In this document: in pieces, positions 1-64,000 of the stretch | Layout: each line of letters opens with the position of its first letter | How positions within the stretch are numbered: position 1 is the first letter of the stretch | Assembly (NCBI GenBank): GCA_963750465.1 | Contig: CAVVRE010000007.1 | Coordinates: 21,818 to 85,817 of the forward strand | Source of the DNA: an uncultured Acidimicrobiaceae bacterium | Lineage (GTDB): Bacteria > Actinomycetota > Acidimicrobiia > Acidimicrobiales > Palsa-688 | Length of the DNA stretch: 64,000 nt | Reading direction: 5' to 3' | Notes under the pieces: model-generated | The model's input: the letters and a program-made list of their open reading frames with translations, nothing else | The model's database searches: none | Told to the model about the DNA's origin: nothing | Position numbers and translations under genes: made by a program

Positions 1-2140
1 GCGCGTCACCACCAAAAGCAGCGGGCCGCTCGAGGCCAGCGACGCCAGTTCCGCCGTCAAGCGGAGCGAAGTTGGGTCGGACCAGTGCAGGTCCTCCAGG
101 GCGAGCACAGTCGGGCCGTGGGAGACGAGCTTGGCCAGCAGCGAGCGCACCGCCGCGAACGTGACGTGCTGCAGCTCCGCTGGGCCCATCCGGCCCAGAT
201 GGGCCCCGTCCGGCCCTGGTGGCATCCCCATCATGTGGGCCAGCACGGGCAGGAGGTCGCTGTACTTGCCTAAGACAGCGCGCACGGCCGATCCGAGGGC
301 GGGGCGCAGCACCGCCTCCCCGGCCTCCAGGGGTGCCCCGATGAAGCGACACAGGAGCTGCTGATAGGCCCCGTACGGGGTAGAGGAGGCGTAGGACGCA
401 CATCGGCCCTCCAGCCACAGCGGCAGCCGCCCCGACGCCGCCCCCACCCAGCCCATGAAGAACTTTCGGCACTCGCCGACGAGGCGCGTCTTGCCGATCC
501 CGGGCTCACCTGTTAGGACGACCGCCCCGCCTTTGCCGGCCACGGCTTCGCGAACGGCTTCCGTGAGCACCGCTCGCTCGGCGTGACGCCCGACCAGGGT
601 GGCCCGCGCCGCCAGACGACGACGGCCGGCTTCGGCTTCTGATCGTGGCTTCGCTCCCACGAGGTAACTCCCGCTTAGCGGGTGAGCGCCGGAGGACATG
701 CCTATGTCCTGGCTCGGCCCCCAGTCGAAGATCTCTTCGGCCGCGGCACGCGTGGATGGGCCGACGAGCACGGTGCCGGGCTTAGCGGCTGATTGCAGCG
801 CAGCGGCAGCGCCGACCACCTCGCCTATCGCCCCGTACCGCACCTGGTCACCGTCACCCATCGGCCCCACTACCGCCGTCCCGGACTCGACCCCAATGCG
901 TACGGAAAGGACCGCCATTGGGGGGCCCGCTTGCTCTGGGCGTCCGCCGATAAAGGCGTTGCCACGAGCCACCGGTCGGCCCACCGCAGCCGCGATGCGC
1001 AACGAGGCGCGGCAGGGCCCGCTCTGGGTCATCCTCGTGGGCCAGCGGGGCGCCAAAGAGCACCAACATGCCGAAGCCGGAGATCGATGCCACCGTGCCG
1101 CCGAACGCCTCCACCTCGGTCATCGTTTGAGCCAGGCCGGCACTGATCAGCTCCCGGAGGTCTTCTGGGTCGGCCTGGCCGCCGAGACCCGGCGGGGCGA
1201 GATCGACAAAAACAACGCTCACCAGCCGGCGTTCCTCCCCCTGTCGAACGGCGGCGACGCCTGGCCTAACCGGCGAGGTCTGTTCCCTAAGCCCCGGCAT
1301 TCGGCCGTCCGCGTTGGCCCGCACTTCCTCGAGGGCCGGCGAGGTCTTTATGCCCAGGTTGGCGAGCGCGGCGCTGCAGCGTTCATAAACTGCAACGGCC
1401 AGGGGGCGACGGCCTTGAGCGACGTACAACTGCATGAGCGCGGCGGCCGCCTCCTCGTCGGTTTGGTCCGCCTCCAGGCACGCCTGCCAGGCCTGAAGGA
1501 CCTCTTCGGGGTGAGCGCGCCCAATACCGCGGGAGCGGTCGCGGGCCAGCTCCAAGCGAGCCTCTTGGCGGAGGTACTCGACCCGTTCCCCTACCCGGGC
1601 CGCCCAATCAGCCTCGGGCTCGTCTTCGAGCGGGGCCCCGCCTGTTGACAGGACCTCGACGAGAGCAGCGTCTCGTGCCTGGCCCGGCAGAACCTGCAGC
1701 GCGGCCCGAAGCGCCCGCTCGTGGACGTCGAGGTCCACAATTAGCGAGACGGCCGGGTCGGCCCAAATTTGGCTCCGGTCGGCACGGAGCAAGCCAGCTG
1801 CCTCCGGCCCCAGCTGTTTCAGCGCCGTTCGTGCCATCGATTGGGCCTTGTAAAGCGAATGTGCGGCCGCCTCGAGCGAAAGCGACGGGAACAGCGCCTC
1901 GCACGCCGCCTCCCGGCTGATCCTGCGCCCGGGGCTAACCAGAACGAGCTGGCACAGGCGCCGGGCGCTTGGGCGCGGCCATGAGCCAACGCTGCGGCCT
2001 CCAGCGGTCACGATGAACCGCCCGAGCAGCCTGACGTCGATGACCGGGGGACGGCTGCCATGTGCGGGCTCCGGAACCACGTTGACCATTCTCTCAGGCA
2101 CCCGCGGCGCGGGGGTGCTCCGGGCAGCTTTTACGCCCAT
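1..2140 (-). CDS. Large multidomain regulator running off the left edge. Domain order is N-terminal SARP module (OmpR-type winged helix + BTAD), class III adenylyl/guanylyl cyclase catalytic domain, then AAA/NB-ARC-like ATPase (Walker A GEPGIGKTRL). It is interrupted by an apparent 1-nt frameshift near position 1000, and the start is uncertain (TTG 2209, ATG 2140 or ATG 2089)
   Basis: The minus ORF 854..2209 contains 'IDVRLLGRF...GRSVGSWPRPSARRL...' (SARP DNA-binding) and BTAD-like helices. Cyclase motifs follow: 'RRLVSVVFVDL...GFGMLVLFGAPLAHEDDPERAL'. After a shift, hand translation of the minus strand at 480-1000 gives 'LRIAAAVGRPVARGNAFIGG...RIGVESGTAVVG...RYGAIGEVVGAAAALQSAAKPGTVLVGPSTR' (cyclase C-lobe). 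That frame continues into 'LVGRHAERAVLTEAVREAVAGKGGAVVLTGEPGIGKTRL' (ATPase). Confidence 0.6.
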
Positions 2141-2141
2141 C

Positions 2142-2486
2142 TCAAACGTAGAGCGCCGCGCCGCCGGCCTGGAGGCCACTAAGACGAGACGACCAAGCAT
2201 TCGGGGCAATTTGCTTTACCCGAGCCGGAGCCGCAGGGCTGTCGTAGAACGGTAAGCCGTAAGAGGGAGTGACGCCGTCGAAGAGCGCGGCGCCTCCGGA
2301 CGGCAGCCCACTGAGACGAGTTGACCATGCATTAGGGGCGGTTCCTGTGGCACCGCTCCGGGTCCCGGCGTCAATGTGTGCTGCCGGCTTTTGTGCCGCC
2401 GAGGCACCTGCGCTCAACGTCGCGATGGAGATAAGTGCGACGACCGCCGTGCTGGCAACCCTGGCAGCGAGTTTCTTCGTGTTCAT
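2142..2486 (-). CDS. Small secreted protein (signal peptide) with an internal duplicated ~19-aa motif APNAWS(T/S)RLSGL..GGAAL
   Basis: ORF 114 aa. N-terminus 'MNTKKLAARVASTAVVALISIATLSAGASA' looks like a signal peptide. AAGGAG RBS sits 5 nt upstream of the ATG. Two near-identical repeats occur at residues ~50-68 and ~94-112. Confidence 0.6.
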   Translation of the reverse strand: MNTKKLAARVASTAVVALISIATLSAGASAAQKPAAHIDAGTRSGATGTAPNAWSTRLSGLPSGGAALFDGVTPSYGLPFYDSPAAPARVKQIAPNAWSSRLSGLQAGGAALYV

Positions 2487-2688
2487 GTCGGCTCCTTTGG
2501 TTGGCTATGCGTTGTTGCATTGATGGCCATGTTGAAGGAGCCGTTTTCCCAAAACTTCCCCATGGCATTGGTGGTCGCCCGAACGACTGGGCCCGTCAGG
2601 AACCCGACCTGTGTTCTCGAGGATCGCCGGTTCCAAAGCATCGACAGCAGACCGCCGGTGTAGTGTGGCGACGCGTCAGAGCGCAGAG

Positions 2689-3216
2689 CTAGCCTGACGG
2701 TGTTGCCGGCCACGCCCAGGCACCGGGCGACGGCGTTGATGCCCATATGCTCGGCTTCGTCGCAGCCTGCAGCGGATCTCGGCCCAGCCCTCCACGTTTA
2801 TCACCTTTCTGTCCCCCTGGTCGGCACACGACCAGGGGGATTGGCCACCGAACCTGCACTTGTGGACCTGACACGGGGTCAAATCTCGGTTGTCGGTAGG
2901 GGACGCTTCTACGTCGTGTCAAGCCGTTGCGGACTGCCTCGAGCTTCCTGAACAAGTGGCGTGCGACATAGCGTTTTAGGCAGCTCTTTTGATGTCTTGC
3001 CCTCAGCGGTCTGCCGGGACACGTAGGCCTTGGTCCGAGCGTAGAGGCGCGGCGAACGAGGACAATGATGTACAACGCCCGGGTTAGCTGGCGGTCGCCG
3101 GTGCGGTTCAGCCGGCGACGGACCGTCTCCACGCTGGAGGTCTCTGGGGGGCCACTCCGGCCAGTTTGGCGAAGGGTGCCTCCGAACGGGCCCCTGCCCC
3201 TGTGGGCGAGCCTCAC
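2689..3216 (-). pseudogene. IS110-family transposase remnant. Only the C-terminal Transposase_20-like part is present, followed by read-through
   Basis: 'RRRLNRTGDRQLTRALYIIVLVRRAS...RARHQKSCLKRYVARHLF' aligns with the IS110/IS116/IS902 C-terminal motif (GKRR.SKRGN.RLRRALY..A...R....RARGKPKKVALVAVARKLL). No DEDD N-terminal domain is present. The adjacent 3240-3540 segment is low-GC. Confidence 0.45.
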
Positions 3217-3546
3217 CCGGAGGCGCCGCCACGACGCCTAGCTACCTGACGCTGAACCAATAGGGACCCAAGAGGGCTGCAGCACCTTAGGCTCCCAGAT
3301 CTGGTTTTTATGCACGCTGGGTCTGACTGGCAAAGACCGCGACTTGACAAGTTCATAATCGTTATGCGTGCTCACTGGCCATTTCCAAGCCCTACATAAT
3401 CTCGGATATTACCTCCCACAAAAGCCAATGTCAGCTAGTGCGTGAAACACACGGCAAGCCTCGGCTATTCTTCTGCAATTGGGCAATCATTTCCAGAGAG
3501 GCTACTTATAATCGCGCCAAGCTCCAACCCACAGCGCGCGTCGGTG

Positions 3547-3952
3547 ACGACCAAACTACGCGACACCTCCGGAGCTCGCTGCCCGGAAGGCGTCGGCCAC
3601 GAAGAAACGGCTAACCACCCGTATTGCCGCGGCGCGTTTGTTCTCCGGGGCCGTGGCCCGGCTTGCCGAGGCCAAAGCCGCCTGGGAGCGCGCCCAAGCC
3701 GAAACTCAGCGCGTCCAGGCCGAGGCGGCAGAGGACCTCCTCCGCTCCGGCCGGCAGCCTGACGAGGTGGCCAAGCTGCTCGGCATCTCAGTAAGACGGA
3801 CTGCTCTCCAAGGCCAACGCCAGCGCGGCCGACAGGGCCCTGACTCGGCTGGCGGCAGCGCAGACGAGCTCGACCAGGTCACACCCTGTGCGCCTGTACT
3901 CAGAGCGTTCGCGAGCGGTGAGCCGGCCTCTCTCCCGACCCTTGCTTGCTAG
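3547..3952 (+). CDS. Small hypothetical protein with a putative HTH ('EVAKLLGISVRRT'). Possible recombination-directionality or regulatory protein of the islet, with TTG/alternative start
   Basis: Open frame after TGA at 3544-3546. Helix-turn-helix-like segment present. It sits between the IS remnant and the integrase. Confidence 0.3.
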
Positions 3953-4066
3953 GAGCCATAGGTCACGTCGGCGCCCAGCGCTTTGGTGTGATTGAGCGTG
4001 CGCGTGGCCTGGCGCGCTCGAGGCTCGTCGAACACCGAATACGGGCCGCTGCGATTGTGGACACCC

Positions 4067-5316
4067 TTACTGCGGACTGGCCGTCGGCAGTGCAAACCGG
4101 GTGCCAAGCAGCTCGGCTGCGGCACGGTCGCGCTCCTGAACCGCGTGGGCGTACACGCGGAGGGTGACAGACGGATCAGCGTGCCCGAGCCGACTGGCAA
4201 CTGTCCGCGCGTCCACACCGCCACCGATCAGTTCCGTCGCCGATAAGTGCCTCAAGTCATGGAACCGGAACGGCCAGGGCTGGCCCGTCTCCCGCTCCAG
4301 GGTGTCGCATAGGTGTGCGAACGCTCGCGTGATGCTGTCTGGCGTTCGTGGCGCCAATCCTTCCACGCTTGTCGCCCACACGTAGGCGCCATCACCGACG
4401 GCCACCCCAGCCATCCTGGCATCAGTGTCGGCACGCTGGCGTCTGGCGGCGAGCAGCCCGATGCATGCCGCGTCGAGCGCGATCGTGCGCACCCGGTGCG
4501 TCTTTGTGTCCTTGACGCCAGTTTCGGATCGGACTTCCCATACAGACCGGCGGAAGGTGAGCTTCTGGCGCGCCCAATCGATATCTCCCCATTGCACGCC
4601 GCAGAGCTCACCACGCCGGCAGCCCGTCATGATCGCGAAGAGGACGATCGATCCAAGGTCGGGTGAGGCCCCTTGCTCAGCGCGCAGTACGAGAGTTTCT
4701 GTTTGCTCAATGCTTGGCACGTGAAGTTCGGGCGGCGCGGGCGTAGTGACCGTCGCGTTGAGTGCGACGTTTCGGTCGACCCACTCCCACTTCTTAGCCT
4801 GGTTCAGCGCAGCGCGTAATACCCGGTGGTGGTGGACCACGCCCGCTTGACTCATGCCCTCGGCGCGCCAGTGAGCGTAGAGCTGGTCCACGTCGCGCGC
4901 ACCAAGAGCCGACAGGGCCACGTTGCCGATTGCAGCCTTGAAGCGCTCAGCGCGGATGCTGTAACCGTGCCGGGTCGTTTGGGCCGGCCGACCGACTCGC
5001 AATGCGCCAGCCATTCGTCCAGCACTTCCCCAACCGTCCTGGTGTCCGGTTGGGGCTCAGGGTCGAGCGCTGGCTCGGCTTTGGCATCGCGGGAATAGAC
5101 GTACCGGCCAGCCTCAACGTCGGCAACGAGCGCGGCCAGCGCTGCGCGGGCGGCCCGGATGCTGGCGCCACGTTCCGCACGGGGCGCCACGAACGTTCGC
5201 ACGGCCTGCCGCTGAGTCGCCTTGTCGTAGTATCGGAGCTCGTAATGACTTGCCGAACGCTCCCTTGTCGATCCGGGGCCCTTCTTCCGGTTGCGGCCCA
5301 GCGGTGGCGTGGCTAC
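4067..5316 (-). CDS. int: Tyrosine-type site-specific recombinase / phage integrase, with an apparent frameshift at ~4985 inside a GGCCGGCC repeat. The exact start is unresolved
   Basis: C-terminal catalytic region 'HDLRHLSATELIGGGVDARTVASRLGHADPSVTLRVYAH' (R..H-R-Y). The N-terminal arm/SAM-like region 'GRNRKKGPGSTRERSASHYELRYYDKATQRQAVRTF...TVGEVLDEWLAH' lies in the other frame (ORF 4852..5460). The two frames join at 'ESVGRP/AQTTRHGYSIRAERF'. Confidence 0.7.
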
Positions 5317-5408
5317 CTCGTCGCGGCTGCGAGTGCTCCGTGGAGAGCTGGCGAAAGGGCCAAGGTTGGCGGCTTTCAGGAGGGTAACCGAGGGCAAAAC
5401 CCCAGCTA

Positions 5409-5494
5409 GGGCGCGTGGTGGAATGGCAGACACGATGGACTCAAAATCCATTGGCCGCAAGGCCGTGAGGGTTCAAGTCCCTCCGCGCCCACCC
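5409..5494 (+). tRNA. tRNA-Leu (anticodon CAA), class II with long variable arm
   Basis: Hand-folded. 7-bp acceptor stem GGGCGCG/CGCGCCC, 3-bp D stem GTG/CAC, anticodon stem ATGGA/TCCAT with loop CT-CAA-AA, variable stem-loop GGCC-GCAA-GGCC, T stem GAGGG/CCCTC with loop TTCAAGT, discriminator A. CCA is not fully encoded (ACCC). Confidence 0.85.
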
Positions 5495-5939
5495 TGTGTT
5501 GATCACAAAGTGCCTGGTCAGGAACTTGCTCGGATAAAGCACCAGTAGGACGTTCGGGGCTCCTGCCGGAGGTCGCACGTGACCTATCAGCCCCAATCAG
5601 GCACCGAGCCGCCCAGGGTCTGGTTGGCGACCCCGTAAAGGCCGGGCGGCGAATGGGAAGAACGGTCCGGTCCAGCCCCTCTGACATGTGGGAAGCTCCC
5701 TTTAGGCGATGATGGCTGCCGAAATGGTAACCGCCGGCCGCGCCCGTCGCCGCCTGGGATAGGTCGCGTCCCGCGGAGTGGTCGGCTTCGAGCGGTACGA
5801 TAAAGCTGGCGCGTGGGGCGCCGCCTGGTCCGCGGAAAGGGCTGAGCCCACCCGATAGAACAGCAGGCCTGTGCGTACAGTTCCTGGCCTCCTTTCGACC
5901 GGCATCGCGGACCGGCCGGTAGAGCGAAAGGAGTTCGCG

Positions 5940-7449
5940 ATGGCGACGGCGTCGCTGCCCCAAGACCCTGATCTCGACCAGCTCCGCAAGCAGGCCCGCG
6001 AGTTACAGCGCGCCGTCCGAAGCGGCGAGGCGGCCGCGCTGGCCCGGGTATCTAGATGGCACCCCGGAACGCCGGCCCCCAGTGCATTCCCGTTGACGGC
6101 CGCCCAGTTGGTCTTGGCACGCGAGCACGGCTTCGCCAGCTGGGCCCGCATGCGCCGGTACGTCCAGGTCGTAACGGCCCGCGCCTGGCCCCTGGACAGC
6201 CGGCACCGGAGCATGAAGCGCCGGCCGACCGGTTCCTTCGACTGGCGTGCCTGACTTACAGCGACGACGGACCTGCCAACCGTGCGGCCGCCGCCCAGCT
6301 CCTAGCCGAGCAGCCCGAGCTGCCCCGGCACAACCTGTTCGTGGCGGCGGCGTGCGCCGAGATGCCCGAGGTGCGCCGTCACCTCGCCGGGCGACAGGCC
6401 GCGGCGAGTGTTACCGGCGGACCACACGGTTGGTCGCCATTGCTGTACCAGGCCTACGCCCGCCACAACCCGGACGTCGACCTGGCGGCCACGCTGGAGA
6501 CGGCCCAGCTGCTGCTCGACGCCGGGGCCGACCCCAACGACGGCCGCTTCTGGCACGCTCTGCCCACCCCGTTCACGGCGCTCACGGGGGTGCTCGGCTA
6601 CGGCGAACACCGCCAACCCTGGCATCCGCACGCCATACCTTTCGCCCGGCTGCTATTGGAGTCGGGCGCCGACCCCAACGATGGCCAGGCCCTGTACAAC
6701 CGCATGTTCGGCACCAATGACGACCACCTGGAACTGCTCTTCGAGTACGGCCTTGGCCGTGACACCCGTGGCCCCTGGCACCGGCTGCTCGGCGAGTCCC
6801 TGGAGTCGCCCGCCGAAATGTTGCGGAGCCTGCTGGCCTGGGCGGTCACTCACGATCAGCGCCACCGCGTCGCCTTGCTCGCCGAGCACGGTGTCGACAT
6901 CATGAGCCCGTTCACCGAGCCACGCAGCCCTCGGCGGGGCACGCCGGTCGAAGTCGCACTGGTCAACGGCCACCGCGAGCTCGCCGACCAACTCCGCGCC
7001 CTCGGCTCCCCCCGCCCCGGCTAGGGGCGGCCGACACCTTCGTCGCCTCCGTCCTCGCCGGCGACACCGACGCAGTTCAGCAAACGCCCGCCAATGTAGT
7101 CGGCGCGGTGCGGCACAAGCGGAGCGGGCTGGTCACCTGGGCCGCGGCCCAAGGTGCACCCAACGCGGTCGAGCTGCTCGTCTCGGCCGGTTTCGACGTC
7201 AACGCACTCGGTCGCAGCGACATCCCGAGCAACGAGCCGTGGCACACGGCCCTACATGTCGCCGCCGAGACCGGCAACCTCGCCCTCGCCCAGACGTTGC
7301 TCGCACTGGGAGCCGACCCGGACATCCCCGACAAGCACTACCGGTCCACCCCCCTCGGCTGGCGCCGGTACTTCGGCCAGCCTGCGTTGGTCGAACTGCT
7401 TGAGCCGCTTGCACCGACACCTTGCACCCTCGTCCCCCTTCGAGAGTGA
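5940..7449 (+). CDS. Ankyrin-repeat protein, with two apparent frameshifts at ~6200 and ~7015. The second lies in a C6/C4 homopolymer run
   Basis: ATG at 5940 is preceded by GAAAGGAG. N-terminus 'DLDQLRKQARELQRAVRSGEAAALARV...LTAAQLVLAREHGFASWARMRRYV'. Repeats include 'LLLDAGADPNDG' and 'LLLESGADPNDG'. The third-frame piece 'FVASVLAGDTDAVQQ...HTALHVAAETGNLALAQTLLALGADPDIPD' ends with TGA at 7447-7449. Confidence 0.65.
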
Positions 7450-7795
7450 CGTTCCGGCTTATGCTCCGGCCGACGAGGCCAGCCGTGATCACGAGGGCAC
7501 CTTTGTGCCGTACCCGCACTGTCTCGCTGGATCGTCGAGCAGGCGATTTGGCCCCGTGCCCTTGGAGTCGCGTGCTCTCCGGGTGAACCGCACCGGTGGA
7601 GAGAAGCGGGGATTCTGGTAGGAGCAATCCGCTGTCGCGTCGAAAGACGTACACGCCGGGACAGACAGGGAGAGGCGAATCAGATCCCCGGTTCAATAGA
7701 TCGGACGTCGCGGCCGACGCTCTGCCCTCTTCGAGCCCGCCATCGGCCACGGGAACACGGTTGAAGTAGCCCAACCCTCTCGGGCCAGACACCGA

Positions 7796-7826
7796 CAGAT
7801 TATCCCGGTAAAGCCTGGATAATCTG
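7796..7826. promoter_or_regulatory. Perfect 10-bp inverted repeat CAGATTATCC-N11-GGATAATCTG. It is AT-rich in a GC-rich background, ~310 bp upstream of the DinB_2 gene. Candidate operator or protein-binding site
   Basis: Seen directly: 7796-7805 and 7817-7826 are exact reverse complements. The surrounding 7450-8134 region has no convincing ORF. Confidence 0.4.
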
Positions 7827-8137
7827 GCTCCTAATTGTATATCAGCCATTGTGACCAAGAAGGGGCAGCGGTGGGGCGCGGCAGCAGGTCTGTCGAGGAC
7901 GCGTGTTATGGGCAGCACCCCCGGACGGCTTCGTCCACGGCCGCTCCTTAGGCGGGGTCCGCCGAGGTACTGGTCCGCCGTGGGCGTTAAATGTGGGACA
8001 GTTCTCGAGGTTGCCGTCTCTGAAGCAAGACGAGGGTTGGTGGAACTGCCGAACCGCGACGAGCCCGCTGGCCGAGTTGAGGGCCGCTAGCTCCTATAAA
8101 AGGCCAAAGAAGCAGGGTTCCGTGCCATGATCAGGTG

Positions 8138-8650
8138 ATGACCGAAGCACCCGATGACGAGAAGCAAACGCTGATGCGCTTCCTCGAATACCAGCGCGCC
8201 TCAGTTCTTTCCATAGTTGGGCAGCTTGACGAGGAGGCGTGGCACACCTCTGTGGTCCCTTCGGGCTGGACCCCAGCCGGCCTTGTCCAGCACCTGGGCG
8301 ATGCGGAGCGGCACTGGTTCCAGCAGGTCGTGGCCGGGTCGGGCGTCGAGCTGCCATGGGATGAAGGACGGCCGCCGTACGACCCAAACGCCGCGTTTAC
8401 CTGCGACCGGCCGGCAGAGGAAGTCGTCGCCTACTACTGCGACCAGTGCCGGCGCTCCGATGAGGTACTGGCCGTAACGCCGTTATCGGCGCCGCCCGTG
8501 GGCCGGCATGGCGACCCGGACTTAGAGGAGGAGATCACGTCGTTGCGCTGGGTCGTGCTGCACATGATCGAGGAGACGGCGGCTCACTCGGGCCATCTGG
8601 AGATCGCTCGTGAACTGCTCGACGGCCGGACCAAGCTGGGTCTGCGGTAG
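8138..8650 (+). CDS. DinB_2 / DUF664-family protein (DinB/YfiT-like metal-dependent hydrolase fold)
   Basis: 'LEYQRASVLSIVGQLDEEAWH...LVQHLGDAERHWF...LRWVVLHMIEETAAHSGHLEIARELLDG' matches the DUF664 signature. Confidence 0.7.
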   Translation: MTEAPDDEKQTLMRFLEYQRASVLSIVGQLDEEAWHTSVVPSGWTPAGLVQHLGDAERHWFQQVVAGSGVELPWDEGRPPYDPNAAFTCDRPAEEVVAYYCDQCRRSDEVLAVTPLSAPPVGRHGDPDLEEEITSLRWVVLHMIEETAAHSGHLEIARELLDGRTKLGLR

Positions 8651-8674
8651 CCGGCTCGTTACTATGCCTCACGC

Positions 8675-9652
8675 ATGAAGGTTCTGGTTACGGGGAGCGC
8701 CGGGCATCTTGGAGAAGCGCTTGTGCGGTCGTTGTCCGCGGACGGCCACGATGTCGTCGGGCTCGACCTCTTGAGCTCGCCTCAGATCCCTTCAGCTGGC
8801 TCGATCGTCGACCGTGATCTGGTCCGGCGCTGCACTCGAGGAGTGGACGCCGTGTTCCACACCGCTACCCTTCACAAACCCCATGTTGGTAGCCACGACC
8901 GGCAGTCGTTCGTCGATACGAACATCTCTGGAACGCTGAACCTGCTGGAGGCAGCAGTCGAATTCGAGGTGACCGCCTTCGTGTTCACCAGCAGCACGAC
9001 CACCTTCGGTCGTGCCCTTACGCCAGGTCCGGACGCACCGGCGGCTTGGATTACGGAGGATGTACAGCCCGTCCCGAAAAATATATACGGCGCCACAAAG
9101 ACCGCCGCCGAAGACCTGTGCCAGCTTTTGCAGCGGGACTCTGGCCTACCGTGTGTCGTCCTCCGGGTCTCTCGCTTCTTTCCGGAAGCCGACGACCGAG
9201 ACGAAGTCCGGGCCGCTTACGACGACCAAAACCTGAAGGTCAACGAACTGTTGTACCGGCGCGTCGATCTCCAAGACGTCGTGACCGCCCACCGCCTGGC
9301 CCTCGAAAAGGCTCCCGCGCTGGGCTTCGGCCGTTACATCATCAGTGCTACCACTCCATTCGCCCAAGACGACATGGCGGGCCTCGCCGCCGACGCGCCC
9401 AGCGTCGTGCGACGGCTCTACCCGGACTACGAAGAGATCTACGCCCGCCGAGGCTGGAAAATGCTACCGAGCCTCGACCGCGTGTACGTCAACAGCCGGG
9501 CGCGACGCGAGCTCGGGTGGGAGCCGCGATACGACTTCCGCCACGCGCTCCACTGCCTGCGATCTGGGCAGGATCCGCGCAGCCCGCTGAGTCTGGCGAT
9601 CGGCGCCAAGGGTTATCACTCCCGGCCGACGGGCGTATATACGCCAGAATGA
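8675..9652 (+). CDS. NAD(P)-dependent epimerase/dehydratase (SDR extended family)
   Basis: 'MKVLVTGSAGHLGEALV' Rossmann motif and a YxxxK-type region. Confidence 0.8.
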   Translation: MKVLVTGSAGHLGEALVRSLSADGHDVVGLDLLSSPQIPSAGSIVDRDLVRRCTRGVDAVFHTATLHKPHVGSHDRQSFVDTNISGTLNLLEAAVEFEVTAFVFTSSTTTFGRALTPGPDAPAAWITEDVQPVPKNIYGATKTAAEDLCQLLQRDSGLPCVVLRVSRFFPEADDRDEVRAAYDDQNLKVNELLYRRVDLQDVVTAHRLALEKAPALGFGRYIISATTPFAQDDMAGLAADAPSVVRRLYPDYEEIYARRGWKMLPSLDRVYVNSRARRELGWEPRYDFRHALHCLRSGQDPRSPLSLAIGAKGYHSRPTGVYTPE

Positions 9653-9769
9653 GATCTGCGAGCGCCGGGGCCCTTATTCGACGGCCGTTACGGAGCCAAA
9701 AAGCAAATAGAAGAGACGCCCGCCAACCTCTCGCCGCAGGGCCCCCGACGAAGGCCGGGCACGGCCGGA

Positions 9770-10983
9770 CTACCCGGGCACCTCTAATTGCGCCCACGGG
9801 GAGCTGTAGCCCCCGGCCAGGAGGTCGAGGAACGGCCTCGAGTCAAAGGCTTCCGGCCCAAGCACGCCACTCCCCGTCCACGACCCGTTGTCGATCAACT
9901 CGAATGCGACGACAGGATTGACCGCCGTCTGCCACACCACCGCCTGCGATCCGTACTCGCGCATGGACCACTCGTTGTCGACTACGTGGTAAAGGTACGT
10001 GGACCGGGGCTGGCCGTCCTTGCCCGTCCCTCGGCCCAAAGCCCAGCACACGTTTTTCCTGTCATACGGTCGCCGAGCGTGGCCGGGTCGGGCAGGGCCG
10101 CCGCCACCACATCGCGCGGGCTGACCTCGACCTCGCCGACCCGCACCCTGTCGGTACGGTCCAGGCCGAGCTTGTGCAGCACCTTCAGGACGTCAATGAA
10201 GTCTTGGCCCAATCCGTATTTGAACGTCACCCGCTTGACGTCCAACCACCGGGGAATTAGAAGGACCTCTTCATGCTCGACGTTGACGCACTCGATTGGG
10301 CCGATACCGTCAGGGAAATCGAAGGTCTCGGGTTCGCTGAACGGTTCGGTCGTGTACCAGCCCCGCTCCTTCTCGTAGATCACTGGGGGGTTGAGGCATT
10401 CCTCGATCGTCGCCCAGATCGAAAACGTCGGGGCGAATTCATAACCCTCGACCACCAGGTTGGCGCCATCTCGCACGGCGGCGTCGTCGAGCTCGCTGAA
10501 GAGGTAATCGGCGGCGTAGCGGGCGAAAACGTCGGCCAGGCCAGGTTCGACCCCCATGCCCACCAAAGCAATACGTCCGCTGTCCACCCAGTCGTCGCTC
10601 AACGCGAACTGGTCGTCACCCAGCTTCACCCCGGTCTGGGAGTAAGGATCGGTTGGGTGCGGCTTCGACATGGACATGGCCATGTCCATGTAGTGCACTC
10701 GGCTTTCGAGCGCGGCCCGGAATATCGGCATGGTGAAACGGGGATCGGTGGCCCCGAGCACACCATCTATGCGGTACTCAGTGATAAAGGCGACAAGACC
10801 AGCCTGATCGGAGGCGTCCAGCTGGGCGGCGACGAACCTCTTGTCGTCGACCGCCTGAACGGCCTTCTCCGCTCGCGACAATGAGTAATCCGCCACTACC
10901 ACCTGGGAGGGAAAGTCCCGACGGGCGGCGATCCGAGCTGCGGCGCTGCCGACGCCGCCGGCCCCGACTATGAGAATGCGCAT
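9770..10983 (-). CDS. Saccharopine dehydrogenase-family NAD(P)-binding oxidoreductase, with an apparent frameshift at ~10035
   Basis: N-terminus 'MRILIVGAGGVGSAAARIAA'. The C-terminal Sacchrp_dh_C-like region 'STYLYHVVDNEWSMREYGSQAVVWQTAVNPVVAFELI...GVLGPEAFD' lies in the other frame (ORF 9770..10051). Confidence 0.7.
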
Positions 10984-11277
10984 TAAGCGAAACCATACTC
11001 CGCGCTGGACTACCCGCTGGACTACTCACCGTGCTCCCCACCGCTTTCCCGTCGGCGCGGCTACGAGCTGCAGCCGATGACGTTTGGCACTCACCGGTTC
11101 GGGGACGTTCACGGCCCTCATTATGCCTATCGGGCCGCCGCCCTGACCGCGCTGGGCCGCCGACCGGAGGGCCACGGGCGCATGGCGGCCATATTCGCGA
11201 CCTGGGTCCAAAAACGTGGCCCGGTAGGCATGTAATGCGACCTAAGTCGGCGCAGCGGGCGGCGCCAGCCGGGTCGA

Positions 11278-11345
11278 CCGGGTTCAAATGGGCTCAAAGT
11301 GGGCTCCGCCGCGCTCAAACCGGGCTCAAACCGGGCTCAAAAGAG
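11278..11345. repeat. Degenerate ~10-11-bp tandem repeat (CCGGGCTCAAA-like, ~6 copies) inside a 900-bp non-coding gap (10984-11888)
   Basis: 'gggttcaaat gggctcaaagt gggctccgcc gcgctcaaa ccgggctcaaa ccgggctcaaa' read directly. Confidence 0.6.
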
Positions 11346-11888
11346 CCGAGAAGCCAGGTACGCCGTGTCTGGCAGCGGCCCCGGTTGGGCCGGCGGCCCA
11401 TCACCGTGCTGGTCCAGTACAGGTCCCCATGTTCAGATCGACGCGGGACGTCCCCTCACACCCCGGGCGTCAATGGGACCGGCCCCCGAGGCGAGCTCGT
11501 CGGGAGGCGGGATCGAGCGCAGGTACCCGGAGACCAGCGCGATGCCCGTCCTCGCCAGGGCGGCGGATTGTGCGGGCCCATCCGCCCTGGACGCCATGGC
11601 CAAGGCCCTGCCTGGGAGAACTAGGGCGGCCGACGACCAGAACGTGGCGCGCTGCCCAGCGAAGATGGTGTCCGGCCCTCGTTCCAGTCGGAGCGCCCGA
11701 TTCCCTTGTTAGAAAAAGCTGCCGCGGGTGTCGATATCGAGGGGGCCCCAATCGTCGTCATGACAGAGGTGCCCGGGACTGGTCGAAAGGAGACCGCGGA
11801 CCGCCATGGAACGGAGCCAGCGGCCGCATCCCTCCTCAAGCTGTCCGGGCTCCTCTTTTGATGGCACCATTAGACGAGGAGGAAACCA

Positions 11889-12236
11889 ATGCGGTACTTG
11901 CTCATGATCTGCGAGGACGAGAAGTGGCTGGACGGTTTGAGCCCCGAAGAAGGAGGGTCGATCCTGGCCGAGTATGGCACTTTCTGGAAGGAGATGGCCG
12001 AGCGCGGCGTACTGGAAGGCGGCGAGCGGCTTCGGCCCACAAGCGATTCGACGTCCGTGAGGGTCCGCGACGGCGAGGTCCTGACTTTCGACGGGCCGTT
12101 CGCTGAGACCAAAGAACAGGTGGGCGGTTACTTCGTCGTTGACTGCAAAGACCTCGACGAGGCGATTGAGGTGGCGGCCAAGATCCCCGGGTCGCGTTCC
12201 GGCACCATCGAAGTGAGGCCGATCTGGCCGATGTAA
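11889..12236 (+). CDS. YCII-related / DGPF-domain protein
   Basis: '[11 protein letters not shown]...[33 protein letters not shown]' is the canonical YCII/DGPF signature. RBS GGAGGA lies upstream. Confidence 0.8.
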
Positions 12237-12256
12237 GGTGCGGCGTCGAGGCCGAG

Positions 12257-13477
12257 GTGGCCCGCTCGTTCAGGGACGAGTGGGCCCGCGTCCTGGCTTT
12301 TCTCATCCGCTTTACAGGTGATTGGGACCTGGCCGAAGAGTGCACGCAGGAAGCTTTTGCGCAAGCGCTCGTGAAGTGGCGACGAGATGGGCTGCCCCGC
12401 AACCCGGGCGCTTGGCTTACGACAACGGCCCGCAACCGCGCCCTCGACGCCGTTCGCAGGACCAGCGCGGGTACGTCGAAAATAAAGGAGCTGGCGCTGT
12501 TGCACCCCCAAGACGGGGCCGGGCCGGTGGACGAGAGTGGGATCGGCGACGATCGTCTGCGCCTCATCTTCACCTGTTGCCACCCGGCTTTGCCTTTCGA
12601 GGGCCGAGTAGCCCTCACGCTACGAGCGCTTTCGGGCCTGACTACGAGCGAGATCGCAAGGGCGTTCCTCGTGCCCGAGGCGACAATGGCCCAAAGACTG
12701 GTGCGAGCCAAGCGCAAGATCCGCAACGCCCATATCCCTTACCGGGTCCCACCCGGCCACCTCCTGCAAGAACGCACGACGGCGGTGCTGTTTGTCGTTT
12801 ACCTCTTGTTCAATGAGGGTTACTCAGCTACGAGGGGGGAAGACCTCATGCGGGCCAACCTCTCCGACGAAGCCATCCGTCTTGCCCGCCTCCTGGCCCA
12901 ATTGATGCCAGACGACCCCGAGGTACTGGGGTTGCTGGCCCTCCTCCTACTGACAGACGCCCGCCGGCGGGCTCGGGTCGACGACAGAGGTGACCTCGTA
13001 CCGCTGGAGGAACAGGACCGGTCGCGCTGGGACCAGGACGAGATTGCTGAAGGGCGGGGCTTCCTCGAGGCGGCCTTGCGGCGCCGGCACCCTGGCCCAT
13101 ACCAGGTCCAGGCGGCCATCTCCGCTTGCCACGATGGGGCCGCCGACGCCGCGTCAACAGATTGGGCCCAGATCGTCGCTCTTTATGGCGAGCTCCTCAG
13201 GATGGTGCCCTCTTCGGTCATCGAGCTCAATCAGGCCGTGGCCCTGTCCATGGCTCGCGGGCCCGCTGAAGGGCTCCGCGCCATCGATGTGCTGGAAACG
13301 TCGGGCCGGCTTCACGACCACCATCTGCTCTACTCGGCCCGGGCCGACCTGCTGCGCCGCATGGGGCGCTACGACGAGGCCGCCGCCAGCTACGGCCGCG
13401 CTCTACGGATGGCGACGAATGGTTCTGAGAGGCGCTACCTAAGCCGGCGCCTGAAAGAGTCTGCCGCGGCTCGGTGA
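12257..13477 (+). CDS. ECF sigma factor with a long TPR-like C-terminal extension (ECF42-like group)
   Basis: Sigma-70 region 2 '[19 protein letters not shown]' and region 4 '[31 protein letters not shown]'. A ~220-aa C-terminal extension follows. The adjacency to a DGPF/YCII gene is the described ECF42 context. Confidence 0.8.
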
Positions 13478-13510
13478 AAGCCTGCGGCCGTCAGCGAGAC
13501 CGGGATCGGC

Positions 13511-14122
13511 TCACCACGTACCGGCCCAGTCCCGCCGGCGCACCTCGAAAAGGGCAATGGCGGCGGCCGTGGCGACGTTCAGGCTGCCGACGCGGCCCGA
13601 CTGGGGGATGAAGGCGACGGCATCGCAGGCGGCGAGGGTGCCGACGGTGAGCCCGTGGTCCTCGTTACCTATGGCGATGCAGACATCGGGCCCAACCGAG
13701 AGCTGGAAGAGGGGCACGGCGTGGTCGGCCAATTCGAGGCCGACAACCGCGAAACCGTCTTCGCGAGCGGCATCCGCGGCGTCCGCCCCCCGGTCGAAGG
13801 TCGACCAGGACAGGTACCGCTCGGTGCCCAGGGCCGTCTTGCCCGCTTTGGCTGCCGCCGGGGAGGTTGTCCCGCCGGTCAGGTAGATGTGCTCGACCTT
13901 GAACGCCGCCGCCGTGCGGACTATCGACCCCACATTGAACGGCGAGCTGACCCCATCGAGCAACAAGGCGACGCGGCCCGTCGACCGCCGGGCCCAATCC
14001 CGGTGCAGCCGCTTCAGGTCCGTGGGCCCGAGCTTTTTCACTGGCCCGTCCCACCTTTCGCCGCTCTTCCGACCTGGAGCACCCGGTACCCGGATTTCGA
14101 CGCCTCCCGCCTGACGTCCCAA
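13511..14122 (-). CDS. TrmH/SpoU-family RNA 2'-O-methyltransferase
   Basis: 'VALLLDGVSSPFNVGSIVRTAAAF...IAIGNEDHGLT...SGRVGSLNVATAAAIALFE' SpoU motifs. Confidence 0.8.
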   Translation of the reverse strand: MGRQAGGVEIRVPGAPGRKSGERWDGPVKKLGPTDLKRLHRDWARRSTGRVALLLDGVSSPFNVGSIVRTAAAFKVEHIYLTGGTTSPAAAKAGKTALGTERYLSWSTFDRGADAADAAREDGFAVVGLELADHAVPLFQLSVGPDVCIAIGNEDHGLTVGTLAACDAVAFIPQSGRVGSLNVATAAAIALFEVRRRDWAGTW

Positions 14123-14656
14123 CCCTGCTCCTCCAACCAGACGCCCAGCGAGTCAGAGCCGAGGTGGCGGTTCATGACCAGCCACGCGCTCGGCGGCCGG
14201 GCCCAACCTGTCCAACCAGGTGGAGAGCAGGTCATGAAGAGCTTGCTTACCGACCCTCACAGGAGGATTGGACCAGATGCCGCCGAAGACCAGACTGGCC
14301 GGCACCTGTTCAGGAAGGGCCGTCTTGACGTTGGCCAGGCCGTTCGCCGCGGCGTTGGCCGCGGTGAGCTGAAGGGCCCGGGTGTTGATGTCGACGGCCC
14401 ATACTCGGGCCTCTGGCGAACGGCGTCCGAGCACGCAGGCAATCGGCCCGTAACCACAACCGAGATCCAGCAGCTCACCCGCAGGTGGGGGCCACGGCGA
14501 CTCCCTGAGCAGGGCCATCGTCCCGGGGTCGACGCGGCTGCCCGAGAACACCCCCCGGTCGGCCTGCAGGCTGAGCTCCATATCAGGCAGGCGCAGATCG
14601 ACGGTTACCGGTTGGGACGGTGCGGACGGCACAGCGGAGAAGTAATGGTCGCCCAT
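14038..14656 (-). CDS. Class I SAM-dependent methyltransferase, RsmC/methyltransferase-small-domain-like, with an apparent frameshift near 14200
   Basis: 'LLDLGCGYGPIACVL...VWAVDINTRALQLTAANAAANGLANV...VFGGIWSNPP'. The C-terminal 'AWLVMNRHLGSDSLGVWLEEQGWDVRREASKSGYRVLQV' lies in the other frame (14038..14235). Confidence 0.6.
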
Positions 14657-14686
14657 CGGCGGCCGAGCCTAATGGTTCCTGCCTCC

Positions 14687-14756
14687 TGGCCCAGTGAGCC
14701 CGGCCCAGTCAGGCCGGGCCAGTCGGGCGGGCCCAGTCAGGCCGGGCCGGTGAGGG
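14687..14756. repeat. 14-bp GC-rich tandem repeat (CGGCCCAGTCAGGC-like, 5 degenerate copies) in the divergent region between the rsmC-like gene and def
   Basis: Units read at 14687, 14701, 14715, 14729 and 14743. Confidence 0.7.
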
Positions 14757-14806
14757 CCCTCCGCCACCACCGGCGGATGGGCCACCTACCCGTACAATGT
14801 TGCGCC

Positions 14807-15325
14807 ATGGCTCCCTACAGGATCCGGACTTTCGGCGACCCGGTGCTCAGACGCCGCGCCCTGGAGGTTACTGAGATCGATGGGCGCATCGCCAGGCTGG
14901 CCGAGGAGATGCACGCGACCATGAAAGAGGCGCACGGCCTCGGTCTGGCCGCCCCGCAAGTGGGGGTCTCCCGCAGGTTGTTCGTGTACGAGATCGGCAA
15001 TAGCGGTCCTCGCACCCTGGTGAACCCCGTCATCACCGAGCGGGACGGCGAGTGGGAGCATCAAGAGGGGTGCCTGTCTGTGCCGGAGCTATATTTTCAG
15101 ATCGAGCGGCCCCGACATGCGCACGTAACGGGCTACGACCTGGACGGACGCCCCGTCTCGATCGAGGCTGACGAGCTCGAGGCCACGCTCTACCAGCACG
15201 AGGTGGACCACCTCGATGGTCGGCTCCTCCTGGAACTGCTCGACGGCGACCAGCGCAAACAGGCGATGGGAGAACTGCGGCGCAGAGCAGAAGCGGTTGG
15301 CCAGGGGGCGGCACCCCGCACGTGA
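14807..15325 (+). CDS. def: Peptide deformylase
   Basis: 'GLAAPQVGV', 'GCLSVPE' and 'HEVDHLDG' motifs. Confidence 0.9.
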   Translation: MAPYRIRTFGDPVLRRRALEVTEIDGRIARLAEEMHATMKEAHGLGLAAPQVGVSRRLFVYEIGNSGPRTLVNPVITERDGEWEHQEGCLSVPELYFQIERPRHAHVTGYDLDGRPVSIEADELEATLYQHEVDHLDGRLLLELLDGDQRKQAMGELRRRAEAVGQGAAPRT

Positions 15326-16185
15326 AGCTGGCCTTCCTAGGGACCCCGGAGGTCGCGGCCGGGACGCTGCGAGCGCTCGTCGCCGCCGGCCACGACGTCG
15401 TGGTCGTAGTGACACGGGCCGACACCCGTCGGGGCCGCGGCCCGGCTTCGAGCCCGAGCCCGGTCAAGTTGGCTGCGGCGGAGCTGGGGCTGCGCGTCGT
15501 GCACCGGGCCGCGGAGGTCGTAGGCTTCGGGCCCGAGCTGGGCGTGGTGGTGGCCTACGGCCGGATTATCAAGCCGGAGGTGCTGGCCGAGGTGCCCATG
15601 GTCAACCTGCATTTCTCGCTGCTGCCTCGGTGGAGAGGTGCCGCCCCTGTCGAGCGGGCCATCCTGGCCGGCGACGCCCGCACCGGCGTGTGCCTTATGG
15701 AGCTGGAAGAAGGGCTCGACACCGGGCCGGTGTACGCCCGTGCCGACACGGCCATTGGCCAGGACGAGACGGCCGACGAGCTGCGCCAACGCCTCGGGAG
15801 CATAGGCAACGAACTCCTCCTGCGGTCGCTGTCCGAGGGCCTCGGTGCTCCGGTCCCTCAGGTCGGCGATCCCATCTATGCCGCCAAGGTCGAGCCGGCC
15901 GAGCTGCAGCTTGACTTCTCCCTGCCGGCAGAGGTCGAAAACCGGGCCGTCAGGATCGGTCGAGCGTGGACGACCTTCAGAGGAAAGCGCTTGCTGGTCC
16001 GCAGAGCGCACGTCCTCTCTGACCAGCGAACCCTTTCCCCGGGGCAAATCCAGGGGAACAAAGTGGGGACGGGTCAAGGCACCCTCGAACTGCTCTTGGT
16101 CCAACCGGAAGGCAAACCGGCCATGGACGCCGAAGACTGGGCCCGGGGCGCACGTCCTCGCGCGAACGAGCGGCTCGGCGAATGA
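15322..16185 (+). CDS. fmt: Methionyl-tRNA formyltransferase
   Basis: 'MKLAFLGTPEVAAGTLRAL...NLHFSLLPRWRGAAPVERAIL'. The GTG start overlaps the def stop. Confidence 0.9.
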   Translation: MKLAFLGTPEVAAGTLRALVAAGHDVVVVVTRADTRRGRGPASSPSPVKLAAAELGLRVVHRAAEVVGFGPELGVVVAYGRIIKPEVLAEVPMVNLHFSLLPRWRGAAPVERAILAGDARTGVCLMELEEGLDTGPVYARADTAIGQDETADELRQRLGSIGNELLLRSLSEGLGAPVPQVGDPIYAAKVEPAELQLDFSLPAEVENRAVRIGRAWTTFRGKRLLVRRAHVLSDQRTLSPGQIQGNKVGTGQGTLELLLVQPEGKPAMDAEDWARGARPRANERLGE

Positions 16186-17348
16186 CGAGCGCGGTGAACA
16201 GGCCGACCGCGACGGCGCGCGGCGTCGCCATCTCGGCCTTGATGGCCGCGGAGGACGGCGAACGGGCCAACATGGTCGTCCCGCACCTGCTCACGACCTC
16301 GGGCCTGGACGAGAGGGATAGAGGTTTCGTCACCGAGCTGACCTATGGGACCCTCAGGATGTGCCGAGCTTGCGACTGGCTCATAGGGCAGTTCGCCCAC
16401 GGTCAGCTCGAACCACAGGTCAGGGCGGCGGCCCGGGCCGGCGCCTACCAGCTCGCCTTTATGAGGGTACCGGCGTACGCAGCCGTGTCGGCAACGGTGG
16501 CGGAGGCCCCCAGCCGGGCCCGGCCGCTCCTGAATGCCGTCCTTCGCAGGGTCGCCAGCCTGGTTGAGGCGGGCCCGATCGTGTGGCCGGACCTCGGGAC
16601 CCGGCTCAGTTACCCCGACTGGATGATCAGGCGCCTCGGCGAAGATATAGGCCCGGAGCGCGCCCTGGCCGCTCTGCAACAGATGAACGTGGCTGCGTCT
16701 CCGTCGGTGCGAGCGGACGGGTATGTGCAGGACCCCGGCAGCCAGGCGGTAGGGGAGTACATGGCGGGCTTGGTGCAGGCGAGCCCGGGGCGGGTCCTGG
16801 ATGTGTGTGCGGCGCCGGGAGGCAAGGCCACCCAGCTCGCCCGGGCCGCCCCTTTCGTAGTGGCGGCTGACCTGGCCCCACCACGCGTGAAATTGGTAGC
16901 CGGCAACGCGGCGCGCCTCGGGCTGGAGAACGTCGGCGTGGTAGTGGCGGACGGCACCGAACCGCCCTTTCAGCCGTCCACCTTTGCCGGAGTGCTCGTG
17001 GACGCGCCCTGTACTGGTCTGGGGGTGCTCCGGCGCCGGCCTGACGCCCGCTGGCGGGTGCGCCCGGAGGATGCGGAGCGTTTGGCCACCCTCCAGCGGC
17101 GCCTGCTGTCGGCCGCCGCGCCCCTGGTGATGCTCGGCGGCGTGCTCGTGTACAGCGTGTGCACCCTGACCCGGGCGGAGACCGTCGACGTCGACGCGTG
17201 GCTGGCGAAAGCGCTGTCGGCCGGCTGGGCCGAAGTGGTCCCGCCCCCGGGGCCGCCCTGGGAGCCGCTGGGCCGAGGTGCGTTACTGCTCCCGCAGACG
17301 GCCGGCACCGACGGGATGTACGTCCTGGCGCTGCGCCGGAACACCTGA
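16182..17348 (+). CDS. rsmB: 16S rRNA (cytosine967-C5)-methyltransferase RsmB/Sun
   Basis: NusB-like N-terminus, then 'VLDVCAAPGGKATQLA...DAPCTGLGVLRRRPDARW...VYSVCTL'. Confidence 0.85.
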   Translation: MTSAVNRPTATARGVAISALMAAEDGERANMVVPHLLTTSGLDERDRGFVTELTYGTLRMCRACDWLIGQFAHGQLEPQVRAAARAGAYQLAFMRVPAYAAVSATVAEAPSRARPLLNAVLRRVASLVEAGPIVWPDLGTRLSYPDWMIRRLGEDIGPERALAALQQMNVAASPSVRADGYVQDPGSQAVGEYMAGLVQASPGRVLDVCAAPGGKATQLARAAPFVVAADLAPPRVKLVAGNAARLGLENVGVVVADGTEPPFQPSTFAGVLVDAPCTGLGVLRRRPDARWRVRPEDAERLATLQRRLLSAAAPLVMLGGVLVYSVCTLTRAETVDVDAWLAKALSAGWAEVVPPPGPPWEPLGRGALLLPQTAGTDGMYVLALRRNT

Positions 17349-17464
17349 GCCTTTGCAGACGACGGGAGATTCGGCCATGATGACCCGGTGGCGGCCGAGC
17401 GCGAGATCCCGGAGGCGGCTACGACCCCGATAAGCACTGCGATAGGTAGTTCGCTGCTACCCGG

Positions 17465-17941
17465 GTGCCGGCCATGAGCTACCAGGCGAAAGTGCTCACG
17501 GTGTCGGACTCGGTCATGCGGGGCGAGCGTGAAGACGCCAGCGGTCCGGCGGTGGTCAAGGCCCTCCAGGACGCGGGCTTCGAGGTAGTCGAGCAGTCCA
17601 CCATCTCCGATGGGGTCGCGGCAGTGGCCGGAGAGCTGACGCGGTTGGCGTCGGGTTTCACGGGTCTCGTGGCCACTACCGGTGGCACCGGCTTCAGCCC
17701 CAGGGACCTCACGCCCGAGGGGACGGCTGAGGTGGTTGACCGCCCTGCGCCCGGCCTGGCCGAGGCCATGCGCCGTTCGAGCCCCATCGCGCCGCTGTCA
17801 CGGGGCATGGCCGGGATAAGGGGCCGGGCTGTGCTCGTCAACCTCCCTGGCTCTCCCGCAGGCGCGCTCGAGTGCCTGGCTGCCATCATCGGCCTCCTGC
17901 CCCACGCCATCGGCGTGTTGGCGGATGAGCAACCACACTGA
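17465..17941 (+). CDS. mogA: Molybdenum cofactor biosynthesis protein MogA/MoaB family
   Basis: 'KVLTVSDSV...GGTGFSPRDLTPE...VNLPGSPAG'. Confidence 0.8.
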   Translation: MPAMSYQAKVLTVSDSVMRGEREDASGPAVVKALQDAGFEVVEQSTISDGVAAVAGELTRLASGFTGLVATTGGTGFSPRDLTPEGTAEVVDRPAPGLAEAMRRSSPIAPLSRGMAGIRGRAVLVNLPGSPAGALECLAAIIGLLPHAIGVLADEQPH

Positions 17942-18004
17942 CCTGCTCAACGAACCCCGGTAACCGACGCGAGCGGCGGCCCGCGGCGCACTAAGGTCGG
18001 GCCC

Positions 18005-18880
18005 GTGCTCCGCCTCGTACTGCCAAAGGGATCCCTGGAACGCGCCACCATCGAGTTGTTCGAGGCGGCCGACCTGGCCGTATCGCGAAGTTCGGACGTT
18101 GACTACAGGGCGAGTGTGAAAGACCACCGGATATCCGAAGTCCGCATCCTCAGGCCACAGGAAATCCCGCGTTATGTGGCGGACGGTCTTTTCGACATCG
18201 GGATCACCGGACGTGATTGGGTCGAGGAAACCGGCGCGGACGTCGTCTCTTTGGGTGAGCTGTCGTACTCGAAGGCGACGTCCCAGCCCATCCAGGTGGT
18301 CCTGGCCGTGGCCGCCGATGCCCCGTGGGGGTCAGTGACAGACATGCCTGACGGGGTAAAAGTCTCTACCGAGTACCCGTTGTTGACGGAGCGCTATTTT
18401 GCCGTCAATGGGGTGAAGGCCGATGTCGTCCTCTCGTACGGGGCCACCGAGGCGAAAGTGCCCGAGATCGCCGATGCCGTGGTGGAAATTACCGAGACGG
18501 GCCGGGCGCTGAAGGCGGCCGGGCTCAAGGTGATCGAGACCATCCTCGTGTCTCACACCGAGCTCATCGCCAATCCCGATGCCTACCAACGCCCCGAACA
18601 GCGCAAGGCTATGGAGGACATCAACACGTTGTTGCAGGGCGCATTGAAGGCCCGCGGCCGGGTACTGGTAAAGCTGAACGTGGAAGCGGCGGATCTCGAC
18701 GCCGTGGTGTCGCTGCTGCCGGCGATGCGGAGCCCGACCGTTTCGGAGCTGTTCGGCGGCGGGAGTTATGCGGTCGAGACCGTGGTGGCGAAAGACTCGA
18801 TCAACAAACTGATCCCGGAGCTGAAAGACGCCGGCGCCTCGGACATCATCGAGCTCCCCATTAGCAAGATCGTCGCCTGA
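18005..18880 (+). CDS. hisG: ATP phosphoribosyltransferase, long form with C-terminal regulatory domain
   Basis: 'LRLVLPKGSL...ADGLFDIGITGRDWVEE...' and a regulatory C-terminal domain. Confidence 0.9.
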   Translation: MLRLVLPKGSLERATIELFEAADLAVSRSSDVDYRASVKDHRISEVRILRPQEIPRYVADGLFDIGITGRDWVEETGADVVSLGELSYSKATSQPIQVVLAVAADAPWGSVTDMPDGVKVSTEYPLLTERYFAVNGVKADVVLSYGATEAKVPEIADAVVEITETGRALKAAGLKVIETILVSHTELIANPDAYQRPEQRKAMEDINTLLQGALKARGRVLVKLNVEAADLDAVVSLLPAMRSPTVSELFGGGSYAVETVVAKDSINKLIPELKDAGASDIIELPISKIVA

Positions 18881-18914
18881 CCGGGCGGGCGTAGGGTAGG
18901 GGCGAGAACAGCCG

Positions 18915-19127
18915 GTGAACGGCCCGCTGACGGGAAAGGTCGACAGTTTCGACAAAGAGGTTGGGCTCGGTCAGGTGCGGGCGAGCGACCGACGGCTATA
19001 CCCATTCCATTGCACCGAGATAACTGACGGTTCGCGCGAAATCGCCGTCGGGGCCGAAGTGGCGTTCGTCCCGGCCGCCGGCCACAAGGGCCTGGTAGAA
19101 GCAAGAGCCCTGGTCAGCGTCCGTTGA
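18915..19127 (+). CDS. Divergent cold-shock-domain-like small protein
   Basis: 'MNGPLTGKVDSFDKEVGLGQV...PFHCTEI.DGSR.I..G.EVAFV...KGL' aligns with CspA ('MTGIVKWFNADKGFGFI...VFVHFSAI..DGYKSL.EGQKVSF'). The RNP aromatic residues are replaced. Confidence 0.5.
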   Translation: MNGPLTGKVDSFDKEVGLGQVRASDRRLYPFHCTEITDGSREIAVGAEVAFVPAAGHKGLVEARALVSVR

Positions 19128-19291
19128 CTGGCCCTGTGGCCAGGCCAAAAGGACGCCTGCCGCGGCGCTAGGGCGGGCCACCGGTCAGCCAGGGTTCTTG
19201 GGCAAACGGTTACAGTGCCTTCAGGAGTTCCTCACACTCCCGGCGGCATTATGTCTGGGCAAAGAGGGCTCGGTCTGCGGACAGGAGTGTT

Positions 19292-20827
19292 TTGGAAACA
19301 ACGCGCCGTCAGTTTTTGGCATTTACAGCAGGTGCGGCGAGCCTTGGGGTCGCGGGCCTGGTCGGCTACGAGTGGCCCAGGCCCAGCGACAACAACGCTG
19401 AGCCGTCGACGACGACGGTCCCGACTACGCCGACCACGGAGTACAACGCCAACGAGGTGCAGTTTTTCTACTCCCGTCCGGACCTACAACCCCCGCGGGT
19501 AACCGTCGTGTACCGGCGTTCGCAGCCGTTCGTGCCGGAAAAAGACGCAGGCCTCCTGCTGCTCTCGCCCAAGGCGTACGTGGCCCCCGGACCGGGCCAG
19601 CCCGGGCTCATGATCCTGCAGGCCGACGGACGGCTACGCTGGTTCCGCCCCGCCGACGAGCCCCCCTTTAACTTGCAGTACCAGGAACTGAACGGAAAAC
19701 CCGTTTTGACATGGTGGGAAGGCAAGGTGACGAATGGCACCGGGGCCGGCGAAGGTGTGATCGCGGACCTGAGCTTTCGGGAACTGACCCGCCTCGGAAA
19801 GGTAGACGGTCTCTCGCCAGACCTCCACGAACTCGTCCTCACCGACCAGGGCACGGCGCTCATGACGGCCTACCACCCGGTGCCCGCCGACTTGTCGAGC
19901 GTCGGAGGGCCGAAGAAAGGGTTCGTCCTCGGCGGCGTGGCCATGGAAGTCGATGTCGCCAGCAAGAAATTGCTGCATCGCTGGGAGAGCGTGGACCACG
20001 TTACGGTGGAGGAGACTTATCAAAAGTTGCCCGACGGTCAGGGAACAGAACAGACCCCGTTCGACTATTTCCACATCAATTCCATATCGATTGCACCCGA
20101 CGGGGATCTGCTCATTTCGGGCCGCAACACGTGGGCGCTTTACAAGGTGGGCCGCTCCAGTGGTGACGTCAGATGGCGCATGAACGGCCGGAAATCTGAT
20201 TTCAAAATGGGGGAGGGGAGCAATTTCTACTGGCAGCACACGGCCCGCTACGCCGGGGCGGCGCGGATCGGCATTTTCGACGACGGCGCCACACCGGCCG
20301 AGGAAACACAATCCAGGGCCATCGTCCTGGCGGTGGACGAGGGCAAAATGACGGCCACACTGGCAAAAGCGTTCGTGCACCCGGCCCGGCTGCTCGCCCC
20401 CAACCAGGGCAGCGTGCAGGTCCTCGAAGACGGCGGTGTCCTGGTGGGCTGGGGGGCTCAGCCGTACTTCTCCCGATTTTCGGCGGACGGTGAACTCGTG
20501 CTCGATGCGCGGTTCCCGACCAACGTGCAGTCGTACCGCGTTTTCTTCGCCCAGCTCGTGGGCCAGCCAACGGAGCGACCGGCCGTGGCGGTCGAGGACG
20601 ACCCGGTCGGCGGCAAGATCGTGTACGTCAGCTGGAACGGTTCCACAGAAGTGGCATCATGGGAAGTCTTGGGAGGCTCGGCGCACCAGCTCACGTCATT
20701 GGCCCTGGCTGACTGGGCCGACTTCGAAACCGCCATAACGGTCAACAGTTCCGGGCCTCATTTTCAGGTGATAGCCATGGACCGTTCGGGTAAAAAGATC
20801 GGGAGTTCCGAGGTCGTAGCCGCGTGA
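19292..20827 (+). CDS. Arylsulfotransferase (ASST) family protein with a Tat signal
   Basis: 'METTRRQFLAFTAGAASLGVAG' Tat motif. ASST signatures 'FDYFHINSI' and 'LISGRNTWALYKV'. Confidence 0.8.
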   Translation: METTRRQFLAFTAGAASLGVAGLVGYEWPRPSDNNAEPSTTTVPTTPTTEYNANEVQFFYSRPDLQPPRVTVVYRRSQPFVPEKDAGLLLLSPKAYVAPGPGQPGLMILQADGRLRWFRPADEPPFNLQYQELNGKPVLTWWEGKVTNGTGAGEGVIADLSFRELTRLGKVDGLSPDLHELVLTDQGTALMTAYHPVPADLSSVGGPKKGFVLGGVAMEVDVASKKLLHRWESVDHVTVEETYQKLPDGQGTEQTPFDYFHINSISIAPDGDLLISGRNTWALYKVGRSSGDVRWRMNGRKSDFKMGEGSNFYWQHTARYAGAARIGIFDDGATPAEETQSRAIVLAVDEGKMTATLAKAFVHPARLLAPNQGSVQVLEDGGVLVGWGAQPYFSRFSADGELVLDARFPTNVQSYRVFFAQLVGQPTERPAVAVEDDPVGGKIVYVSWNGSTEVASWEVLGGSAHQLTSLALADWADFETAITVNSSGPHFQVIAMDRSGKKIGSSEVVAA

Positions 20828-22523
20828 GCGAGCCGGCTGACCGCAAGCCGGTCCAACCCGAGGGACCGGGGGGAACGTCTGCACATGTGCCCCAACACAG
20901 ACGGCCCGGGCGCCAAGAGGGCCCCGGCCGGGAGGTCCCAGGGCCAGAGGTTCCCAACGGAGCCTGGGCCAAGAGGCCACTAAGCCGCCGTGCGCTCCTG
21001 GCCCGCCTGGCCATGGGTTCGGCCGCCGCCGGTGCCGCCGCCGTTCTCGGCGCCATCGTGGTGGACGAAGCCACCAGGGAAGGGCATCCAGGCCGCTCCA
21101 CCGGCTTCCCGCACGACCTGGCCGTCCCCGAACTGGCATCGGTAGCCAGTTCCGCCACCCAGGGGCCGGCGCAGGTGTTCAGGTCGCGTCCGGACCTGCG
21201 CCCGCCGACGATAAGTGTCGACCTCCGGTCAGACCAGTTCGGGCCGGACCTGGTGTTCACCGACAGTCACGCCGGCCCCACGCAGCAGGGGCCCATGATC
21301 ATCGACGGCAACGGCGACCTCGTGTGGTTCCTCCCTCTTTCGCCCGGGTCCGACGCCGGTTTGCGAGCCTTCAATTTGCAAACCTGGTCGTACGGTGGCA
21401 AAAAGGTGCTGTGCTGGTTCCAGGGCGCGGTGGTCGAGGCGCATGGCCAGGGTTCCTACGAGCTGTACGACTCTAGCTACAAGAAGGTCGCTCAGGTCTC
21501 CGCTCAGAACGGCTTCCAGGGTGACCTGCACGAGTTCGTCATAACGCCCGAAGGGACGGCCCTTTTTACGTGCTACGGTCAGGCCCACGCCGACCTGTCC
21601 CGCTACGGCGGTCCGCACGACGGCACGTATTTCTTCGGGGTCGTACAAGAGGTCGACCTGCAGACGGGCAAGCTCGTTTTCGAATGGCGCAGCGACGACC
21701 ACGTTCCCCTCGCTGAATCGTGCGAACCAGCGAAACCCGATGGCGCATGGGACTATTTCCATATCAACTCGATAGATGTCGACCGGGATGACGGCAGCCT
21801 GATAGTTTCGGGCCGGAATACATGGGCTTTTTACAAGGTCCAGCGCCCCAGCGGGAAAGTGTTGTGGCGGCTCGGCGGCAAGGCGAGCGACTTCAACGTC
21901 AGCCCGGGCGCCCAGTTCGCGTTCCAACACCACGTCCGGCGCCGTTCTGACACGACCATTACCTTGTTCGACAACGAAGGGGCCCGCCGGCGGTCGCGTC
22001 CCGGTCGCGCGGCGTGGCGCTGTCCGTCGACGAGAAATCCCGCCGGGCCCGCCTCCTGCGCCAGTACCTGCACAGCCCGCCGGTGTTGTCGGAGGCGCTC
22101 GGGAGCGTGCAAGACCTGGCCAGCGGGAACAGGTTCATCGGCTGGGGCGAATCGGGCTATTTCACCGAGTACGACGCCTCGGGCAAACCCCTCTTCGACG
22201 CTCGGCTGGCGTCCGGGACCGAGTCCTACCGAGCTTTCAAACAGCCCTGGCTGGGCGCCCCGTCCGAGCCGCCGGCTATGGCGGTCGTCGCCGGCACCTC
22301 AGCGGCGACGATATACGCCAGCTGGAACGGTTCTACAGAGACGGCGGGTTGGCTGGTCCTCGGCGGCCGGAGCAGTAGCCACCTTGGCCGTCTGGGGGGT
22401 GCCCCCCGCCGCGGCTTCGAGACCGCCATCACGGTGCCACACCCGCCGAAATACCTGGCTGTCGAGGCCGTCGCCGGCAACGGCGAGACGCTGGCTCGGT
22501 CCGAGACCAAGCCGCTGGGCTGA
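20824..22523 (+). CDS. Second arylsulfotransferase-family paralog (Tat-type 'SRRALLARLAMGSAAAGAAA'), with an apparent frameshift at ~21990
   Basis: 'WDYFHINSIDVDRDDGSLIVSGRNTWAFYKV'. The C-terminal part ('NRFIGWGESGYFTEYDASGKPLFDARL...ASWNGSTETAGWLVLGG') lies in ORF 22014..22523. Confidence 0.7.
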
Positions 22524-22591
22524 GCCGGGCCGACGCCCCGAGCGCAGCCCGACAAAGGACCGGACGCCCGGAGTGCCGAAGAGGTACCGCC

Positions 22592-23131
22592 GTGAGTAAA
22601 GATGGCAGCGTGATGAACAACCCGCGAGAGGATGAACCGCCGCTCATTGTGGTGCATACCGGCCGCCAGGGGCCGGTAGCGGAGGGTGAGGTAGGCAGCG
22701 AGGACCAGGCGGAGGTCGTCGAACAACCAGCGAAGGTCATGCGGATCGGCTCCATGATCCGTCAGCTGCTCGAGGAGGTCCGCCAGGCCCCCCTTGACGA
22801 CGCCAGCCGGGCCCGGTTGCGCGAGATCTACGACACGTCACTGGTCGAGTTGCAAGAAGGCCTGTCCCCTGATCTGAGCGCCGAACTGGTGCGGATGGCG
22901 CCCCCGTTCAACCCCGAGACCGTGCCAACGGACGCCGAGCTCAGGGTGGCGCAAGCTCAGCTCGTCGGTTGGCTCGAAGGGCTCTTCCACGGGATACAGG
23001 CCACTCTCTTCGCCCAGCAAATGGCCCAGAAGGCGCAGCTCGAGGATGCTCGCCGGCGAGCACTGCCGGCCGGCCGGGCGGGAGCACGTGACGCCCGTGA
23101 AGACCCGCCGATGCCAGGCACCTACCTGTGA
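22592..23131 (+). CDS. bpa: Bacterial proteasome activator Bpa/PafE-like (DUF2587) ending in GTYL
   Basis: 'VEQPAKVMRIGSMIRQLLEEVRQAPLD...AQAQLVGWLEGLFHGIQATLFAQQMA' and C-terminal '...GTYL' (HbYX-like). Similarity to Mtb Rv3780 is recalled from memory. Confidence 0.7.
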   Translation: MSKDGSVMNNPREDEPPLIVVHTGRQGPVAEGEVGSEDQAEVVEQPAKVMRIGSMIRQLLEEVRQAPLDDASRARLREIYDTSLVELQEGLSPDLSAELVRMAPPFNPETVPTDAELRVAQAQLVGWLEGLFHGIQATLFAQQMAQKAQLEDARRRALPAGRAGARDAREDPPMPGTYL

Positions 23132-23513
23132 GGCCTATGGCAGGACCGGATGGTCTCGGGTGGCGACCCGAGCTGGTGTAGAGGCGACCAAAGGTCCACA
23201 GGCCACAAGAAGGCGCAGAAGCGAAGATATGGCTGGCGAGGCGGAGACCGGTCAAGTAGGCCCGCGCCAAAGAGACGAGCCGCGAAAATTGAGCCCTGGG
23301 GGCGCCGTCTAAACGCAGCGACAGGTGGGTGCCGGTCACCCCGGCGCGCTAGATTCGTTGGAAGCACACTGTTGTAATCTTGTCCACAGGACCGCCAGCT
23401 TTGGGAATAGGTAAACCCTTGTGGACGGCGAGGCCCCAGGCGTATGACCAGGGCCGATGACTCGGGCCGACGACCTGCGTCGATGAATAGCCAGCAACGA
23501 GGAGGAGTGGGTA

Positions 23514-26500
23514 GTGGCCGGACCAGCTAGCGCGTCATTTGCGCACCTGCACCTCCATACCGAGTTCTCGATGCTCGACGGAGCGGCGCGGGTCGAAGAG
23601 GTCGTGAAGCGGGCCGCATCGGACGGTCAGCCGGCGATTGCGATAACAGACCACGGCAACATGTACGGGGTCCTGGACTTCTACAAAGCGGCCCAAGCGG
23701 CGGGGGTGAAGCCGATTATCGGGATCGAGGCGTACATGGCCGCCGAGACCCGGTTGGAGCGGCCGCTGCGACGGGGCCGCCTCGACGACACCGGAGGGGA
23801 CGCCGACGAAGGCGACAAGCTCTATTACCACCTCACCCTTCTGGCGGAAAGCGACCGCGGCTACAAAAACCTGCTCAAGCTGTCCTCCGACGCCTATCTT
23901 TCGGGCTACTGGTACAAGCCCAGGTGCGACTGGGAACTGCTGGAGCGCTACCACGAGGGAGTAATCGCAACCACGGGGTGCCTGGGCGGACTGGTCAGCC
24001 AGGCCCTCTTGCGGGGAGACGTGGAGCAGGCCACCGCCCACGCCGCCCGGTTGCAGGAGATATTCGGCCGCGAAAACCTGTTCGTCGAGCTGCAGGACCA
24101 CGGGCTCGAAAAACAGAGGAAAACCAACCCACAACTCGTCGAGATTGCCCGCCGCATCGGTGCCCCCCTGCTGGCCACTAACGACAGCCACTACTCGTCC
24201 CGGGACGACCACCTGGCCCACGACGCATTGCTGTGCGTGCAGACGGGCTCGACTATGGACGACGAGAAGCGCTTCCGCTTCGATGGCTCGGAGCACTACT
24301 TGAAGACGGCCGCCGAGATGCGGGCGCTTTTTTCCGAGTTCCCTGAAGCCTGCGACAACACGTTGTGGGTGGCGGAAAGGGCCGACGTCACCATCGAGCT
24401 GGGCAAGCCCAAGCTCCCGGCTTTCCCTCTCCCCGAGGGGATGACGAACTCGGACGAGTACCTGCGCCACCGGACGTTCCAGGGGGCGGAGGAACTCTAC
24501 GGGCGCCCGGTACCGCCCCATGTGGTGGAGCGCATCGACTCTGAGCTCGGCGTCATCGCCTCAATGGGCTACTCGGATTACTTCCTCGTCGTCTGGGACC
24601 TCATTCGCTACGCCCGGGAACAGAAGATCCGGGTTGGCCCGGCCGGGGAGCGCGGCCGGCTGCTGCGTGGCCTACTGCCTGCGCATAGTCGACCTCGACC
24701 CGATCCGTTACGACCTGCTGTTCGAGCGGTTCCTCAACCCGGGCCGCAAGCAGCTGCCCGATATCGATATGGACTTCGACGAGCGTTACCGGGGTGAAAT
24801 GATCCGCTACGCCTCGGAGCGCTGGGGTTGGGACCGCGTGGCGCAAATAGTCACGTTCTCTACCATCAAGGCGCGTGCTGCAGTTCGGGACGCGGCCCGC
24901 GTGCTCGGCTACCCCTACGGCCTCGGGGACCGTGTGGCCAAGGCCATGCCACCGCTGGTGATGGGCCGGGACACGCCATTGTGGGCCTGTTTCGAGGAAC
25001 ACCCCAAGCACGCCGACGGTTACAAGGTGGCCACCGAACTGCGGGAGATGTACGCCACCGACCCCGACGTGAAGCGCGTGGTCGACGTGGCCAAAGGCCT
25101 AGAAGGGCTCCGTCGTCAGGACGGCATCCACGCCGCCGCTGTGGTGATCTCGGCCGACCCGCTGACCGATCACCTCCCGGTCCAACGCAAGCCCGAGCCG
25201 GGGGGCCGGCCTGAGGACGCGCCCGTCGTCACCCAGTACGAAATGCACGCTGTCGAAGAGCTCGGCCTGCTCAAGATGGACTTCCTCGGCCTGCGCAACC
25301 TGAGCGTCATCGAGAGAGCGCTCGACATGATCGAGCTCAACACGGGCACGAGGCCCGACATAGACCACGTCGACCTCGAGGACCAGGCCACGTTCGAACT
25401 GTTGAAACGGGGCGACACGGTCGGAGTGTTCCAGCTTGAAGGCTCCAACATGCGGGCGCTGGTGCGGGCGCTGGCCCCCAGTCATCTTGGCGACGTCGCC
25501 GCTCTGGTGGCCCTGTACCGGCCGGGGCCAATGGCCACCAACATGCATTATGACTACGCCGACCGGAAAAACGGCCGCAAGGAGATCAGCTGCATCCACC
25601 CGGACATGGCTGAGGTCCTGAGCGACACTTACGGGCTCATGATCTATCAGGAGTCGATGCTCCGGGTGGCCCAGCGTTTCGCCGGCTACAGCCTGGACCA
25701 GGCCGAAAACCTGCGCCGGGCGGCGGCCAAGAAGGTCCGGGAGAGCATGAGACTGGAGCGGGAAAAGTTCGTGGCCGGCTGCGAACAGACCGGTTACGGT
25801 TCCGCCATCGGTTCGGCCCTGTTCGACATCATCGAGCCGTTCGCCGACTACGCCTTCCCCAAAAGCCACGCCTTTGGCTACGGCCTGGTGGCCTACTGGA
25901 CCGCGTGGCTAAAAGCCAACCACCCCGTCGAGTACATGGCGTGCCTGCTCACCAGCGTGAAGGACGACAAGGACAAGCTGGCTGTGTACCTGGGGGAGTG
26001 CCGGTCGATGGGCATCGAGGTCCTCGTCCCGGACATAAATCTGTCGGCCTCAGACTTCACGGCCGTCCGCCCCGGCCAAACCGCGGGTGGCCAGCGCGAG
26101 GTTCAAGCCTTCGGCGTGGTCCCGTTCGGGTTGTCCGCTATCCGCAACGTCGGGGAGGGGCTCGTCGAGAGGATCGTGAGCGAGCGCGAGGCGACGGGGC
26201 CGTTCAAGGACTTCTACGACTTCTGCAACCGGGTCGACGCTGTGGTGCTCAACAAGCGGACGGTCGAGTCGCTCATCAAGGCGGGCGCCTTCGACTGCCT
26301 CGGCCACCCCCGTCAGGGCCTGTGCCTGGTCTCCGAGCAAGTGCTGGACCGCACGCTGGCCCGGCGGCGAGAGGCGGACCAGGGGGTGCTCAGCCTCTTT
26401 GGCGGCCTGGGCAGCGGTGAGCAGGTGTTCGACGACTCCAGGGTGCCCGTTCCCGACCAGGAGTTCGACAAACAGCAAAAGCTCATTTTCGAGAAAGAAA

Positions 26501-27275
26501 TGCTCGGGCTCTACGTGAGCGACCACCCCCTGGTGGGCGCCGAGGCGGCCTTACGCCGGCACACGGACTGCACCATCCTCGACCTGCGAGAGGAGGGCCC
26601 GGCCGGGACCTGGCCGGGGCAGGTGCGGCCGGAGGCGCCAACGGTGGCAATGCCGCGGGCCTCGCCGGCGGAGCGAGCACCGGGTATGGGGCCAGCGCCG
26701 GCGGTGATGGATTTGGCGGTGCAGCCACCGGTTGGTACGGGGCCCGCAGCGCCAACTCGGAGCGGTGGGTGGGTGGCGTCGTGACCGGGCTCAACCGCAG
26801 GTACACCAGGAGAGGCGAGCTCATGGCCACGTTCGTCCTGGAAGACCTGCAGTCGTCGATCGAAGTCTTCGTCTTCCCCCGCACCATGACCGAGGTCGGT
26901 CACATGCTCGCCGACGACGTCGTGGTGTGCGTGAAGGGGAGGCTCGACCTGCGCGACGAGGTCCCCAAGATCGTGTGCTCCGAGCTCAAGCGCCCGCAGC
27001 TGAGCGCCGACGGGTCCGAACCGTTGGAGGTCGTCGTACCCGTCAATGCCCTGGACGACGCCCGGGTAGAGCGCCTGCGGGAGCTGTTTCGAGAGCACCC
27101 TGGAAGCTCGCCGGTCTACCTGCATGTGGGTACCAAAGTGGTCCGGCTGGCGCACGAGTTCGACGTGACGACGAGCGCCGGTTTGCTGGCCGAGCTGACG
27201 GGTACTACTCGGACCTGCCTGTTTGTGGAGCAGTGGGGTCGCGAGCCGCTAAACTTGACCACGGTCCCCAGCTAG
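23514..27275 (+). CDS. dnaE: DNA polymerase III alpha subunit (DnaE1), with at least two apparent frameshifts (~24640 in a G-run, ~26600) and a Gly/Ala-rich segment before the OB-fold
   Basis: PHP domain 'FAHLHLHTEFSMLDGA', 'GPGRGSAAG', a finger domain and OB-fold 'GGVVTGLNRRYTRRGELMATFVLEDL'. The three consecutive frames are 23514..24797, 24520..26784 and 26769..27275. Confidence 0.9.
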
Positions 27276-27293
27276 TAAGGAGTGATCAGCAGC

Positions 27294-27970
27294 ATGATGT
27301 TCGATGTCGAGACCAAAGATTGCACAGCGCTTTCAGATACCGAGCTGGCCGATATGGCCGACATCGTGGCGGACGGCCCGGCCGGGCTGGACATTGGCTT
27401 GCTGTCCAAACAGAGAGACGAGTGGGTCTTGATCACCCAGGCCCGTGAACGCGGGCCGCCTGATGGGCTTCTCTTTCTGCACTCTGGAGCGCATCGGCGG
27501 TACTCCGTGCGTGTTGTGGGGTCTTGTGTCGGTGAAGCGCTGCGCTGAGCGCGCACGGCCATCCTGGATGCACTGCGGGCCGACCAGTTCCGCAAGGCGG
27601 TGCTCGCCTTCCCCGACGAGGACGTCCTGGTTGCGACCAGCGCTTGCGAGAACCGGGCGGCTTTGCCGCCTTCAGCGGCCTGGTGGACATCTGCCCCCGC
27701 CCCGGCTACAAGGTCTCCGGTGAGGAGCGGGCCTGGTCTCGGCGGCTGGCCAAGCGCTTCGGCGCCGATGGCCGGGTCGACGACCGCAGTTTCATCGTCC
27801 GGGGCGACAGCTCGCCCTGCCCGGTCTTCGATTACGAGCCCGAGACCAATGACGAGGTGGACGACGACGTTGCCACCGTGATGATGGCGCTGGACCAGGG
27901 CCGCCGCGATGTCCTCATTGCCTTCGGCTGGGCCATGTCCGAAGGACTGGCCTCGGGCTTCAAGTTCTAA
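27294..27970 (+). CDS. Hypothetical protein, interrupted by an in-frame TGA (27546-27548) and a frameshift at ~27655
   Basis: 'MMFDVETKDCTALSDTELADMADIV...' then '...FRKAVLAFPDEDVLVATSACENRA' then 'FAAFSGLVDICPRPGYKVSGEE...FDYEPETNDEVDDDVATVMMALDQGRRDVLIAFGW'. No family recognised. Confidence 0.3.
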
Positions 27971-28114
27971 CCAGGATCCGCCGGAGGTGGCGCGCTCGAG
28001 CGCGCCTTCGGGGGCTGATCCCGTTTTCTGGCCTCCGCTTTTGGCCCGCCCGGCGGGGTTCGGGGTTAGCAAGCAAATCGTGCCTGGTCACAGACCAGCG
28101 CGCCTGCTGTCCGG

Positions 28115-28784
28115 CTAGCGGCGGGGGACGATCGCCTCTACGACTTTGTAGCAGTGGCCGTCCACCGGCGGCGTCAACGCCACCACGATGTGCGCCCCGG
28201 GCCGCATCTGGGCGAATGTCTGCCTTGCTCCTTGTAGCGAGGCGGCCAGACGGGGGTCATCACAAGCCAGTACCTGTGGCCGGCCGCCCCAGAGGAAATG
28301 GCACCACAGGCCGCCCGCTTCGAACGTGATGACCACGGGGCCGTTCGGCTTGGCCAGGGTCACCGAGGGGTGGTCCGAGCTGCGTTCCCAGAACGGGACG
28401 GTGGCGCCGTATGAGCCGAGCAACGGCGCCTTCTCGGGGTGCAGCAGCGGCCGGATCAAACGCCCGGCGGCCCGGCTGCTTCAGCCGGCCCGAGAGCTTG
28501 GGTGGGCCGGCGATCACGATGGCGTCGGGTTCTGTTGGGTCAGGGACGAGGTCAGGGTCGCTGGCCACGGTCACGTCGACGACATCGTACGGCCGCAGCC
28601 GCTGGTCGACGGGATGGGCCGACCAGGCTCTCACCAGGGCGCCCGAGACGAGGTCGATGCCGCCGCAGTGCCGCTCGCCGGTCGACACGACCATGAGCCG
28701 AAGCGCTGTCCCGGGCGTGTCGTCGAGCCGGGGCAACGACTTGGCCGGCGCTCTCAGTGAAGAACTATTGCGCACCGATAGCAA
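28115..28784 (-). CDS. Hypothetical protein, with an apparent frameshift in the 28260-28459 overlap
   Basis: Two overlapping minus ORFs (28260..28784 and 28115..28459). The sequence includes '...GPVVITFEAGGLWCHFLWGGRPQVLACDDPRL...HIVVALTPPVDGHCYKVVEAIVPRR'. No family recognised. Confidence 0.35.
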
Positions 28785-28877
28785 TAGTGGCTGTTAGTGG
28801 CGGCGAATACGTGGATGGTGCAAATTTGGGTACCCGGGACATCTGCTGGGAGCGTACCGGCCACTGTCATCACGAGA

Positions 28878-30996
28878 TTAGCGAACATCCCCGGCGGCGA
28901 GCCGGGGGCGCTGGTCGAGTAGGGCGCCCAGCTCGTCCGGGGTCGTGACGGGGAGTTGGCAGGTATAGGCCTCGCAGACAAAGGCACGGCCGGCGGCGTC
29001 GGGCCCGTCCCGCCCCTCCCACAGCGGCGACGCAAACGGTTCACCCCACGCCAGCACGGTGTCGGGAAGGAACCGTCGACCGACTTCGCGCCTAAGCGGT
29101 TCCTCGGACGAAGCAATTACGACCTGCCGCCTGGGCCGGGACAGGTAGGTGGCGGCCGTGGTCAGCCCCGGGAAGGCTACGGGCACGCGTGATAGGGCGG
29201 GGGCCACCAGCCGCACCGTTTGCCGGGCGGTGTCGGTGAACGAGCCGTCCCCGGTCAGCTCGCCCAGCCGGCCCAAGGCGAGGGCGGCTACGGCATTGGC
29301 GGACGGAGTGGCCCCGTCCTGCAGATCCTTCATCCGGGCTATCAACTCTTCGGCGTCGTTCCCGTAGGTGAAAAATCCGCCGGCCTCTTTGTCCCAGAAC
29401 AGTTCGATGAGCGACCGTGCCGTCTCGGAGGCGGCGGTTGTCCAAGAGCTCCGGCCGGTGGCCTCGCCAAGACGAGTGAACGCCTCGGTCAACCAGGCGT
29501 AGTCGCCGGCGAAGGCCAACGAGCTCCGCCCCGCCCCGCCTGCGCCGTTGCCGCTCGTCTCGTCCCCCGGGAGGCCGGTGTCCCCCGGGCGCCGGCGGCT
29601 CCCGGTCGCCACGACCGCAGCCAGCGCCCATCCGAGCGACGTAGCCGGTCCATCAAGACCGCGGCGGTCTTGGCCGCTTCCGCCACCCACTCAGCCTGCC
29701 CGAACGCGGTCCCGGCGTAGGCCAGGGCAGCCACGCCCATGGCGTTCCATTCGGTCAACACCTTCCCGTCGAGCCCCGGGCGGGGGCGGGTTTGGCGTCG
29801 CTCCAACAGGCGCAGACGCGCCGCTTCTATCTCTGGCGGCCGGGCGATGTCTCCCAAGCGGGGCCGCCAGAGGATGTTGGTCCCTTCCCAGTTGCCGGCG
29901 GCGGAGGCGCCGTACCACAGTGCCGCTTCGGCCCGGCGACCTCTTCGAGCTCGGGCAGCGACCAGGTGTAAAAACGGCCCTCCTGGCCCTCGCTGTCGGC
30001 GTCCTCGGCCGAAGCCCAGGCATTTTCAGGCAAGCGGATAGGCGGGCTGAGTAAGTAGCCCACCGTTTCTTCGACAACCTGGCGATAGCGCGTCGAGCCT
30101 GTCAACTGCCAGGCCTGGGTGTAGATAAGTACGAGCAACGCATTGTCGTAGAGCATTTTTTCGAAGTGCGGGACGAGCCAATGCCTGTCGGTGCTGTAGC
30201 GGGCGAACCCGCCCGCCAGGTGGTCGTAAATCCCACCCGAGCTCATGGCATCGAGCGTGCGGGAGAGGGCTTCGAGCGCCCGTTCGTCGCCGGAACGCCA
30301 CCAGTACTGGGCCAGCAGCTCGAGGCTGGTGGCCTGGGGGAACTTGGGCGCCTGGCCGAAACCGCCCCACTGCGGGTCATAGCGGGACAACAAACTGTCG
30401 GCTGCATTGGAAAATGCGGCTCTTTCCAGTTCGCCTTCAAATGTCCCATCGGCATCTGGTCCATTGGCGCCTGGCCCCCAGTCCTCACCCGCCAGGACCG
30501 GTGGCGCGGCACCCTTGCGCACCGCGTCGGCGAGCCGGGCGGCGTCGTCCTCAATGGCCGCCCGCTTGGTCGACCAAAGGCTGGACACGCGGTCGAGGAG
30601 GCTGAGGAAATTGGCCCTCGGCAGGTAGGTACCACCCCAGAAGGGCCGCCCGTCCGCTAAGGCCAGCACGGTCATGGGCCAACCGCCCGCGCCGGTCAAC
30701 AGCTGCACTGCCTCCATGTAGACGGCGTCTACGTCGGGCCGTTCCTCCCGGTCCACCTTGATGGCGACGAACCCAGAATTGAGGACGTCGGCCACACCGG
30801 TGTCCTCGAAACTCTCGTGCGCCATCACGTGGCACCAATGGCAGGCGGAGTACCCGACCGAAATGAGCACCGGCACGTCGCGCCGACGGGCCTCTGCGAA
30901 CGCGGCCCCGGACCACGGCCACCAGTCCACGGGGTTCCCGGCGTGTTGAAGGAGGTAAGGACTCGCTTCGCGGGCGAGCCGATTGGCGCTTGGCAC
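28878..30996 (-). CDS. Thioredoxin-domain protein of the DUF255/YyaL family (N-terminal thioredoxin-like + N-acylglucosamine-2-epimerase-like six-hairpin domain), with two apparent frameshifts (~29840, ~29520)
   Basis: '[54 protein letters not shown]'. The remaining parts, '[18 protein letters not shown]' and '...[32 protein letters not shown]', are spread over three frames. Confidence 0.8.
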
Positions 30997-31142
30997 CGCT
31001 ACACCCTACCGAGCGAGGCCGGATCACACCTGGGCGCGGGCGCCAGTGGCCCACCCGATATTCCTCGTCAGGACGACTACCAACGGGTGACTGGGACGCA
31101 GCTGGAGTGCGATAATTCTATAAGTGAAGGTGGCGTAAGGTC

Positions 31143-31361
31143 GTGACAATGAGCTACGCGGAGCCCGACAGCGTCGTGGGACGCCCGGCGTACGTCACTG
31201 TGGCGATCCCCGGTGGTAGCCGAGCGGGAGAAATACTCCTGCGCGTTCGCGGAGGGACTGAGTCCTATATCGCTTACTCCGACGAGCCCGTCGACGTGGG
31301 GGCACAGGTCCTCGTCCTGGCCGACCGGGGAGCGCGCTCCGTGTTGGTGGCGCCGCTCTAG
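31143..31361 (+). CDS. NfeD-like short OB-fold protein, partner of SPFH/flotillin
   Basis: 72-aa protein immediately upstream of the flotillin-like gene. Its beta-rich sequence 'AYVTVAIPGGSRAGEILLRVRGGTESYIAYSDEPVDVGAQVLVL' is typical of the NfeD C-terminal domain. Confidence 0.65.
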   Translation: MTMSYAEPDSVVGRPAYVTVAIPGGSRAGEILLRVRGGTESYIAYSDEPVDVGAQVLVLADRGARSVLVAPL

Positions 31362-31384
31362 CGCCGATAAAAGAAAGGCAAGTC

Positions 31385-32617
31385 ATGTTCGGTTGGCATG
31401 TTCCGTCCCCTAATCAAGCAATGCTTATATCCGGCAGCAGGAACCGTGGAGACGCCCCGTTCCGCATCGTCGTGGGGCACGGTTCCTTTGCATTGCCAGT
31501 GCGGAACCAGATCCGGTTCTTGACCCTGTCCATGCAAGAGGCTGAGGTGGCAGAGCCCTGCGTAACCCAGCAGGGCATAACGTTACAGGTGAGAGCGGTT
31601 ATCGCGTTTAAAGTGGGCGACGACAACGATTCCATCGCCAATGCCGGCCGCCGGTTCCTCGACGACCAGGACGCAATGACCGAGCTGGTAGGCCGGATTT
31701 TTGCCGGTCACCTCCGATCGGTCGTCGGTTCCATGACGGTCGAGGACATTATCCGTGAACGCCAAAAACTTGCATCCCAAGTGCTCGACGCGTCGAAGCC
31801 GGAAATGGCGAAATTGGGCCTCGTCGTCGACGCTTTCCAGATCGAATCCATCGACGACGGACAGGCCGGGTATATAAAGGCCCTTTCACAGCCTCATATC
31901 GCGGCGGTAAACCAGGCCGCCCAAATTGCTCAGGCGCAAGCCGACCAGGCCGCCTCGAAAGTGCGTCAGGAGTCCGACCGCAACCAGGCTCAGTACCAGC
32001 AGGAAACGGCCGTGGCCAAGGCTCAGTACCAGGCCGAGATCGACCAGGCCCAACAGACCGCCGGCCAGTCCGGCCCGCTGGCCCAGGCCAGAGCGCTGCA
32101 GGAAGTCCTGTCCGAACAAGCCAAGGTGGCGCAGTCCCAGGGGGAGCTTCGGCGCCAGCAACTGGTGGCCGAGGTGGTGCGCCCGGCTGAAGCCGAAGCC
32201 GAAAAGGTCCGCACCCTGGCCCGCGCTCAGGCTGACGCCACGCGCTTGCAGGCCGAGGCCACAGCCACCGAGGGCGGCGTGGCGCTCGAGCGCATACTGG
32301 TCGAGAACATGCCCCAGATCATGGCCGCCGTCGCCGGCGAGCTGCGCCAGGCCAACGTCACGGTCCTCAACGGCGCCGAAGGGCTCGGCGAGCTGGTGGC
32401 CGGGCTGGCGTCGCAGGTGAACTCGATACTCGGCGTCGTTCGCAACGGCAACGGGAAACTGGACACGTCGTCGGCTCGCCCGGCGCCACTGCGAGCGGCC
32501 CAGGCACCATCGGACGCGCCAGCGCCGGCCGCGGCCCAGGCTCAAGCGGTGGCCGGTCAGTTCCAACAGCCGACCATTGCGGCCGCCCCTCCGGCCCGCG
32601 GACCGGCCCAGAAATGA
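31385..32617 (+). CDS. Flotillin-like SPFH/band-7 protein with coiled-coil and an Ala/Gln-rich C-terminus
   Basis: An SPFH core ('QGITLQVRAVIAFKV...') followed by long 'AQAQADQAASKVRQ...' coiled-coil repeats. Confidence 0.8.
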   Translation: MFGWHVPSPNQAMLISGSRNRGDAPFRIVVGHGSFALPVRNQIRFLTLSMQEAEVAEPCVTQQGITLQVRAVIAFKVGDDNDSIANAGRRFLDDQDAMTELVGRIFAGHLRSVVGSMTVEDIIRERQKLASQVLDASKPEMAKLGLVVDAFQIESIDDGQAGYIKALSQPHIAAVNQAAQIAQAQADQAASKVRQESDRNQAQYQQETAVAKAQYQAEIDQAQQTAGQSGPLAQARALQEVLSEQAKVAQSQGELRRQQLVAEVVRPAEAEAEKVRTLARAQADATRLQAEATATEGGVALERILVENMPQIMAAVAGELRQANVTVLNGAEGLGELVAGLASQVNSILGVVRNGNGKLDTSSARPAPLRAAQAPSDAPAPAAAQAQAVAGQFQQPTIAAAPPARGPAQK

Positions 32618-32649
32618 ACTGACCAGAAATGAACTGACCAGACTGGTGA

Positions 32650-33790
32650 TCAGCAGCGGTCTGGCTGATGCAGAAGCTGTTCGCGTAGGGCCTGGCGCCT
32701 CAGCTTGCCGATCGAAGTCTTGGGCAGGGCAGCGAGGATGACCACTTCCTTCGGCGCGGCAAAGGCGGCCAACTGCTCAGCGACCAGGCCTCGAAGGGCG
32801 GCCAGCTCCGGCGGTCCGGACGGATCCGAAGGGACGACGCAAGCCACGATGCGCTCTCCCCACTCGGGGTCCGGGCGGCTCGATACGGCCACCTCGGCCA
32901 CTCCGGGGTGCTGGCGGAGTATGTCTTCCACGGCCGCCGGCCAGACATTTTCCCCGCCCGTAATAATCAAATCGGAGAGCCGTCCGTATATGTGCAATCT
33001 GCCCGCCTCGTCGATGGCGCCGGCATCACCGGTCGCGAACCAGCCCTTGTCGTCGAGCGGGACGGCGCCGTCCCGGTACGCCCGCAACAACATCGGGCCC
33101 CGCAGCCGGACCTCGCCAGTGGGCGATATCGACATTTCTACGCCGTCAAGGGGTAAACCGTCGTAGACGACGCCGCTGCCTGTCTCGGTCATCCCGTACG
33201 TGGTCACCACGTTGGGGGGCAGGGCGGCGGGCGGCGCCGACCCGCCCAATACGACCTTGTAGAAAGCGCTCGCGCTCACACGGGCGAGCGCGGTCGGGAC
33301 AAGCGAGACGATGACGTCGGGGCCGGCGGCAGCACTGACGGGCGTGGCGTGGAAACCGTCCAGCACGGTGAGGGCCGTTCCCGTCAAGAGCGAACGCGTG
33401 ACCACGGAAAGCCCTCCGATGTGGCTGAGGGGCAGACATGCCAACCAGCGGTGCGCCTCGGGCCTCACTCCCAGCCGGGCCGACGTGGCCCGGGCCGAAG
33501 CGGCGACGGCGTCGTGGGTGAGGACCACCCCTTTGGCCGCTCCCGTACTGGCACTGGTCGCCACCACCAGCGCATCACCCTCCTCCGTCGGCGCCGCTCC
33601 CTCCTGGCGCTCGGTCCCCTCCGCAGTGACCACCCAGGCCGGCCGGAGCATCTCGAGCAGGCGCCGGCGAGCGGGCGGGGCGAGGCGCCCGTCGATGGGG
33701 GCGACGGCGTTCCCCGCGTCCCAGGCGCGCCTCGAGCGCGGCCACGAACTGAAGGCCGCCAGGCAGGTCGATCGCGACGAGGTCGGGCAT
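32650..33790 (-). CDS. menE: O-succinylbenzoate-CoA ligase (short actinobacterial form), with an apparent frameshift at ~33720
   Basis: Adenylate-forming motifs 'TSASTGAAKGVVLTH', 'YGMTETGSG' and 'GWFATGDAG'. The N-terminus 'MPDLVAIDLPGGLQFVAALEAR' is in the adjacent frame. The gene lies within the men cluster. Confidence 0.75.
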
Positions 33791-33852
33791 CTTCGCTAGT
33801 TTGCCGCCAGCGCCCATGTGAGGGCGAGCGTTCGAGAAAGGGGTCACAGCAG

Positions 33853-34731
33853 ATGGTCCAGGAGAGCCCGGCCCGGCATCCGTGGGTGCTCGGGGCGCGC
33901 CCGCGGACGCTGCCGGCCTCTGTCGTACCGGTCCTCGTGGGTACGGGCGCAGCGGCCGCCTACGGCGCCGCCATATGGTGGCGGGCGCTCCTGGCCGGGG
34001 TCGTCGCCCTCTCGCTCCAGATCGGCGTGAACTACGCCAACGATTACAGCGACGGCGTGAGGGGCACCGACGCCGCCCGCGTCGGCCCGGTCAGGCTCGT
34101 GGCGGGAGGTTTGGCATCCCCGGGGGCGGTCAAACGGGCCGCCCTGGCGGCGTTCGGCGTCGCCGGCGCGGCCGGCCTCGTCCTGGCCGCGGTGGCCGGG
34201 TGGTGGCTGGTGGCGCTGGGCGCGGTATGCGTCATCGCGGCCTGGTCCTATACCGGGGGACCACGCCCGTACGGCTACGTGGGCCTGGGTGAGGTCTCGG
34301 TGTTCGTGTTCTTCGGGCTGGTCGCGACCACCGGCACTGCCTACGTCCAGACCGACATGCTGACGTCGCTCGAGGTCCTGGCCGCCGTACCGGTCGGGCT
34401 CATAGCGGTGGCCTTGCTCGTGGTCAACAACCTGCGCGACATCCCCGGGGACACCGCTGCGGGCAAACGCACCCTGGCCGTACGCATCGGCCCGGCGGCG
34501 ACGCGGCGCCTGTACGAGGCGTGTGTGCTGCTCGCCGTCCTGCTCGTCGTGCCCATAGCGTTCATCCGCCCGTGGGCCCTTCTGGGCCTGGCCGCCTTCC
34601 CGGTCGCCATCGCTCCGGTGCGGGCTGTCGCCTCGGGGGCGGAGGGGCGGGCGCTGATCCCGGTCCTCGGGGCCACTGGGCGGGCGCAGCTCGTGCTGGG
34701 CGTACTACTCGCCATCGGCCTGGCCCTCTGA
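33853..34731 (+). CDS. menA: 1,4-dihydroxy-2-naphthoate polyprenyltransferase
   Basis: UbiA-family membrane protein 'NYANDYSDGVRGTD...VVNNLRDIPGD'. ATG at 33853. Confidence 0.85.
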   Translation: MVQESPARHPWVLGARPRTLPASVVPVLVGTGAAAAYGAAIWWRALLAGVVALSLQIGVNYANDYSDGVRGTDAARVGPVRLVAGGLASPGAVKRAALAAFGVAGAAGLVLAAVAGWWLVALGAVCVIAAWSYTGGPRPYGYVGLGEVSVFVFFGLVATTGTAYVQTDMLTSLEVLAAVPVGLIAVALLVVNNLRDIPGDTAAGKRTLAVRIGPAATRRLYEACVLLAVLLVVPIAFIRPWALLGLAAFPVAIAPVRAVASGAEGRALIPVLGATGRAQLVLGVLLAIGLAL

Positions 34732-35523
34732 CCCGCCGGTCGGAGAGCTCTCGTAGAAGTTCGCTATCGCCGCCGCCACCTCGCCGGGCCGTTCGAGATG
34801 ACATGCGTGGCCGGCGGCGGCCACGACTTCCGTCGATGCCAATGGGCCGATAAGGTCCGCCATCCGTTCGGCATGGGCTCGGTAGGCATGATCGAGCTCG
34901 CCCACGATCAGCAGTACCGGTATGCCCGCCTCACCCAACTGGCCCAGCCTCGGCCACAACGGCTCCTGAGCCCCGGCGCCCGCCAAACGCAAGCTGGACG
35001 CGAGACCGGCGGGTGGGTTGTTGACCCGGTCCTCGAGCCCGGCATCCCCGGCCGCCAGCGTGGCGAACAGCGGTTGGGCCAGCCACCAGGTCAGGAACCG
35101 TTCCGTACCCTCGTTCTCGATACGCGTGGCCAGTGCCTCGTCGGCGGTGCGGCGGGCGGCCCTCCTGGCCGGGTCGTCGATGCCCGCCGACGTGCTGATG
35201 AGGACCAGCCTTTCCACTTGTCCAGGGTGGGTGAGGGCAAGGTGCAGCGCCGTGCGGCCACCCATCGAATAGCCCACCCAGGTCGCCCGGTTGGGGACGG
35301 CCTGGGCCAAGAGGTCGGCCGTCTGCCAGAGGTCGGCCCGCACGCCGGACGAGCCGCCGTGACCGGGAGCATCGGGGAGGACCACCGGAAAGCGGCCCCG
35401 CAACGCCTCGAGCACGGGAGCCCACGATGCGCTCGTCTGAGTGAAACCGTGCAGGAGCACGAGCGGAGTTCGGCCTCGGCCGGTAACGTCGCCAATGGCG
35501 CGGAACGACAGCCGTCCCGCCAT
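34705..35523 (-). CDS. menH: Alpha/beta hydrolase, probable SHCHC synthase
   Basis: 'PLVLLHGFTQTSASW...GYSMGGRTALHLALTHP'. The start is taken at 'MAGRLSF'. The longer listed ORF reads into the upstream tandem repeat. Confidence 0.7.
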   Translation of the reverse strand: MAGRLSFRAIGDVTGRGRTPLVLLHGFTQTSASWAPVLEALRGRFPVVLPDAPGHGGSSGVRADLWQTADLLAQAVPNRATWVGYSMGGRTALHLALTHPGQVERLVLISTSAGIDDPARRAARRTADEALATRIENEGTERFLTWWLAQPLFATLAAGDAGLEDRVNNPPAGLASSLRLAGAGAQEPLWPRLGQLGEAGIPVLLIVGELDHAYRAHAERMADLIGPLASTEVVAAAGHACHLERPGEVAAAIANFYESSPTGGSEGQADGE

Positions 35524-35525
35524 TG

Positions 35526-35605
35526 GCGCCCCCGTCATTCGCACCCCCGTCAGTGGCACCCCCGTCAGTGGCACCCCCGTCAGTGGCACCCCCGTCAGTG
35601 GCACT
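35526..35605. repeat. 15-bp tandem repeat GCACCCCCGTCAGTG (4 perfect copies plus 1 degenerate and 1 partial) in the divergent menH-menD intergenic region
   Basis: Perfect copies at 35541, 35556, 35571 and 35586. Confidence 0.85.
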
Positions 35606-35690
35606 CGGTACTCTTCCAGGTCGTGACCCTCTACCCACGGGCGATCCACTGCTGCCGGACGATCCTCAGCCACGAAGCGATTCTGGCGCA

Positions 35691-37633
35691 ATGACAAGCC
35701 GTCCGGCACCAGAAGACGTTCAGGCCGCCTTTGCCACCGTGCTGGTTGACGAATGGTTGCGGGCCGGCGTAAGCGATGCGGTGGCCTGCCCGGGCTCGAG
35801 GTCGACCCCCCTGCTCATCGCCCTGGCCGAGGCGGCGGAGCAAGGCGCGCTACGGCTCCATGTACTGGCCGACGAGCGTTCGGCCGGGTTCTTCGCTCTC
35901 GGCCTGGCCCTGACGACGGGGGTGCCGGCACCGGTCGTAACGACGAGCGGCACCGCCGCCTCCGAACTGCACCCGGCGGTCATCGAAGCCCACCACGCCG
36001 GGGTGCCCATGGTGGCCGTAACGGCCGACCGCCCTCCAGAGCTCCACGGCTTTGGCGCCCCCCAGACCGTCGACCAGGAAGGCCTCTTCGGTAGGGCTGT
36101 CCGGTGGGAGGTGCACCCTGGGCCCCCGAGCTGGCCGCCGCCTGGTCCTGGCGGTCTTTGGCGTCCCGGTCGTTCGCCGAGGCCTGCGGCGGCGCCCACC
36201 GTCCCGGGCCGGTCCACCTCAACCTGGCCTTCAGGGAGCCCTTGCTCGGTTCGTCCGCCGCCGTCCTCCAGGGAACGCCCGACGGAGCCGCCGATGCGGA
36301 CATCGAAGCGGCGTTGGGCCCAGCAGCAGGCCCCGACCGGGCCAGGGCCCTTCGGCGGCTCCGGCTGGGCCGGGCGGACGGCGGACCGTGGCATAGCCGG
36401 GGATGGACCGGGCCGGGGCTGTCGCCACCGCCAATGGGTGCAGTGGAGCTGTTGGCCGCGGCCGGAGAACGGGGCCTGATAATCGCCGGCGCCGGCGCCG
36501 GCGATCCCGAGGCGGTCTGGTCGCTCTCGAAAGCCACCGGTTGGCCCGTCTTGGCTACGCCGCAGAGCGGTTGCCGCCTACCTGGGGCCATCGCGTCCGC
36601 CGACGCTCTTGTGCGCACCGAGGTGGTGCGCCGGTGGCGGCCCGACCTGGTCGTGCGGCTGGGCGCCCCGTGGGCTTCCCGGGTGCTCAACGAATGGCTA
36701 GCCGGTCTCAGCTGCACCCAGGTCCTGGTCGACCCGGGTGGGACGTGGACGGCGCCCGATCGTCCACCGGGGGACGTGATCATAGCCAGCCCCGAGCTGG
36801 TATGTCAGGAGGCGGCGGCCAGAGTGAAGGCCGGCTCATCTGACCACTGGGGAGGCTCCTGGGCGCGCCAATGGAGCCTGGCCGAGGGCACGGCTCAGGC
36901 CGCCATCGACGCCGCACTGACGGCCGAAAACGGTTTGACGGAACCGGCCATCGCCCGCACCCTGCTGGAAAAGTCCCCCGTTGGAGCGACCATCTTCGCC
37001 TCGTCATCCATGCCTGTGCGGGAGGTGGAGTGGTGGAGCCAGCCCCGAGCGGGGGTCAGGGTCCTCGCCAACCGGGGCGCCAACGGCATAGACGGCGTGT
37101 TGTCGACCGCCCTCGGTGTGGCCGCCTCGCTCGTATCGGTGCCCCCACGCCCACTTCGCCCGGGGCGCGCCGGTGCGGAGGCCTCTGGCGCACCGGCCTC
37201 GATGGTTGCCGCCACCCCCGGGCCCGGCCCGGCCCCGGTCATCGCCCTCCTCGGCGACCTCGCTTTCCTCTACGACGCCACCGCCTTGCTCGCCGGCGCC
37301 AAGGCCGGGGTCGACCTCGACGTGATCGTCGTAGACAACGACGGCGGTGGTATCTTCAGCTTCCTCCCCCAGGCTTCGGGCCAGCCGGCGGCGCGGTTCG
37401 AACGGTTGTGGGGCACGGCGCACGGCGCCGACCTCGTGGCGGTGGCCCGTGGCTATGGCGCGGCGGCCGAGGAGCTAGCCGACCTGAAGAGCCTGACCAC
37501 CTGCATGGCCGGCGGAGGTGAGGGCAACGGTTTGCGCGTGTTCGTAGCCAAGACGGACCGCGCCGCCAATGTCGCGGTTCACCAGCGCCTGAACAGGGCG
37601 GTGGAGAAGGCGGTGCAGAGCGCCGTCGGGTAG
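35691..37633 (+). CDS. menD: SEPHCHC synthase (ThDP-dependent), with an apparent frameshift at ~36110 in a C-run
   Basis: 'VACPGSRSTPLLIAL...' ThDP enzyme N-terminus and 'GDLAFLYD...NDGGGIF' ThDP-binding motif. Frames 35523..36479 and 36104..37633. Confidence 0.85.
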
Positions 37634-37677
37634 GGCCGGGCCGGCCAGCGGTCGCGGCGGTCACGGCCGGCGAGAGG

Positions 37678-38979
37678 TTACGGCCGGACGAGGGCGGCCA
37701 GGAGGGCTTGGAGCTTCAGCTGGGTCTCGCCCAGTTCGGCGTCGGGGTCCGAACCAACGACGATGCCGTTGCCGGCGTACATGACGGCCCGGTTCCCCGA
37801 GACGTGAGCGCTGCGCAGCCCGAGCACCCATTCGCCATCCCCGGCGCTGTCGACCCACCCGAGCGGCCCGGCGTAGCAACCACGGTCGAACCCCTCGTTC
37901 TGGCGTTGCCACTGGATGGCTGCGTCGACCGGTAGGCCGCCCACGGCGGGTGTCGGCTGGAGGAGGGCAGCGAGCTCGAGGCTGGTCGGCAGCCCCGGGC
38001 CCTGGCTCTGGTCCTTGCCATTGCTGTGTGAGCCTCCGTCCGCGGCCCAACTGCCGGCGCCTTCATGAAGCGTTCCTTTGATCGACGTCCCGAGGTGGGA
38101 GACGTTGCGGAGGGCCACGACCGACGGCGCCTCCGGAACGTGCAGCGAGGCGAGCGGGCTGAGCTTGGCCGCGATCTGGTCGACCACCAGCTGGTGCTCG
38201 CGGCGGTCCTTGCTCGACGACATGAGCGCCGCCACCAGGGCGTCGTCAGTGGCGGGATCGCCGCTCCGGGCCACCGTGCCGGCCAAGGGGTGACTTTCGA
38301 TATCTGTCCCGTTCCTGCGCAACAGGGTCTCAGGGCTGGCGCCGAGGAAGCCTTCGACATGGAACACCGCGCACGACGGGTACAGGTGCGCGAGGCGGGA
38401 CAAGGTCTCGGGCAGGGCGAACGGACGGTTGGCCACCACCTCGACCTGCCGGGCCAGGACGACCTTGGACATAGCGCCGCTGTCCATCTCTTTCACGGCC
38501 CGGGCCACGAGGTTCTTCCAGTCCTCGTGGGGCACGGTGGCGCCCAGTTCGAAGCGATCGGGCAGAACCGTCGAGGCCGGGCTGCGGCCCAGTTCGGCCA
38601 GTTCGTCGTCGATGGCCTCCCGGTAGGTGGAGGGCGAGGCCCCCGGCCCGGCCGGGACGGTCAGGGTCACCCAGGCACTGTCGGGCCGAAGCGTTATCAC
38701 CAAGCGGGGGACGCTGAGGTGGCCGGGCGCGGAGGGGTCGTACGGCAAGGCGCCGATCGCCACCGGCCCGCCGCCGGGCTGGGCCGGCTTGTGCTCGGTG
38801 TTGATGGCGGAAAGGGCTCGTTGGACGAGCGAGGTGTGCTCGGGCGCCGCCCAGCCCGCCAGCAACGGGAGGCGTAAAGCCTCCCCGGACCCTAGGATCG
38901 TGAGCTCGCTCTTGGCCCACAGGTACCGGTCGGGGTGCCCGCCCGCTTTGACCAGGTCGGGGACCGAAGCGGGATCCAC
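37678..38979 (-). CDS. menF: Isochorismate synthase
   Basis: Chorismate-binding family motifs '...SPETLLRRNG...HPLAGTV...GPLGWVDSAGDGEW'. Lies within the men cluster. Confidence 0.85.
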   Translation of the reverse strand: MDPASVPDLVKAGGHPDRYLWAKSELTILGSGEALRLPLLAGWAAPEHTSLVQRALSAINTEHKPAQPGGGPVAIGALPYDPSAPGHLSVPRLVITLRPDSAWVTLTVPAGPGASPSTYREAIDDELAELGRSPASTVLPDRFELGATVPHEDWKNLVARAVKEMDSGAMSKVVLARQVEVVANRPFALPETLSRLAHLYPSCAVFHVEGFLGASPETLLRRNGTDIESHPLAGTVARSGDPATDDALVAALMSSSKDRREHQLVVDQIAAKLSPLASLHVPEAPSVVALRNVSHLGTSIKGTLHEGAGSWAADGGSHSNGKDQSQGPGLPTSLELAALLQPTPAVGGLPVDAAIQWQRQNEGFDRGCYAGPLGWVDSAGDGEWVLGLRSAHVSGNRAVMYAGNGIVVGSDPDAELGETQLKLQALLAALVRP

Positions 38980-39060
38980 CGAGAAGGTGAACGCCCTGAG
39001 TTGGCGGGCGGCCCCGAGGGTGTCGGAGACATGGGCGTGGGCGGCACGTCGGGACGCGCC

Positions 39061-39157
39061 GGGCTGCAGGGTCTCGGGCTGCAGGGTCTCGGGCTGCAGG
39101 ATCTCGGGCTGCAGGATCTCGGGCTGCAGGATCTCGGGCTGCAGGATCTCGGGCTGC
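39061..39157. repeat. 15-bp tandem repeat GGGCTGCAGG(G/A)TCTC (6 copies plus partial) between menG/ubiE (stop 39197) and the menF start (38979)
   Basis: Two G-variant then four A-variant copies read directly. Confidence 0.85.
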
Positions 39158-39196
39158 TCGCCTGTGGGTGCCGGGGCGGGGCCCGGCCGGAGACCC

Positions 39197-39934
39197 TCAC
39201 GAACCGCTCAGCGGCTGGCGGGTGGCCACGTACAGCTGGCTGATGCCGCCCGACAGCAGTTCGTGTTCGACGGCGCCGAAACCGGCCCGTTCGAGCAGCT
39301 TGACCACCTCGGGCGGGGGCGGGAGATAAGCAAAGCTACGGGGCAGGTAGCGGTAGGCGTCGGCGTCCGACAACACCGAACCGACCAAGGGGACGGCGTA
39401 GGTCGACCAGTAGCGGTGCCCCAGACGCAGCAGGCCGGCCTCCGGCTCGGCCAGGTCGAGCAACGATATACGGCCTCCAGCACGGACGACCCGGGCCAAT
39501 TCGGCGAACAGGTCCCCGAGGTCGACGACGTTGCGCAGCGCGAACCCGCTCACGGCGCCGTCGAAAGCGCTGGCCCGGAACGGAGCCGCCAGCGCGTCAG
39601 CCAGGACCAGGGGGGCGGTGGTGTGGGCGTGCGCGAGCATGCCGGGAGAGAGGTCCACGCCCACCGGACGATGGCGGCGGGCGGAAAGCTCCCGGCAGAG
39701 GTCGGCCGTCCCGCACGCGACGTCGAGCACTACCGAGCCGGCGGGGAGGTCCAGGGCGTCGACGCAGCGGTGGCGCCAACCGCGGTCCATGCCAAAAGAC
39801 ATGAGGCTATTGACCAGCTCGTAGCGCCCGGCGATGGCGTCGAACATGTGCCGGACAGCCCGGACCTTTTCGTCGCCTTCGGGCAGGCCCTCCCGGCCGT
39901 CAGTCGTAGTAGCGGAAGAGGACATCTGCGACAC
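39197..39934 (-). CDS. menG: Demethylmenaquinone methyltransferase (UbiE/MenG family)
   Basis: 'VLDVACGTADL' SAM motif and an 'RNVVDL' UbiE signature. Confidence 0.85.
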   Translation of the reverse strand: MSQMSSSATTTDGREGLPEGDEKVRAVRHMFDAIAGRYELVNSLMSFGMDRGWRHRCVDALDLPAGSVVLDVACGTADLCRELSARRHRPVGVDLSPGMLAHAHTTAPLVLADALAAPFRASAFDGAVSGFALRNVVDLGDLFAELARVVRAGGRISLLDLAEPEAGLLRLGHRYWSTYAVPLVGSVLSDADAYRYLPRSFAYLPPPPEVVKLLERAGFGAVEHELLSGGISQLYVATRQPLSGS

Positions 39935-40355
39935 AAGAAGGTTTGTCTGAACCCTCGACCTCGAACGTCACCTTCACCGTTACCTGCCTACCGCCCTCGA
40001 ACTCGTCCACGGACTCGAGGCTGGCGCCGCAGCGCAGCTTCGACCCTACAGGCACGGGCGCCGGGAACCGGACCCGGTTGAGCCCGTAGTTCACGGTGAA
40101 CCGGGGCCCCTCGACGGCCAGGATCTCGCCCAGAAGGGCGGGCACCAGGGAGAGCGTGAGGTACCCATGGGCGATCGGGGTACCGAAGGGCCCGGCTTTG
40201 GCCCGTTCGGGGTCGACGTGGATCCACTGGTGGTCGTCCGTGGCGTCTGCGAAAAGGTTGACCTGGTCCTGAGTTACGGTGTGCCAGCGGCTGTACCCGA
40301 GGTGCGACCCGACTTTGGCCTTCAAGTCGTCCACGGTCAGCGTGTTGGTGCTCAT
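39900..40355 (-). CDS. MaoC-like (R)-specific enoyl-CoA hydratase / hot-dog fold dehydratase
   Basis: '...FADATDDHQWIHVDPERAKAGPFGTPIAHGYLTLSL' hot-dog signature. Confidence 0.8.
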   Translation of the reverse strand: MSTNTLTVDDLKAKVGSHLGYSRWHTVTQDQVNLFADATDDHQWIHVDPERAKAGPFGTPIAHGYLTLSLVPALLGEILAVEGPRFTVNYGLNRVRFPAPVPVGSKLRCGASLESVDEFEGGRQVTVKVTFEVEGSDKPSCVADVLFRYYD

Positions 40356-40624
40356 GCCGGCAGGTTAGGTCAACCGGGCCGGTGGCGGCCAAGCCGGTCG
40401 CCATGCCAGGTCGCCGGCGGTCAGCGCCGGGCCTGCGCCCGCGCCGTGACCAGTTTTCCCCGGAAAACGAACAAAAATCGCGCTCGGCGCCACTGGCCCG
40501 TCGAGAACTGGACACGACGCCGGCACCCGGGAGGGGGCTACGTGCCACTTTTCGACGCGTCGTACGGAGCACCCGACCCGCGACCAGCTCCGGGGCCCCC
40601 GCCGAGCGGTAGCATGGCCCGCTG

Positions 40625-41972
40625 ATGTTCGAGGCCCTTTCCGACCGGTTCGAAGGTATTTTCACCCGCCTTCGGGGCCGGGGCCGGCTCAACCAGGAGG
40701 ACGTCGACGAAGCCCTGCGGGAAATCCGCATGGCCCTGCTCCAGGCCGACGTCAACCTGCTGGTGGTGCGGGACGTCATCGGGCGCCTGCGGACGGAGCT
40801 GGTCGGGCGCCGAACTGGCCCGCAGCCTGACCCCGGGCCAGCAAGTCGTCAAGGTGGTCCACGACGAGCTGGTGAGGGTCCTGGGCGGGACGGCGCTGAA
40901 GATCACGTACGCTCCCCGGCCTCCGACGGTCGTGCTCCTCGCCGGCCTGCAAGGCGCCGGCAAAACGACGGTCGCCGCCAAGCTGGCCCGGTGGTTCAAG
41001 CAGCAGGGACGCAACCCGCTGCTCGTGGGGACCGACCTTCAGCGCCCAGCCGCCGTCGAGCAGTTGCGGGTCCTGGGCAGCCAGATAAGCGTCCCCGTGT
41101 TCTCAGAACCCTCGGACCCGGTGACAGTGGCCAAAAAAGGCCTGGCCGAAGCGCTCCGAATAGGGCGGGACGTTTTGATCGTCGACACGGCCGGCCGCCT
41201 GCACATCGACGGCGAAATGATGGAACAGGTCCGCCAGATCTCGGAATCGGTCGAACCTCATTACACGTTCCTGGTTATCGACGCCATGACCGGCCAGGAC
41301 GCCGTTACTACGGCCGAGGCTTTTCACAAGACGCTGGACCTCGACGCGGTCATCTTGACCAAAATCGACGGCGATGCCCGCGGCGGCGCCGCGTTGTCGG
41401 TCAAAGAGGTGGTGGGCCGGCCGATCGCATTTGCATCGACGGGGGAAAAGTTAGAGGACTTCGAGCTTTTCCATCCGGACCGTATGGCCGGCCGGATCCT
41501 CGGGATGGGCGACGTGCTCACCCTCATAGACCGGGCCGAAGAGGTAATGGAGCGGGAGGACGCCGAAAAGGCGGCGGCCAAACTGGCCGAGGGCCGTCTC
41601 ACGCTCGACGATTTCCTGGAACAGTTACAAGCGGTCAAGAAGATGGGCCCACTTTCGGGCCTGGTCGGGATGCTGCCCATGGTCCCGAAAGAAGTCCGCA
41701 ATATGGAGCTCGACGACTCGATGCTGAAACCGGTGGAGGCGATCATCCATTCGATGACGCCGGCGGAAAGGGCGGACCCAGCGCTCATCAACGGCTCCCG
41801 CCGTTCTCGCATCGCCGCCGGTTCGGGGACGACCGTGCAGGACGTGAACGAGCTCCTCGAGCGGTTCAAGCAGGTCCAGGCGTACATGCGCCAGATGCCC
41901 GGCCTGGCCGGGGCGGCCGCCCGCCGCAGCGCCGGGAAAAAGGCGAGCGCCAAGCGCAAAAAACGTCGGTGA
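40625..41972 (+). CDS. ffh: Signal recognition particle protein Ffh, with an apparent frameshift at ~40820
   Basis: N-domain 'ALREIRMALLQADVNL', G-domain 'LLAGLQGAGKTT' and 'DTAGR', then M-domain. Frames 40625.. and 40854..41972. Confidence 0.85.
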
Positions 41973-42103
41973 CCTTTTCAGCCGGGGCCAGCGGCTGCTA
42001 ACGCTGGTCCATCTCGCCTACACTTACGCGGTCCAACATGTACTGGTAACGAGCTCGCGGCCTCGCCCGCGGTTCACGGGCAGAGGGAACAAAAGGCAAA
42101 AGT

Positions 42104-42409
42104 ATGGCAGTCAAGCTCCGCCTGATGCGGATGGGCAAGACCAAGCAACCCACCTACCGGCTGGTAGCGGCGGACAGCCGTTCGCCGCGCGACGGACGCT
42201 TCATCGAGATCGTCGGCAGCTACGCACCCCGCAAGCCCGACCAGAAGTACGTCCTCAAAGAAGACCGGGTGACGCGCTGGCTCCAGGAAGGGGCGCAGCC
42301 GACCGACCGGGTCCGGCGCATCCTGGTCGACGCCGGCCTGATGGCGGCCACCCCGATTCGCCAGACGCCCGCCAAAAAGGCCGAACGGCCGGCCGAGAAG
42401 GCTAAGTGA
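42104..42409 (+). CDS. rpsP: 30S ribosomal protein S16
   Basis: '[35 protein letters not shown]'. Confidence 0.9.
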
Positions 42410-42678
42410 GCGACCCTTACAACCGGGCCCCCGGCGGGAGGGCGAGCGCCGTCCTCGAGTACCTCGCTCGCCAGATCGTCGACGAACCTGATGCCGTCGG
42501 TGTCGAAATGGGCACGGGCCAGGCGGGCCATGCTGTGCGCCTCCGGTTGCAGGTGGCCCCGGGCGACGTCGGCCGGGTCATTGGCCGGCGGGGCCGGACG
42601 GCCCAGGCCATTCGGGCCATCACCCGCGCCGCCGCCGCCAGGGACGGCGAAGAGGTCTTCGTCGACATAGCCGACTGA
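42406..42678 (+). CDS. KH-domain RNA-binding protein (YlqC/UPF0109)
   Basis: '[15 protein letters not shown]' GXXG KH motif. Conserved position between rpsP and rimM. Confidence 0.8.
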
Positions 42679-42831
42679 GTGGCCGGCGAAGCACAACCGC
42701 CACGGAGACCGGGGGGCGACCGGTGCGTACCTGCCCGGGAGGTCGCGCCAAGAGGGCCGTGTGGCCCAGCCGGAATTGAGATCAGTCGCCGCCATGTGCC
42801 GGGCCAGTAGGTTTTCCTGCGGGCGCTGACC

Positions 42832-43311
42832 ATGCTGCTGGAAATAGGGCATGTGGCCCGTCCTCACGGGTTGGGCGGTGAGCTGGTGGTCGAACTCCTG
42901 AGCACCGTCGAAACGCGTTTGGCCCCCGGCAGCGTGCTCGACTGCCAGGGGCGCCAGCTGGTGGTCGACGCTTCTCAGGCGGTGCCGGGCAAAGCCGGCC
43001 CCCGGGGTGGCCGATGGCTGGTGCGGTTCGCCGGAGTGGGCACCCGCGAAGAGGCCGAACGCCTGGTCGGGGCCACACTGCAGGCGGAAGCGCAGACGGG
43101 GGCGGAGGGCCTGTGGGTCCACGAACTGATCGGTTCAGAGGTGGTGGACCAGTCCGGGGAAAGCCACGGCAAGGTGGCGACCGTCGAAGCCAACCCCGCC
43201 AGTGACCTGCTCGTGCTCGAGAGCGGGGCGCTCGTCCCCTTGAGGTTCGTGGTGGAGGCCGAGCCCGGCAAGCTGACAGTGGACGCGCCGGCGGGCTTGT
43301 TCGACACATGA
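42832..43311 (+). CDS. rimM: Ribosome maturation factor RimM
   Basis: 'LEIGHVARPHGLGGELVVEL' and a PRC barrel. Confidence 0.85.
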   Translation: MLLEIGHVARPHGLGGELVVELLSTVETRLAPGSVLDCQGRQLVVDASQAVPGKAGPRGGRWLVRFAGVGTREEAERLVGATLQAEAQTGAEGLWVHELIGSEVVDQSGESHGKVATVEANPASDLLVLESGALVPLRFVVEAEPGKLTVDAPAGLFDT

Positions 43312-44075
43312 GGACCGAGATCTTCACCATCTTCCCCGACCTGGTCTCGACGTGGGCCGGGGCCAGCCTGATCGGCAAGGCGTGGAGGAGCGGGGCGATC
43401 GAGATCGTTGTCCACGACCTGCGGGCCGGGGCCAATGACCCCCACCGGAGCGTGGACGACAGCCCGTTCGGGGGGGGCGCCGGGATGGTGCTGGCGCCGG
43501 AACCGGTCTTCAATGCGGTCGAAGCGGCCGGCCCGGTCAGGCCGCTGTTCTTGCTGGGGCCGGGCGGCCGGCGCTTCGACCAGGCGATGGCCCACGAACT
43601 CGCGGCCAGCCCGGGCTTCTCTCTCCTGTGCGGCCGCTACGAAGGGGTCGACGAGCGGGTCGCAGACCACCTCGTGGACGGAGAGTTGTCGATAGGTGAC
43701 TACGTCCTGGCCGGCGGGGAAGCGGCCGCCATCGTGGTGGTCGAAGCCGTGGCCCGGTTGGTGCCCGGTGTCATGGGCAATGCCGCGTCCAGCGAAGAGG
43801 AGAGCTTCGCCGACGGCTTGCTCGAGTACCCCCAGTACACGAGGCCGGCAGAATTTCGCGGTTGGGGGGCGCCTGAGGTCCTGTTGTCCGGACACCACGA
43901 ACGGGTGGCTCAGTGGAGGAGGGCGGCGGCACTGGCCCGCACGCTGCAGCGGCGGCCGGATTTGATAACGGCCCGAGGGGGAATTTCGACCGAGGAAAAG
44001 AGCCTGCTGGTCGAATGGGGCTTCGATGCTCTAGTCTCTTCTACCTATGGGCCCGACCGACCTGATCGACCGTGA
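43308..44075 (+). CDS. trmD: tRNA (guanine37-N1)-methyltransferase
   Basis: '[13 protein letters not shown]...GGGAGMVL...' SPOUT knot motifs. Confidence 0.85.
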
Positions 44076-44397
44076 GAGCTTGCGCGACGACGTTCCCGAC
44101 TTCTCCCCCGGGGACACCGTCCGGGTGCACGTGCGCGTCGTTGAGGGTAATCGAGAGCGGGTACAGGCTTTTCAGGGCGCCGTTATCGCCCGCAAGGGTT
44201 CGGGGGTGCGGGAGACGTTCACCGTTCGGAAGGTGAGCTCGGGCGTCGGGGTCGAGCGGACCTGGCCGGTCCACTCCCCGTCGATAGCCCGGGTCGAGCT
44301 GGTCACCCTGGGCGATGTGCGGCGGGCCAAGCTCTACTACCTGCGTGATCGGATCGGTAAAGCGGCCAAGATCAAGGAAAAGCGCATACCCCGCTGA
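44047..44397 (+). CDS. rplS: 50S ribosomal protein L19
   Basis: '[37 protein letters not shown]'. Confidence 0.9.
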
Positions 44398-44506
44398 GTG
44401 TGCGGGTGGCCCCAGGGGGGGCCGGTTCTGCTCAGGCCGGTCCAGCTGAGCAGCAGTCAGGTCGTACCATGCTGGTATATGGGTATGTGGGCGTACGTCA
44501 TGGAGG

Positions 44507-44806
44507 GTGGGTATGAGCGCTGAGGACCTGGAGCGCTACGAGACCGAGATAGAGCTGGCACTCTTTCAGGAGTACCGAGCGGTCCTCCCGATGTTCCGCT
44601 ATGTGGTGGAGACCGAGCGGAGGTTTTATCTCGCGAACGACGTCCAGATGGAAGCCCACGGAGAGGGTTCCCGCGCGTTCTTCGAGGTGAAACTGGCCGA
44701 CGCCTGGGTCTGGGACATGTACCGCCCAGCCCGCTTTGTCTCGAGTGTGCGGGTGGTGACGTTCAAGGACGTGAACGTCGAGGAACTGCCTGAAAAAGAG
44801 ATTTAG
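44507..44806 (+). CDS. Conserved actinobacterial DUF2469 protein (Rv2901c-like)
   Basis: 'MSAEDLERYETEIELALFQEYRAVLPMFRYVVETERRFYLAN...AWVWDMYRPARFVSSVRVVTFKDVNVEEL'. Confidence 0.7.
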   Translation: MGMSAEDLERYETEIELALFQEYRAVLPMFRYVVETERRFYLANDVQMEAHGEGSRAFFEVKLADAWVWDMYRPARFVSSVRVVTFKDVNVEELPEKEI

Positions 44807-44856
44807 CTCCAGGCCGGCGGGCCTTGGGCGTCACTGGTGCCTGGCAATGTAGACGC

Positions 44857-45306
44857 ATGACCAGCTCGGTCCGGCCAGCCGCGGAGCAACGGGGGCGTGC
44901 GTCGGTTGGCGGGGCTGCGGTTGCTCGGGCTGCCGTTGGCCGGGCTGCCCTCGGCCGGGCTGGTGAGGACCTGGCCGCCGGCTGGTACGAGGCTCACGGC
45001 TACGAGGTCCTGGCCCGCAACTGGCGCTGCCGGGAGGGCGAGCTGGACATCGTGGCCCGCCGCGACCGGCTCGTCGTTTTCTGCGAGGTGAAGGCGCGCA
45101 CCTCAGATGCCTTCGGCCTGCCGGGCGAGGCGGTGGGCCCGCTGAAGCAGGCCAGAGTTCGGCGCCTGGCCGCCCTCTGGTATGCCGATCAGGCTTCGGC
45201 CGGCGGTGATGGCGGGCTTGGCCGGGGGCGGCGGGGTGGACCCGCCCGCTTCGACGTGGCCTCCGTGCTGGCCGGCGCAGTCGAGGTGGTAGAGGGGGCT
45301 TTTTAG
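44857..45306 (+). CDS. yraN: YraN-family (UPF0102) putative endonuclease. The start is uncertain
   Basis: 'GRAGEDLAAGWYEAHGYEVLARNWRCREGELDIVARRDRLVVFCEVKAR'. Confidence 0.75.
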   Translation: MTSSVRPAAEQRGRASVGGAAVARAAVGRAALGRAGEDLAAGWYEAHGYEVLARNWRCREGELDIVARRDRLVVFCEVKARTSDAFGLPGEAVGPLKQARVRRLAALWYADQASAGGDGGLGRGRRGGPARFDVASVLAGAVEVVEGAF

Positions 45307-45319
45307 GCTCCCGTTCGCC

Positions 45320-45402
45320 CTTGCTTCCCCGGGGGCGCCCTTACTTCGCCGGGGGGCGCCGTTACTTCGCCGGGGGGCGCCGTTACTTCCCCGGGCGGCG
45401 CC
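45320..45402. repeat. 20-21-bp tandem repeat (GTTACTTCGCCGGGGGGCGCC-like, 4 copies) between convergent yraN and a Zn-ribbon gene. The last copy overlaps the latter's final codons
   Basis: Copies at 45320, 45340, 45361 and 45382. Confidence 0.8.
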
Positions 45403-45691
45403 GGTCCCGCATCATCCAGCAGGCCGTGTGCCAGTGCCGGCGTAGGTCGGGCGCGTCTCTTGGCACCACGACCACGTGGGCCGTCCCGGCGGTGATCTCT
45501 TGCTGGCAGCCCGGGCAGATGTAGGCTTTGCGGGCCTGGGAGGGGTGGATGCGCCGCACGTCAAGGCCGAGGGAGTCACCGGTGGCGGCCAGGTCAGCGA
45601 TCTCCTGAAGTTCCTCGAGCTTGAGTGGCGCCCGTATCGGCCCGCGCCGGCGCCCACGGCGTCTAGGGGCATGACGGGCCACGCCTGACAA
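45383..45691 (-). CDS. Small hypothetical protein with a CxxC...H.H..C zinc-ribbon-like motif
   Basis: 'YICPGCQQEI...HWHTACW'. 102 aa. Confidence 0.45.
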   Translation of the reverse strand: MSGVARHAPRRRGRRRGPIRAPLKLEELQEIADLAATGDSLGLDVRRIHPSQARKAYICPGCQQEITAGTAHVVVVPRDAPDLRRHWHTACWMMRDRRRPGK

Positions 45692-45857
45692 GCTACCTAC
45701 AGCGGAAGCCGCCGGCCTGTGGCCCGAGGGATCCGCGGCCCAAGGGATCCAGGGCCAAGGATTCCGTCACCACCGGCTGGTAGCGTCACCCGCCGTTGCT
45801 CGTGGCCGGCAGCTGGCCTCCTAAACCCGGTTCGACTCTGTTTTGGGGGTGTTGCTG

Positions 45858-47501
45858 ATGTTGGCGACCGTTTCTTCGGCCACACTGGTCGGCGTCGACG
45901 GTCACGCCGTCGCCGTTGAAGTCCATGTAAGCAATGGCTTGCCGGGCTTCCGGGTGGTTGGCCTGCCCGACGCTTCATGTCGCGAGTCGCGCGACCGGGC
46001 GCGGGCCGCCATCATCTCCAGCGGGTTCAAATGGCCCCAGAGGCGGGTCACGGTCAACCTGGCCCCTTCGGGGCTGCGCAAGGCCGGCTCCGGCTTGGAC
46101 GTGGCCATTGCCCTGGGCGTTCTGGCCGCAGACGACCAGGTCCCGGTGCGCTGTGTGGACGGGCTGGCGTTCATCGGCGAGCTCGGCCTCGACGGGTCTT
46201 TGCGGCGCGTGCCGGGGGTTCTCCCGCTCGTCGCCGCAATTAAGGAGACCACAGTCGTCGTGGCGCCGGCGTGTGCCCAGGAGGCCTCGTTCGTACAGCG
46301 GTCAACGGTCAGGGCGGTGGCCACCCTCAGAGACCTGGTGCAGGTGTTGAAGGCCGGCTCCGGTTGGCCGGAACTCCCTGTTGGCCCGGACGTCGAGGTC
46401 GAGCCGCCGGCGCCCGACCTGGCTGAGGTACGGGGCCAGCCGTTCGGGCGTCAGGCGCTGGAAGTCGCCGCGGCCGGCGGTCATCACCTGTTGATGGTCG
46501 GCCCGGCGGGTGCAGGCAAGACCATGCTGGCCCGCCGGCTGCCGGGCATCCTGCCGCCGCTTTCGCAGGCTGAGGCGCTCGAGGTGGCCAACATCTACTC
46601 AGCGGCCGGTCTGGATCTGGCGGGCGCCGGCCTCTCTGTGCGGCCACCCTTCAGGTCACCTCACCACAGCGCCTCGGCCGTGTCGCTGATCGGTGGAGGA
46701 GGCGCCAGGCTTCGGCCGGGCGAGATCAGCTGCGCCCATTGCGGGGTCCTGTTCCTGGACGAGCTGGCCGAGTTCCCCGGTTCGGTGCTCGACAACCTGC
46801 GCCAGCCTCTGGAGGAGGGTCGGGTCGTCGTGTGCCGGGCCAGCGCCGCCGTGGCCTTCCCCGCCCGTTTCATGCTGGTGGCGGCGATGAACGGGTGCCG
46901 CTGCGGGGCTGACGGCTCGCCCGGCTCCTGTCGCTGCCCCGACGCCGCCCGTGCCCGGTACGCGGCCCGGATTTCAGGCCCGCTCCTCGACCGCTTCGAC
47001 CTGCGCATAAGGGTGCACCGACCGGACGTCGAGGCTCTCCTCGGGACGAGCGAGGGGCGGTCTTCGTCCTCGGTAGCCGGCGGGGCACCGGAACCATCGG
47101 CGGTCGTCGCCGCCAGGGTCGACGCTGCTCGTCGGCTCGTCCAGGAAGTAAGAGGGGCGCGGTGCAACGCCGAGGTGCCCGCCTGGCGCCTGGAAGGCGT
47201 TGCTCCATTGAGCCCCGGCGCCAGGCGGCTGCTCGAACGTCGGCTGCGTGAGGGACGTCTATCGGCGCGCGGCCTCGATCGCGCCCGAAGGGTGGCGCTC
47301 ACGGTCGCCGACCTGGCCGGACACGATGGCCCGCTGCTGGAGGAGCACGTTCTACTGGCGCTGGCGCTGCGGGAGCCCGAGCCTTTTGGCGAGGGCACCG
47401 TTGGTCTCGGGGCGCGGTCGGCCCCGGCGTCGGGCGCCGGGATGACAGGAGAGCTCGCCCCGGTCCGGCCTGCGTCAGCGTTAGGGCTGGTGCGGCCGTG
47501 A
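45858..47501 (+). CDS. comM: Mg-chelatase-like AAA+ ATPase YifB/ComM
   Basis: 'LLMVGPAGAGKTMLARRLPGILPPLS', Lon-like N-terminus, 'VLFLDELAEF' and a Zn-finger-like 'CRCGADGSPGSCRC'. Confidence 0.85.
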   Translation: MLATVSSATLVGVDGHAVAVEVHVSNGLPGFRVVGLPDASCRESRDRARAAIISSGFKWPQRRVTVNLAPSGLRKAGSGLDVAIALGVLAADDQVPVRCVDGLAFIGELGLDGSLRRVPGVLPLVAAIKETTVVVAPACAQEASFVQRSTVRAVATLRDLVQVLKAGSGWPELPVGPDVEVEPPAPDLAEVRGQPFGRQALEVAAAGGHHLLMVGPAGAGKTMLARRLPGILPPLSQAEALEVANIYSAAGLDLAGAGLSVRPPFRSPHHSASAVSLIGGGGARLRPGEISCAHCGVLFLDELAEFPGSVLDNLRQPLEEGRVVVCRASAAVAFPARFMLVAAMNGCRCGADGSPGSCRCPDAARARYAARISGPLLDRFDLRIRVHRPDVEALLGTSEGRSSSSVAGGAPEPSAVVAARVDAARRLVQEVRGARCNAEVPAWRLEGVAPLSPGARRLLERRLREGRLSARGLDRARRVALTVADLAGHDGPLLEEHVLLALALREPEPFGEGTVGLGARSAPASGAGMTGELAPVRPASALGLVRP

Positions 47502-48745
47502 GCGACCAGCTCCTGGGCTCGCCTGCGCTGCCGGCGGCCGCTTACGCCGCTGCCCTGGCGTGCTTGCCGGGCGTAGGACCGGCATGGCTGGTCGACGTGC
47601 TCCGTCGCCATCCGCCCGAACGAGCCTGGGAGCTGGTCGCGGCGGGCAAGCTCAGCCGGCCGGCGCGAGGCCGCCCTATGCCAACGGCGCCGGAGTGGTC
47701 AGAGGCGGCGGGCCGGGTCGATCTCGGCGCCCTCTGGGGCCGCTGCCAGCGCGGTGGGATCGACGTCACGTGGCCCGGGCAACCCGGCTACCCGTCGGCA
47801 CTGGCCGGCGGGCCGGCGCCGGCGGGCGTCATCTTCTCGGCCGGGAACATCGAAGCGCTCGAGGTCCGGCCCTGTGTCGCCATCGTGGGCACCCGGCGTT
47901 GTACCCCCGATGGAGCCGTTACCGCTCACCAGCTGGCGTACGACCTGTCGGGTGCGGGTGTCTGCGTGGTGTCAGGATTGGCGCTGGGGATCGACGGCGC
48001 CGCCCACGCCGGCGCCTTGGCTGCAGCGCGCGACCTCGGACCGGGCGCAGCGGACGCCGGCTCGACCGTGGGCGTCGCCGCCAGCGGGGTCGACGTCGTC
48101 TACCCCCGCCGGCACGCCGCGCTATGGAGGGAGGTCGTTTCGCTCGGCGCCGTCGTGTCAGAGACGCCGCCCGGCTGGCCGGCGCAGGCGTGGCGGTTCC
48201 CGTCGCGCAACCGGCTCATTGCCGCCTTCGCCCGCATTGTCGTAGTGGTCGAATGCCACGCCAGCGGGGGATCGTGGCACACGGTGGAGGCGGCTCTACG
48301 CCGGGGGACCGAGGTGGCCGCGGTGCCCGGATCTGTCCACAGTTCTGCTTCGGTCGGCACCAACACCCTGCTCCACGAGGGGGCCACACCTGTCCGTGGC
48401 GCTCAGGATGTCCTCGACGCGCTGGGGATGTTCGAAACCGCCGGCTCGACGTCAGCCAGGGCGGCGGCCGGCGGAGGCCGGCCGGGCGGCCGCGGCCACG
48501 GCACCTCCCCGGGAACGTCAGACCGAACATCCGGTCCGGGGCCAAAACCGGCCCCGCCGGCCGGCCCGTTCGGTGCCCTCGACGACAGGGTCCGGTCCGC
48601 CGTCAGCTGGCGCCCGCTCTGCCTGGAGGAAATAGTGGAGCGGAGCGGGCTACCGCTCGGAGCGGTAGTGGTGGCCCTGGACCGGCTCGAGCAGCAGGGG
48701 AGTGTTTCCGTGGGATCGGGGTGGTGGGTCAGAAAGGCCCAGTAA
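47498..48745 (+). CDS. dprA: DNA-processing protein DprA/Smf
   Basis: 'VAIVGTRRCTPDGAVTAHQLAYDLSGAGVCVVSGLALGIDGAAHAGAL' Rossmann-like DprA core. Confidence 0.85.
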   Translation: MSDQLLGSPALPAAAYAAALACLPGVGPAWLVDVLRRHPPERAWELVAAGKLSRPARGRPMPTAPEWSEAAGRVDLGALWGRCQRGGIDVTWPGQPGYPSALAGGPAPAGVIFSAGNIEALEVRPCVAIVGTRRCTPDGAVTAHQLAYDLSGAGVCVVSGLALGIDGAAHAGALAAARDLGPGAADAGSTVGVAASGVDVVYPRRHAALWREVVSLGAVVSETPPGWPAQAWRFPSRNRLIAAFARIVVVVECHASGGSWHTVEAALRRGTEVAAVPGSVHSSASVGTNTLLHEGATPVRGAQDVLDALGMFETAGSTSARAAAGGGRPGGRGHGTSPGTSDRTSGPGPKPAPPAGPFGALDDRVRSAVSWRPLCLEEIVERSGLPLGAVVVALDRLEQQGSVSVGSGWWVRKAQ

Positions 48746-48769
48746 GGAAGGTCGGGTAAGGGGCGGCCA

Positions 48770-49591
48770 ATGTGGTGGAGAGGACGAATGAAACAAGGGC
48801 GGCCGTCGATCACGGCTCAGAGGGTGGCCGCCCATCGCTTGACCTTTGAACGCCTGCCCGCACCGTATGGAGACCCTCGAGTCGACCTGGACCTGGCCCG
48901 TGACGTCGCCTCCGGGACGGAAGCCTCAAGCGGACGGATGCATGAATACCTGCGCGCCCGCACGGCGTTCTTCGACCGGGTCGTAGTCGGTGCGCTGGAC
49001 GGGGGGACGAGCCAGGTTGTGATCGGGGCCGCCGGCTACGACGGGCGAGCGTTCAGGTACGCAAAGCCGGGGGTCACGTGGTTCGAGCTCGACCATCCGT
49101 CCACCCAACGCGACAAAGTGGCGCGGTTAGCTGGCGTCGGCGCGACAACAGACCATGTGCGCTTCGTGGCCGCGGACTTCGCCGTCGACCCCATTGCCGC
49201 CGGGCTACTCGAAGCGGGTCTCGACCCGCGAGCAAAATGCCTGTTCCTGCTGGAGGGGGTGGCGGTGTACCTCGAACCCACCACCCTCGAGCGGGTGCTA
49301 CGCCAGCTCAGGGAGGTCGCCGCGGACGGGAGCCGCTTGGCCATCAGCGTGGCCACGGCGGGACAGGACCCGGTGGCGCGGGCCAGGTTCCGGGCGGCGG
49401 TGGCGGCGGTAGGAGAACCGGTCCGCTCGACGATGGGGCTCGCAGATGCCGGCGCTGTGCTGGCGGGCGCGGGGTGGGGCTGGCTGGCGGGGCCCGGCGG
49501 GGACCCCGAAGAGCAGGCCCGGCACGAACGCCTTGGTTCGATCGGTCTCCTGGTCGCCGGGGCGGCCAGCGCAACGGCAATCGATGACTGA
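48770..49591 (+). CDS. Class I SAM-dependent methyltransferase of the leucine-carboxyl-MTase/mycobacterial O-MTase family
   Basis: 'ITAQRVAAHR...FFDRVVVGALDGGTSQVVIGAAGYDGRAFRY...WFELDHPSTQ'. Confidence 0.75.
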   Translation: MWWRGRMKQGRPSITAQRVAAHRLTFERLPAPYGDPRVDLDLARDVASGTEASSGRMHEYLRARTAFFDRVVVGALDGGTSQVVIGAAGYDGRAFRYAKPGVTWFELDHPSTQRDKVARLAGVGATTDHVRFVAADFAVDPIAAGLLEAGLDPRAKCLFLLEGVAVYLEPTTLERVLRQLREVAADGSRLAISVATAGQDPVARARFRAAVAAVGEPVRSTMGLADAGAVLAGAGWGWLAGPGGDPEEQARHERLGSIGLLVAGAASATAIDD

Positions 49592-49630
49592 GACGATACT
49601 GCTGGCTAGCCGCGGGCTGGTCCCAACCGG

Positions 49631-50413
49631 CTACTGCTCGAGGAGCTCGGCCTGTTCGGCGGGCGGGACGGATATCCCGGCCATTTCCAGGCCGTGCTCG
49701 AGGCGGTGCACCACGGTCTCGATGACGTTCACCCGGGCGTACTGCTTGTTCTCGGCCGAAACCACGTGCCAACGAGATTCAGCGGGGCTGGTCCGCGACA
49801 GCATTTCTTCGACGGCCTTGACGTAAGCCGGCCGTTTGGCCCGGTTCCTCCAGTCTTCGTCGGTCAATTTCCAGCGCCGCAGGGGGTCGTCGCGCCGGCT
49901 CTCGAAGCGGGCCAGCTGCTCCTCGGAGGAGATATGCAGCCAGAACTTGACGATCGTCGTCCCTTCGGTCACGAGGCTTTTCTCAAATGAGACGATCTCG
50001 TCATAGGCGCGCTTCCACTCTGGTTCGGTGGCGAACCCCTCCACTCGTTCGACGAGGACGCGCCCGTACCAGGACCGGTCGTAGACGGCCATCCCGCCCA
50101 ACCCGGGGAGGTTAGGGCAGAAACGCCACAGGAAGTGGTGGCGCTTTTCTCGCTCGGTCGGCGCGGCATACGACTGGACCCGGACGTGGCGGGGGTCCAG
50201 GCCGGCGACGAGACGTTTGATGGCGCCGCCCTTTCCGGCGGCGTCCCACCCTTCGAACACGACGCACAGCCCGGGGCCCAAACGACCGTCGCCGATCAGT
50301 CCGCCGGCCACGAGACGGAGCTGGAGCAGGCGGCGGCCCATCCGGGCCAGGCGCTTCTCGCTTTCCGACCGAGACATCTTGAGCGAAAGGTCCACCTGGT
50401 CGAGCTTTCCCAT
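49631..50413 (-). CDS. ppk2: Polyphosphate kinase 2 family protein
   Basis: 'VVFEGWDAAGKGGAIKRL...YDRSWYGRVLVERVEG' Walker A/lid. Confidence 0.85.
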   Translation of the reverse strand: MGKLDQVDLSLKMSRSESEKRLARMGRRLLQLRLVAGGLIGDGRLGPGLCVVFEGWDAAGKGGAIKRLVAGLDPRHVRVQSYAAPTEREKRHHFLWRFCPNLPGLGGMAVYDRSWYGRVLVERVEGFATEPEWKRAYDEIVSFEKSLVTEGTTIVKFWLHISSEEQLARFESRRDDPLRRWKLTDEDWRNRAKRPAYVKAVEEMLSRTSPAESRWHVVSAENKQYARVNVIETVVHRLEHGLEMAGISVPPAEQAELLEQ

Positions 50414-50465
50414 GACCGCAATTTAAGCCCGTAGGGGTGCGGGACGCACGTGGCCGCAGCCGGGG

Positions 50466-51152
50466 TCAGTCGATCAAAAGGGGAGCCGGCGGCGGCCCTG
50501 ACGCCAGCCAGTCGGCGATCAACGAGGCCAGGAGCGGGGGGTAGACGGTCTCCTCCGTGGCGGACAGCTCCTTCAACGGCCACCAGCGACTCCCGGTGGT
50601 AAACCGCAGCTCCAGATCGGTAAGAGCGACCGGCTTGACCTCGAACCTTTCGGCCCTGACCACGAAGATCGACTCGTGCTGCTCGAAGTGGCGCCCGTCG
50701 AAAGGGAAGCTGACATGACGCTCCCACACGACGGGCCCGAGGTCGCCCAGCCTGGCCCCGGTCTCTTCATATATCTCCCGGTGCACGGCCTCTTCGAGGC
50801 TTTCCCCGGCCACGGCCCCACCCCCAGGAAGGATCCAGAAACCGGGCTCGTCCACACTCCCGGGCTCGATACCCGACTGCAACAGCACGGCGTTACCCAC
50901 GTCGAGCAACGCCACCCGGCCCGCCCGGCGGCGGGACGTTAGGCGGAGGCCGGACAGCGGCACGTCATCTTGTTCGACTTGTGGCCGGGGCCGGGGATCG
51001 AGGGCCAGCCAATTTGGCGGCGGCAAAACGGGGGCACGCTCGATGGTCGAGTACGCCGTTCGCTGTGTCAACTGATTTTCCGGCGGTCGTCGCATCGAGG
51101 CTCGGGCCTTGTCGCGGTCGACAGCACCCTGGGCACCCTGGGCTTTAGACAC
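50466..51152 (-). CDS. NUDIX hydrolase. The start may lie further downstream
   Basis: Nudix box 'GGGAVAGESLEEAVHREIYEETG'. Confidence 0.75.
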   Translation of the reverse strand: MSKAQGAQGAVDRDKARASMRRPPENQLTQRTAYSTIERAPVLPPPNWLALDPRPRPQVEQDDVPLSGLRLTSRRRAGRVALLDVGNAVLLQSGIEPGSVDEPGFWILPGGGAVAGESLEEAVHREIYEETGARLGDLGPVVWERHVSFPFDGRHFEQHESIFVVRAERFEVKPVALTDLELRFTTGSRWWPLKELSATEETVYPPLLASLIADWLASGPPPAPLLID

Positions 51153-51456
51153 CGATCGACTCAGGGGCTACGATTTACCACTGTGGGTTCCCTCGTTAGC
51201 GCTGAGAGTGGCCGGAGGGTGGCGGAAAGCGCCGAGCATCCAGCCGGGAGGGCGAGGGGAGCCACCTTGCGCGAGATCAACGAGACCGGACCTCAGCAGA
51301 GCCCCAGGAAGGCCGCCTCTCGGAAGACTGGGCCGCTGACGGAAGAGCCTCGGACGGCAGGGCCGGCTAGGCCGGCTCCGAGCGGGGTAGTCGAGCCGGG
51401 GGCAGTAGTCGAGCCGGGCGCAGTAGACGCCGCCTGGCAGCTGCCCGATTGGGTCA

Positions 51457-52355
51457 TGTCGCTCACCGACCTGTCGGATGCCAGTAGGCGGGCGTACGAA
51501 AACGGAGTGCGGTCGTTCATCACCTGGGCCCAGCGGGCCGGGATCAGGGAGCCCGGCCGGGTTACCCGCCTGGTCCTGCGGCGGCACCTCGCGTACATGG
51601 CTACCAGGAATTATGCCCGTCAGACGGTGACACAGCGGGCCTCAGCGCTCAGGCGCTATTTCGGCTGGCTCACTCGTCAGGGAGTGGTGGCGGGCGACCC
51701 AACCGCTAGCCTCACGGCCCGCACGGGTGAGTCCCGCCTCCCCCGGGTGCTGTCACGGGGAGAGCTCGGAGTGATCCTGGACGGGCCGCCAGGGCGAGGC
51801 AAGCCGGTACAAGAGGACCCGGCGCGAGACGAGCCGGTGCGAGAGAAAGTGGCGGCCGAGGCGGTTCGCCTACGCGACGACGCTGCCCTGGAGCTGCTGT
51901 ACGGGAGCGGTTTGCGGGTCAGCGAACTGTGTGGTCTCTCAGTGGCAGACGTGGACGCGCGGGGCCGCTGGGCGACCGTGTGGGGCAAGGGGTCCAAGCA
52001 ACGCCGGGTGCCAATTTCCGAAGACTCGGTCACCGCCATAAAGCGCTGGCTGGCCGATGGCCGCCCAGAAATGGCAGGCACCGAGTCACCCGCCGACGCC
52101 CTGTTCCTCAACTCGCGGGGCCGGCGCCTCGGGCCACGTGACGTGCGCCGCATCCTGGACCGGCGGTCGCCCACGCCCACCCACCCGCACGCTCTGCGCC
52201 ACAGCTTCGCCACTCACATGATCGATGGCGGCGCCGACCTTAGAGTTGTACAGGAGCTGCTCGGCCACGCCAGCGTCCGGACGACCCAGATCTACACCCA
52301 CGTGAGCAAGGAACGCCTGCTGGCCGTGTACGACCGATCACACCCGAGGGCCTGA
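51457..52355 (+). CDS. xerC: Tyrosine recombinase XerC/XerD family. An N-terminal extension is possible, and there is an 18-bp in-frame duplication just upstream
   Basis: '[12 protein letters not shown]...', then '[21 protein letters not shown]', '[39 protein letters not shown]'. Confidence 0.8.
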
Positions 52356-52383
52356 TGGAGAGACAAGCGGACGGAGATGGGAC

Positions 52384-53170
52384 TTGATGGAAACACAGGA
52401 GGCGGCCCCTCCAAGTGATGAATTGTGGGCCGAGTACAAACGGACCGGATCCAGGGAACTGCGGGACAAGCTGATCGTGCGGTACTCGCCGCTCGTCAAG
52501 TACGTCGCCGGCCGCGTTTCAGTCGGCCTGCCGCACACGATCGAGCAGGCTGACCTCGTCAGCTACGGCATCTTCGGGTTGATCGACGCCATCGAGAAGT
52601 TCGACCATCAGCGGGCCATCAAGTTCGAGACGTACGCCATTACCCGGGTCAAGGGGGCCATAATCGACGAACTGCGCAGCATCGACTGGGTCCCGCGGTC
52701 CATCCGGGCCAAGGCCAGAGCGATCGAGAAGGCTTACGCCAAGCTCGAGGCCGAAAACCTGCGGACGCCAAATGATGCGGAGGTGGCGCGCGAGCTCGGG
52801 CTCACGGAGGACGAGCTGCAGACGCAGTTCTCCCAGAATCTCGTTTGTGGGCATCGTGGCTCTGGACGAGGTGCTATCCGGCGGGGACCGCGGGGAGTCG
52901 ACCACGTTGGGCGACACTCTGGCCGACCGCCGTGAAGGCCCCATGCAGGCATTCGAGGTCGAGGAGATGAAGCAGATCCTGGCGGGAGCCATCAACCGGC
53001 TCGGTGACCGGGAGAAGATCGTCCTCACCCTCTACTACTACGAGAGCCTCACGCTGGCCGAGATCGGTCAGGTCCTCGGCGTGACCGAGAGCCGGGTGTG
53101 CCAAATCCACACGAAGGCGGTGCTGCAACTTAGAGGCCGGATGCTGGTGGCCGACAAAGAGTCGGCGTAG
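52384..53170 (+). CDS. whiG: FliA/WhiG-family RNA polymerase sigma factor, with an apparent frameshift at ~52850
   Basis: Regions 2-3 '[15 protein letters not shown]...[18 protein letters not shown]'. Region 4 '[33 protein letters not shown]' lies in the second frame (52772..53170). Confidence 0.75.
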
Positions 53171-53374
53171 GCGGGCACCTTCCCGGGCGAGGCCGGTAGG
53201 GGCGCCGCGGCTAACGAGCCAGGAGGGCCGCCCCGAACGTGTACGCTGGTAGAAGCCCGGTTTTGCCGCGGCCTAAATTACACCCGGGCGCCTCCACGGT
53301 CGCCCCAGGCCCTGAACCTCAGAGTGCCAAGGAGCGCTAGCGCCCGGGAACGACAACCGATGGAGAGGAGTGGC

Positions 53375-54757
53375 ATGGCCGTCGTAACAATGCGGCAGCT
53401 TTTAGAGGCGGGAGTCCATTTCGGGCACCAGACAAGGCGCTGGAACCCGAAGATGAAGCGCTTTATCTTTGGCGAGCGCAATGGCATTTACATAATTGAC
53501 CTGAACCAGACGCTGCAACGCGTCGATGTTGCCTATTCGTTTGTGAGGGACCTGGTCGCCAACGGCGGCAGCGTGCTTTTCATTGGCACGAAGAAGCAAT
53601 CTCAAGACCCCATAGCCCGTTCGGCGCAGCTATGCGGGATGCCGTTTGTCAACGAGCGTTGGCTAGGCGGGATGCTCACGAACTTCTCGACCATCGCGTT
53701 GCGCGTGAAGAAGATGCAAGAGTACGAGCGAATGCGGTCGGCCGGCGATTTTGAAGCAATGCCGAAAAAAGAGGCGCTGATACTCACCCGGGAGCTGGAG
53801 AAGCTCGAGCGCAACCTCGGCGGCATACGCGACATGAACCGCCTGCCCGAGGCGGTCTTCATTATCGACATCAAGAAAGAGCACATCGCCGTATCGGAAG
53901 CCAACAAGATGGGCATCCCGATCGTGGCCGTCGTCGACACCAACTGCGACCCCGATCTGGTCCAGTACCCGATCCCCGGCAACGACGATGCCATCCGCAG
54001 CGGCACCTTGATGTGCCGGGTGATCCAGGAGGGGGTCGAGGAGGGGCAGTTCGTGGCCTCCAGGCGGGGTACCGGTTCCGGCCCGGCTGCGGGTGGTCCG
54101 GCGTGGCCCGCCTTCGAGCCGCCACCGGCCGTGACGCAGCCGGCCCGCAGTTTCGCGCCCCCGCCGGCGAGGCCGGCTCCCACCGGGCCAGCCCAATCGG
54201 GCGCGGCCCAGTCCGGCGCGGCCCAATCCGGCGCGGCGCAAACCGGCGCGGCCCAAACCGAGGAACCTCAGACCGAGGCCACCCAGTACGCCTCCGCGCC
54301 AGCCGTCAGTGGACCGCCGCCCGAACCGGTAGCTGCTACGCCGCGCCCTGAGGCTGGGCGAGTGGAGGTGTTCGAAGCCCCCGCAGGCGGAGCGGAGCCG
54401 GAAACAGCTGCGGCAGCGCCAGCGCCGGCGGCAACAGCTCCGGCGGCAACAGCTCCGGCCGCAACAGCTCCGGCAACGTCAGCGCCGGCCCCAGCAGCTC
54501 CGGTAGCGCCAGCGCCGGCCGCCCCAGCGGAACCTGCCGTCCAGCCTGCGCCGGCCACGCCGAGAGCGCCATCAGCGACGGAAGCGGCCGACGCCGCATA
54601 CGCGACACCAGGGGCGGAAGACCAACCAACCGCGACCACCGCCGCCGACGAGGCAACACCGGCCGGCACCGGCCGTGACCCCTCCGCGACCACCGCAGCC
54701 ACCGTGGGCCCAGAGGGCGCAGCCGAAGTCGCGGCAACGCCAGAAAACTACAGTTAG
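53375..54757 (+). CDS. rpsB: 30S ribosomal protein S2 with a ~200-aa Ala/Pro/Gln-rich low-complexity C-terminal extension encoded by in-frame 15-bp tandem repeats
   Basis: '[27 protein letters not shown]' after GGAGAGGAG RBS. The tail contains '[23 protein letters not shown]' and '[16 protein letters not shown]'. Confidence 0.9.
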
Positions 54758-54768
54758 GAGCGCTAACC

Positions 54769-55578
54769 ATGGCAGAGTTCACCGCCAAGGATGTCCAGGG
54801 CCTTCGCAACGCGACCGGGGCGGGCATGCTGGACGCCAAGCGGGCATTGACTGAATCGAACGGCAACCGCGAGGAGGCCGTGAAATGGCTGCGCGAGCGG
54901 GGCCTTGGCAAGGCGGCCGAGCGCGCCGGGCGCGAAAGCCAGGAAGGCGCGGTGGCGGTTTCGTCCGACTCCGGCCAGAACGCCATCGCCCTCGTCCAAC
55001 TGCGTTCCGAGACCGACTTCGGGGCCAAGAGCCCTGACTTTGTCAACCTGGCCAACGACTTGGCCGCCCTCGTGGCCAGCGACGGCGAGGAAGCGGTCGA
55101 CCAGCGCAAGGCGGCCATCGAGGATCTGAACATCTCCCTCAAGGAGAATGTCCAACTGGGCGAGATCGTGCGCTTCGAGGCCGCCCCCGGCAATGTGCTC
55201 GGCTCGTACTTGCACGTCCAGAACGACCGCGGCGTCAACGGTGTCATCGTCGAGTTGAAGGACGCCACCACCGAGCTGGCCCACGACATCGCCGTCCACA
55301 TCGCCTTCGGCCGGCCCAAGTACCTGCGCCGTGAGGACATACCGGCCGAAGAGGTCGAGGCCGAGCGGACCACCCTGGAGGCCGAGAGCCGCCGGGAAGG
55401 CAAGCCCGAAACGGCTATCGCCAAGATCACCGAGGGCAAGCTCTCGGGTTGGTACAAGCGCGTGCCGGGTGGGGTGCTGCTGGAACAGCCCTACGCCAAG
55501 GATGATAAGCAGACGGTGGCCCAGACACTGGGTAAGGCGCAGATCGTGCGGTTCGCCCAGGTAGTGATAGGTGGGTGA
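54769..55578 (+). CDS. tsf: Elongation factor Ts
   Basis: 'DVQGLRNATGAGMLDAKRAL'. Confidence 0.9.
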   Translation: MAEFTAKDVQGLRNATGAGMLDAKRALTESNGNREEAVKWLRERGLGKAAERAGRESQEGAVAVSSDSGQNAIALVQLRSETDFGAKSPDFVNLANDLAALVASDGEEAVDQRKAAIEDLNISLKENVQLGEIVRFEAAPGNVLGSYLHVQNDRGVNGVIVELKDATTELAHDIAVHIAFGRPKYLRREDIPAEEVEAERTTLEAESRREGKPETAIAKITEGKLSGWYKRVPGGVLLEQPYAKDDKQTVAQTLGKAQIVRFAQVVIGG

Positions 55579-56308
55579 TGGCCGGCCGGTAGCACCGTGG
55601 AAACGCGTCGTCCTCAAGATCTCGGGGGAAGCCCTGGCCAGCGGGGCAGCCGACGAAGTCATCAACGGCCCTATCGTCGAGCGGTTGGCCAGGGAGATCG
55701 CTGAGGCACATTCGCAACTCGGGACCGAGATCGCTGTCGTCATCGGGGGCGGCAACATCTGGCGAGGGGCAACCGGTTCGGCGACCGGCATGGACCGGGC
55801 TACAGCGGACTACATGGGCATGCTGGCTACCGTCATCAACGCCCTCGCCGTGCGCGACGCCCTGGAACGGGCGGGCCAGCCGACCCGCGTGCAGACCGCC
55901 ATCGGCATGTCGGAGTTGGCCGAACCGTACATCAGGGGCCGGGCCATGCGGCATCTGGAAAAGGGCCGGGTCGTCATTTTCGCGGCCGGGACAGGTAACC
56001 CCTTTTTCACGACCGACACGGCCGGCGCGCTGAGAGCGGTCGAGATCGGGGCCGAGGTGCTCTTGAAAGGGACCCACGGCGGCGCCGACGCCCTGTACAC
56101 GGCCGACCCAAGGCTCCACCCGACGGCCGAGCCCATCTCGGAGATCAGCTATGACGAGGTGATCGGCCGGGACCTCCGGGCCATGGACCTGACGGCGATC
56201 ACCCTTTGCAAAGAGAATTCGCTGCCCATCCTCTATTTCAGCATCATGCAGGAAGGCAACCTGCGGAGTGCGCTCGAAGGTGAACAGATAGGTACGCTTA
56301 TCCACTGA
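55571..56308 (+). CDS. pyrH: UMP kinase
   Basis: 'RVVLKISGEAL...VIGGGNIWRG'. Its TGA stop (56306-56308) is the last 3 nt of the left direct repeat. Confidence 0.9.
   Translation: MGDGRPVAPWKRVVLKISGEALASGAADEVINGPIVERLAREIAEAHSQLGTEIAVVIGGGNIWRGATGSATGMDRATADYMGMLATVINALAVRDALERAGQPTRVQTAIGMSELAEPYIRGRAMRHLEKGRVVIFAAGTGNPFFTTDTAGALRAVEIGAEVLLKGTHGGADALYTADPRLHPTAEPISEISYDEVIGRDLRAMDLTAITLCKENSLPILYFSIMQEGNLRSALEGEQIGTLIH
56291..56308. repeat. Left copy of the 18-bp perfect direct repeat GGTACGCTTATCCACTGA (attL-like) at the pyrH 3' end
   Basis: Identical to 63246-63263. Confidence 0.85.
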
Positions 56309-56362
56309 GCAGCCGTCAGACAGAAAACGGCCCTACCAGGAGAAACAGGCCGTTTTGAGGGG

Positions 56363-56644
56363 TTGACCGGACAGCACAGCGTGAGGGTACGGACGCTGCG
56401 TAACGCGGTCGTGGAGCAGGGGCAGGGGCGGGAGGACGAGCTAGAGAAGGAACTCGAAGCAAATCCCGCCACCAGGGAGGCCTATGAAAAGGCTGCGGCC
56501 GACGACGATCCTTCGGTAGCCCCGGCCCTGGCCGGTGACGGCATCGACTTGATAACCAACATCGTGCCGGCGGCCGAATTGGTGGAGGCGATCGTGAGCC
56601 AAGCGGAAAGGGCGCTGTCGACGGCGGGTCGACCGCTGTCCTGA
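56363..56644 (+). CDS. Hypothetical small acidic protein (TTG/GTG start) at the left edge of the islet
   Basis: ORF only. No recognisable domain. Confidence 0.25.
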   Translation: MTGQHSVRVRTLRNAVVEQGQGREDELEKELEANPATREAYEKAAADDDPSVAPALAGDGIDLITNIVPAAELVEAIVSQAERALSTAGRPLS

Positions 56645-56758
56645 TACCTCCCGACGATTTTCAGATGCTCCTAGGGCAACCTAGTGGTGTCGCTGACTTG
56701 CGGTTTGTGAAGGCACGTCGCGGCCCGAAGCCAAGCCGCGACTCCGTGCTGTCCTCAG

Positions 56759-57187
56759 TTATGGACCCGTCCGTGGACCTCGGTCTGTCTGGGCGTCGAT
56801 GAGTTCGGAGCGAAGCAATCGGATTTCGTCGATCAGTTCCCGGATCACCCTTGCCCGCATCGTCTTCTCGCCCCCGAAACCCTCAGCGTCGTAGAGCAAG
56901 GCGAGCCTCTCATGAGTCAGCCCGCTCGGTGCGTGGCTCGGACGTATGTTCCGAACCCGGTCTTCGTCAAGTGGCAGGCGCCTTATGGTCGGGCCGGGCC
57001 ACTGCGCCCAGAGCCGGAGCGCCGTTACGACGGGCACACTGTAACGGTCATGCCGCCACTCACGGAAAACCAAGGGCCGCTCAACGCACCAGCGCAGGTT
57101 CCCGTTCGCCCGATATGCCCGAACTTCATTGGTCGTACATAGCGGTCCGCTACGGTCTCGGAGAGCCACCCGGAAGGAGCCAATCAT
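56759..57187 (-). CDS. Hypothetical ORF ('...WRHDRYSVPVVTALRLWAQW...LTHERLALLYDAEGFGGEKTMRARVIRELIDEIRLLRSEL'). Its only plausible ATG overlaps the ATG of the divergent beta-helix gene (CATG), and GC3 is low. Doubtful
   Basis: ORF analysis only. Confidence 0.2.
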   Translation of the reverse strand: MIGSFRVALRDRSGPLCTTNEVRAYRANGNLRWCVERPLVFREWRHDRYSVPVVTALRLWAQWPGPTIRRLPLDEDRVRNIRPSHAPSGLTHERLALLYDAEGFGGEKTMRARVIRELIDEIRLLRSELIDAQTDRGPRTGP

Positions 57188-58655
57188 GAAGATTGCTGCG
57201 CTACTCAAGCTCGCGTCCGGTACGAGCGTCGCCCTTGTCGGTCTCAGTGTTGGGACACCCATGACGGCGTACGCAGCCCCTGCGAGGGCCAACGTCCCGT
57301 GCACTGGGCAGACCGCCTTGAGAACCGCAATAGATGCCGCGAATGCCGCCGGGGGCGGGACGATCAACCTGTCCCCCGGTTGCGACTACCCACTGACCGT
57401 GCCTGACAATGGCGAGAACGGCCTACCGGTGATCATGACTGGCATAGCCGTGAACGGTAACGGTGCCACGGTCAGCGGGACAGGCGCTGTCCGGGTCTTC
57501 GAGGTTGATGGCCCCGGCGGGAACCTATCGCTTCAAAACCTGACGATCACCGGCGGGTCGGCTGGCATCGGGGGTGGCATTGAAAACTTCGGGGGCACTG
57601 TGACCCTCAACCACAGCCAGGTGACCGCCAACACGGCCACTCAGGCCGGCGGCGGCATCGCCAGCGCCACCTTTGACCCGAGCAGCGTCGCCAAGCTCAC
57701 CCTCAATAACAGCCAGGTGGGCGGCAACAGCCAGACCGACCTGTCCATAGACCTCGGCGGTGATGGCGTCGGAGGGGGCGGCATTGTCAACGTGCTCGGC
57801 ACCCTGACGCTGAACGGCAGCCAGGTGAACGGGAACTCGGCCATGGGCTTTGCCGGTGGAGGGGTCGCCAACGGCGACTACCTGAACTTCTCCGGCACCA
57901 CAAGCGTGGCCACCTTCAACAACAGCCAGGTGGACGACAACACCGCACCTCACGCCGGCGGTGGTGGTGGCATCCAGAACCTGTTGGGCTCGCTCACGCT
58001 CAACAGCAGCGAGGTCGACGGCAACACCGCCCCCAACGGGGCGGGGATTTCCAGCGGCAACGGCAACGGCGGCACGCCGCCCGGCACCGCCCAACTCGTC
58101 CTGAGCAAGAGCCAGGTGGACGGCAACACCGCTACTGCCCTTCCGGGCCAAGGCGGCCCGCCCATTGCCGCCGGTGGCATCGCCAACGGCAGCAACGCCG
58201 TCATCAACAACAGCGAGATTGACAACAACGTGGCCCAGCACACTAGTGGGGCCGGCATCGTCAACCACGGGTCGATGACGCTCAACAAGTCGGAGGTGAA
58301 CGGCAACAACGCGGCTGGGAGCGGGCTCGTCGCATCGGGCGGCGGGATCGTCAACGCTCAGGGGGAACCCGGCGCGGTCAACACCGGCATCCTCACGCTC
58401 AATAACAGCCTGGTGAACAGCAACCGAGCCGGCGGTGACGGGGGTGGCATCGCCAACGGCATCCCCCTTGGCGGCCCCATGCCGTTGATCGGGGGTCCTG
58501 TCACGCTCAACCACAGCCAAGTCAACGGCAACTCAGCCGCCGATGGCGGAGGCATCTTCAACTTCGGCGGGACGGTGGCCCTCGCGACGACATCTATCAC
58601 CGGCAACAATCCCAACAACTGCGCCCCAGGGACCATCGCCGGCTGCGTCGGCTAG
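57186..58655 (+). CDS. Secreted right-handed parallel beta-helix repeat protein (Pmp/PbH1-like ~22-aa repeats 'GGGI.N.G.LTLN.SQV.GN.A')
   Basis: GGAAGGAG RBS, signal peptide 'MKIAALLKLASGTSVALVGLSVGTPMTAYAAP', and at least 15 imperfect repeats. Confidence 0.8.
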   Translation: MKIAALLKLASGTSVALVGLSVGTPMTAYAAPARANVPCTGQTALRTAIDAANAAGGGTINLSPGCDYPLTVPDNGENGLPVIMTGIAVNGNGATVSGTGAVRVFEVDGPGGNLSLQNLTITGGSAGIGGGIENFGGTVTLNHSQVTANTATQAGGGIASATFDPSSVAKLTLNNSQVGGNSQTDLSIDLGGDGVGGGGIVNVLGTLTLNGSQVNGNSAMGFAGGGVANGDYLNFSGTTSVATFNNSQVDDNTAPHAGGGGGIQNLLGSLTLNSSEVDGNTAPNGAGISSGNGNGGTPPGTAQLVLSKSQVDGNTATALPGQGGPPIAAGGIANGSNAVINNSEIDNNVAQHTSGAGIVNHGSMTLNKSEVNGNNAAGSGLVASGGGIVNAQGEPGAVNTGILTLNNSLVNSNRAGGDGGGIANGIPLGGPMPLIGGPVTLNHSQVNGNSAADGGGIFNFGGTVALATTSITGNNPNNCAPGTIAGCVG

Positions 58656-58665
58656 GGATGGCGGA

Positions 58666-58698
58666 CTAAGGAGGCGGCCGGTGAGGCCGCCTCCTTAG
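58666..58698. terminator. Perfect 14-bp stem / 5-nt loop hairpin (CTAAGGAGGCGGCC-GGTGA-GGCCGCCTCCTTAG) 10 nt after the beta-helix gene stop. Likely an intrinsic terminator, with only a weak U-tract
   Basis: Read directly. The arms are exact reverse complements. Confidence 0.6.
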
Positions 58699-59043
58699 TC
58701 AGTTTCAAAGACTACGAGCGCCAACCTGCGCTCTCTGTTTGGCGTTCTCGTTGTCCAGGCTTCGTGGTCGGGCTAAGGCAGTCGAGACGATGAGCCCGAA
58801 ACTCTCGAACTCAGCCGGAACCCGAAACGCGAGCGAACCGGTAGCGTTTGCCCGAATCCGCGACCAATACAAACACGAATTGTTAGCAGGAGCGCTTGGA
58901 ACGAGATTAGCCACCCACCCAAAGGGCGTATAACCCGAGTCAGCGGGGCTGGGTCGGCGGCAGCGGCCGATATCCCTGCTCCTGGGCACCAGGTGGTTCA
59001 TATGAGCCGGTCCTGCGTCTCGTGCCCAACATGCAGCTAGGGT

Positions 59044-59835
59044 ATGGCGGTGCACGGGGCCGCCTTGTATGGCGTCGCGTTCGCGGCGGCGCTGGTCATT
59101 TCGGCAGTGGCGAGCCCGGCTGGCGTTTCGGGGGCCGTACTGTTGTTACCCTTCCAAGTCTCAGTCCTTGGGACGCCGAGTCCATCCGTCACCCCGACGA
59201 ACCTCCTCTACAACGTCGTCGCCGTCCCTGGTGCTTTGTTCCGGTACTGGCGGCAAGGCCAAACCGGGGGCCGCCTCACGGCCCTCCTCTTGGCAGGGAC
59301 TATCCCCGGAGTCATCGTCGGCTCGGTGGTACGCGTCCAGCTACTGCCAGGCCTAGAGGAGTTCGAGGTGGTGATAGCGACGGTTTTGATCCCTCTTGGG
59401 TCGTGGCTGGCAATTCGTCCCAGTTCTGGCTCATCCGCCCAAGGGTTGGCCCTGTCAGGGGTCACAATGGCAGCGCTGGCGGCTGTCGTGGGCGTTATTG
59501 GCGGGATCTACGGCATTGGAGGAGGATCCATCCTTGCCCCCCTGATCGTCGGGGCGGGGCGTTCCCCGAAGACCGTGGCACCCGCGACGTTGGCTTCAAC
59601 ATTTGTCACCTCCATCGTCGGCGTGGCCACCTTCATTATTTTGTCGGCCGACCACCACGGTTCCATTGCCCCCGACTGGGGTATCGGCATCGCGCTAGGG
59701 CTCGGTGGCCTTCTGGGCGGCTATCTCGGCGCTCGTGCACAACCGTACTTGCCTGATCCGGTCATCAGGCGCGCCCTCGGCATTCTCGTCATCGCCATAG
59801 GCCTTCGCTACGCCTATCTCGCGGAAAAAACATAA
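59044..59835 (+). CDS. TauE/SafE-family (DUF81) membrane exporter, preceded by a ~340-nt leader
   Basis: Two halves with 'GAVLLLPFQVSVLG' and 'GIGGGSILAPLIVGAG' motifs. About 8 TM segments. Confidence 0.8.
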   Translation: MAVHGAALYGVAFAAALVISAVASPAGVSGAVLLLPFQVSVLGTPSPSVTPTNLLYNVVAVPGALFRYWRQGQTGGRLTALLLAGTIPGVIVGSVVRVQLLPGLEEFEVVIATVLIPLGSWLAIRPSSGSSAQGLALSGVTMAALAAVVGVIGGIYGIGGGSILAPLIVGAGRSPKTVAPATLASTFVTSIVGVATFIILSADHHGSIAPDWGIGIALGLGGLLGGYLGARAQPYLPDPVIRRALGILVIAIGLRYAYLAEKT

Positions 59836-59899
59836 GGCGGCCGCGCCGTCCCGTCTACCTCGAGAGCAAAAACCCTTTGGTAGATGGGCCTTTCTGATA

Positions 59900-60400
59900 C
59901 TACGCCCGGTCACCGTTGCCTTACCGGCGGGGCCAGGAGAGCAGCGGCGCGTTCGGCGGTCTCCCTGTTCCAACTGTTCGACAACGTGCGAGTACCGGTC
60001 GGCGGTGATGCTCACACTGCTGTGGCCTAGCCGCTTGCTCATCGCCAGCAGGGGCACCCCGGCGGCGAGGCCAGCGGTGGCAGCCCCATGACGCAGCCCG
60101 TGGAACGAGATGACCGGCAGCCCGGCACGCCGGGCAGCCCCTGGAAGGACCTCAGGATGTAGTCGGGTGGAGGCCGCGACCGTCCTCGTAGGTGAAGAAA
60201 GAGCCACGGCGCCCTATGCGACTCGCGTTCCGTGGAGGCCATCACCTGTGCCCCGAACGACGACCGCCTGGCGTGCGGCGCGCGTCCGAACTGCAAACCA
60301 CTTGCCTCGTTTGTTCTCACGTTCGCCGTGCCAGCCAGTGCCGGCCCGTCTCCATCAGTGACCAAAATCCCATTGGAAGACGGGCCTTTTCGGAACTAGC
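59900..60400 (-). pseudogene. Decayed tyrosine integrase. Only the catalytic C-terminal half remains, with a frameshift at ~60060 and a lost stop. The N-terminal domain is absent
   Basis: 'GLQFGRAPHARRSSFGAQV...APWLFLHLRGRSRPPPDYILRSFQGLPGV' (frame 1) then 'GLPVISFHGLRHGAATAGLAAGVPLLAMSKRLGHSSVSITADRYSHV' (frame 2). Confidence 0.6.
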
Positions 60401-61678
60401 TGATACCAGCCGTCACTGCGCAAAACGGCGAACGTGTTGAACGTCATCTCATGTGCGGCGCGGCCAGAACCGCTAACACGCCCTCCCCAACTGGAGTGCG
60501 AACCGTGAAACCTGGCTGGCGACCAGGTCTTACTGGAAACCGGCGAGCGAAGGTGACCACCCCGGATTGCGGCACTCTCCAGGCGCTGCAACGCGACCGA
60601 GTTCGTGCGCAGATGCAGCTCGTATGCTCTTCCCTGGCATATTGCGGCTGGATCTGCGACATGGTCGACCAGTGGCCGCCTTCGCTCGAGCGAACCAGAC
60701 ACACAACCTCCCGTGTCGACGCGACTTTCGACCTTTGACCGGGCGATGTGCCGACAGCACCGCCGGTTCGGCGTCTGTGCGTGCCTTCGGGCGTACCGCA
60801 TGTCGTGACTGGGGCGGGGAAATAAATCTTTCGCCGCGGGTGAGTCGGCGGCGGTCGCGCTGGACGTGGCTATGACCGCACTGGCTTCTCTGCACGCAAA
60901 CCCCGGCGGGTCATCCGCAATCGTGCCCGGCGCCACTGATGAGCCGGAATGCCGGGCCACCGGTATCGCCCAGGGCTCCCAGGGGTACCGGCCGCCTCAT
61001 GGCATGGTTTTGGAATTGTGCGAACTTCAGCGGGACCCTCGACAACGTTGAGGACCCGCGTTCTACGAGCCGGACCACCAACCGCTTCGTGACGGCCCAG
61101 TGGTCCGGCGAGTTGCTCGCCCCAGGTGATGCTCTCGCCCGCCTGCCCCACATGAAGCGCCCACCATGGCTCAGGAACACGGGCACGTAGCGTCGGCCTG
61201 CCAGTCGCGGAAAGGGGGCGTAGGCGCAAGAGGAGGTTATTGGCCATTCAGCCCGAGTTGGACAAGTCTCCCCGTAGTGATGGCGGGAGGGCCATTGTGC
61301 TGGCCGGGCTGTCCTGGGCCTAGGACCTGTGATGGCTTCCAGTGGCCTGGGGCCGAGGCACTTGCGTCCGCGACAACGCGCCCGGCGACGCCGAGGTCAG
61401 ACCGAGACGGGGCGCCTCAGGTTTCACGGACTTTCCCGTTAGTGACTTGAGATCGTTTGCCGCCTCGACCAAATCGCGTACCGGGCGTCGCCCGCCAGCG
61501 TCGCGGGACCAAATTGACCAGATCTCAACTCGTCCTTTTCCACGCGGCGTAGGAGACGGGGCGAGCGCAGCTTCGACAGGCTGAGGCTCTGCGCCTACCC
61601 GGGTCACAACCAAGCAGCATGACTTGTCGAAGCGGTGTGGAGTCGTTCGTGCCGTCATGGGGGACGCTGCGCTATGAG

Positions 61679-62019
61679 CTAGCGCCGCGATGCAGGGCGC
61701 GCGGCGCTGGACGTTGCAAGTAGGAGAAACACGGGCGGCTGCTCCTTTGCCGCGAACCCGGCCGGGATGGGCACCTGGCACTCGCAACAGACCCGGAACT
61801 CGTCACTGCTCTCTGCTGGCATCGCTCCCGGCAAGGGCGGTGAAATCGGTAGGTGCTCTTGACCGATTTCCGCCGACAAGGGCTCCGCTGGGGGCTCCAG
61901 GCGGGCCACCGCGCCGTTGCCACTCACGACTTCGTCCGAGTAGCCACGTGCCTTCATCACTTCGGTTCTAGTCATTGTGTCCCAGACCTGCTTGGGGTGG
62001 ACCACTGGATCTGTCATCT
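61679..62019 (-). CDS. Hypothetical small protein with a C-terminal 'RVCCECQVPIP' Cys cluster
   Basis: ATG-initiated 113-aa ORF in an otherwise ORF-poor 1.6-kb stretch of the islet. Confidence 0.3.
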
Positions 62020-62241
62020 TCGTCGCACGGAAGCGGCCTGGCAATGGGGCAGGGCGCAATGCCTCTCTCGGGACTCCCGTGCCGTGGTTATCTCCCACCT
62101 GCAAAAAGCCCATGTCAAGTGCAGCGCCACGGCGTCCCTAAGTGCGTTTAGTGTAGAAACGCACAACTTGGGTTAGAGCCCCAGCGGCGCGAACCCACGC
62201 CATCCATGCTTCGCCGAACCAAAACAGCGGGAGGTTCAGTC

Positions 62242-63105
62242 ATGACAAAGCGATTCGGTTCCCTCACCGCCGCAGCCGGCGTGCTGGCCATTGCGAGCGT
62301 GTTCGCTCTCCAGGGTGCCGCCCACGCCGACGGCTCACTACCCACGCTCACGGTGGCGCTGAAAGGCATCACCGGTGTCTCGGTGTCAGGCAGCATGGTC
62401 TCGGGAGCGGTCTCCATCACCGCAACCTTCACGGGCAAGGCGCCCCCGCCCGGGCCAAACAGCAACGGGCCGTCCTTCGGGATTGTCCACCTGAAACCGG
62501 GGGTAACGATCCAGCAAGCCGCGGGCGCCGTCAATGCCAGTGGGGGGGACCTCAACGCGTTGACCGCCTACGGCAGCCTCTTCGTATCTGGGTCGGCCCC
62601 GGCAACCGTGCAGACCGTCCTGACCCCCGGCAGTTATGTGGCCCTCAATGACACCGGGAACGGCCAACCTGGGTTCGCGCCGTTCACCGTGACCCAGTCC
62701 ACGTCGCCCGCGGCGCTGCCAGCGGCGGCCGCGACGCAAACGGCCATCGAGTTCGGCTTTCGGGGGCCCGCCGTGTTGCACGACGGGACGATGGTGCGGG
62801 CCCAGAACCACGGCTACCTCGTGCACATGATCTACCTGCTCCGGGCTCCTCATGAATGGACCGCTCTGCAGGTGATTGCTCTGCTCAGGACGGGCGAGGA
62901 CAACGAGGCGATTCAGCTGCTGGGCCCGAACACGGCGTTCATCGTCCTGCTAGGACCCGCCTCACCGGGAGCGATGCAGCAACAGGTGCTGAACGCCCCA
63001 CCCGGTTACTACGTCGAGGCCTGCTTCATGGACACCCAGGACGGTCGGGAGCACACCCAGCTCGGGATGGTGCGCCTGGTCCAAGTGGTGGTACCCGGAA
63101 GCTAG
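62242..63105 (+). CDS. Secreted hypothetical protein (signal peptide 'MTKRFGSLTAAAGVLAIASVFALQGAAHA')
   Basis: GGGAGG RBS and signal peptide. The body is beta-rich and Gly/Ser/Thr-rich. Confidence 0.6.
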   Translation: MTKRFGSLTAAAGVLAIASVFALQGAAHADGSLPTLTVALKGITGVSVSGSMVSGAVSITATFTGKAPPPGPNSNGPSFGIVHLKPGVTIQQAAGAVNASGGDLNALTAYGSLFVSGSAPATVQTVLTPGSYVALNDTGNGQPGFAPFTVTQSTSPAALPAAAATQTAIEFGFRGPAVLHDGTMVRAQNHGYLVHMIYLLRAPHEWTALQVIALLRTGEDNEAIQLLGPNTAFIVLLGPASPGAMQQQVLNAPPGYYVEACFMDTQDGREHTQLGMVRLVQVVVPGS

Positions 63106-63245
63106 CCCATACTTCGCTTTACAGTAGGGCGCAATGGCCGTCAGGCCATCCTGCGGGCCTTTCATCACACCAGATAAGGTTGCCGTTTGTGGTCCCTTCC
63201 GACCTGCGAACACCCTGGTCAAGTACAGCGCTCAGGCCGCGCTAC

Positions 63246-63263
63246 GGTACGCTTATCCACTGA
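63246..63263. repeat. Right copy of the 18-bp direct repeat (attR-like), ending in the A of the frr ATG
   Basis: Identical to 56291-56308. Confidence 0.85.
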
Positions 63264-63838
63264 TGGCCGACACCCTGGTTGACACGGCAGTAGAAGACTG
63301 CAAGGAGCGGATGGCACGCGCTCTCGAGCACACCAAAAGTGAGTTCTCGAGCATCCGGACGGGCCGCGCCGCTCCTGCGCTAGTCGAGAAGCTGAAGGTC
63401 GAGTACTACGGGGCCGATGTGCCCTTGCAGCAACTCGCCGGGCTGCATGTGCCAGAGGCCAGGGTGCTGGTCATCTCCCCGTACGACAAGGGGCCGGGAG
63501 TCATAAAAGCGATCGAAAAGGCGGTCCAGTCATCAGATCTCGGCATCACGCCGAGCAACGATGGTTCGGTTATCCGGTTGAATTTCCCGGTGCTCACCGC
63601 TGAAAGGCGCAAGGATCTCGTGAAGGTCGCTCATCAAAAGGCCGAGGACGGCAGGGTCGCAGTTCGAAATGTCCGACGGGCGACAAGGAAGGACCTCGAG
63701 GCGCTCGAAAAGGACGGCGACATTTCCACCGACGAGCTTTCCCACGCCGAAAAGGACCTCGACAAGCTCACTCACGACTACACCACCGAGATCGACCGCG
63801 TGCTGGCGCACAAGGAACAGGAGCTGCTCAACAGTTGA
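63263..63838 (+). CDS. frr: Ribosome recycling factor
   Basis: 'MADTLVD...SIRTGRAAPALVEKLKVEYYGADVPLQQLAGLHVPEARVLVISPYDK...'. Confidence 0.9.
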   Translation: MADTLVDTAVEDCKERMARALEHTKSEFSSIRTGRAAPALVEKLKVEYYGADVPLQQLAGLHVPEARVLVISPYDKGPGVIKAIEKAVQSSDLGITPSNDGSVIRLNFPVLTAERRKDLVKVAHQKAEDGRVAVRNVRRATRKDLEALEKDGDISTDELSHAEKDLDKLTHDYTTEIDRVLAHKEQELLNS

Positions 63839-64000
63839 GCTGGCGCGCCGGGCGACGCCGAGCCGAGGTCCAAGACACCGAGGTGGTGGCCGACGCCCCG
63901 CCCGACCCGTGGGGGGAGTCCGGGCCGCCGGTGGACTACGACCCCGAAGCGGTCACCACGCCGCTGGAGCTAGCCGAAGCCCGGGCGGCGGCCAGAGCCC

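Follow-up and report, generated by a model that had tools for sequence, protein, structure and literature searches.

A probable SARP-LAL-type regulator with a retained pseudo-cyclase domain and an AAA_16 ATPase

The left end of the window, by which we mean the whole 64,000-nucleotide stretch of DNA that was analysed, carries on its minus strand the 5' part of a gene for a large regulatory protein, in which the domains follow the order SARP, cyclase homology domain (CHD), AAA_16 ATPase and TPR. We consider it probable that this protein is an ATP-switched transcription activator of the SARP-LAL type that has retained a pseudo-cyclase, and that the single frameshift interrupting its gene is an assembly error. 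The protein is an undescribed yet common variant of known regulators. The features of the gene within the window are collected in Table 1.

Table 1. Features of the regulator gene in the window, with positions in window coordinates and residues in the frame-corrected protein.
Feature	Positions	Strand	Basis
5' part of the gene for the SARP/pseudo-cyclase/AAA_16/TPR regulator, 713 of ~1369 codons	1..2140	minus	translations and tblastn with P0123
Predicted OmpR-type winged helix-turn-helix DNA-binding domain (wHTH), residues 33-135	1736..2044	minus	AlphaFold and Foldseek
BTAD helical (TPR-like) domain, residues 136-277	1310..1735	minus	Pfam and Foldseek co-alignment with the wHTH
Variable, disordered BTAD-CHD linker, residues 278-298	1247..1309	minus	pLDDT <50; 0/21 columns conserved in the family
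Class III CHD, catalytically degenerate, residues 299-486, contains the frameshift	682..1246	minus	match to PDB 2w01
Single extra base (G on the minus strand), frame-shifting, inside the CHD	1013..1013	minus	comparison with L024, L025 and L001
AAA_16 P-loop NTPase, residues 515-713 inside the window	1..597	minus	Pfam
Walker A, GEPGIGKT	487..510	minus	corrected translation
Walker B, LALEDLHW	82..105	minus	corrected translation

The gene and its intact orthologue

Read from 2140 to 1 on the minus strand, the window contains a single reading frame that is broken once, by the extra base, and the gene leaves the window at its left edge. The start codon is likely the ATG at 2140 (MGVKAAR), with an alternative ATG at 2089 (MVNVV). 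The minus-strand ORF 854..2209 reads ...FGAPLAHEDDPERAL, and a second frame, from RASLRIAAAVG onward, is free of stops down to base 1 of the window. Near position 1000, the phase of the low-GC codon position changes from 1 to 2, and removal of the extra base leaves 713 codons with zero stops.

The part of the gene that lies beyond the window was followed through the orthologous loci L001, L024 and L025 and through the cluster mate P0126, a downstream ORF of the window genome itself that carries the protein onward. Locus L025 encodes an intact orthologue (P0123; 10001-14110, 1369 aa), which is 97% identical to the window protein and collinear with it. In a tblastn comparison, residues 1-376 of P0123 aligned with 2140..1013 and residues 377-713 with 1011..1. 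The first-pass annotation of this DNA had read one continuous minus-strand protein with a single shift, and both the frame and the collinearity with P0123 agree with that reading. It had also named the outcome that would count against it, namely that the SARP and cyclase/ATPase parts are separate genes; in P0123 they form one intact gene. The dN/dS ratio between the window and L025 was 0.20 over 713 codons and, by this measure, the intact orthologue is under purifying selection.

Origin of the frameshift

At the break, the minus strand of the window reads CCCT[G]CCGCG, and intact L025 reads CCCTCCGCG. The alignment thus shows a single extra base, a C on the plus strand, in line with the earlier proposal that the defect is one inserted C; dropping the adjoining C at 1012 instead yields an identical protein. 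The junction predicted for the repaired frame, with HEDDPERAL running directly into RASLRIAAAVG, is exactly what P0123 reads.

Most likely, the frameshift arose in long-read metagenome assembly and is not a true pseudogene lesion. Over 12.1 kb, the window differs from L025 by 8 single-base indels, about 1 per 1.5 kb, which disrupt genes unrelated to the regulator as well. They truncate genes for a saccharopine dehydrogenase, an ankyrin protein and an integrase, all three of which are intact in L025. The relatives are long-read MFD metagenome-assembled genomes, and in near-identical assemblies the gene is broken at differing positions. Further along the window, at about 52.8 kb, a sigma-70 gene is split as well. 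Gene-splitting single-base indels are frequent in this assembly. A GC3/GC2 frame-switch scan of the entire window proved too insensitive to add to this picture, since the shift at 1013, already known, went undetected; of its two calls, one was a mere ATGA stop-start overlap and the other pointed to the break in the sigma-70 gene.

It is also conceivable, but unlikely, that the frameshift is real, in which case the gene would be a pseudogene in this strain or would be split into a 411-aa protein made up of the SARP module and half of the CHD and a separate ATPase-TPR protein. The extra base is missing from L024 and L025, but an identical G is present in the independent assembly L001, and it stands outside any homopolymer. 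Moreover, P0126 has at least three further stretches that are frame-garbled relative to P0123, as might be expected of a decaying pseudogene. On the other hand, the background of single-base indels strikes unrelated genes and a sigma factor at the rate given above, the low dN/dS ratio and the stop-free corrected frame speak for a functional gene, and L024 shares the local SNP alleles of the window, yet it lacks the insertion and breaks elsewhere. Programmed +1/-1 ribosomal frameshifting that would unite both frames, for which the sole support is their overlap in a continuous coding sequence, has a negligible likelihood and is effectively refuted already by intact in-frame orthologues in which no shift is needed, while no slippery heptamer is present at the break (CCCTGCCGCG) and the break sites differ in other assemblies.

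The N-terminal SARP module

The Pfam profile Trans_reg_C matched neither the corrected window protein nor any of 40 family members (0/40). However, an AlphaFold model (pLDDT 87.9) folds the wHTH as a beta-sheet, three helices and a beta-hairpin with pLDDT >90. Six Foldseek matches in the PDB had E<=1e-3, and all six were to EmbR (2fez/2ff4) or AfsR (8k60/8hvr), with E values of 3e-8 to 5e-7 and about 265 aligned columns spanning both the wHTH and the BTAD. On the strength of this fold, the N-terminus is predicted to be an OmpR-type DNA-binding domain, as had been proposed at the outset, though it escapes the Pfam profile. The BTAD was detected directly by Pfam in the corrected protein (29.8 bits, cut-off 22.1) and in 31/40 family members.

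In a scan confined to the vicinity of the gene, SARP-type heptamer repeats at 11-nt spacing were absent from positions 2100-5600 of the window. Three other family loci had no conserved neighbour in common and no biosynthetic cluster. Two further features of the surroundings were considered and dropped. Location of the regulator in a tRNA-Leu-integrated island was not established, as the integrase is located 5' of the tRNA and the flank on its far side is also present in L025, and an IS110-like remnant suspected by eye at 2689..3232 gave no Pfam match.

The ATPase and TPR region

In the corrected protein, AAA_16 was matched at 2.5e-23, and the Walker A lysine is present in 109/112 aligned family members. 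NB-ARC had no Pfam match in the window protein, in P0123 or in 40 family members, 9 of which gave a weak NACHT match. By these profiles, the ATPase is of the AAA_16 (LAL/MalT-like) type and not NB-ARC. Thus, of the AAA/NB-ARC ATPase originally suggested, the P-loop AAA_16 part stands and the NB-ARC part falls away. The TPRs that were expected to follow the ATPase were found beyond the window, in a C-terminal helical/TPR region, with TPR_12 at residues 1259-1323 of P0123 and TPR matches in other members as well. No GerE/LuxR helix-turn-helix was matched in full-length P0123.

Taken together, the profile searches that the first-pass annotation had recommended recovered BTAD, Guanylate_cyc, AAA_16 and, in the orthologue, TPR, but neither Trans_reg_C nor NB-ARC. 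The order it had given, of wHTH, BTAD, CHD and P-loop ATPase followed by TPR, is upheld by the profiles, the structural model and the orthologue.

A conserved cyclase homology domain with a degenerate active site

The Pfam profile Guanylate_cyc matched the corrected protein at 23.3 bits (cut-off 21.9), and residues 299-467 of P0123 matched the structure of the Cya2 cyclase (2w01) with E=2.4e-11, or 3.3e-21 when the family profile was used. These matches bear out the homology claimed earlier for a cyclase domain with both lobes. The domain is also conserved to the same degree as the other folded domains in the family alignment: columns with at least 90% conservation make up 28% of the CHD and 30-33% of the wHTH, BTAD and AAA_16, as compared to 0-7% of the linkers.

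The catalytic positions of the window protein are D313, S352, F356, G436, G443 and A447. The first metal-binding aspartate is kept as D313, and this position is D or E in 125/130 family members. The second metal-binding aspartate is replaced by Phe356; no member has Asp at this position (0/130), which is highly variable across the family (A, G, F, S, T, R). Four residues earlier, the position of the substrate-specifying Lys/Glu is Ser352 (S in 117/130, A in 13/130). The transition-state Asn is Gly443, with Asn in 1/130 members, and the transition-state Arg is Ala447, with Arg in 0/130. Judged by this alignment, catalytic residues have been lost throughout the family. The CHD therefore appears to be a pseudo-cyclase, and cNMP synthesis is not supported, because the second metal Asp, the Lys/Glu, the Asn and the Arg are replaced across 130 members. 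The suggestion that cNMP synthesis is coupled to promoter binding in this protein is accordingly not sustained, since the key CHD residues are lost both in the window protein and in the family. Some binding of nucleotide or metal by the CHD is possible, because the first metal position is still acidic.

In a related explanation, which we regard as rather improbable, the degenerate CHD would be a receiver, in which a small molecule such as ATP or cNMP occupies the remnant pocket and thereby controls the SARP module allosterically. Conservation of the CHD on a par with the other folded domains fits this explanation, as do the conserved replacements (S/A at the Lys site, E/D at metal site 1 and A at the Arg site), and a like proposal exists for Mclx2/3 (PMC4452763). 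In contrast, the variability of the second metal Asp position speaks against a precisely conserved pocket. The pseudo-cyclase would, if it were a sensor, define a distinct, multi-copy class of SARP activators that respond to second messengers or metabolites, an extension to which we likewise give little weight. Uncultured Acidimicrobiaceae show an expansion of these proteins, at 2-4 paralogues or more in each genome, and the class has probably arisen more than once, Paraburkholderia being another case. Were the sensor reading true, SARP promoter activation would be tied to nucleotide signalling by reception, not by synthesis.

That the protein contains an active class III cyclase, so that cNMP synthesis and promoter binding would be joined in one SARP-STAND polypeptide, is highly improbable. 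The CHD is truly homologous to active cyclases and retains the first acidic metal-binding residue, and SARP-less relatives of the CHD-AAA_16-TPR cassette hold the full catalytic set. However, the changes of Asp to Phe, Lys/Glu to Ser, Asn to Gly and Arg to Ala leave both halves of the active site defective, so that a canonical site could not be restored by pairing two copies of the protein, nor by pairing it with a paralogue of similar make-up. A role in defence was also considered and rejected: PADLOC returned just a 38-residue match to a Pycsar cyclase (E=0.0027).

A model for the activator

On the model of AfsR, of the SARP-LAL regulators and of further STAND proteins, we infer how the favoured SARP-LAL-type activator would switch. 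A ligand or partner would be sensed by the TPR region, upon which the NTPase would toggle between ADP- and ATP-bound states and drive oligomerisation. Oligomerisation, in turn, might allow the SARP modules at the N-termini to occupy repeated elements in promoters and to bring in RNA polymerase. Class III cyclase domains act as head-to-tail dimers, and for this reason the pseudo-cyclase most likely serves as an adaptor that links the SARP module to the NTPase, with a role in dimerisation or regulation. Parts of this scheme have counterparts in the literature: the SARP-LAL protein PimR binds heptameric direct repeats (PMC3367932), AfsR is an NLR-type switch (bioRxiv 10.64898/2026.09.02.748808), and Mclx2/3, which have a CHD-ATPase-LuxR arrangement without canonical cyclase residues, have been proposed to be nucleotide-modulated regulators (PMC4452763).

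Distribution and significance of the family

A database search gave 1195 matches, the best 120 of which were dominated by full-length relatives from Acidimicrobiales, Trebonia and Streptosporangiaceae; some relatives carry the JGI name "SARP activator/class 3 adenylate cyclase". A search for orthologues with the same domain order, as suggested at the outset, thus found full-length relatives in several actinobacterial groups and in Paraburkholderia. The architecture had initially been called unrecognised, which does not hold: it is common in public protein sets, where it is auto-annotated as a SARP/cyclase fusion, and it also occurs on a Paraburkholderia megaplasmid in RefSeq. Our literature searches found no paper describing the SARP-cyclase architecture, and in the one apparent match 'SARP' was an unrelated acronym. 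SARP reviews and the 2026 preprint recognise just small, medium, AfsR-like and SARP-LAL classes.

Large SARPs are now sorted into AfsR-like proteins (NB-ARC and TPR) and SARP-LAL proteins, and the present gene adds to these a third arrangement, which is both conserved and widespread. In this arrangement, a SARP-LAL-type protein would have retained the CHD of CHD-ATPase-TPR ancestors after the catalytic residues were gone, providing a clear case of a pseudo-enzyme domain held under constraint within a STAND-like switch. Such proteins should not be annotated as adenylate cyclases.

Comparison with known systems

The window protein resembles the Streptomyces SARP-LAL regulators (PimR, SanG, PolR, FilR/PteR) in its N-terminal SARP, its AAA_16-type P-loop ATPase and its lack of a LuxR helix-turn-helix (PMC3367932, PMC10972967, PMC12224297). 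The ATPase of SARP-LAL proteins has homologues in both the LAL and the 'guanylate cyclase' family (PMC3367932, PMC10972967, PMC12224297). Unlike these regulators, the window protein holds a CHD of ~190 residues between the BTAD and the ATPase and is ~300 aa longer, and no biosynthetic gene cluster was seen around the loci viewed here. According to the literature, PimR-type proteins have no cyclase signature (PMC3367932), and by that description they are set apart from the window protein. Of the relatives identified here, the nearest without a CHD (P0175, P0176, P0183 and P0200; about 1000 aa) have a BTAD that ends at ~250 and an AAA_16 that starts at ~270, plus TPRs.

AfsR shares the N-terminal SARP fold (8k60/8hvr, TM 0.72, target-normalised), a central STAND-type NTPase and C-terminal TPRs, but its NTPase is NB-ARC instead of AAA_16 and it has no CHD. 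In the mycobacterial Mclx proteins (Rv0386, Rv1358, Rv2488c), a CHD-ATPase cassette, with an ATPase of the AAA/NB-ARC kind, is likewise fused to a DNA-binding domain, which is a C-terminal LuxR helix-turn-helix rather than an N-terminal SARP. Rv0386 is an active cyclase, whereas the CHD of the window protein is without four of the six key residues. Mclx2/3 come closer in this respect, since part of the canonical cyclase residues is missing from them too, and a role as regulators, not enzymes, has been proposed (PMC4452763).

Rhizobial and other proteobacterial CHD-AAA_16-TPR proteins, which go under the name 'adenylate/guanylate cyclase domain-containing proteins', contain a homologous cassette that is about 30% identical across residues ~290-1000. 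The motif FGAPVAHE(E/D)DPERALRA is also present in SARP-less rhizobial relatives, yet they keep D, K, D, N and R. The rhizobial/proteobacterial cyclases and the TOMM fusion differ from the window protein in having an N-terminal zinc ribbon, SAM or kinase domain and in keeping the canonical catalytic residues. Assignment to the TOMM kinase/cyclase fusion family (TIGR03903) was rejected, with a score of 115 bits against a cut-off of 705.75 bits; the match (E=2.3e-33) aligns the CHD-ATPase part alone.

The same five-part order is found in a protein of the Paraburkholderia sp. PGU19 megaplasmid (NZ_AP023182.1; L029 1468-5418, 1316 aa), which is unannotated in PLSDB and comprises Trans_reg_C (25.5 bits, slightly below the cut-off), BTAD, Guanylate_cyc, AAA_16 and TPR. 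Its identity to the window protein is 26.5%, and its CHD differs in being partly degenerate, with the second metal Asp and the Arg kept and the first Asp, the Lys and the Asn lost. Through the arrangement described here, three groups can be seen as members of a single modular series: the SARP-LAL proteins of Streptomyces, the Mclx proteins of mycobacteria and the cyclase-ATPases of rhizobia.

Reading frame of the regulator gene

Six-frame translation of window positions 1-2400 revealed a minus-strand ORF (854..2209) that reads through ...FGAPLAHEDDPERAL, and a second minus-strand frame that takes over at RASLRIAAAVG... and is stop-free down to base 1. The first-pass annotation had read these as one continuous protein with one extra base. 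This was borne out by alignment to P0123, the intact 1369-aa orthologue encoded at the near-identical locus L025 of another assembly: in tblastn, residues 1-376 of P0123 matched 2140..1013 and residues 377-713 matched 1011..1. The codon-position GC pattern switches phase at about 1000, and deletion of one base yields 713 stop-free codons. At the lesion, the minus strand reads CCCT[G]CCGCG in the window vs CCCTCCGCG in L025 and in L024, a further near-identical locus. The junction as previously repaired was also correct, intact P0123 reading ...HEDDPERALRASLRIAAAVG... there. One gene with a single-base lesion is therefore confirmed.

Origin of the frameshift

We consider it likely that the frameshift at 1013 is an assembly artefact. 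Window positions 1-12137 are collinear with L025 at 98.8% identity, and over these 12.1 kb the window has 8 single-base indels relative to L025 (Table). P0014, the N-terminal ORF in the window, falls in one 90% cluster with P0123, and dN/dS between window and L025 is 0.20 (713 codons). The regulator of L024 breaks elsewhere (an insertion at gene nt 1096, a deletion at 1212), that of L001, a third near-identical locus, has insertions at gene nt 846 and 951, and P0126, the downstream ORF in the window genome, contains at least three frame-garbled stretches. Relatives belong to uncultured Acidimicrobiaceae represented by MFD metagenome-assembled genomes built from long reads, and indel errors seem to be frequent in the window assembly; the split of a sigma-70 family gene is probably another frameshift artefact. 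One finding fits this less well: the extra base at 1013, which is not in a homopolymer, is common to the window and L001. It could reflect either a consensus error that depends on sequence context or an indel that truly recurs; L024 has the local SNP alleles of the window, yet lacks this base.

At three loci of other family members, from the same ENA assembly series, an ORF of its own, overlapping or abutting the preceding one, carries the C-terminal TPR part; these look like long genes split by frameshift errors. An anomalous tRNA call in the window may be a tRNA with indel damage in its anticodon loop.

Table. Features of the window and of related loci
Feature	Position	Strand	Remarks
Single-base indels vs L025	10035, 7014, 6189, 5751, 5634, 4986, 3264, 1013		window coordinates
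Regulator	2140..1	minus	frame broken by indel 1013; intact in L025
114-aa secreted repeat protein	2142..2486	minus	signal peptide; good RBS (AAGGAG)
Tyrosine recombinase (integrase)	4067..5014	minus	indel 4986; 315 aa vs 461 in intact L025 copy
tRNA-Leu(CAA)	5409..5493	plus
Ankyrin-repeat protein	6056..7024		indels 7014 and 6189; 322 aa vs 503 in intact L025 copy
Saccharopine dehydrogenase	9982..10983		indel 10035; 333 aa vs 404 in intact L025 copy
'tRNA-???' (ARAGORN)	34075..34174	plus	100 nt; four-base anticodon ttgg
Sigma-70 family gene, regions 2-3	52384..52935	plus	overlaps next ORF, different frame
Sigma-70 family gene, region 4	52772..53170	plus	overlaps previous ORF
Two-component pair, paralogue, Peptidase_A4	L025 14658..22265; L024 6423..14045; L001 13557.. 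and 21278..		outside window
Separate TPR ORFs	L026 11318..11974; L027 11132..11989; L028 11189..12022
Paraburkholderia regulator	L029 1468..5418		1316 aa

Domain architecture

In the frame-corrected window protein, Pfam detected AAA_16 (E=2.5e-23), BTAD (29.8 bits, cut-off 22.1) and the second half only of Guanylate_cyc (23.3 bits, cut-off 21.9). The Cya2 cyclase structure 2w01 matched P0123 residues 299-467 (E=2.4e-11) and a 40-sequence family profile (3.3e-21); in the profile search CyaC, CyaB, soluble AC10 and numerous others ranked next. Because of this comparison with solved structures, the sequence-based assignment as a cyclase homology domain (CHD) is secure. At the N-terminus, Trans_reg_C of Pfam matched 0 of 40 family members, and a PDB sequence search with the family gave no match to SARP structures. 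The AlphaFold model of residues 18-317 (pLDDT 87.9) contains an OmpR-type beta-sheet, three helices, a hairpin and then a helical bundle; its only Foldseek matches with E<=1e-3 were EmbR (2fez, 2ff4) and the AfsR SARP domain (8k60, 8hvr), over ~265 aligned columns. The model thus shows a predicted OmpR-type winged helix. The ATPase is AAA_16, with intact Walker A and B motifs and weak NACHT, BrxC and TPR_MalT matches in some family members; the NB-ARC option of the first-pass annotation was not upheld, Pfam finding no NB-ARC in family members or the orthologue. TPRs were detected in P0123 and other family members.

The CHD is predicted to be inactive

Class III cyclases have the spacing K-x-x-G-D and D/T-x6-N-x3-R. 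Six key positions were placed by HMMER alignments to Cya2/CyaC and by aligning canonical relatives with MAFFT, taking the mammalian AC residues (D396/D440, K938/D1018/N1025/R1029) as reference; residues were counted in the 130 family members whose CHD is complete. The first metal Asp is kept (D313; E in 113/130, D in 12/130). The substrate Lys/Glu is lost (S352; S in 117/130, A in 13/130), as are the second metal Asp (F356; Asp in none of the 130, which have A, G, F, S, T or R), the transition-state Asn (G443; N in a single member) and the transition-state Arg (A447; R in none, A in 112). The second specificity position, G436, is variable among active cyclases (S, A, G). From these residues the CHD is predicted to be catalytically dead, contradicting the earlier proposal that cNMP synthesis is coupled to promoter binding. 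Both half-sites are defective, and a paralogue as partner would therefore not restore activity. Columns conserved at >=90% make up 28% of the CHD, 30-33% of the wHTH, BTAD and AAA_16, and 0-7% of two linkers; judged by its sequence, the CHD is not decaying.

Gene neighbourhood

The 114-aa gene lies upstream of the regulator, and its stop is one nucleotide before the ATG at 2140, which suggests co-transcription. Its product has two copies of APNAWS(T/S)RLSGL..GGAAL(F/Y), is 100% identical in L025 and gave no Pfam match. In front of the paralogous regulator at L020 is a one-repeat homologue; the regulators at L008 and L011 are preceded by unrelated secreted proteins of 238 aa. Downstream of the regulator in L025, L024 and L001 are genes for a histidine kinase (HisKA_3) and a response regulator of the GerE type; beyond these lie a second, convergent paralogue, with 1311 aa in L025, and a gene for a Peptidase_A4 protein. 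No conserved neighbours were found among the paralogue loci compared, and no SARP-type heptamer repeats close to the regulator gene.

tRNA-Leu(CAA) adjoins the recombinase gene (region 4067..5493). L001 (99.2% identical) departs from the window ~40 nt past the tRNA 3' end, where IS transposases are found, suggesting a variable insertion in L001 at this tRNA. This divergence does not show that the regulator lies on an island at this tRNA, since L025 stays collinear there.

Proposed mechanism

The regulator would act as a STAND/LAL-type switch. The TPR region would take in a signal, and the NTPase would swap nucleotide and then oligomerise; in the manner of AfsR and PimR, the SARP modules would next attach to repeated elements in promoters and bring in RNA polymerase. 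Domains with the CHD fold usually dimerise head to tail. Most plausibly, the CHD brings two SARP modules together or sets their orientation, or passes the state of the NTPase on to them; a role as ligand receiver is conceivable but less likely.

Relatives and comparison with known regulators

A tblastn search of plasmids found the CHD-AAA_16-TPR cassette (query residues ~290-1000, ~30% identity) on hundreds of rhizobial and Burkholderiales replicons, annotated copies being labelled 'adenylate/guanylate cyclase domain-containing protein'. In two examples the N-terminal module differs, being a zinc ribbon in S. meliloti pA and a SAM domain in Microvirga; their catalytic residues are all retained, and the motif FGAPVAHE(E/D)DPERALRA is common to them and the window protein. 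The nearest CHD-less SARP relatives are BTAD-AAA_16-TPR proteins of ~1000 aa whose AAA_16 begins ~20 residues past BTAD, the SARP-LAL layout. The window protein is therefore best described as a SARP joined to a cyclase-ATPase-TPR cassette in which the cyclase is now a pseudo-enzyme. The same SARP-CHD-AAA_16-TPR order occurs in a cultured proteobacterium, Paraburkholderia sp. PGU19 (PPGU19_p2 megaplasmid, NZ_AP023182.1), in which the CHD is only partly degenerate: the second metal Asp remains, as does the Arg, and the first Asp, Lys and Asn are lost. This protein suggests that the fusion, or the cyclase decay, arose more than once.

The architecture, which the first-pass annotation had not recognised, has many database relatives. 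A word-indexed protein search gave 1195 matches; among the best 120, most cover >=95% of the query, with BTAD, Guanylate_cyc and AAA_16, and among the names that JGI gives to the products is 'DNA-binding SARP family transcriptional activator/class 3 adenylate cyclase'. An exhaustive search of 50%-identity representatives with the SARP and first CHD half found 121 at E<=1e-30, ~25 of which align right into the CHD. Genomes have several paralogues (four loci in MFD04463.bin.2.226), and at L025, L024, L001 and L027 another copy lies no more than ~10 kb away. These relatives are automatically named, but we found no published description: no paper in the searchable literature named BTAD and Guanylate_cyc together. 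The earlier interpretation is partly supported.

The SARP classes in that literature are only small, medium, large AfsR-like and SARP-LAL (PMC10972967; PMC12224297; bioRxiv 10.64898/2026.09.02.748808), and PimR is explicitly described there as having no cyclase signature (PMC3367932). Among CHD-ATPase-HTH regulators, Mclx2/3 of M. tuberculosis come closest as a precedent for a degenerate CHD (PMC4452763). Within its large family, itself a variation on SARP-LAL and Mclx-type regulators, the window protein is unexceptional.

Follow-up and report, generated by a model that had tools for sequence, protein, structure and literature searches.

A 15-bp tandem repeat lies at the junction between the divergently oriented genes menH and menD of an uncultured Acidimicrobiaceae bacterium, and its position raises the question of whether it is regulatory DNA or part of a protein. 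We examined this junction in the 64,000-nucleotide stretch of DNA analysed here (the window) and in related genomes. The earlier note on this DNA placed the repeat in a divergent promoter region, outside any credible coding sequence, and proposed that it might act as a slippage-prone regulatory switch or as a set of protein-binding iterons. From the comparisons described below, we consider it likely that the array is instead an in-frame coding minisatellite, carried in a translated, low-complexity N-terminal extension of MenH.

Gene context

Profile matches were found for menE (32650-33651, minus strand), menA (plus strand) and menF (37678-38979, minus strand). These, together with menD, flank a minus-strand gene whose main part (34705-35511) encodes a conserved N-terminus (LSFRA...) and an alpha/beta-hydrolase domain with Abhydrolase matches in Pfam. 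The match of this protein to TIGR03695 (menH_SHCHC) has an E-value of 6e-56 and a score of 189.6 bits, which is under the curated cut-off of 208.55. The gene is probably menH, identified at a level short of equivalog. Only Abhydrolase-type families were found in Pfam for the 334-aa version of the ORF, with no match to the pentapeptide-repeat family PF00805, and no identical protein was found for P0122 or for the window MenH, in either its 272-aa or its 334-aa version. The divergent menH/menD arrangement is conserved across the relatives that were fetched, and the source names of the homologues are those of Acidimicrobiales or Acidimicrobiaceae MAGs. Neither the genes called in the closely related L001 nor those scanned in the window include a candidate regulator adjoining the array.

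The menD gene starts on the plus strand at the ATG at 35691-35693, and its TIGR00173 match begins at residue 15. The placement of the MenH hydrolase domain on the minus strand and of MenD from this ATG on the plus strand agrees with the earlier note. The MenD N-terminus (MT..DVQAAF) is kept in relatives, and an intact 647-aa MenD is called from the equivalent ATG in L083, L166 and L168. This bears on the idea that the array belongs to MenD, as plus-strand APPSV repeats in an N-terminal extension (ORF 35523-36479). The menD frame is open through the array. We reject this reading because the menD ATG and the N-terminus that follows it are conserved in all relatives and the antisense spacer frames contain 17 to 39 stops across relatives. 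In addition, many relatives have a closed or unrelated menD frame upstream of this ATG, and the MenD profile match begins at residue 15 counted from the ATG at 35691. The chance that the repeats are part of MenD is negligible.

In the window, menD is divided between two plus-strand frames (35691-36479 and 36104-37633). The window is one C short at about 36122 relative to L166 and L168, both of which have an intact 647-aa MenD. The split is likely a single-base assembly error, or else a genuine frameshift.

The array and its variation between strains

The array comprises six units at 35512-35601, four of them perfect, and a 3-nt partial unit at 35602-35604. Tandem Repeats Finder reports it at 35516-35604 with a period of 15, 5.9 copies, 93% matches and a score of 143, in agreement with the four perfect and the degenerate copies that had been described between the two genes. 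On the forward strand, the four perfect copies of GCACCCCCGTCAGTG occupy 35541-35600. They are followed to the left by a copy with three mismatches at 35526-35540 and a further degenerate copy at about 35511-35525. In the menH codon register (minus strand), the perfect units are at 35601-35587, 35586-35572, 35571-35557 and 35556-35542 and all read CCACTGACGGGGGTG, the fifth unit (35541-35527) reads CGAATGACGGGGGCG and the sixth (35526-35512) reads CCAATGGCGGGACGG. The whole (35512-35604, minus strand) is thus four times CCA CTG ACG GGG GTG, which encodes PLTGV, and then RMTGA and PMAGR. The left edge of the array is about 15 nt beyond the boundary given in the earlier note, so the ATG at 35523 that the note took as the menH start is inside the array.

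Elsewhere in the window, the 15-mer has no good second copy, only matches with two or three mismatches, so we rejected the idea that it is a dispersed repeat. The total of 10 matches, five of them within the array, compares with a shuffle expectation of 5.6. The array itself is real and not a chance product. It was found in the independent assemblies L001, L085, L166, L167, L168 and L169. Some grounds for suspecting an assembly or sequencing artefact do exist, because single-base indels occur in this assembly group (e.g., the menD frameshift at about 36122) and conserved menH coding sequence is interrupted by indels in L167 and L169. Such single-base errors do not create 15-bp units, however, and at least seven independent assemblies (ENA, NCBI, JGI) contain the array, differing from one another by whole units and by point substitutions. 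An artefact can be set aside as exceedingly improbable.

Copy number differs between assemblies of the same species. There are two perfect units in L168, three in L001 and four in the window. L001 is 99.4% identical to the window over 24700-45649 (about 21 kb), and the sole multi-base indel in this interval is one 15-bp unit that is missing in L001. The L168 array is 30 bp shorter than that of the window. Within the same 90% protein cluster, MenH proteins of 304, 309 and 314 aa carry two, three and four PLTGV, respectively, and L169 has six units with differing point changes. The array is a true VNTR, as had been suspected from its slippage-prone appearance. All strain-level changes in array length are multiples of 15 bp, with the single exception of L166, which is considered below. 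A scan of metagenomes returned no further strains of the window's species (no relative in it was closer than 68%). The array may be used as a strain marker for uncultured Acidimicrobiales MAGs.

More distant relatives indicate where the repeat came from. L085, which is 89% identical, has an orthologous array of six diverged units with the same total length as in the window. It is in frame (PVTGG PVTGG PATGL LATGL PATGA PMPGG) and its spacer of 213 nt is that of the window. The sister species represented by L082-L084 (83% identical) has a single copy of the segment, P-S-L-G-R, which indicates that five codons immediately preceding the conserved LSFRA N-terminus were amplified to give the array.

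At the inner edge of the array is a perfect 11-nt inverted repeat, CGCCAATGGCG / CGCCATTGGCG (35490-35500 / 35518-35528), with 17 nt between its arms, one of which holds the ATG at 35523. It is only partly conserved in L085. The inverted repeat could form a hairpin that promotes slippage, or could mask the ATG at 35523. No covariance-model match was found in Rfam at E<=1 for 35200-36000, and the predicted fold of the extension RNA is of ordinary stability (z = -0.77).

An open reading frame through the array

In the shortest arrangements found among Acidimicrobiales relatives, the menD and menH start codons are almost back to back. They are joined by a conserved core that reads, in menH sense, CAT (the menD ATG)-N5-CA(A/G)(G/A/T)AT-N6-(G/A)TG. 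To define the menH start we searched upstream of menH for CAT-N5-CA[AG][GAT]AT-N6-NNN, with the last triplet left free. The search yielded 41 unique contexts, in which this triplet is GTG in 30, ATG in seven and CTG in three, the remaining match being spurious. In the window, the core is CAT-TGCGC-CAGAAT-CGCTTC-GTG, and its GTG (35671-35673, minus strand), with 17 nt between it and the menD ATG, corresponds to the GTG or ATG found at this fixed place in 37 of the 41 unique relatives.

The distance from this codon to the MenH domain varies greatly, and the frame is kept. The 37 unique GTG/ATG contexts include 34 that share the frame of the MenH domain, with 22 distinct spacer lengths that range from 30 to 285 nt and are multiples of 3 in every case. 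The menH frame contains no stop in 1533 codons from 35 unique in-frame spacers, compared with 43 and 18 stops in the remaining sense frames and 17, 39 and 24 in the antisense frames. In L012, a TAG directly precedes the core GTG, so that translation from any point further upstream is impossible there. The three out-of-frame contexts (L038, L048 and L064) are all from MFD MAGs. Deep Nanopore sequencing was the basis of the MFD genome catalogue (PMC12313526), and homopolymer indels are a recognised weakness of Nanopore data (PMC9262707). L048 has an additional frameshift inside the conserved domain, and a single nucleotide separates L038 from seven in-frame JGI proteins of its cluster.

In the window, the spacer of 213 nt is in frame and reads VAEDRPAAVDRPWVEGHDLEEYRV-(PLTGV)4-RMTGA-PMAGR-LSFRA. 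The coding sequence from the GTG at 35673 is 34705-35673 (minus strand) and specifies a 322-aa MenH, with a predicted N-terminus of (M/V)AEDRPAAVDRPWVEGHDLEEYR and a predicted tryptic peptide of VPLTGVPLTGVPLTGVPLTGVR. As in a coding VNTR, the unit is a multiple of 3, the ORF is kept open by selection, and the start is 213 nt upstream of the domain anchor. In view of the conserved start, the contexts in frame and the absence of stops, the earlier statement that the array is outside any credible coding sequence probably does not hold. The longer ORF, which had been dismissed as an N-terminal read-through, appears at the sequence level to be a conserved N-terminal extension of MenH in relatives.

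Thus, we infer that the extension is actually made as protein. MenH would be translated from the conserved GTG at 35673, which abuts the divergent menD ATG at 35691, and its first 71 codons would form a low-complexity extension ahead of the alpha/beta-hydrolase domain. Within this extension, the six 15-bp units would encode (PLTGV)4-RMTGA-PMAGR. The units probably arose by tandem duplication of a five-codon segment, equivalent to the single P-S-L-G-R of the sister species, and their number would shift via replication slippage or unequal recombination. We propose that translation of the stretch eliminates all changes other than those of whole units, which preserve the frame. The PLTGV stretch is absent in the sister species, and the simplest reading is therefore that it is a tolerated flexible spacer. 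It is probably without a specific function beyond this, and nothing suggests a new biochemical or regulatory mechanism.

The practical consequence is for annotation. Existing gene calls in near-identical genomes disagree on where MenH begins, with at least five codons chosen, and the apparent 168-bp divergent promoter between menH and menD is probably just 17 bp. An intergenic-looking repeat can be coding where genes are leaderless, and multiple-of-3 periods combined with the absence of stops across relatives can reveal it.

The divergent start region

The start codons are accompanied by similarly placed hexamers. A -10-like CAGAAT (35680-35685, minus strand) is 6 nt upstream of the menH GTG, within the conserved CA(A/G)(G/A/T)AT-N6-start geometry, and a -10-like GATTCT (35679-35684, plus strand) is 6 nt upstream of the menD ATG, again in a geometry that is conserved in relatives. 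The two hexamers overlap on opposite strands. Both start 12 nt before the start codon and have A at position 2 and T at position 6, and they begin with C (menH) or G (menD) in place of T at position 1. No Shine-Dalgarno (SD) sequence was found in the window before the distal menH GTG or before the menD ATG.

Leaderless actinobacterial genes typically have TANNNT about 12 nt before the start and no -35 element, and GTG is as usable as ATG for their initiation (PMC3160421, PMC3898074). The TANNNT signal was described by Zheng et al. 2011 (PMC3160421), and Cortes et al. 2013 (PMC3898074) describe juxtaposed divergent promoters, such as those of prpD and Rv1129c, as a common arrangement in M. tuberculosis. 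The menH/menD junction resembles such divergent leaderless promoters in the 17 nt between its starts, the absence of an SD sequence, the hexamer 12 nt before each start and the use of GTG and ATG. It differs from mapped actinobacterial examples in that the hexamers begin with C or G and overlap each other on opposite strands. A promoter and terminator scan based on an E. coli-type consensus found no sites. Judged from this geometry, menH and menD may both be leaderless with overlapping -10-like hexamers, a proposition to which we give about even chances. If it is correct, an mRNA would be read from its first codon, so that promoter-adjacent duplications must be multiples of 3, and the back-to-back layout would be a natural example of 5'-end translation constraining promoter-proximal duplications.

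In the window as a whole, TANNNT occurs 11 times at the four offsets 12-15 nt before candidate starts, compared with 16 times at 21 other offsets. The motif is 12 or 13 nt before the candidate starts of long ORFs at 40355 (minus), 18005 (plus), 50413 (minus), 30996 (minus) and 45682 (minus), which are candidate leaderless genes. At 40355, TAACCT-N6-ATG is ahead of a MaoC-menG-menF gene string. Also present is a 13-nt inverted repeat (35649-35661 / 35700-35712; 92% complementary) that is centred on the overlapping hexamers. Due to this repeat, MenH and MenD both begin ..(D/S)RPA(A/P). Neither L083 nor L085 conserves this inverted repeat.

Repeats at the same junction in other lineages

Other lineages have their own in-frame arrays at the same place, with periods of 15, 18, 21, 24 or 36 bp. 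These include 15-bp arrays that encode QPGQA (L005), KPGQL (P0014), TGPQT (L020) and TETGD (L037), a further 15-bp array in L035, a 36-bp array in L032, and a 24-bp plus an 18-bp array in L018. The QPGQA and KPGQL arrays vary between strains in steps of 5 aa. All well-supported periods in relatives are multiples of 3; the weak exceptions are a 14-bp period with 2.1 copies and a 20-bp period with 3.4 copies at 74% identity.

These observations also bear on the suggestion that the array consists of protein-binding iterons or is an operator for a regulator of the men genes. Like plasmid or regulatory iterons, the array is formed by direct repeats (15-22 bp in iterons) in an apparently intergenic place between divergent genes, and two inverted repeats are nearby. 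Unlike iterons, it has no replication, Rep or origin context, and the stretch is constrained as an ORF. The unit is not conserved in relatives: it is missing in the sister species (L083), the L085 units have diverged from each other, and unrelated units are found at the same place in other lineages. The window holds no other copy, and periods that are multiples of 3 are not needed by binding sites. We regard a binding function as very improbable.

Returning to the coding interpretation, some of the lineage-specific arrays involve the start region itself. An 18-bp unit, CAAGATCACCGTGTGGCC, consists of the -10-like hexamer and GTG core, and its copies are mutually in frame. Arrays of two to about seven such copies were found upstream of menH in, among others, L010, L015, L018, L019, L048 and L089, and at further loci in L091, L092, L095, L101, L102, L107, L108, L110 and L121. 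In L015 and L019, the first 18-bp copy is out of frame and carries CTG in place of GTG. Tandem, in-frame repetition of a hexamer-plus-start module in several relatives is unlike known leaderless promoters.

The window appears to retain a trace of the same process. Four degenerate 18-bp units that derive from the promoter-plus-start core can be recognized at 35614-35685 (minus strand), homologous to the 18-bp arrays of relatives. Self-identity in this interval is 52% at a lag of 18, compared with about 25% at other lags, and 37 of 72 positions match the 18-bp unit of relatives, a value reached in none of 20000 shuffles. The first unit of the series is the live module and the fourth encodes the conserved EGHD(L/Q)xxY block. 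On the menD side, 21-bp arrays (PSPQTGQ-type) were noted in the MenD N-terminus of L007, L013 and L016, after a conserved DLAPMT start, which indicates that the duplication hotspot spans both sides of the core.

It is conceivable, and in our view rather doubtful, that the junction is a compact bidirectional leaderless promoter whose promoter-start module and downstream coding DNA are a recurrent hotspot of tandem duplication. If so, the 18-bp module arrays would give several in-frame copies of promoter and start that tune the level of MenH or the length of its N-terminus, and the window would hold four decayed 18-bp modules plus a younger 15-bp VNTR.

Evidence bearing on a possible start nearer the hydrolase domain

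The principal alternative to a translated array is that it is an untranslated VNTR in the 5'-leader or promoter region, with MenH starting at the ATG at 35523 or 35538 and the GGGGG of the preceding unit serving as the SD sequence. Array length might then modulate menH or menD expression. The two proximal in-frame ATGs (35538-35536 and 35523-35521, minus strand) are each 5 nt downstream of a GGGGG run, and gene callers pick a proximal ATG in some strains (P0121, P0002). These codons may be internal or alternative SD-led starts.

Base composition also fails to favour coding. For the extension, GC3 is about 0.60 in the window and 0.74 across relatives, where GC1 is 0.76. Such unraised GC3 is atypical for coding sequence, yet it is expected from the codons of low-complexity stretches rich in Gly, Ala, Pro and Asp. 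A GC3 frame plot around the array singled out no frame. Furthermore, the EGHDQAQY block is conserved at synonymous sites too, so that some of this conservation may concern the DNA itself.

The most direct support for a proximal start comes from L166 (ena:ERZ26871208 contig_123413_np1212), whose MenH is more than 90% identical to that of the window. Its 242-nt spacer puts the distal GTG out of the MenH frame and leaves only the proximal ATG in it. Most of the PLTGV array is swapped for QPGQA-type 15-bp units (L166:1501-1710), for a net gain of 29 nt. These units share a 24-nt junction, GACGACCTGGCCCAGCCCGGACAG, with the L005 clade, which is 63% identical. The pattern suggests that the L166 array is a mosaic, formed by recombination between lineages. 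Its 3' junction (...CCCGGGGCGCCAATGG) is within a run of four G in L166, where every other strain has five, and it is plausible that the loss of frame is a one-base G-run error at the recombination junction.

Other evidence weighs against the leader interpretation. An untranslated stretch would not be expected to preserve frame and lack stops from the distal start over 22 spacer lengths, or, L166 excepted, to change between strains by multiples of 15 bp. An ATG at the proximal place is confined to the window's species group; the sister species has a TTG nearby, and most of the wider clade lacks a start codon there (L002-L005, P0004, P0011, P0014 and P0016). The perfect 11-bp stem would also bury the proximal AUG (35523). 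Finally, the 83%-identical sister species lacks the array, which thus cannot be a conserved regulatory element. Taken together, these points make an untranslated leader an unlikely explanation, and we continue to favour translation through the array.

Comparison with known repeat systems

The array probably belongs to a known class, the in-frame coding minisatellites. Bacterial examples are the 18-bp SD-repeat and the 24-bp spa repeats of Staphylococcus and the MIRU-VNTR loci inside ORFs of Mycobacterium. Shared with these are a unit that is a multiple of 3, copy-number differences between close strains, a low-complexity peptide product and an origin by slippage or recombination. The menH array differs from surface-protein VNTRs in its location, which is the N-terminal tail of a cytoplasmic enzyme of the menaquinone pathway, and from known coding VNTRs in that a start codon adjoining a divergent gene precedes it by about 70 nt.

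The contingency loci of Haemophilus and Neisseria have phase-variable simple-sequence repeats in promoters or 5' coding regions. The menH array is likewise slippage-prone and near the starts of divergent genes. In contrast to contingency loci, a 15-bp unit cannot shift the frame, so that on/off behaviour is neither possible nor seen, and the array is outside any -35/-10 spacing, about 70 nt downstream of the putative -10 element and start. The frame-switching form of the regulatory role that was first proposed is excluded by the unit length, given also that the observed length changes are multiples of 15 bp in every strain other than L166.

The five-residue period of the array is reminiscent of pentapeptide-repeat proteins (PF00805), for which the consensus is A(D/N)LXX. 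Unlike these proteins, the menH array has six units only, its consensus is P-x-T-G-x, and it has no match to the profile.

Other repeats in the window

A second 15-bp array, CAGCCCGAGATCCTG x 6.5, is present at 39060-39157, between the menG stop (39197-39199) and the listed menF start (GTG 38979). The menF frame (minus strand) is open up to 39207 and reads the array as (QPEIL)n, and a conserved MenF N-terminus (AARQLRAFT) is encoded upstream of 38979. In L171 and L172, from the sister species, the menF start overlaps the menG stop as ATGA, and a single QTETL occupies the place of the array. The corresponding GTGA of the window, at 39200, is shifted by one base relative to the menF frame. Three sister assemblies differ in homopolymer length in this menF stretch, so the offset is probably a sequencing indel. 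The array follows the same pattern as that of menH, in a MenF N-terminal extension, which suggests that this genome tolerates pentapeptide expansions in the terminal tails of proteins. A 'Cys-every-fifth RiPP' match (E 2.6e-4, below the cut-off) in ORF 38627-40081 overlaps this array on the other strand and was rejected as spurious.

Additional repeats are close to, or within, the ends of predicted genes. Units of 14/28 bp at 14688-14754 are about 60 nt upstream of a peptide deformylase domain, and 18-bp units (2.2 copies) at 51387-51432 are near the likely start of a XerC/D-type integrase; both of these arrays are outside the stretch that was compared with L001. Four 15-bp units at 44903-44962 directly precede a UPF0102 domain and have the same copy number in L001. 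Ribosomal protein S2, the domain of which covers residues 26-241 of a 477-aa ORF, has 15/30/45-bp arrays (54191-54260 and 54403-54522) in its long C-terminal tail. An AT-richer 15-bp repeat, CCAGAAATGAACTGA x 2.3 (32608-32642), runs across the stop of the Band_7 gene (ORF 31385-32617) and covers most of the 32-bp gap that separates it from the convergent menE (stop end at 32650).

Follow-up and report, generated by a model that had tools for sequence, protein, structure and literature searches.

Actinomycete integrative and conjugative elements (AICEs) use tRNA genes as targets and contain int, xis, rep and an FtsK-like tra gene, and phage 21 and e14 integrate in icd, carrying a replacement for the end of this gene. 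Tn7 inserts at glmS with a 5-bp duplication. Also, protein genes (rpmG, rpsI, fda, rplL) are well described as integration targets at their 3′ ends, including for cis-mobilizable elements (CIMEs) that lack an integrase (PMC7563491). The sequence-only reading of the locus presented here had named no described element at a protein-coding junction, a claim of novelty that these known 3′-end integrations contradict. This particular site alone, the overlap of the pyrH stop with the frr start, appears to be unreported as an integration target, and the island found there discloses no new mechanism.

In this study, we analysed a window (the whole 64-kb stretch of DNA) in which pyrH and frr are separated by a unique insert of 6,937 bp (56309-63245; Table 1). 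This insert probably stems from a site-specific integrative element at a new attB, of which it would be a non-autonomous, CIME-like or decayed remnant. As claimed before, an 18-bp direct repeat (GGTACGCTTATCCACTGA) marks the end of pyrH and the start of frr: two exact copies and no others were found in the window, both on the plus strand, with up to two mismatches allowed and 0.00 matches expected from shuffles. The left copy comprises the final five pyrH codons and the TGA stop, the right copy at the frr start reads ...CACTGATGGCC, and the distance from start to start is 6,955 bp. The nearest database homologues of the encoded PyrH are Acidimicrobiales UMP kinases with 89% identity.

Table 1. 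Features of the occupied pyrH/frr site, in order of position in the window.
Feature	Position	Strand	Basis or remark
pyrH (UMP kinase), intact, 245-aa ORF	55571..56308	+	Pfam AA_kinase E=2.6e-27
attL core, left copy of the 18-bp direct repeat GGTACGCTTATCCACTGA	56291..56308	+	sequence match
Hairpin AAAACGGCC-N15-GGCCGTTTT, terminator-like (possible function)	56324..56356	+	left end of the island, just past the pyrH stop
Small ORF, 93 aa (87 aa in the calls of other assemblies)	56363..56644	+	GC3 0.77, GC2 0.48, coding-like; gene call in L117 and L120
Doubtful ORF, 202 aa	56759..57367	-	GC3 0.70; overlaps the beginning of the beta-helix gene with its N-terminal part; no call in L117
Cargo, 489 aa, predicted secreted, ~10 repeats of ~100 nt (LTLNNSQVxGN...GGGI)	57186..58655	+	repeat families D1-D5; GC3 0.82-0.83
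Perfect 16-bp inverted repeat with 5-nt loop, resembling a terminator stem	58664..58700	+	after the beta-helix gene
Cargo, TauE/SafE-family membrane permease, 263 aa	59044..59835	+	Pfam PF01925 E=6.6e-33
Tyrosine integrase remnant, last ~98 codons	59904..60198	-	Pfam Phage_integrase positions 116-169 of 172 only, E=3.3e-9
Decayed DNA, ~1.5 kb	60199..61678		no GC3 periodicity; ORFs without Pfam or PHROG match
144-aa ORF, candidate backbone gene	61679..62113	-	gene call in L117; ~45-aa stretch …TRTEVMKARGYSDEVVSGNGA… conserved in the L081 element
Cargo, secreted two-domain cupredoxin-like protein, 299-aa ORF	62242..63105 (ORF from 62206; homologues start at 62242)	+	homologues, AlphaFold, Foldseek
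Right arm of the element, non-coding	63125..63245	+	homologous to the L081 right arm, including the exact 20-mer ACCCTGGTCAAGTACAGCGC
attR core, right copy of the 18-bp repeat	63246..63263	+	ends on the A of the frr start codon ATG
frr (ribosome recycling factor), intact, 191-aa ORF, now 6.95 kb from pyrH	63263..63838	+	Pfam RRF E=2e-60

Insertion at the stop/start overlap was confirmed by the predicted empty site ...ATCCACTGATGGCC..., which was found in the near-identical Logan contig L082 and in 35 more contigs of the Acidimicrobiales clade. L082 stems from another data set, carries three SNPs in pyrH relative to the window, and matches 55875-56308 at 99.3% and 63246-63981 at 100% with a single 18-mer between them. 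Because de Bruijn-graph short-read assemblers usually work with k-mers longer than an 18-bp repeat, the pyrH-frr join in L082 is unlikely to be an assembly collapse, assuming that such a general k also applied to this contig. All empty sites (36/36) show the one-base TGATG overlap, and all of these contigs carry the junction as an invariant 23-nt block, which is preserved in 13 distinct sequences of the clade with flanks only 70-84% identical; a junction conserved in this way is the sort of sequence exploited by site-specific elements. In sister lineages sampled via PyrH (P0070, P0041), 20 of 20 sites were empty. One contig (L131) appeared to differ, but the difference was due to sequence errors in frr. 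A genome search via PyrH returned no close genome, the best relatives being 62-64% identical and the scan being swamped by the common GNPFFTTD pattern, and exact protein look-ups gave no record for PyrH, the 299-aa protein or the extended 234-aa frr ORF.

The occupied site was likewise recovered independently. A 670-kb ENA contig (L117/L119/L121) holds both 18-mer copies and, with 99.4% identity, the same island, and the left junction recurs at 99.97% in the Logan contig L120; the second copy is thus not an assembly duplication. Between the window and L117, 36 substitutions were counted, confined to the gene of the 299-aa cupredoxin-like protein.

A third strain (L081) has different DNA at the same site, upstream of an frr gene encoding the identical protein (~98% at the nucleotide level; the protein is identical in L081 and L082). 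This second element ends in the same core, which is identical to the end of pyrH over 19 nt. Homology extends over 100-120 nt of its right arm (blastn 81.7% over 115 nt), and a second homologous block aligns L081 2690-2830 with window positions 61905-62050 at ~72% in the region of the 144-aa ORF, the cargo being otherwise unrelated; this comparison covers the right arm side, as the L081 contig begins inside its element. When the left end of this element was sought via Tsf, no contig but the window-type one came back. One gene of the L081 element codes for an HTH protein of the excisionase type (TIGR01764 E=5.7e-6, HTH_17 E=2.6e-5, both just below the curated thresholds), which found no homologue but itself in 5.8 billion sequences, and neither the parent element nor its integrase was reached. 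Taken as a whole, near-identical genomes are empty at this site, carry the island in one of two haplotypes, or carry another element. The expected contiguity of pyrH and frr through a single 18-mer copy in relatives therefore holds, and the repeat-delimited polymorphism is real.

The right arm is a candidate attP arm and/or source of expression signals for frr. No structured RNA was detected in it (z=0.11), and no sigma-70 consensus promoter was found for frr in a scan that excludes actinobacterial promoter types. A degenerate attB copy in this arm was dismissed, as the common 10-mer ACACCCTGGT was not significant against shuffles. Also rejected was a restored coupling of frr through a gene call in L117 that ends at the TGA of the core; the ORF in question is out of frame and lies where indels are frequent.

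At the left end of the island, the hairpin retains a 9-bp stem in the RNA fold (z=-1.76 for the 121-nt context). The 93-aa ORF gave nothing in Pfam and PHROGs and in NCBIfam only TIGR03151 (FabK) with 19 bits against a cut-off of 453.1, and the 202-aa ORF has no credible family, its NCBIfam and PHROG matches being sub-threshold only. The 489-aa protein, of which an identical version is encoded in two other assemblies, had no match in Pfam, NCBIfam or PHROG; judged from its amino acid sequence, it is read as a parallel beta-helix protein with a signal peptide. For the TauE gene, no riboswitch or leader RNA known to Rfam was detected in the 340-nt upstream gap. The 299-aa protein has 626 representative homologues, and its AlphaFold model reached a pLDDT of 91. 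Foldseek returned two-domain small laccases as top PDB matches (E 7e-8, about 1e-7), with a TM of only 0.25. Model and conserved residues together display the Greek-key beta-sandwich and the His-Cys-His-Met set of cupredoxins (blue-copper proteins); H195 (45/45 homologues), C261 (41/45), H271 (39/45) and M276 (44/45) may form a putative type-1 copper site. The gene of this protein is highly polymorphic among strains.

The GC content of the island is 64.5% compared with 67.6% for the rest of the window. A visibly lower GC3 of the island genes, as stated in the sequence-only reading, hardly holds: with values of 0.82 and 0.81, the beta-helix gene and the 299-aa gene equal or exceed the window median (0.79), and TauE alone is low (0.72). 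The statement that the cargo is not phage-like agrees with the Pfam and PHROG scans, in which no phage families appeared. Scans of all island ORFs against Pfam, NCBIfam and PHROG yielded the integrase stump and TauE only, with no transposase, relaxase, conjugation, replication or phage families. Among 50,697 phage records no similarity was found save a 250-nt match at chance level, plasmid and phage collections gave similarity at the TauE level only, and core and arm are both absent from IMG/VR. There is no tRNA in the island or anywhere in 53-64 kb; a 100-nt ARAGORN ‘tRNA’ with a 4-base anticodon at 34075 was discarded, being without Rfam support.

Regarding the class of the element, the direct repeats equal the core of the empty target, as in integrative elements, and in place of a functional integrase near att there is only the 98-codon stump. 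Two perfect 18-bp cores combined with no functional recombination, conjugation or mobilization genes make the island CIME-like. A tandem element array was not seen at the island, and a complete parent ICE/IME with the same att specificity was not found. The island is not an AICE, since int, xis, rep and an FtsK/SpoIIIE-type tra were not detected and the target is a protein-gene junction instead of a tRNA gene, and it qualifies neither as a prophage nor as a DDE or Tn7-like transposon. The dif-like 28-bp dyad of IMEX, elements integrated by the host's XerCD (two inverted 11-bp arms, 6-bp spacer), could not be seen by eye in the 18-mer and its flank. Compared with the XerC arm of E. coli, only 8 of 11 bases are alike. 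An xerC-like gene ~4 kb upstream is present in all relatives and represents conserved synteny.

The lone recombinase had been described as a decayed tyrosine integrase in the middle of the element, which proved correct, whereas its extent of 59.9-60.4 kb had to be reduced to the interval given in Table 1. Its N-terminal three quarters are gone; the HxxR box and the catalytic Tyr box are kept, and three-frame translation revealed at least two or three frameshifts. The stump is separated from attL by 3.6 kb and from attR by 3.0 kb, with its 3′ end toward pyrH. Homology to L106 (80%), L083 (87%) and L105 (72%) ends at 60196-60198 in all three, and all homologues (32/32) are short fragments. In the three contexts examined, the relatives adjoin a DNA ligase gene (L083, L106) or tRNA-Pro (L105), not pyrH/frr, and in L105 the 3′ end of the integrase abuts the tRNA target. 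Because of its central position and its close relatives at other loci, the stump may be unrelated to this integration and not the island's own. An intact integrase for this att site was present in none of the sequences reached, so the class of the recombinase can only be inferred.

A CIME-like remnant would have entered by conservative site-specific recombination, most likely via a tyrosine integrase. The attB core would consist of the last 17 nt of pyrH and the base common to the TGA stop and the frr ATG, and the attP of the incoming element would have held the same 18 (19) nt. Crossover within this identity would leave pyrH complete at attL and rebuild the frr context ...CACTGATG... at attR. 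Thereby, frr would be taken out of termination-reinitiation coupling with pyrH and out of the rpsB-tsf-pyrH transcript, and would presumably be expressed by read-through from the island or from the conserved right arm. The recombination module would have been lost except for the frame-shifted stump, with three cargo genes for exported or membrane proteins remaining. Renewed movement might be possible if a related element of the same att specificity, e.g. that of L081, supplied an integrase, or by homologous recombination via the conserved flanks.

If the island were still actively mobile, moved in trans by a recombinase of an L081-type element or of the chromosome, the separate contig L118 (6,936 bp) would be its excised form. 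L118 is a ~5% diverged island haplotype and aligns to window positions 56309-63247, so that its ends are the exact island boundaries. Perfect att cores on both sides, the occurrence of near-identical hosts that are empty here, hold either of the island haplotypes or harbour another element, and a right arm conserved between elements of otherwise unrelated content also speak for mobility. Against it, L118 is diverged from the integrated copy of the same sample; 16 nt of the core are missing and its ends do not overlap, so the contig contains no joined core (attP junction), and it resembles an alternative-haplotype edge of a long-read assembly graph. Identity to the window follows a mosaic pattern (0% to 12% difference per 250 nt) with the same overall structure and a TauE permease that is 100% identical, a pattern that fits homologous recombination between resident alleles. 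Furthermore, no trans-acting integrase was identified, and we regard present mobility as doubtful. The earlier description as ‘immobilised’ goes too far nevertheless, as there are at least two island haplotypes, one of them a separate contig bounded exactly by the att cores, and in another strain this site is taken by a related element.

A wider proposal is that the invariant 23-nt pyrH/frr junction serves as the dedicated att site for a family of small actinobacterial elements cycling in and out of a translationally coupled pair of essential genes. Islets without an integrase would be moved in trans, L118 would be an excised copy, and the right arm would have evolved to supply frr expression signals; we consider this unlikely.

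Even less probable is a composite of two insertions, in which an older element with its integrase near 59.9-60.2 kb would reach to attR and a second one (56309 to ~59850) would have entered later at attL, as the sequence-only reading had suggested. The central stump with its 3′ end toward pyrH, together with its L105 relative abutting the tRNA target, the restriction of the L081-homologous blocks to the right-hand part, and the frequency of tandem CIME/ICE arrays elsewhere (PMC7563491) would suit such a history. Against it, no third att core was found inside the island, the best internal match (5/18 mismatches), at 57379, lying far from the expected junction; 59836-59903 has no homology to the core, and the haplotypes of the window and L118 share their overall structure.

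We think it very improbable that a site-specific transposase (Tn7-like, casposon-like or other) produced the 18-bp repeat by duplicating its target, or that illegitimate or short-homology recombination left the repeat behind; in either case it would not be an att core brought in by the element. The missing integrase for the site and a repeat ending exactly at the insertion would agree with this, but there are no terminal inverted repeats joining the island ends, no end-binding repeats and no transposase, Cas1 or polymerase genes. Moreover, the core is shared with another element, whose arm is homologous, and 18 bp exceeds the duplications of known DDE transposons. An assembly artefact (chimeric join or duplicated segment), for which nothing speaks but the general risk of metagenome assembly, is refuted by three independent assemblies concurring on the junctions and by the empty site from a different data set with its three pyrH SNPs.

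With the CIME-like remnant as the preferred reading, the pyrH-stop/frr-start overlap joins the list of housekeeping-gene ends targeted by integrative elements. Soil and peat Acidimicrobiales, to which the host belongs, have received little study, and next to nothing has been described of their mobile elements. Since frr is essential and overlaps pyrH by one base in every empty site, the occupied strains represent a natural experiment on frr coupling and operon context. In addition, the locus lends itself to distinguishing strains, as all three states occur among near-identical genomes.

Compared with known systems, the island resembles Tn7 at glmS in its insertion directly after a conserved essential gene and its strain-variable occupancy; unlike Tn7, it has no transposase or end repeats, and the repeat measures 18 bp instead of 5 bp. 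Like phage 21 and e14 in icd, it brings a copy of the target-gene end and leaves the product unchanged, but it is without phage genes, the identity is just 18 nt and ends at the stop, and an overlapping downstream gene is affected. With AICEs (pSAM2, SLP1) and other tyrosine-integrase islands it shares the host phylum, the identity segment at both ends, a tyrosine-integrase trace and, in the sister element L081, an excisionase-like HTH protein, whereas none of int, xis, rep and tra is intact. Unlike streptococcal CIMEs and decayed ICEs/IMEs (fda, rpsI, rpmG, rplL), the island resides in a different host phylum (Acidimicrobiales), its core spans a stop/start overlap with a downstream essential gene being uncoupled, and it has no tandem partner ICE/IME, any descent from an ICE/IME being hypothetical. 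Like them, it has att repeats at the 3′ end of a housekeeping gene that is left intact, it carries cargo only, without functional integrase or transfer modules, at a size within their 1.2-13 kb, and the site is shared with related elements that are more complete (PMC7563491).

Two exact copies of the 18-mer GGTACGCTTATCCACTGA are present in the window, at 56291-56308 and 63246-63263; no third match with up to two mismatches was found there, and shuffled sequences gave none either. The left copy closes pyrH (ORF of 245 aa, amino-acid kinase domain), with rpsB and tsf directly upstream, and the final base of the right copy is the A of the frr ATG (191-aa ORF with an RRF domain). The repeat and the insertion described in the sequence-only reading were right as written. 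The interval between the two copies of this core, referred to as the island, spans 56309-63245 (6,937 bp). By exact look-up of the Frr protein, two metagenome contigs were found, L081 and L082. The latter (Logan, SRR6337268, 1,152 bp) shows 99.3% identity to 55875-56308 and 100% identity to 63246-63981, both stretches being joined via a single common 18-mer (...CAGATAGGTACGCTTATCCACTGATGGCCGAC...); it is the empty site that had been predicted, in a strain different from that of the window (3 SNPs in pyrH). Both cores and the island are present in a 670-kb ENA contig (ERZ25039546 contig_65548; L117, L119 and L121) at 99.4% identity over 15 kb, and the left junction is present in the Logan contig L120 at 99.97% identity. 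Because of the empty site in L082 and the occupied state in independent assemblies, an assembly duplication of the 18-mer, which the sequence-only reading had considered, is excluded. The island is real, neatly delimited and strain-variable, and lies at a new attachment site.

Features of the island in order from pyrH to frr, drawn from coding-potential analysis and family scans
Feature	Position	Remarks
Hairpin	56324-56356	directly 3' of the pyrH stop
93-aa ORF		no known function; between hairpin and repeat-protein gene
Secreted 489-aa repeat protein	57186-58655	about 10 repeats of ~100 nt, read as beta-helix
Perfect 16-bp stem-loop		3' of the repeat-protein gene
TauE/SafE permease	59044-59835	E=6.6e-33
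Integrase remnant	59904-60198	minus strand
Region without coding signal		~1.5 kb, after the integrase remnant
144-aa ORF	61679-62113	minus strand
Secreted 287/299-aa protein	62206/62242-63105	
Right arm		140 nt, non-coding, immediately before the right core

The family of the 299-aa protein is unannotated and counts 626 representatives. The structural model of the protein (pLDDT 91) has two beta-sandwich domains, two-domain small laccases rank highest among its PDB matches (E about 1e-7, with a TM of only 0.25), and the set His195/Cys261/His271/Met276 is conserved. We regard it as a putative secreted, cupredoxin-like protein, which probably binds copper. Phage, conjugation, replication and transposase families were not found in the island by family scans, and plasmid and phage records showed no similarity to it beyond TauE. 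The GC content of the island is 64.5% vs 67.6% for the rest. The lower GC3 previously ascribed to its genes is a weak argument, as their values of 0.82, 0.81, 0.77, 0.72 and 0.70 lie around the core-gene median of 0.79.

Among 5.8 billion proteins, the closest homologues of PyrH were Acidimicrobiales/Acidimicrobiia MAG proteins, the nearest being only 89% identical, and therefore the species itself is barely represented. Scanning of JGI metagenomes for the 18-mer yielded 15 peat/soil contigs with pyrH and frr only 70-84% identical to the window, all with contiguous genes and one core copy each. The same arrangement was found in 20 contexts obtained via PyrH protein identity (lineages P0070 and P0041) and not via the pattern. 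In more distant Acidimicrobiia, pyrH and frr likewise lie next to each other (gap of -6 to 146 nt), with a different junction sequence. The JGI scan gave six further hits (L085, L087, L089, L090, L092, L097), all to an unrelated AT-rich sequence that is identical in each; at least one of these contigs bears a human gut metagenome label. The match is due to chance and has no bearing on the element.

Across 13 distinct sequences of the clade (junctions from L084-L131; flanks 70-84% identical), the 23-nt block ATAGGTACGCTTATCCACTGATG, located in the window at 56288-56308 and 63246-63265, is invariant. A rare ATA codon lies within it, as do the third positions of all six codons, five of them sense codons and one the stop; in the remaining pyrH tail, third positions have a mean conservation of 0.73. 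As 11 of the 13 sequences were picked by the 18-mer, invariance of that part is biased; free of this bias are the two lineages selected by protein and the five additional invariant positions. The pattern suggests a nucleotide-level constraint beyond the protein, e.g. for re-initiation of frr translation. The junction targeted by the element is thus one conserved at the nucleotide level.

Synteny in the clade (L107-L131; window ~50.9-53.2 kb) comprises a xerC-like recombinase, a sigma factor, rpsB, tsf, pyrH, frr, a long cdsA (616-681 aa), dxr, rseP and ispG. Given this conservation, the xerC-like gene close to the island belongs to the host and not to the element. The 477-aa product of rpsB (53324-54757) has its S2 domain at residues 26-241 and a low-complexity, Pro/Ala/Thr-rich tail of ~230 aa with short tandem repeats (AQSGA x3-5, APAAT x3) and a GC content reaching 74-76% in the tail region; RpsB of relatives has 299-434 aa. 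At 34075-34174, ARAGORN calls a 'tRNA' of 100 nt whose anticodon has four bases (ttgg), probably a false positive; at the Rfam gathering threshold, tRNA-Leu at 5409-5491 was the sole match in the window, leaving this call unsupported.

The other contig from the Frr look-up, L081 (ENA ERZ25039468, contig_88269), encodes the identical protein; over the overlap of arm and frr (63190-64000), contig and window share 98.2% DNA identity. Of the 3 kb that precede the core in L081, only two blocks are related to the island. The first, made up of the final 100-120 nt ahead of the core, matches 63125-63245 with 75-82% identity, the exact 20-mer ACCCTGGTCAAGTACAGCGC being common to both right arms; the second, at positions 2690-2830, matches 61905-62050 with ~72% identity and encodes the conserved minus-strand peptide TRTE..RGYS(D/E)(E/D)VV.GNGA. 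In the window, the cupredoxin-like gene lies between these blocks. The first ORF of L081 has an excisionase-type HTH just below threshold (TIGR01764 E=5.7e-6; HTH_17 E=2.6e-5; PHROG 66), and no homologue of its protein was found in the protein collection. The contig begins within its element and lacks the left end of it, and it carries indel errors typical of long-read assemblies. Both dxr in L081 (5533-6752) and frr in L117 (14218-14794) are split into two gene calls, which points to indel errors in these ENA long-read-style assemblies; frameshifts found in those contigs alone are not to be taken for pseudogenes. The two elements differ in content yet share the site, the core and a homologous arm, which argues for an element-borne core (attP) rather than a target duplication.

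From the sample of L117, the 6,936-bp contig L118 aligns to 56309-63247, exactly the limits of the island, with 94.8% identity. Its differences from the window, mostly substitutions, form a mosaic, with none over 59000-59750 (TauE) and 8-12% in 56500-57000, 61000-61500 and 62000-62750. Sixteen nt of the core are missing from L118, and there is no overlap between its ends. We read it as the edge of an alternative haplotype rather than a closed circle, though it may be an excised form of the island. Between L117 and the window, 62166-63093, within the 299-aa gene, holds 36 substitutions and 6 indels, whereas the rest of their common 15 kb shows only about ten scattered single differences; L118 carries a third allele of this gene. 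Either the secreted cupredoxin-like protein is an allelic hot spot or the divergence reflects a mixed-strain consensus. In near-identical hosts, the site thus occurs in four states: empty, with island haplotype 1, with island haplotype 2, and with a different element.

The simplest account is Campbell-type site-specific integration of a circular element with the 18 (19)-nt pyrH end in its attP. Crossover inside this identity would keep pyrH intact and rebuild CACTGATG before frr. Translational coupling to pyrH is likely the native mode for frr, because frr overlaps the pyrH stop (TGATG) in 36/36 empty sites and no Shine-Dalgarno-like sequence was seen by eye in the 23-mer. Where the site is occupied, the core TGA does not close any ORF with credible coding potential; long ORFs in this frame were rejected (GC3 of 0.48; in L117 an indel artefact). 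Transcription from upstream may end at the hairpin behind pyrH, and frr would then need either read-through from the 299-aa gene, which has the same orientation, or signals within the conserved right arm. In this arm neither a sigma-70 consensus promoter nor significant RNA structure was found, which leaves room for promoters of actinobacterial type.

The tyrosine integrase in the island had been described as decayed, which holds: by three-frame translation and comparison with homologues, only the last ~98 codons are left, distributed over three frames (FFTYEDGRGLHP / PDYILRSFQ / AARRAGLPVISFHGLRHG...DRYSHVVEQL / RETAERAAALL), and the Pfam Phage_integrase match is limited to model positions 116-169 of 172. 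DNA homology to three relatives ends at 60196-60198 each time, and none of these is located at pyrH/frr. L106 (234-1423) contains an almost full-length integrase that one frameshift divides in two and that lies beside an ATP-dependent DNA ligase gene; the fragment in L083 (10001-10270) likewise lies beside such a gene, and that in L105 (815-1309) lies 94 nt from tRNA-Pro(GGG). Because its relatives sit at other loci, the stump documents decay and cannot be assigned to the pyrH/frr att site. The family recurs in the lineage mostly as fragments (32/32 database homologues have 48-146 aa). Neither terminal inverted repeats of the island nor a third core copy inside it were found, the nearest internal match having 5/18 mismatches.

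An AICE (actinomycete integrative and conjugative element), a prophage and a transposon were rejected for the island, as their defining features were tested for and not found. That no element uses a protein-coding junction was too strong a statement, 3'-end integration into rpmG, rpsI, fda and rplL being standard (PMC7563491); for pyrH or frr as integration target, no report was found in 8 million full texts. The island indicates no new mechanism; unusual are the uncoupling of the essential, translationally coupled frr and the multi-state hot spot. Like tRNA-targeting elements, it exploits a site conserved at the nucleotide level. Most probably it is what remains, in non-autonomous form, of an element from a tyrosine-integrase family, and by definition it matches a cis-mobilizable element (CIME) or a decayed integrative element (PMC7563491): its att sites are kept, it bears cargo, recombination and transfer genes are lacking, the insertion point is the 3' end of a housekeeping gene, and a related element shares this target.
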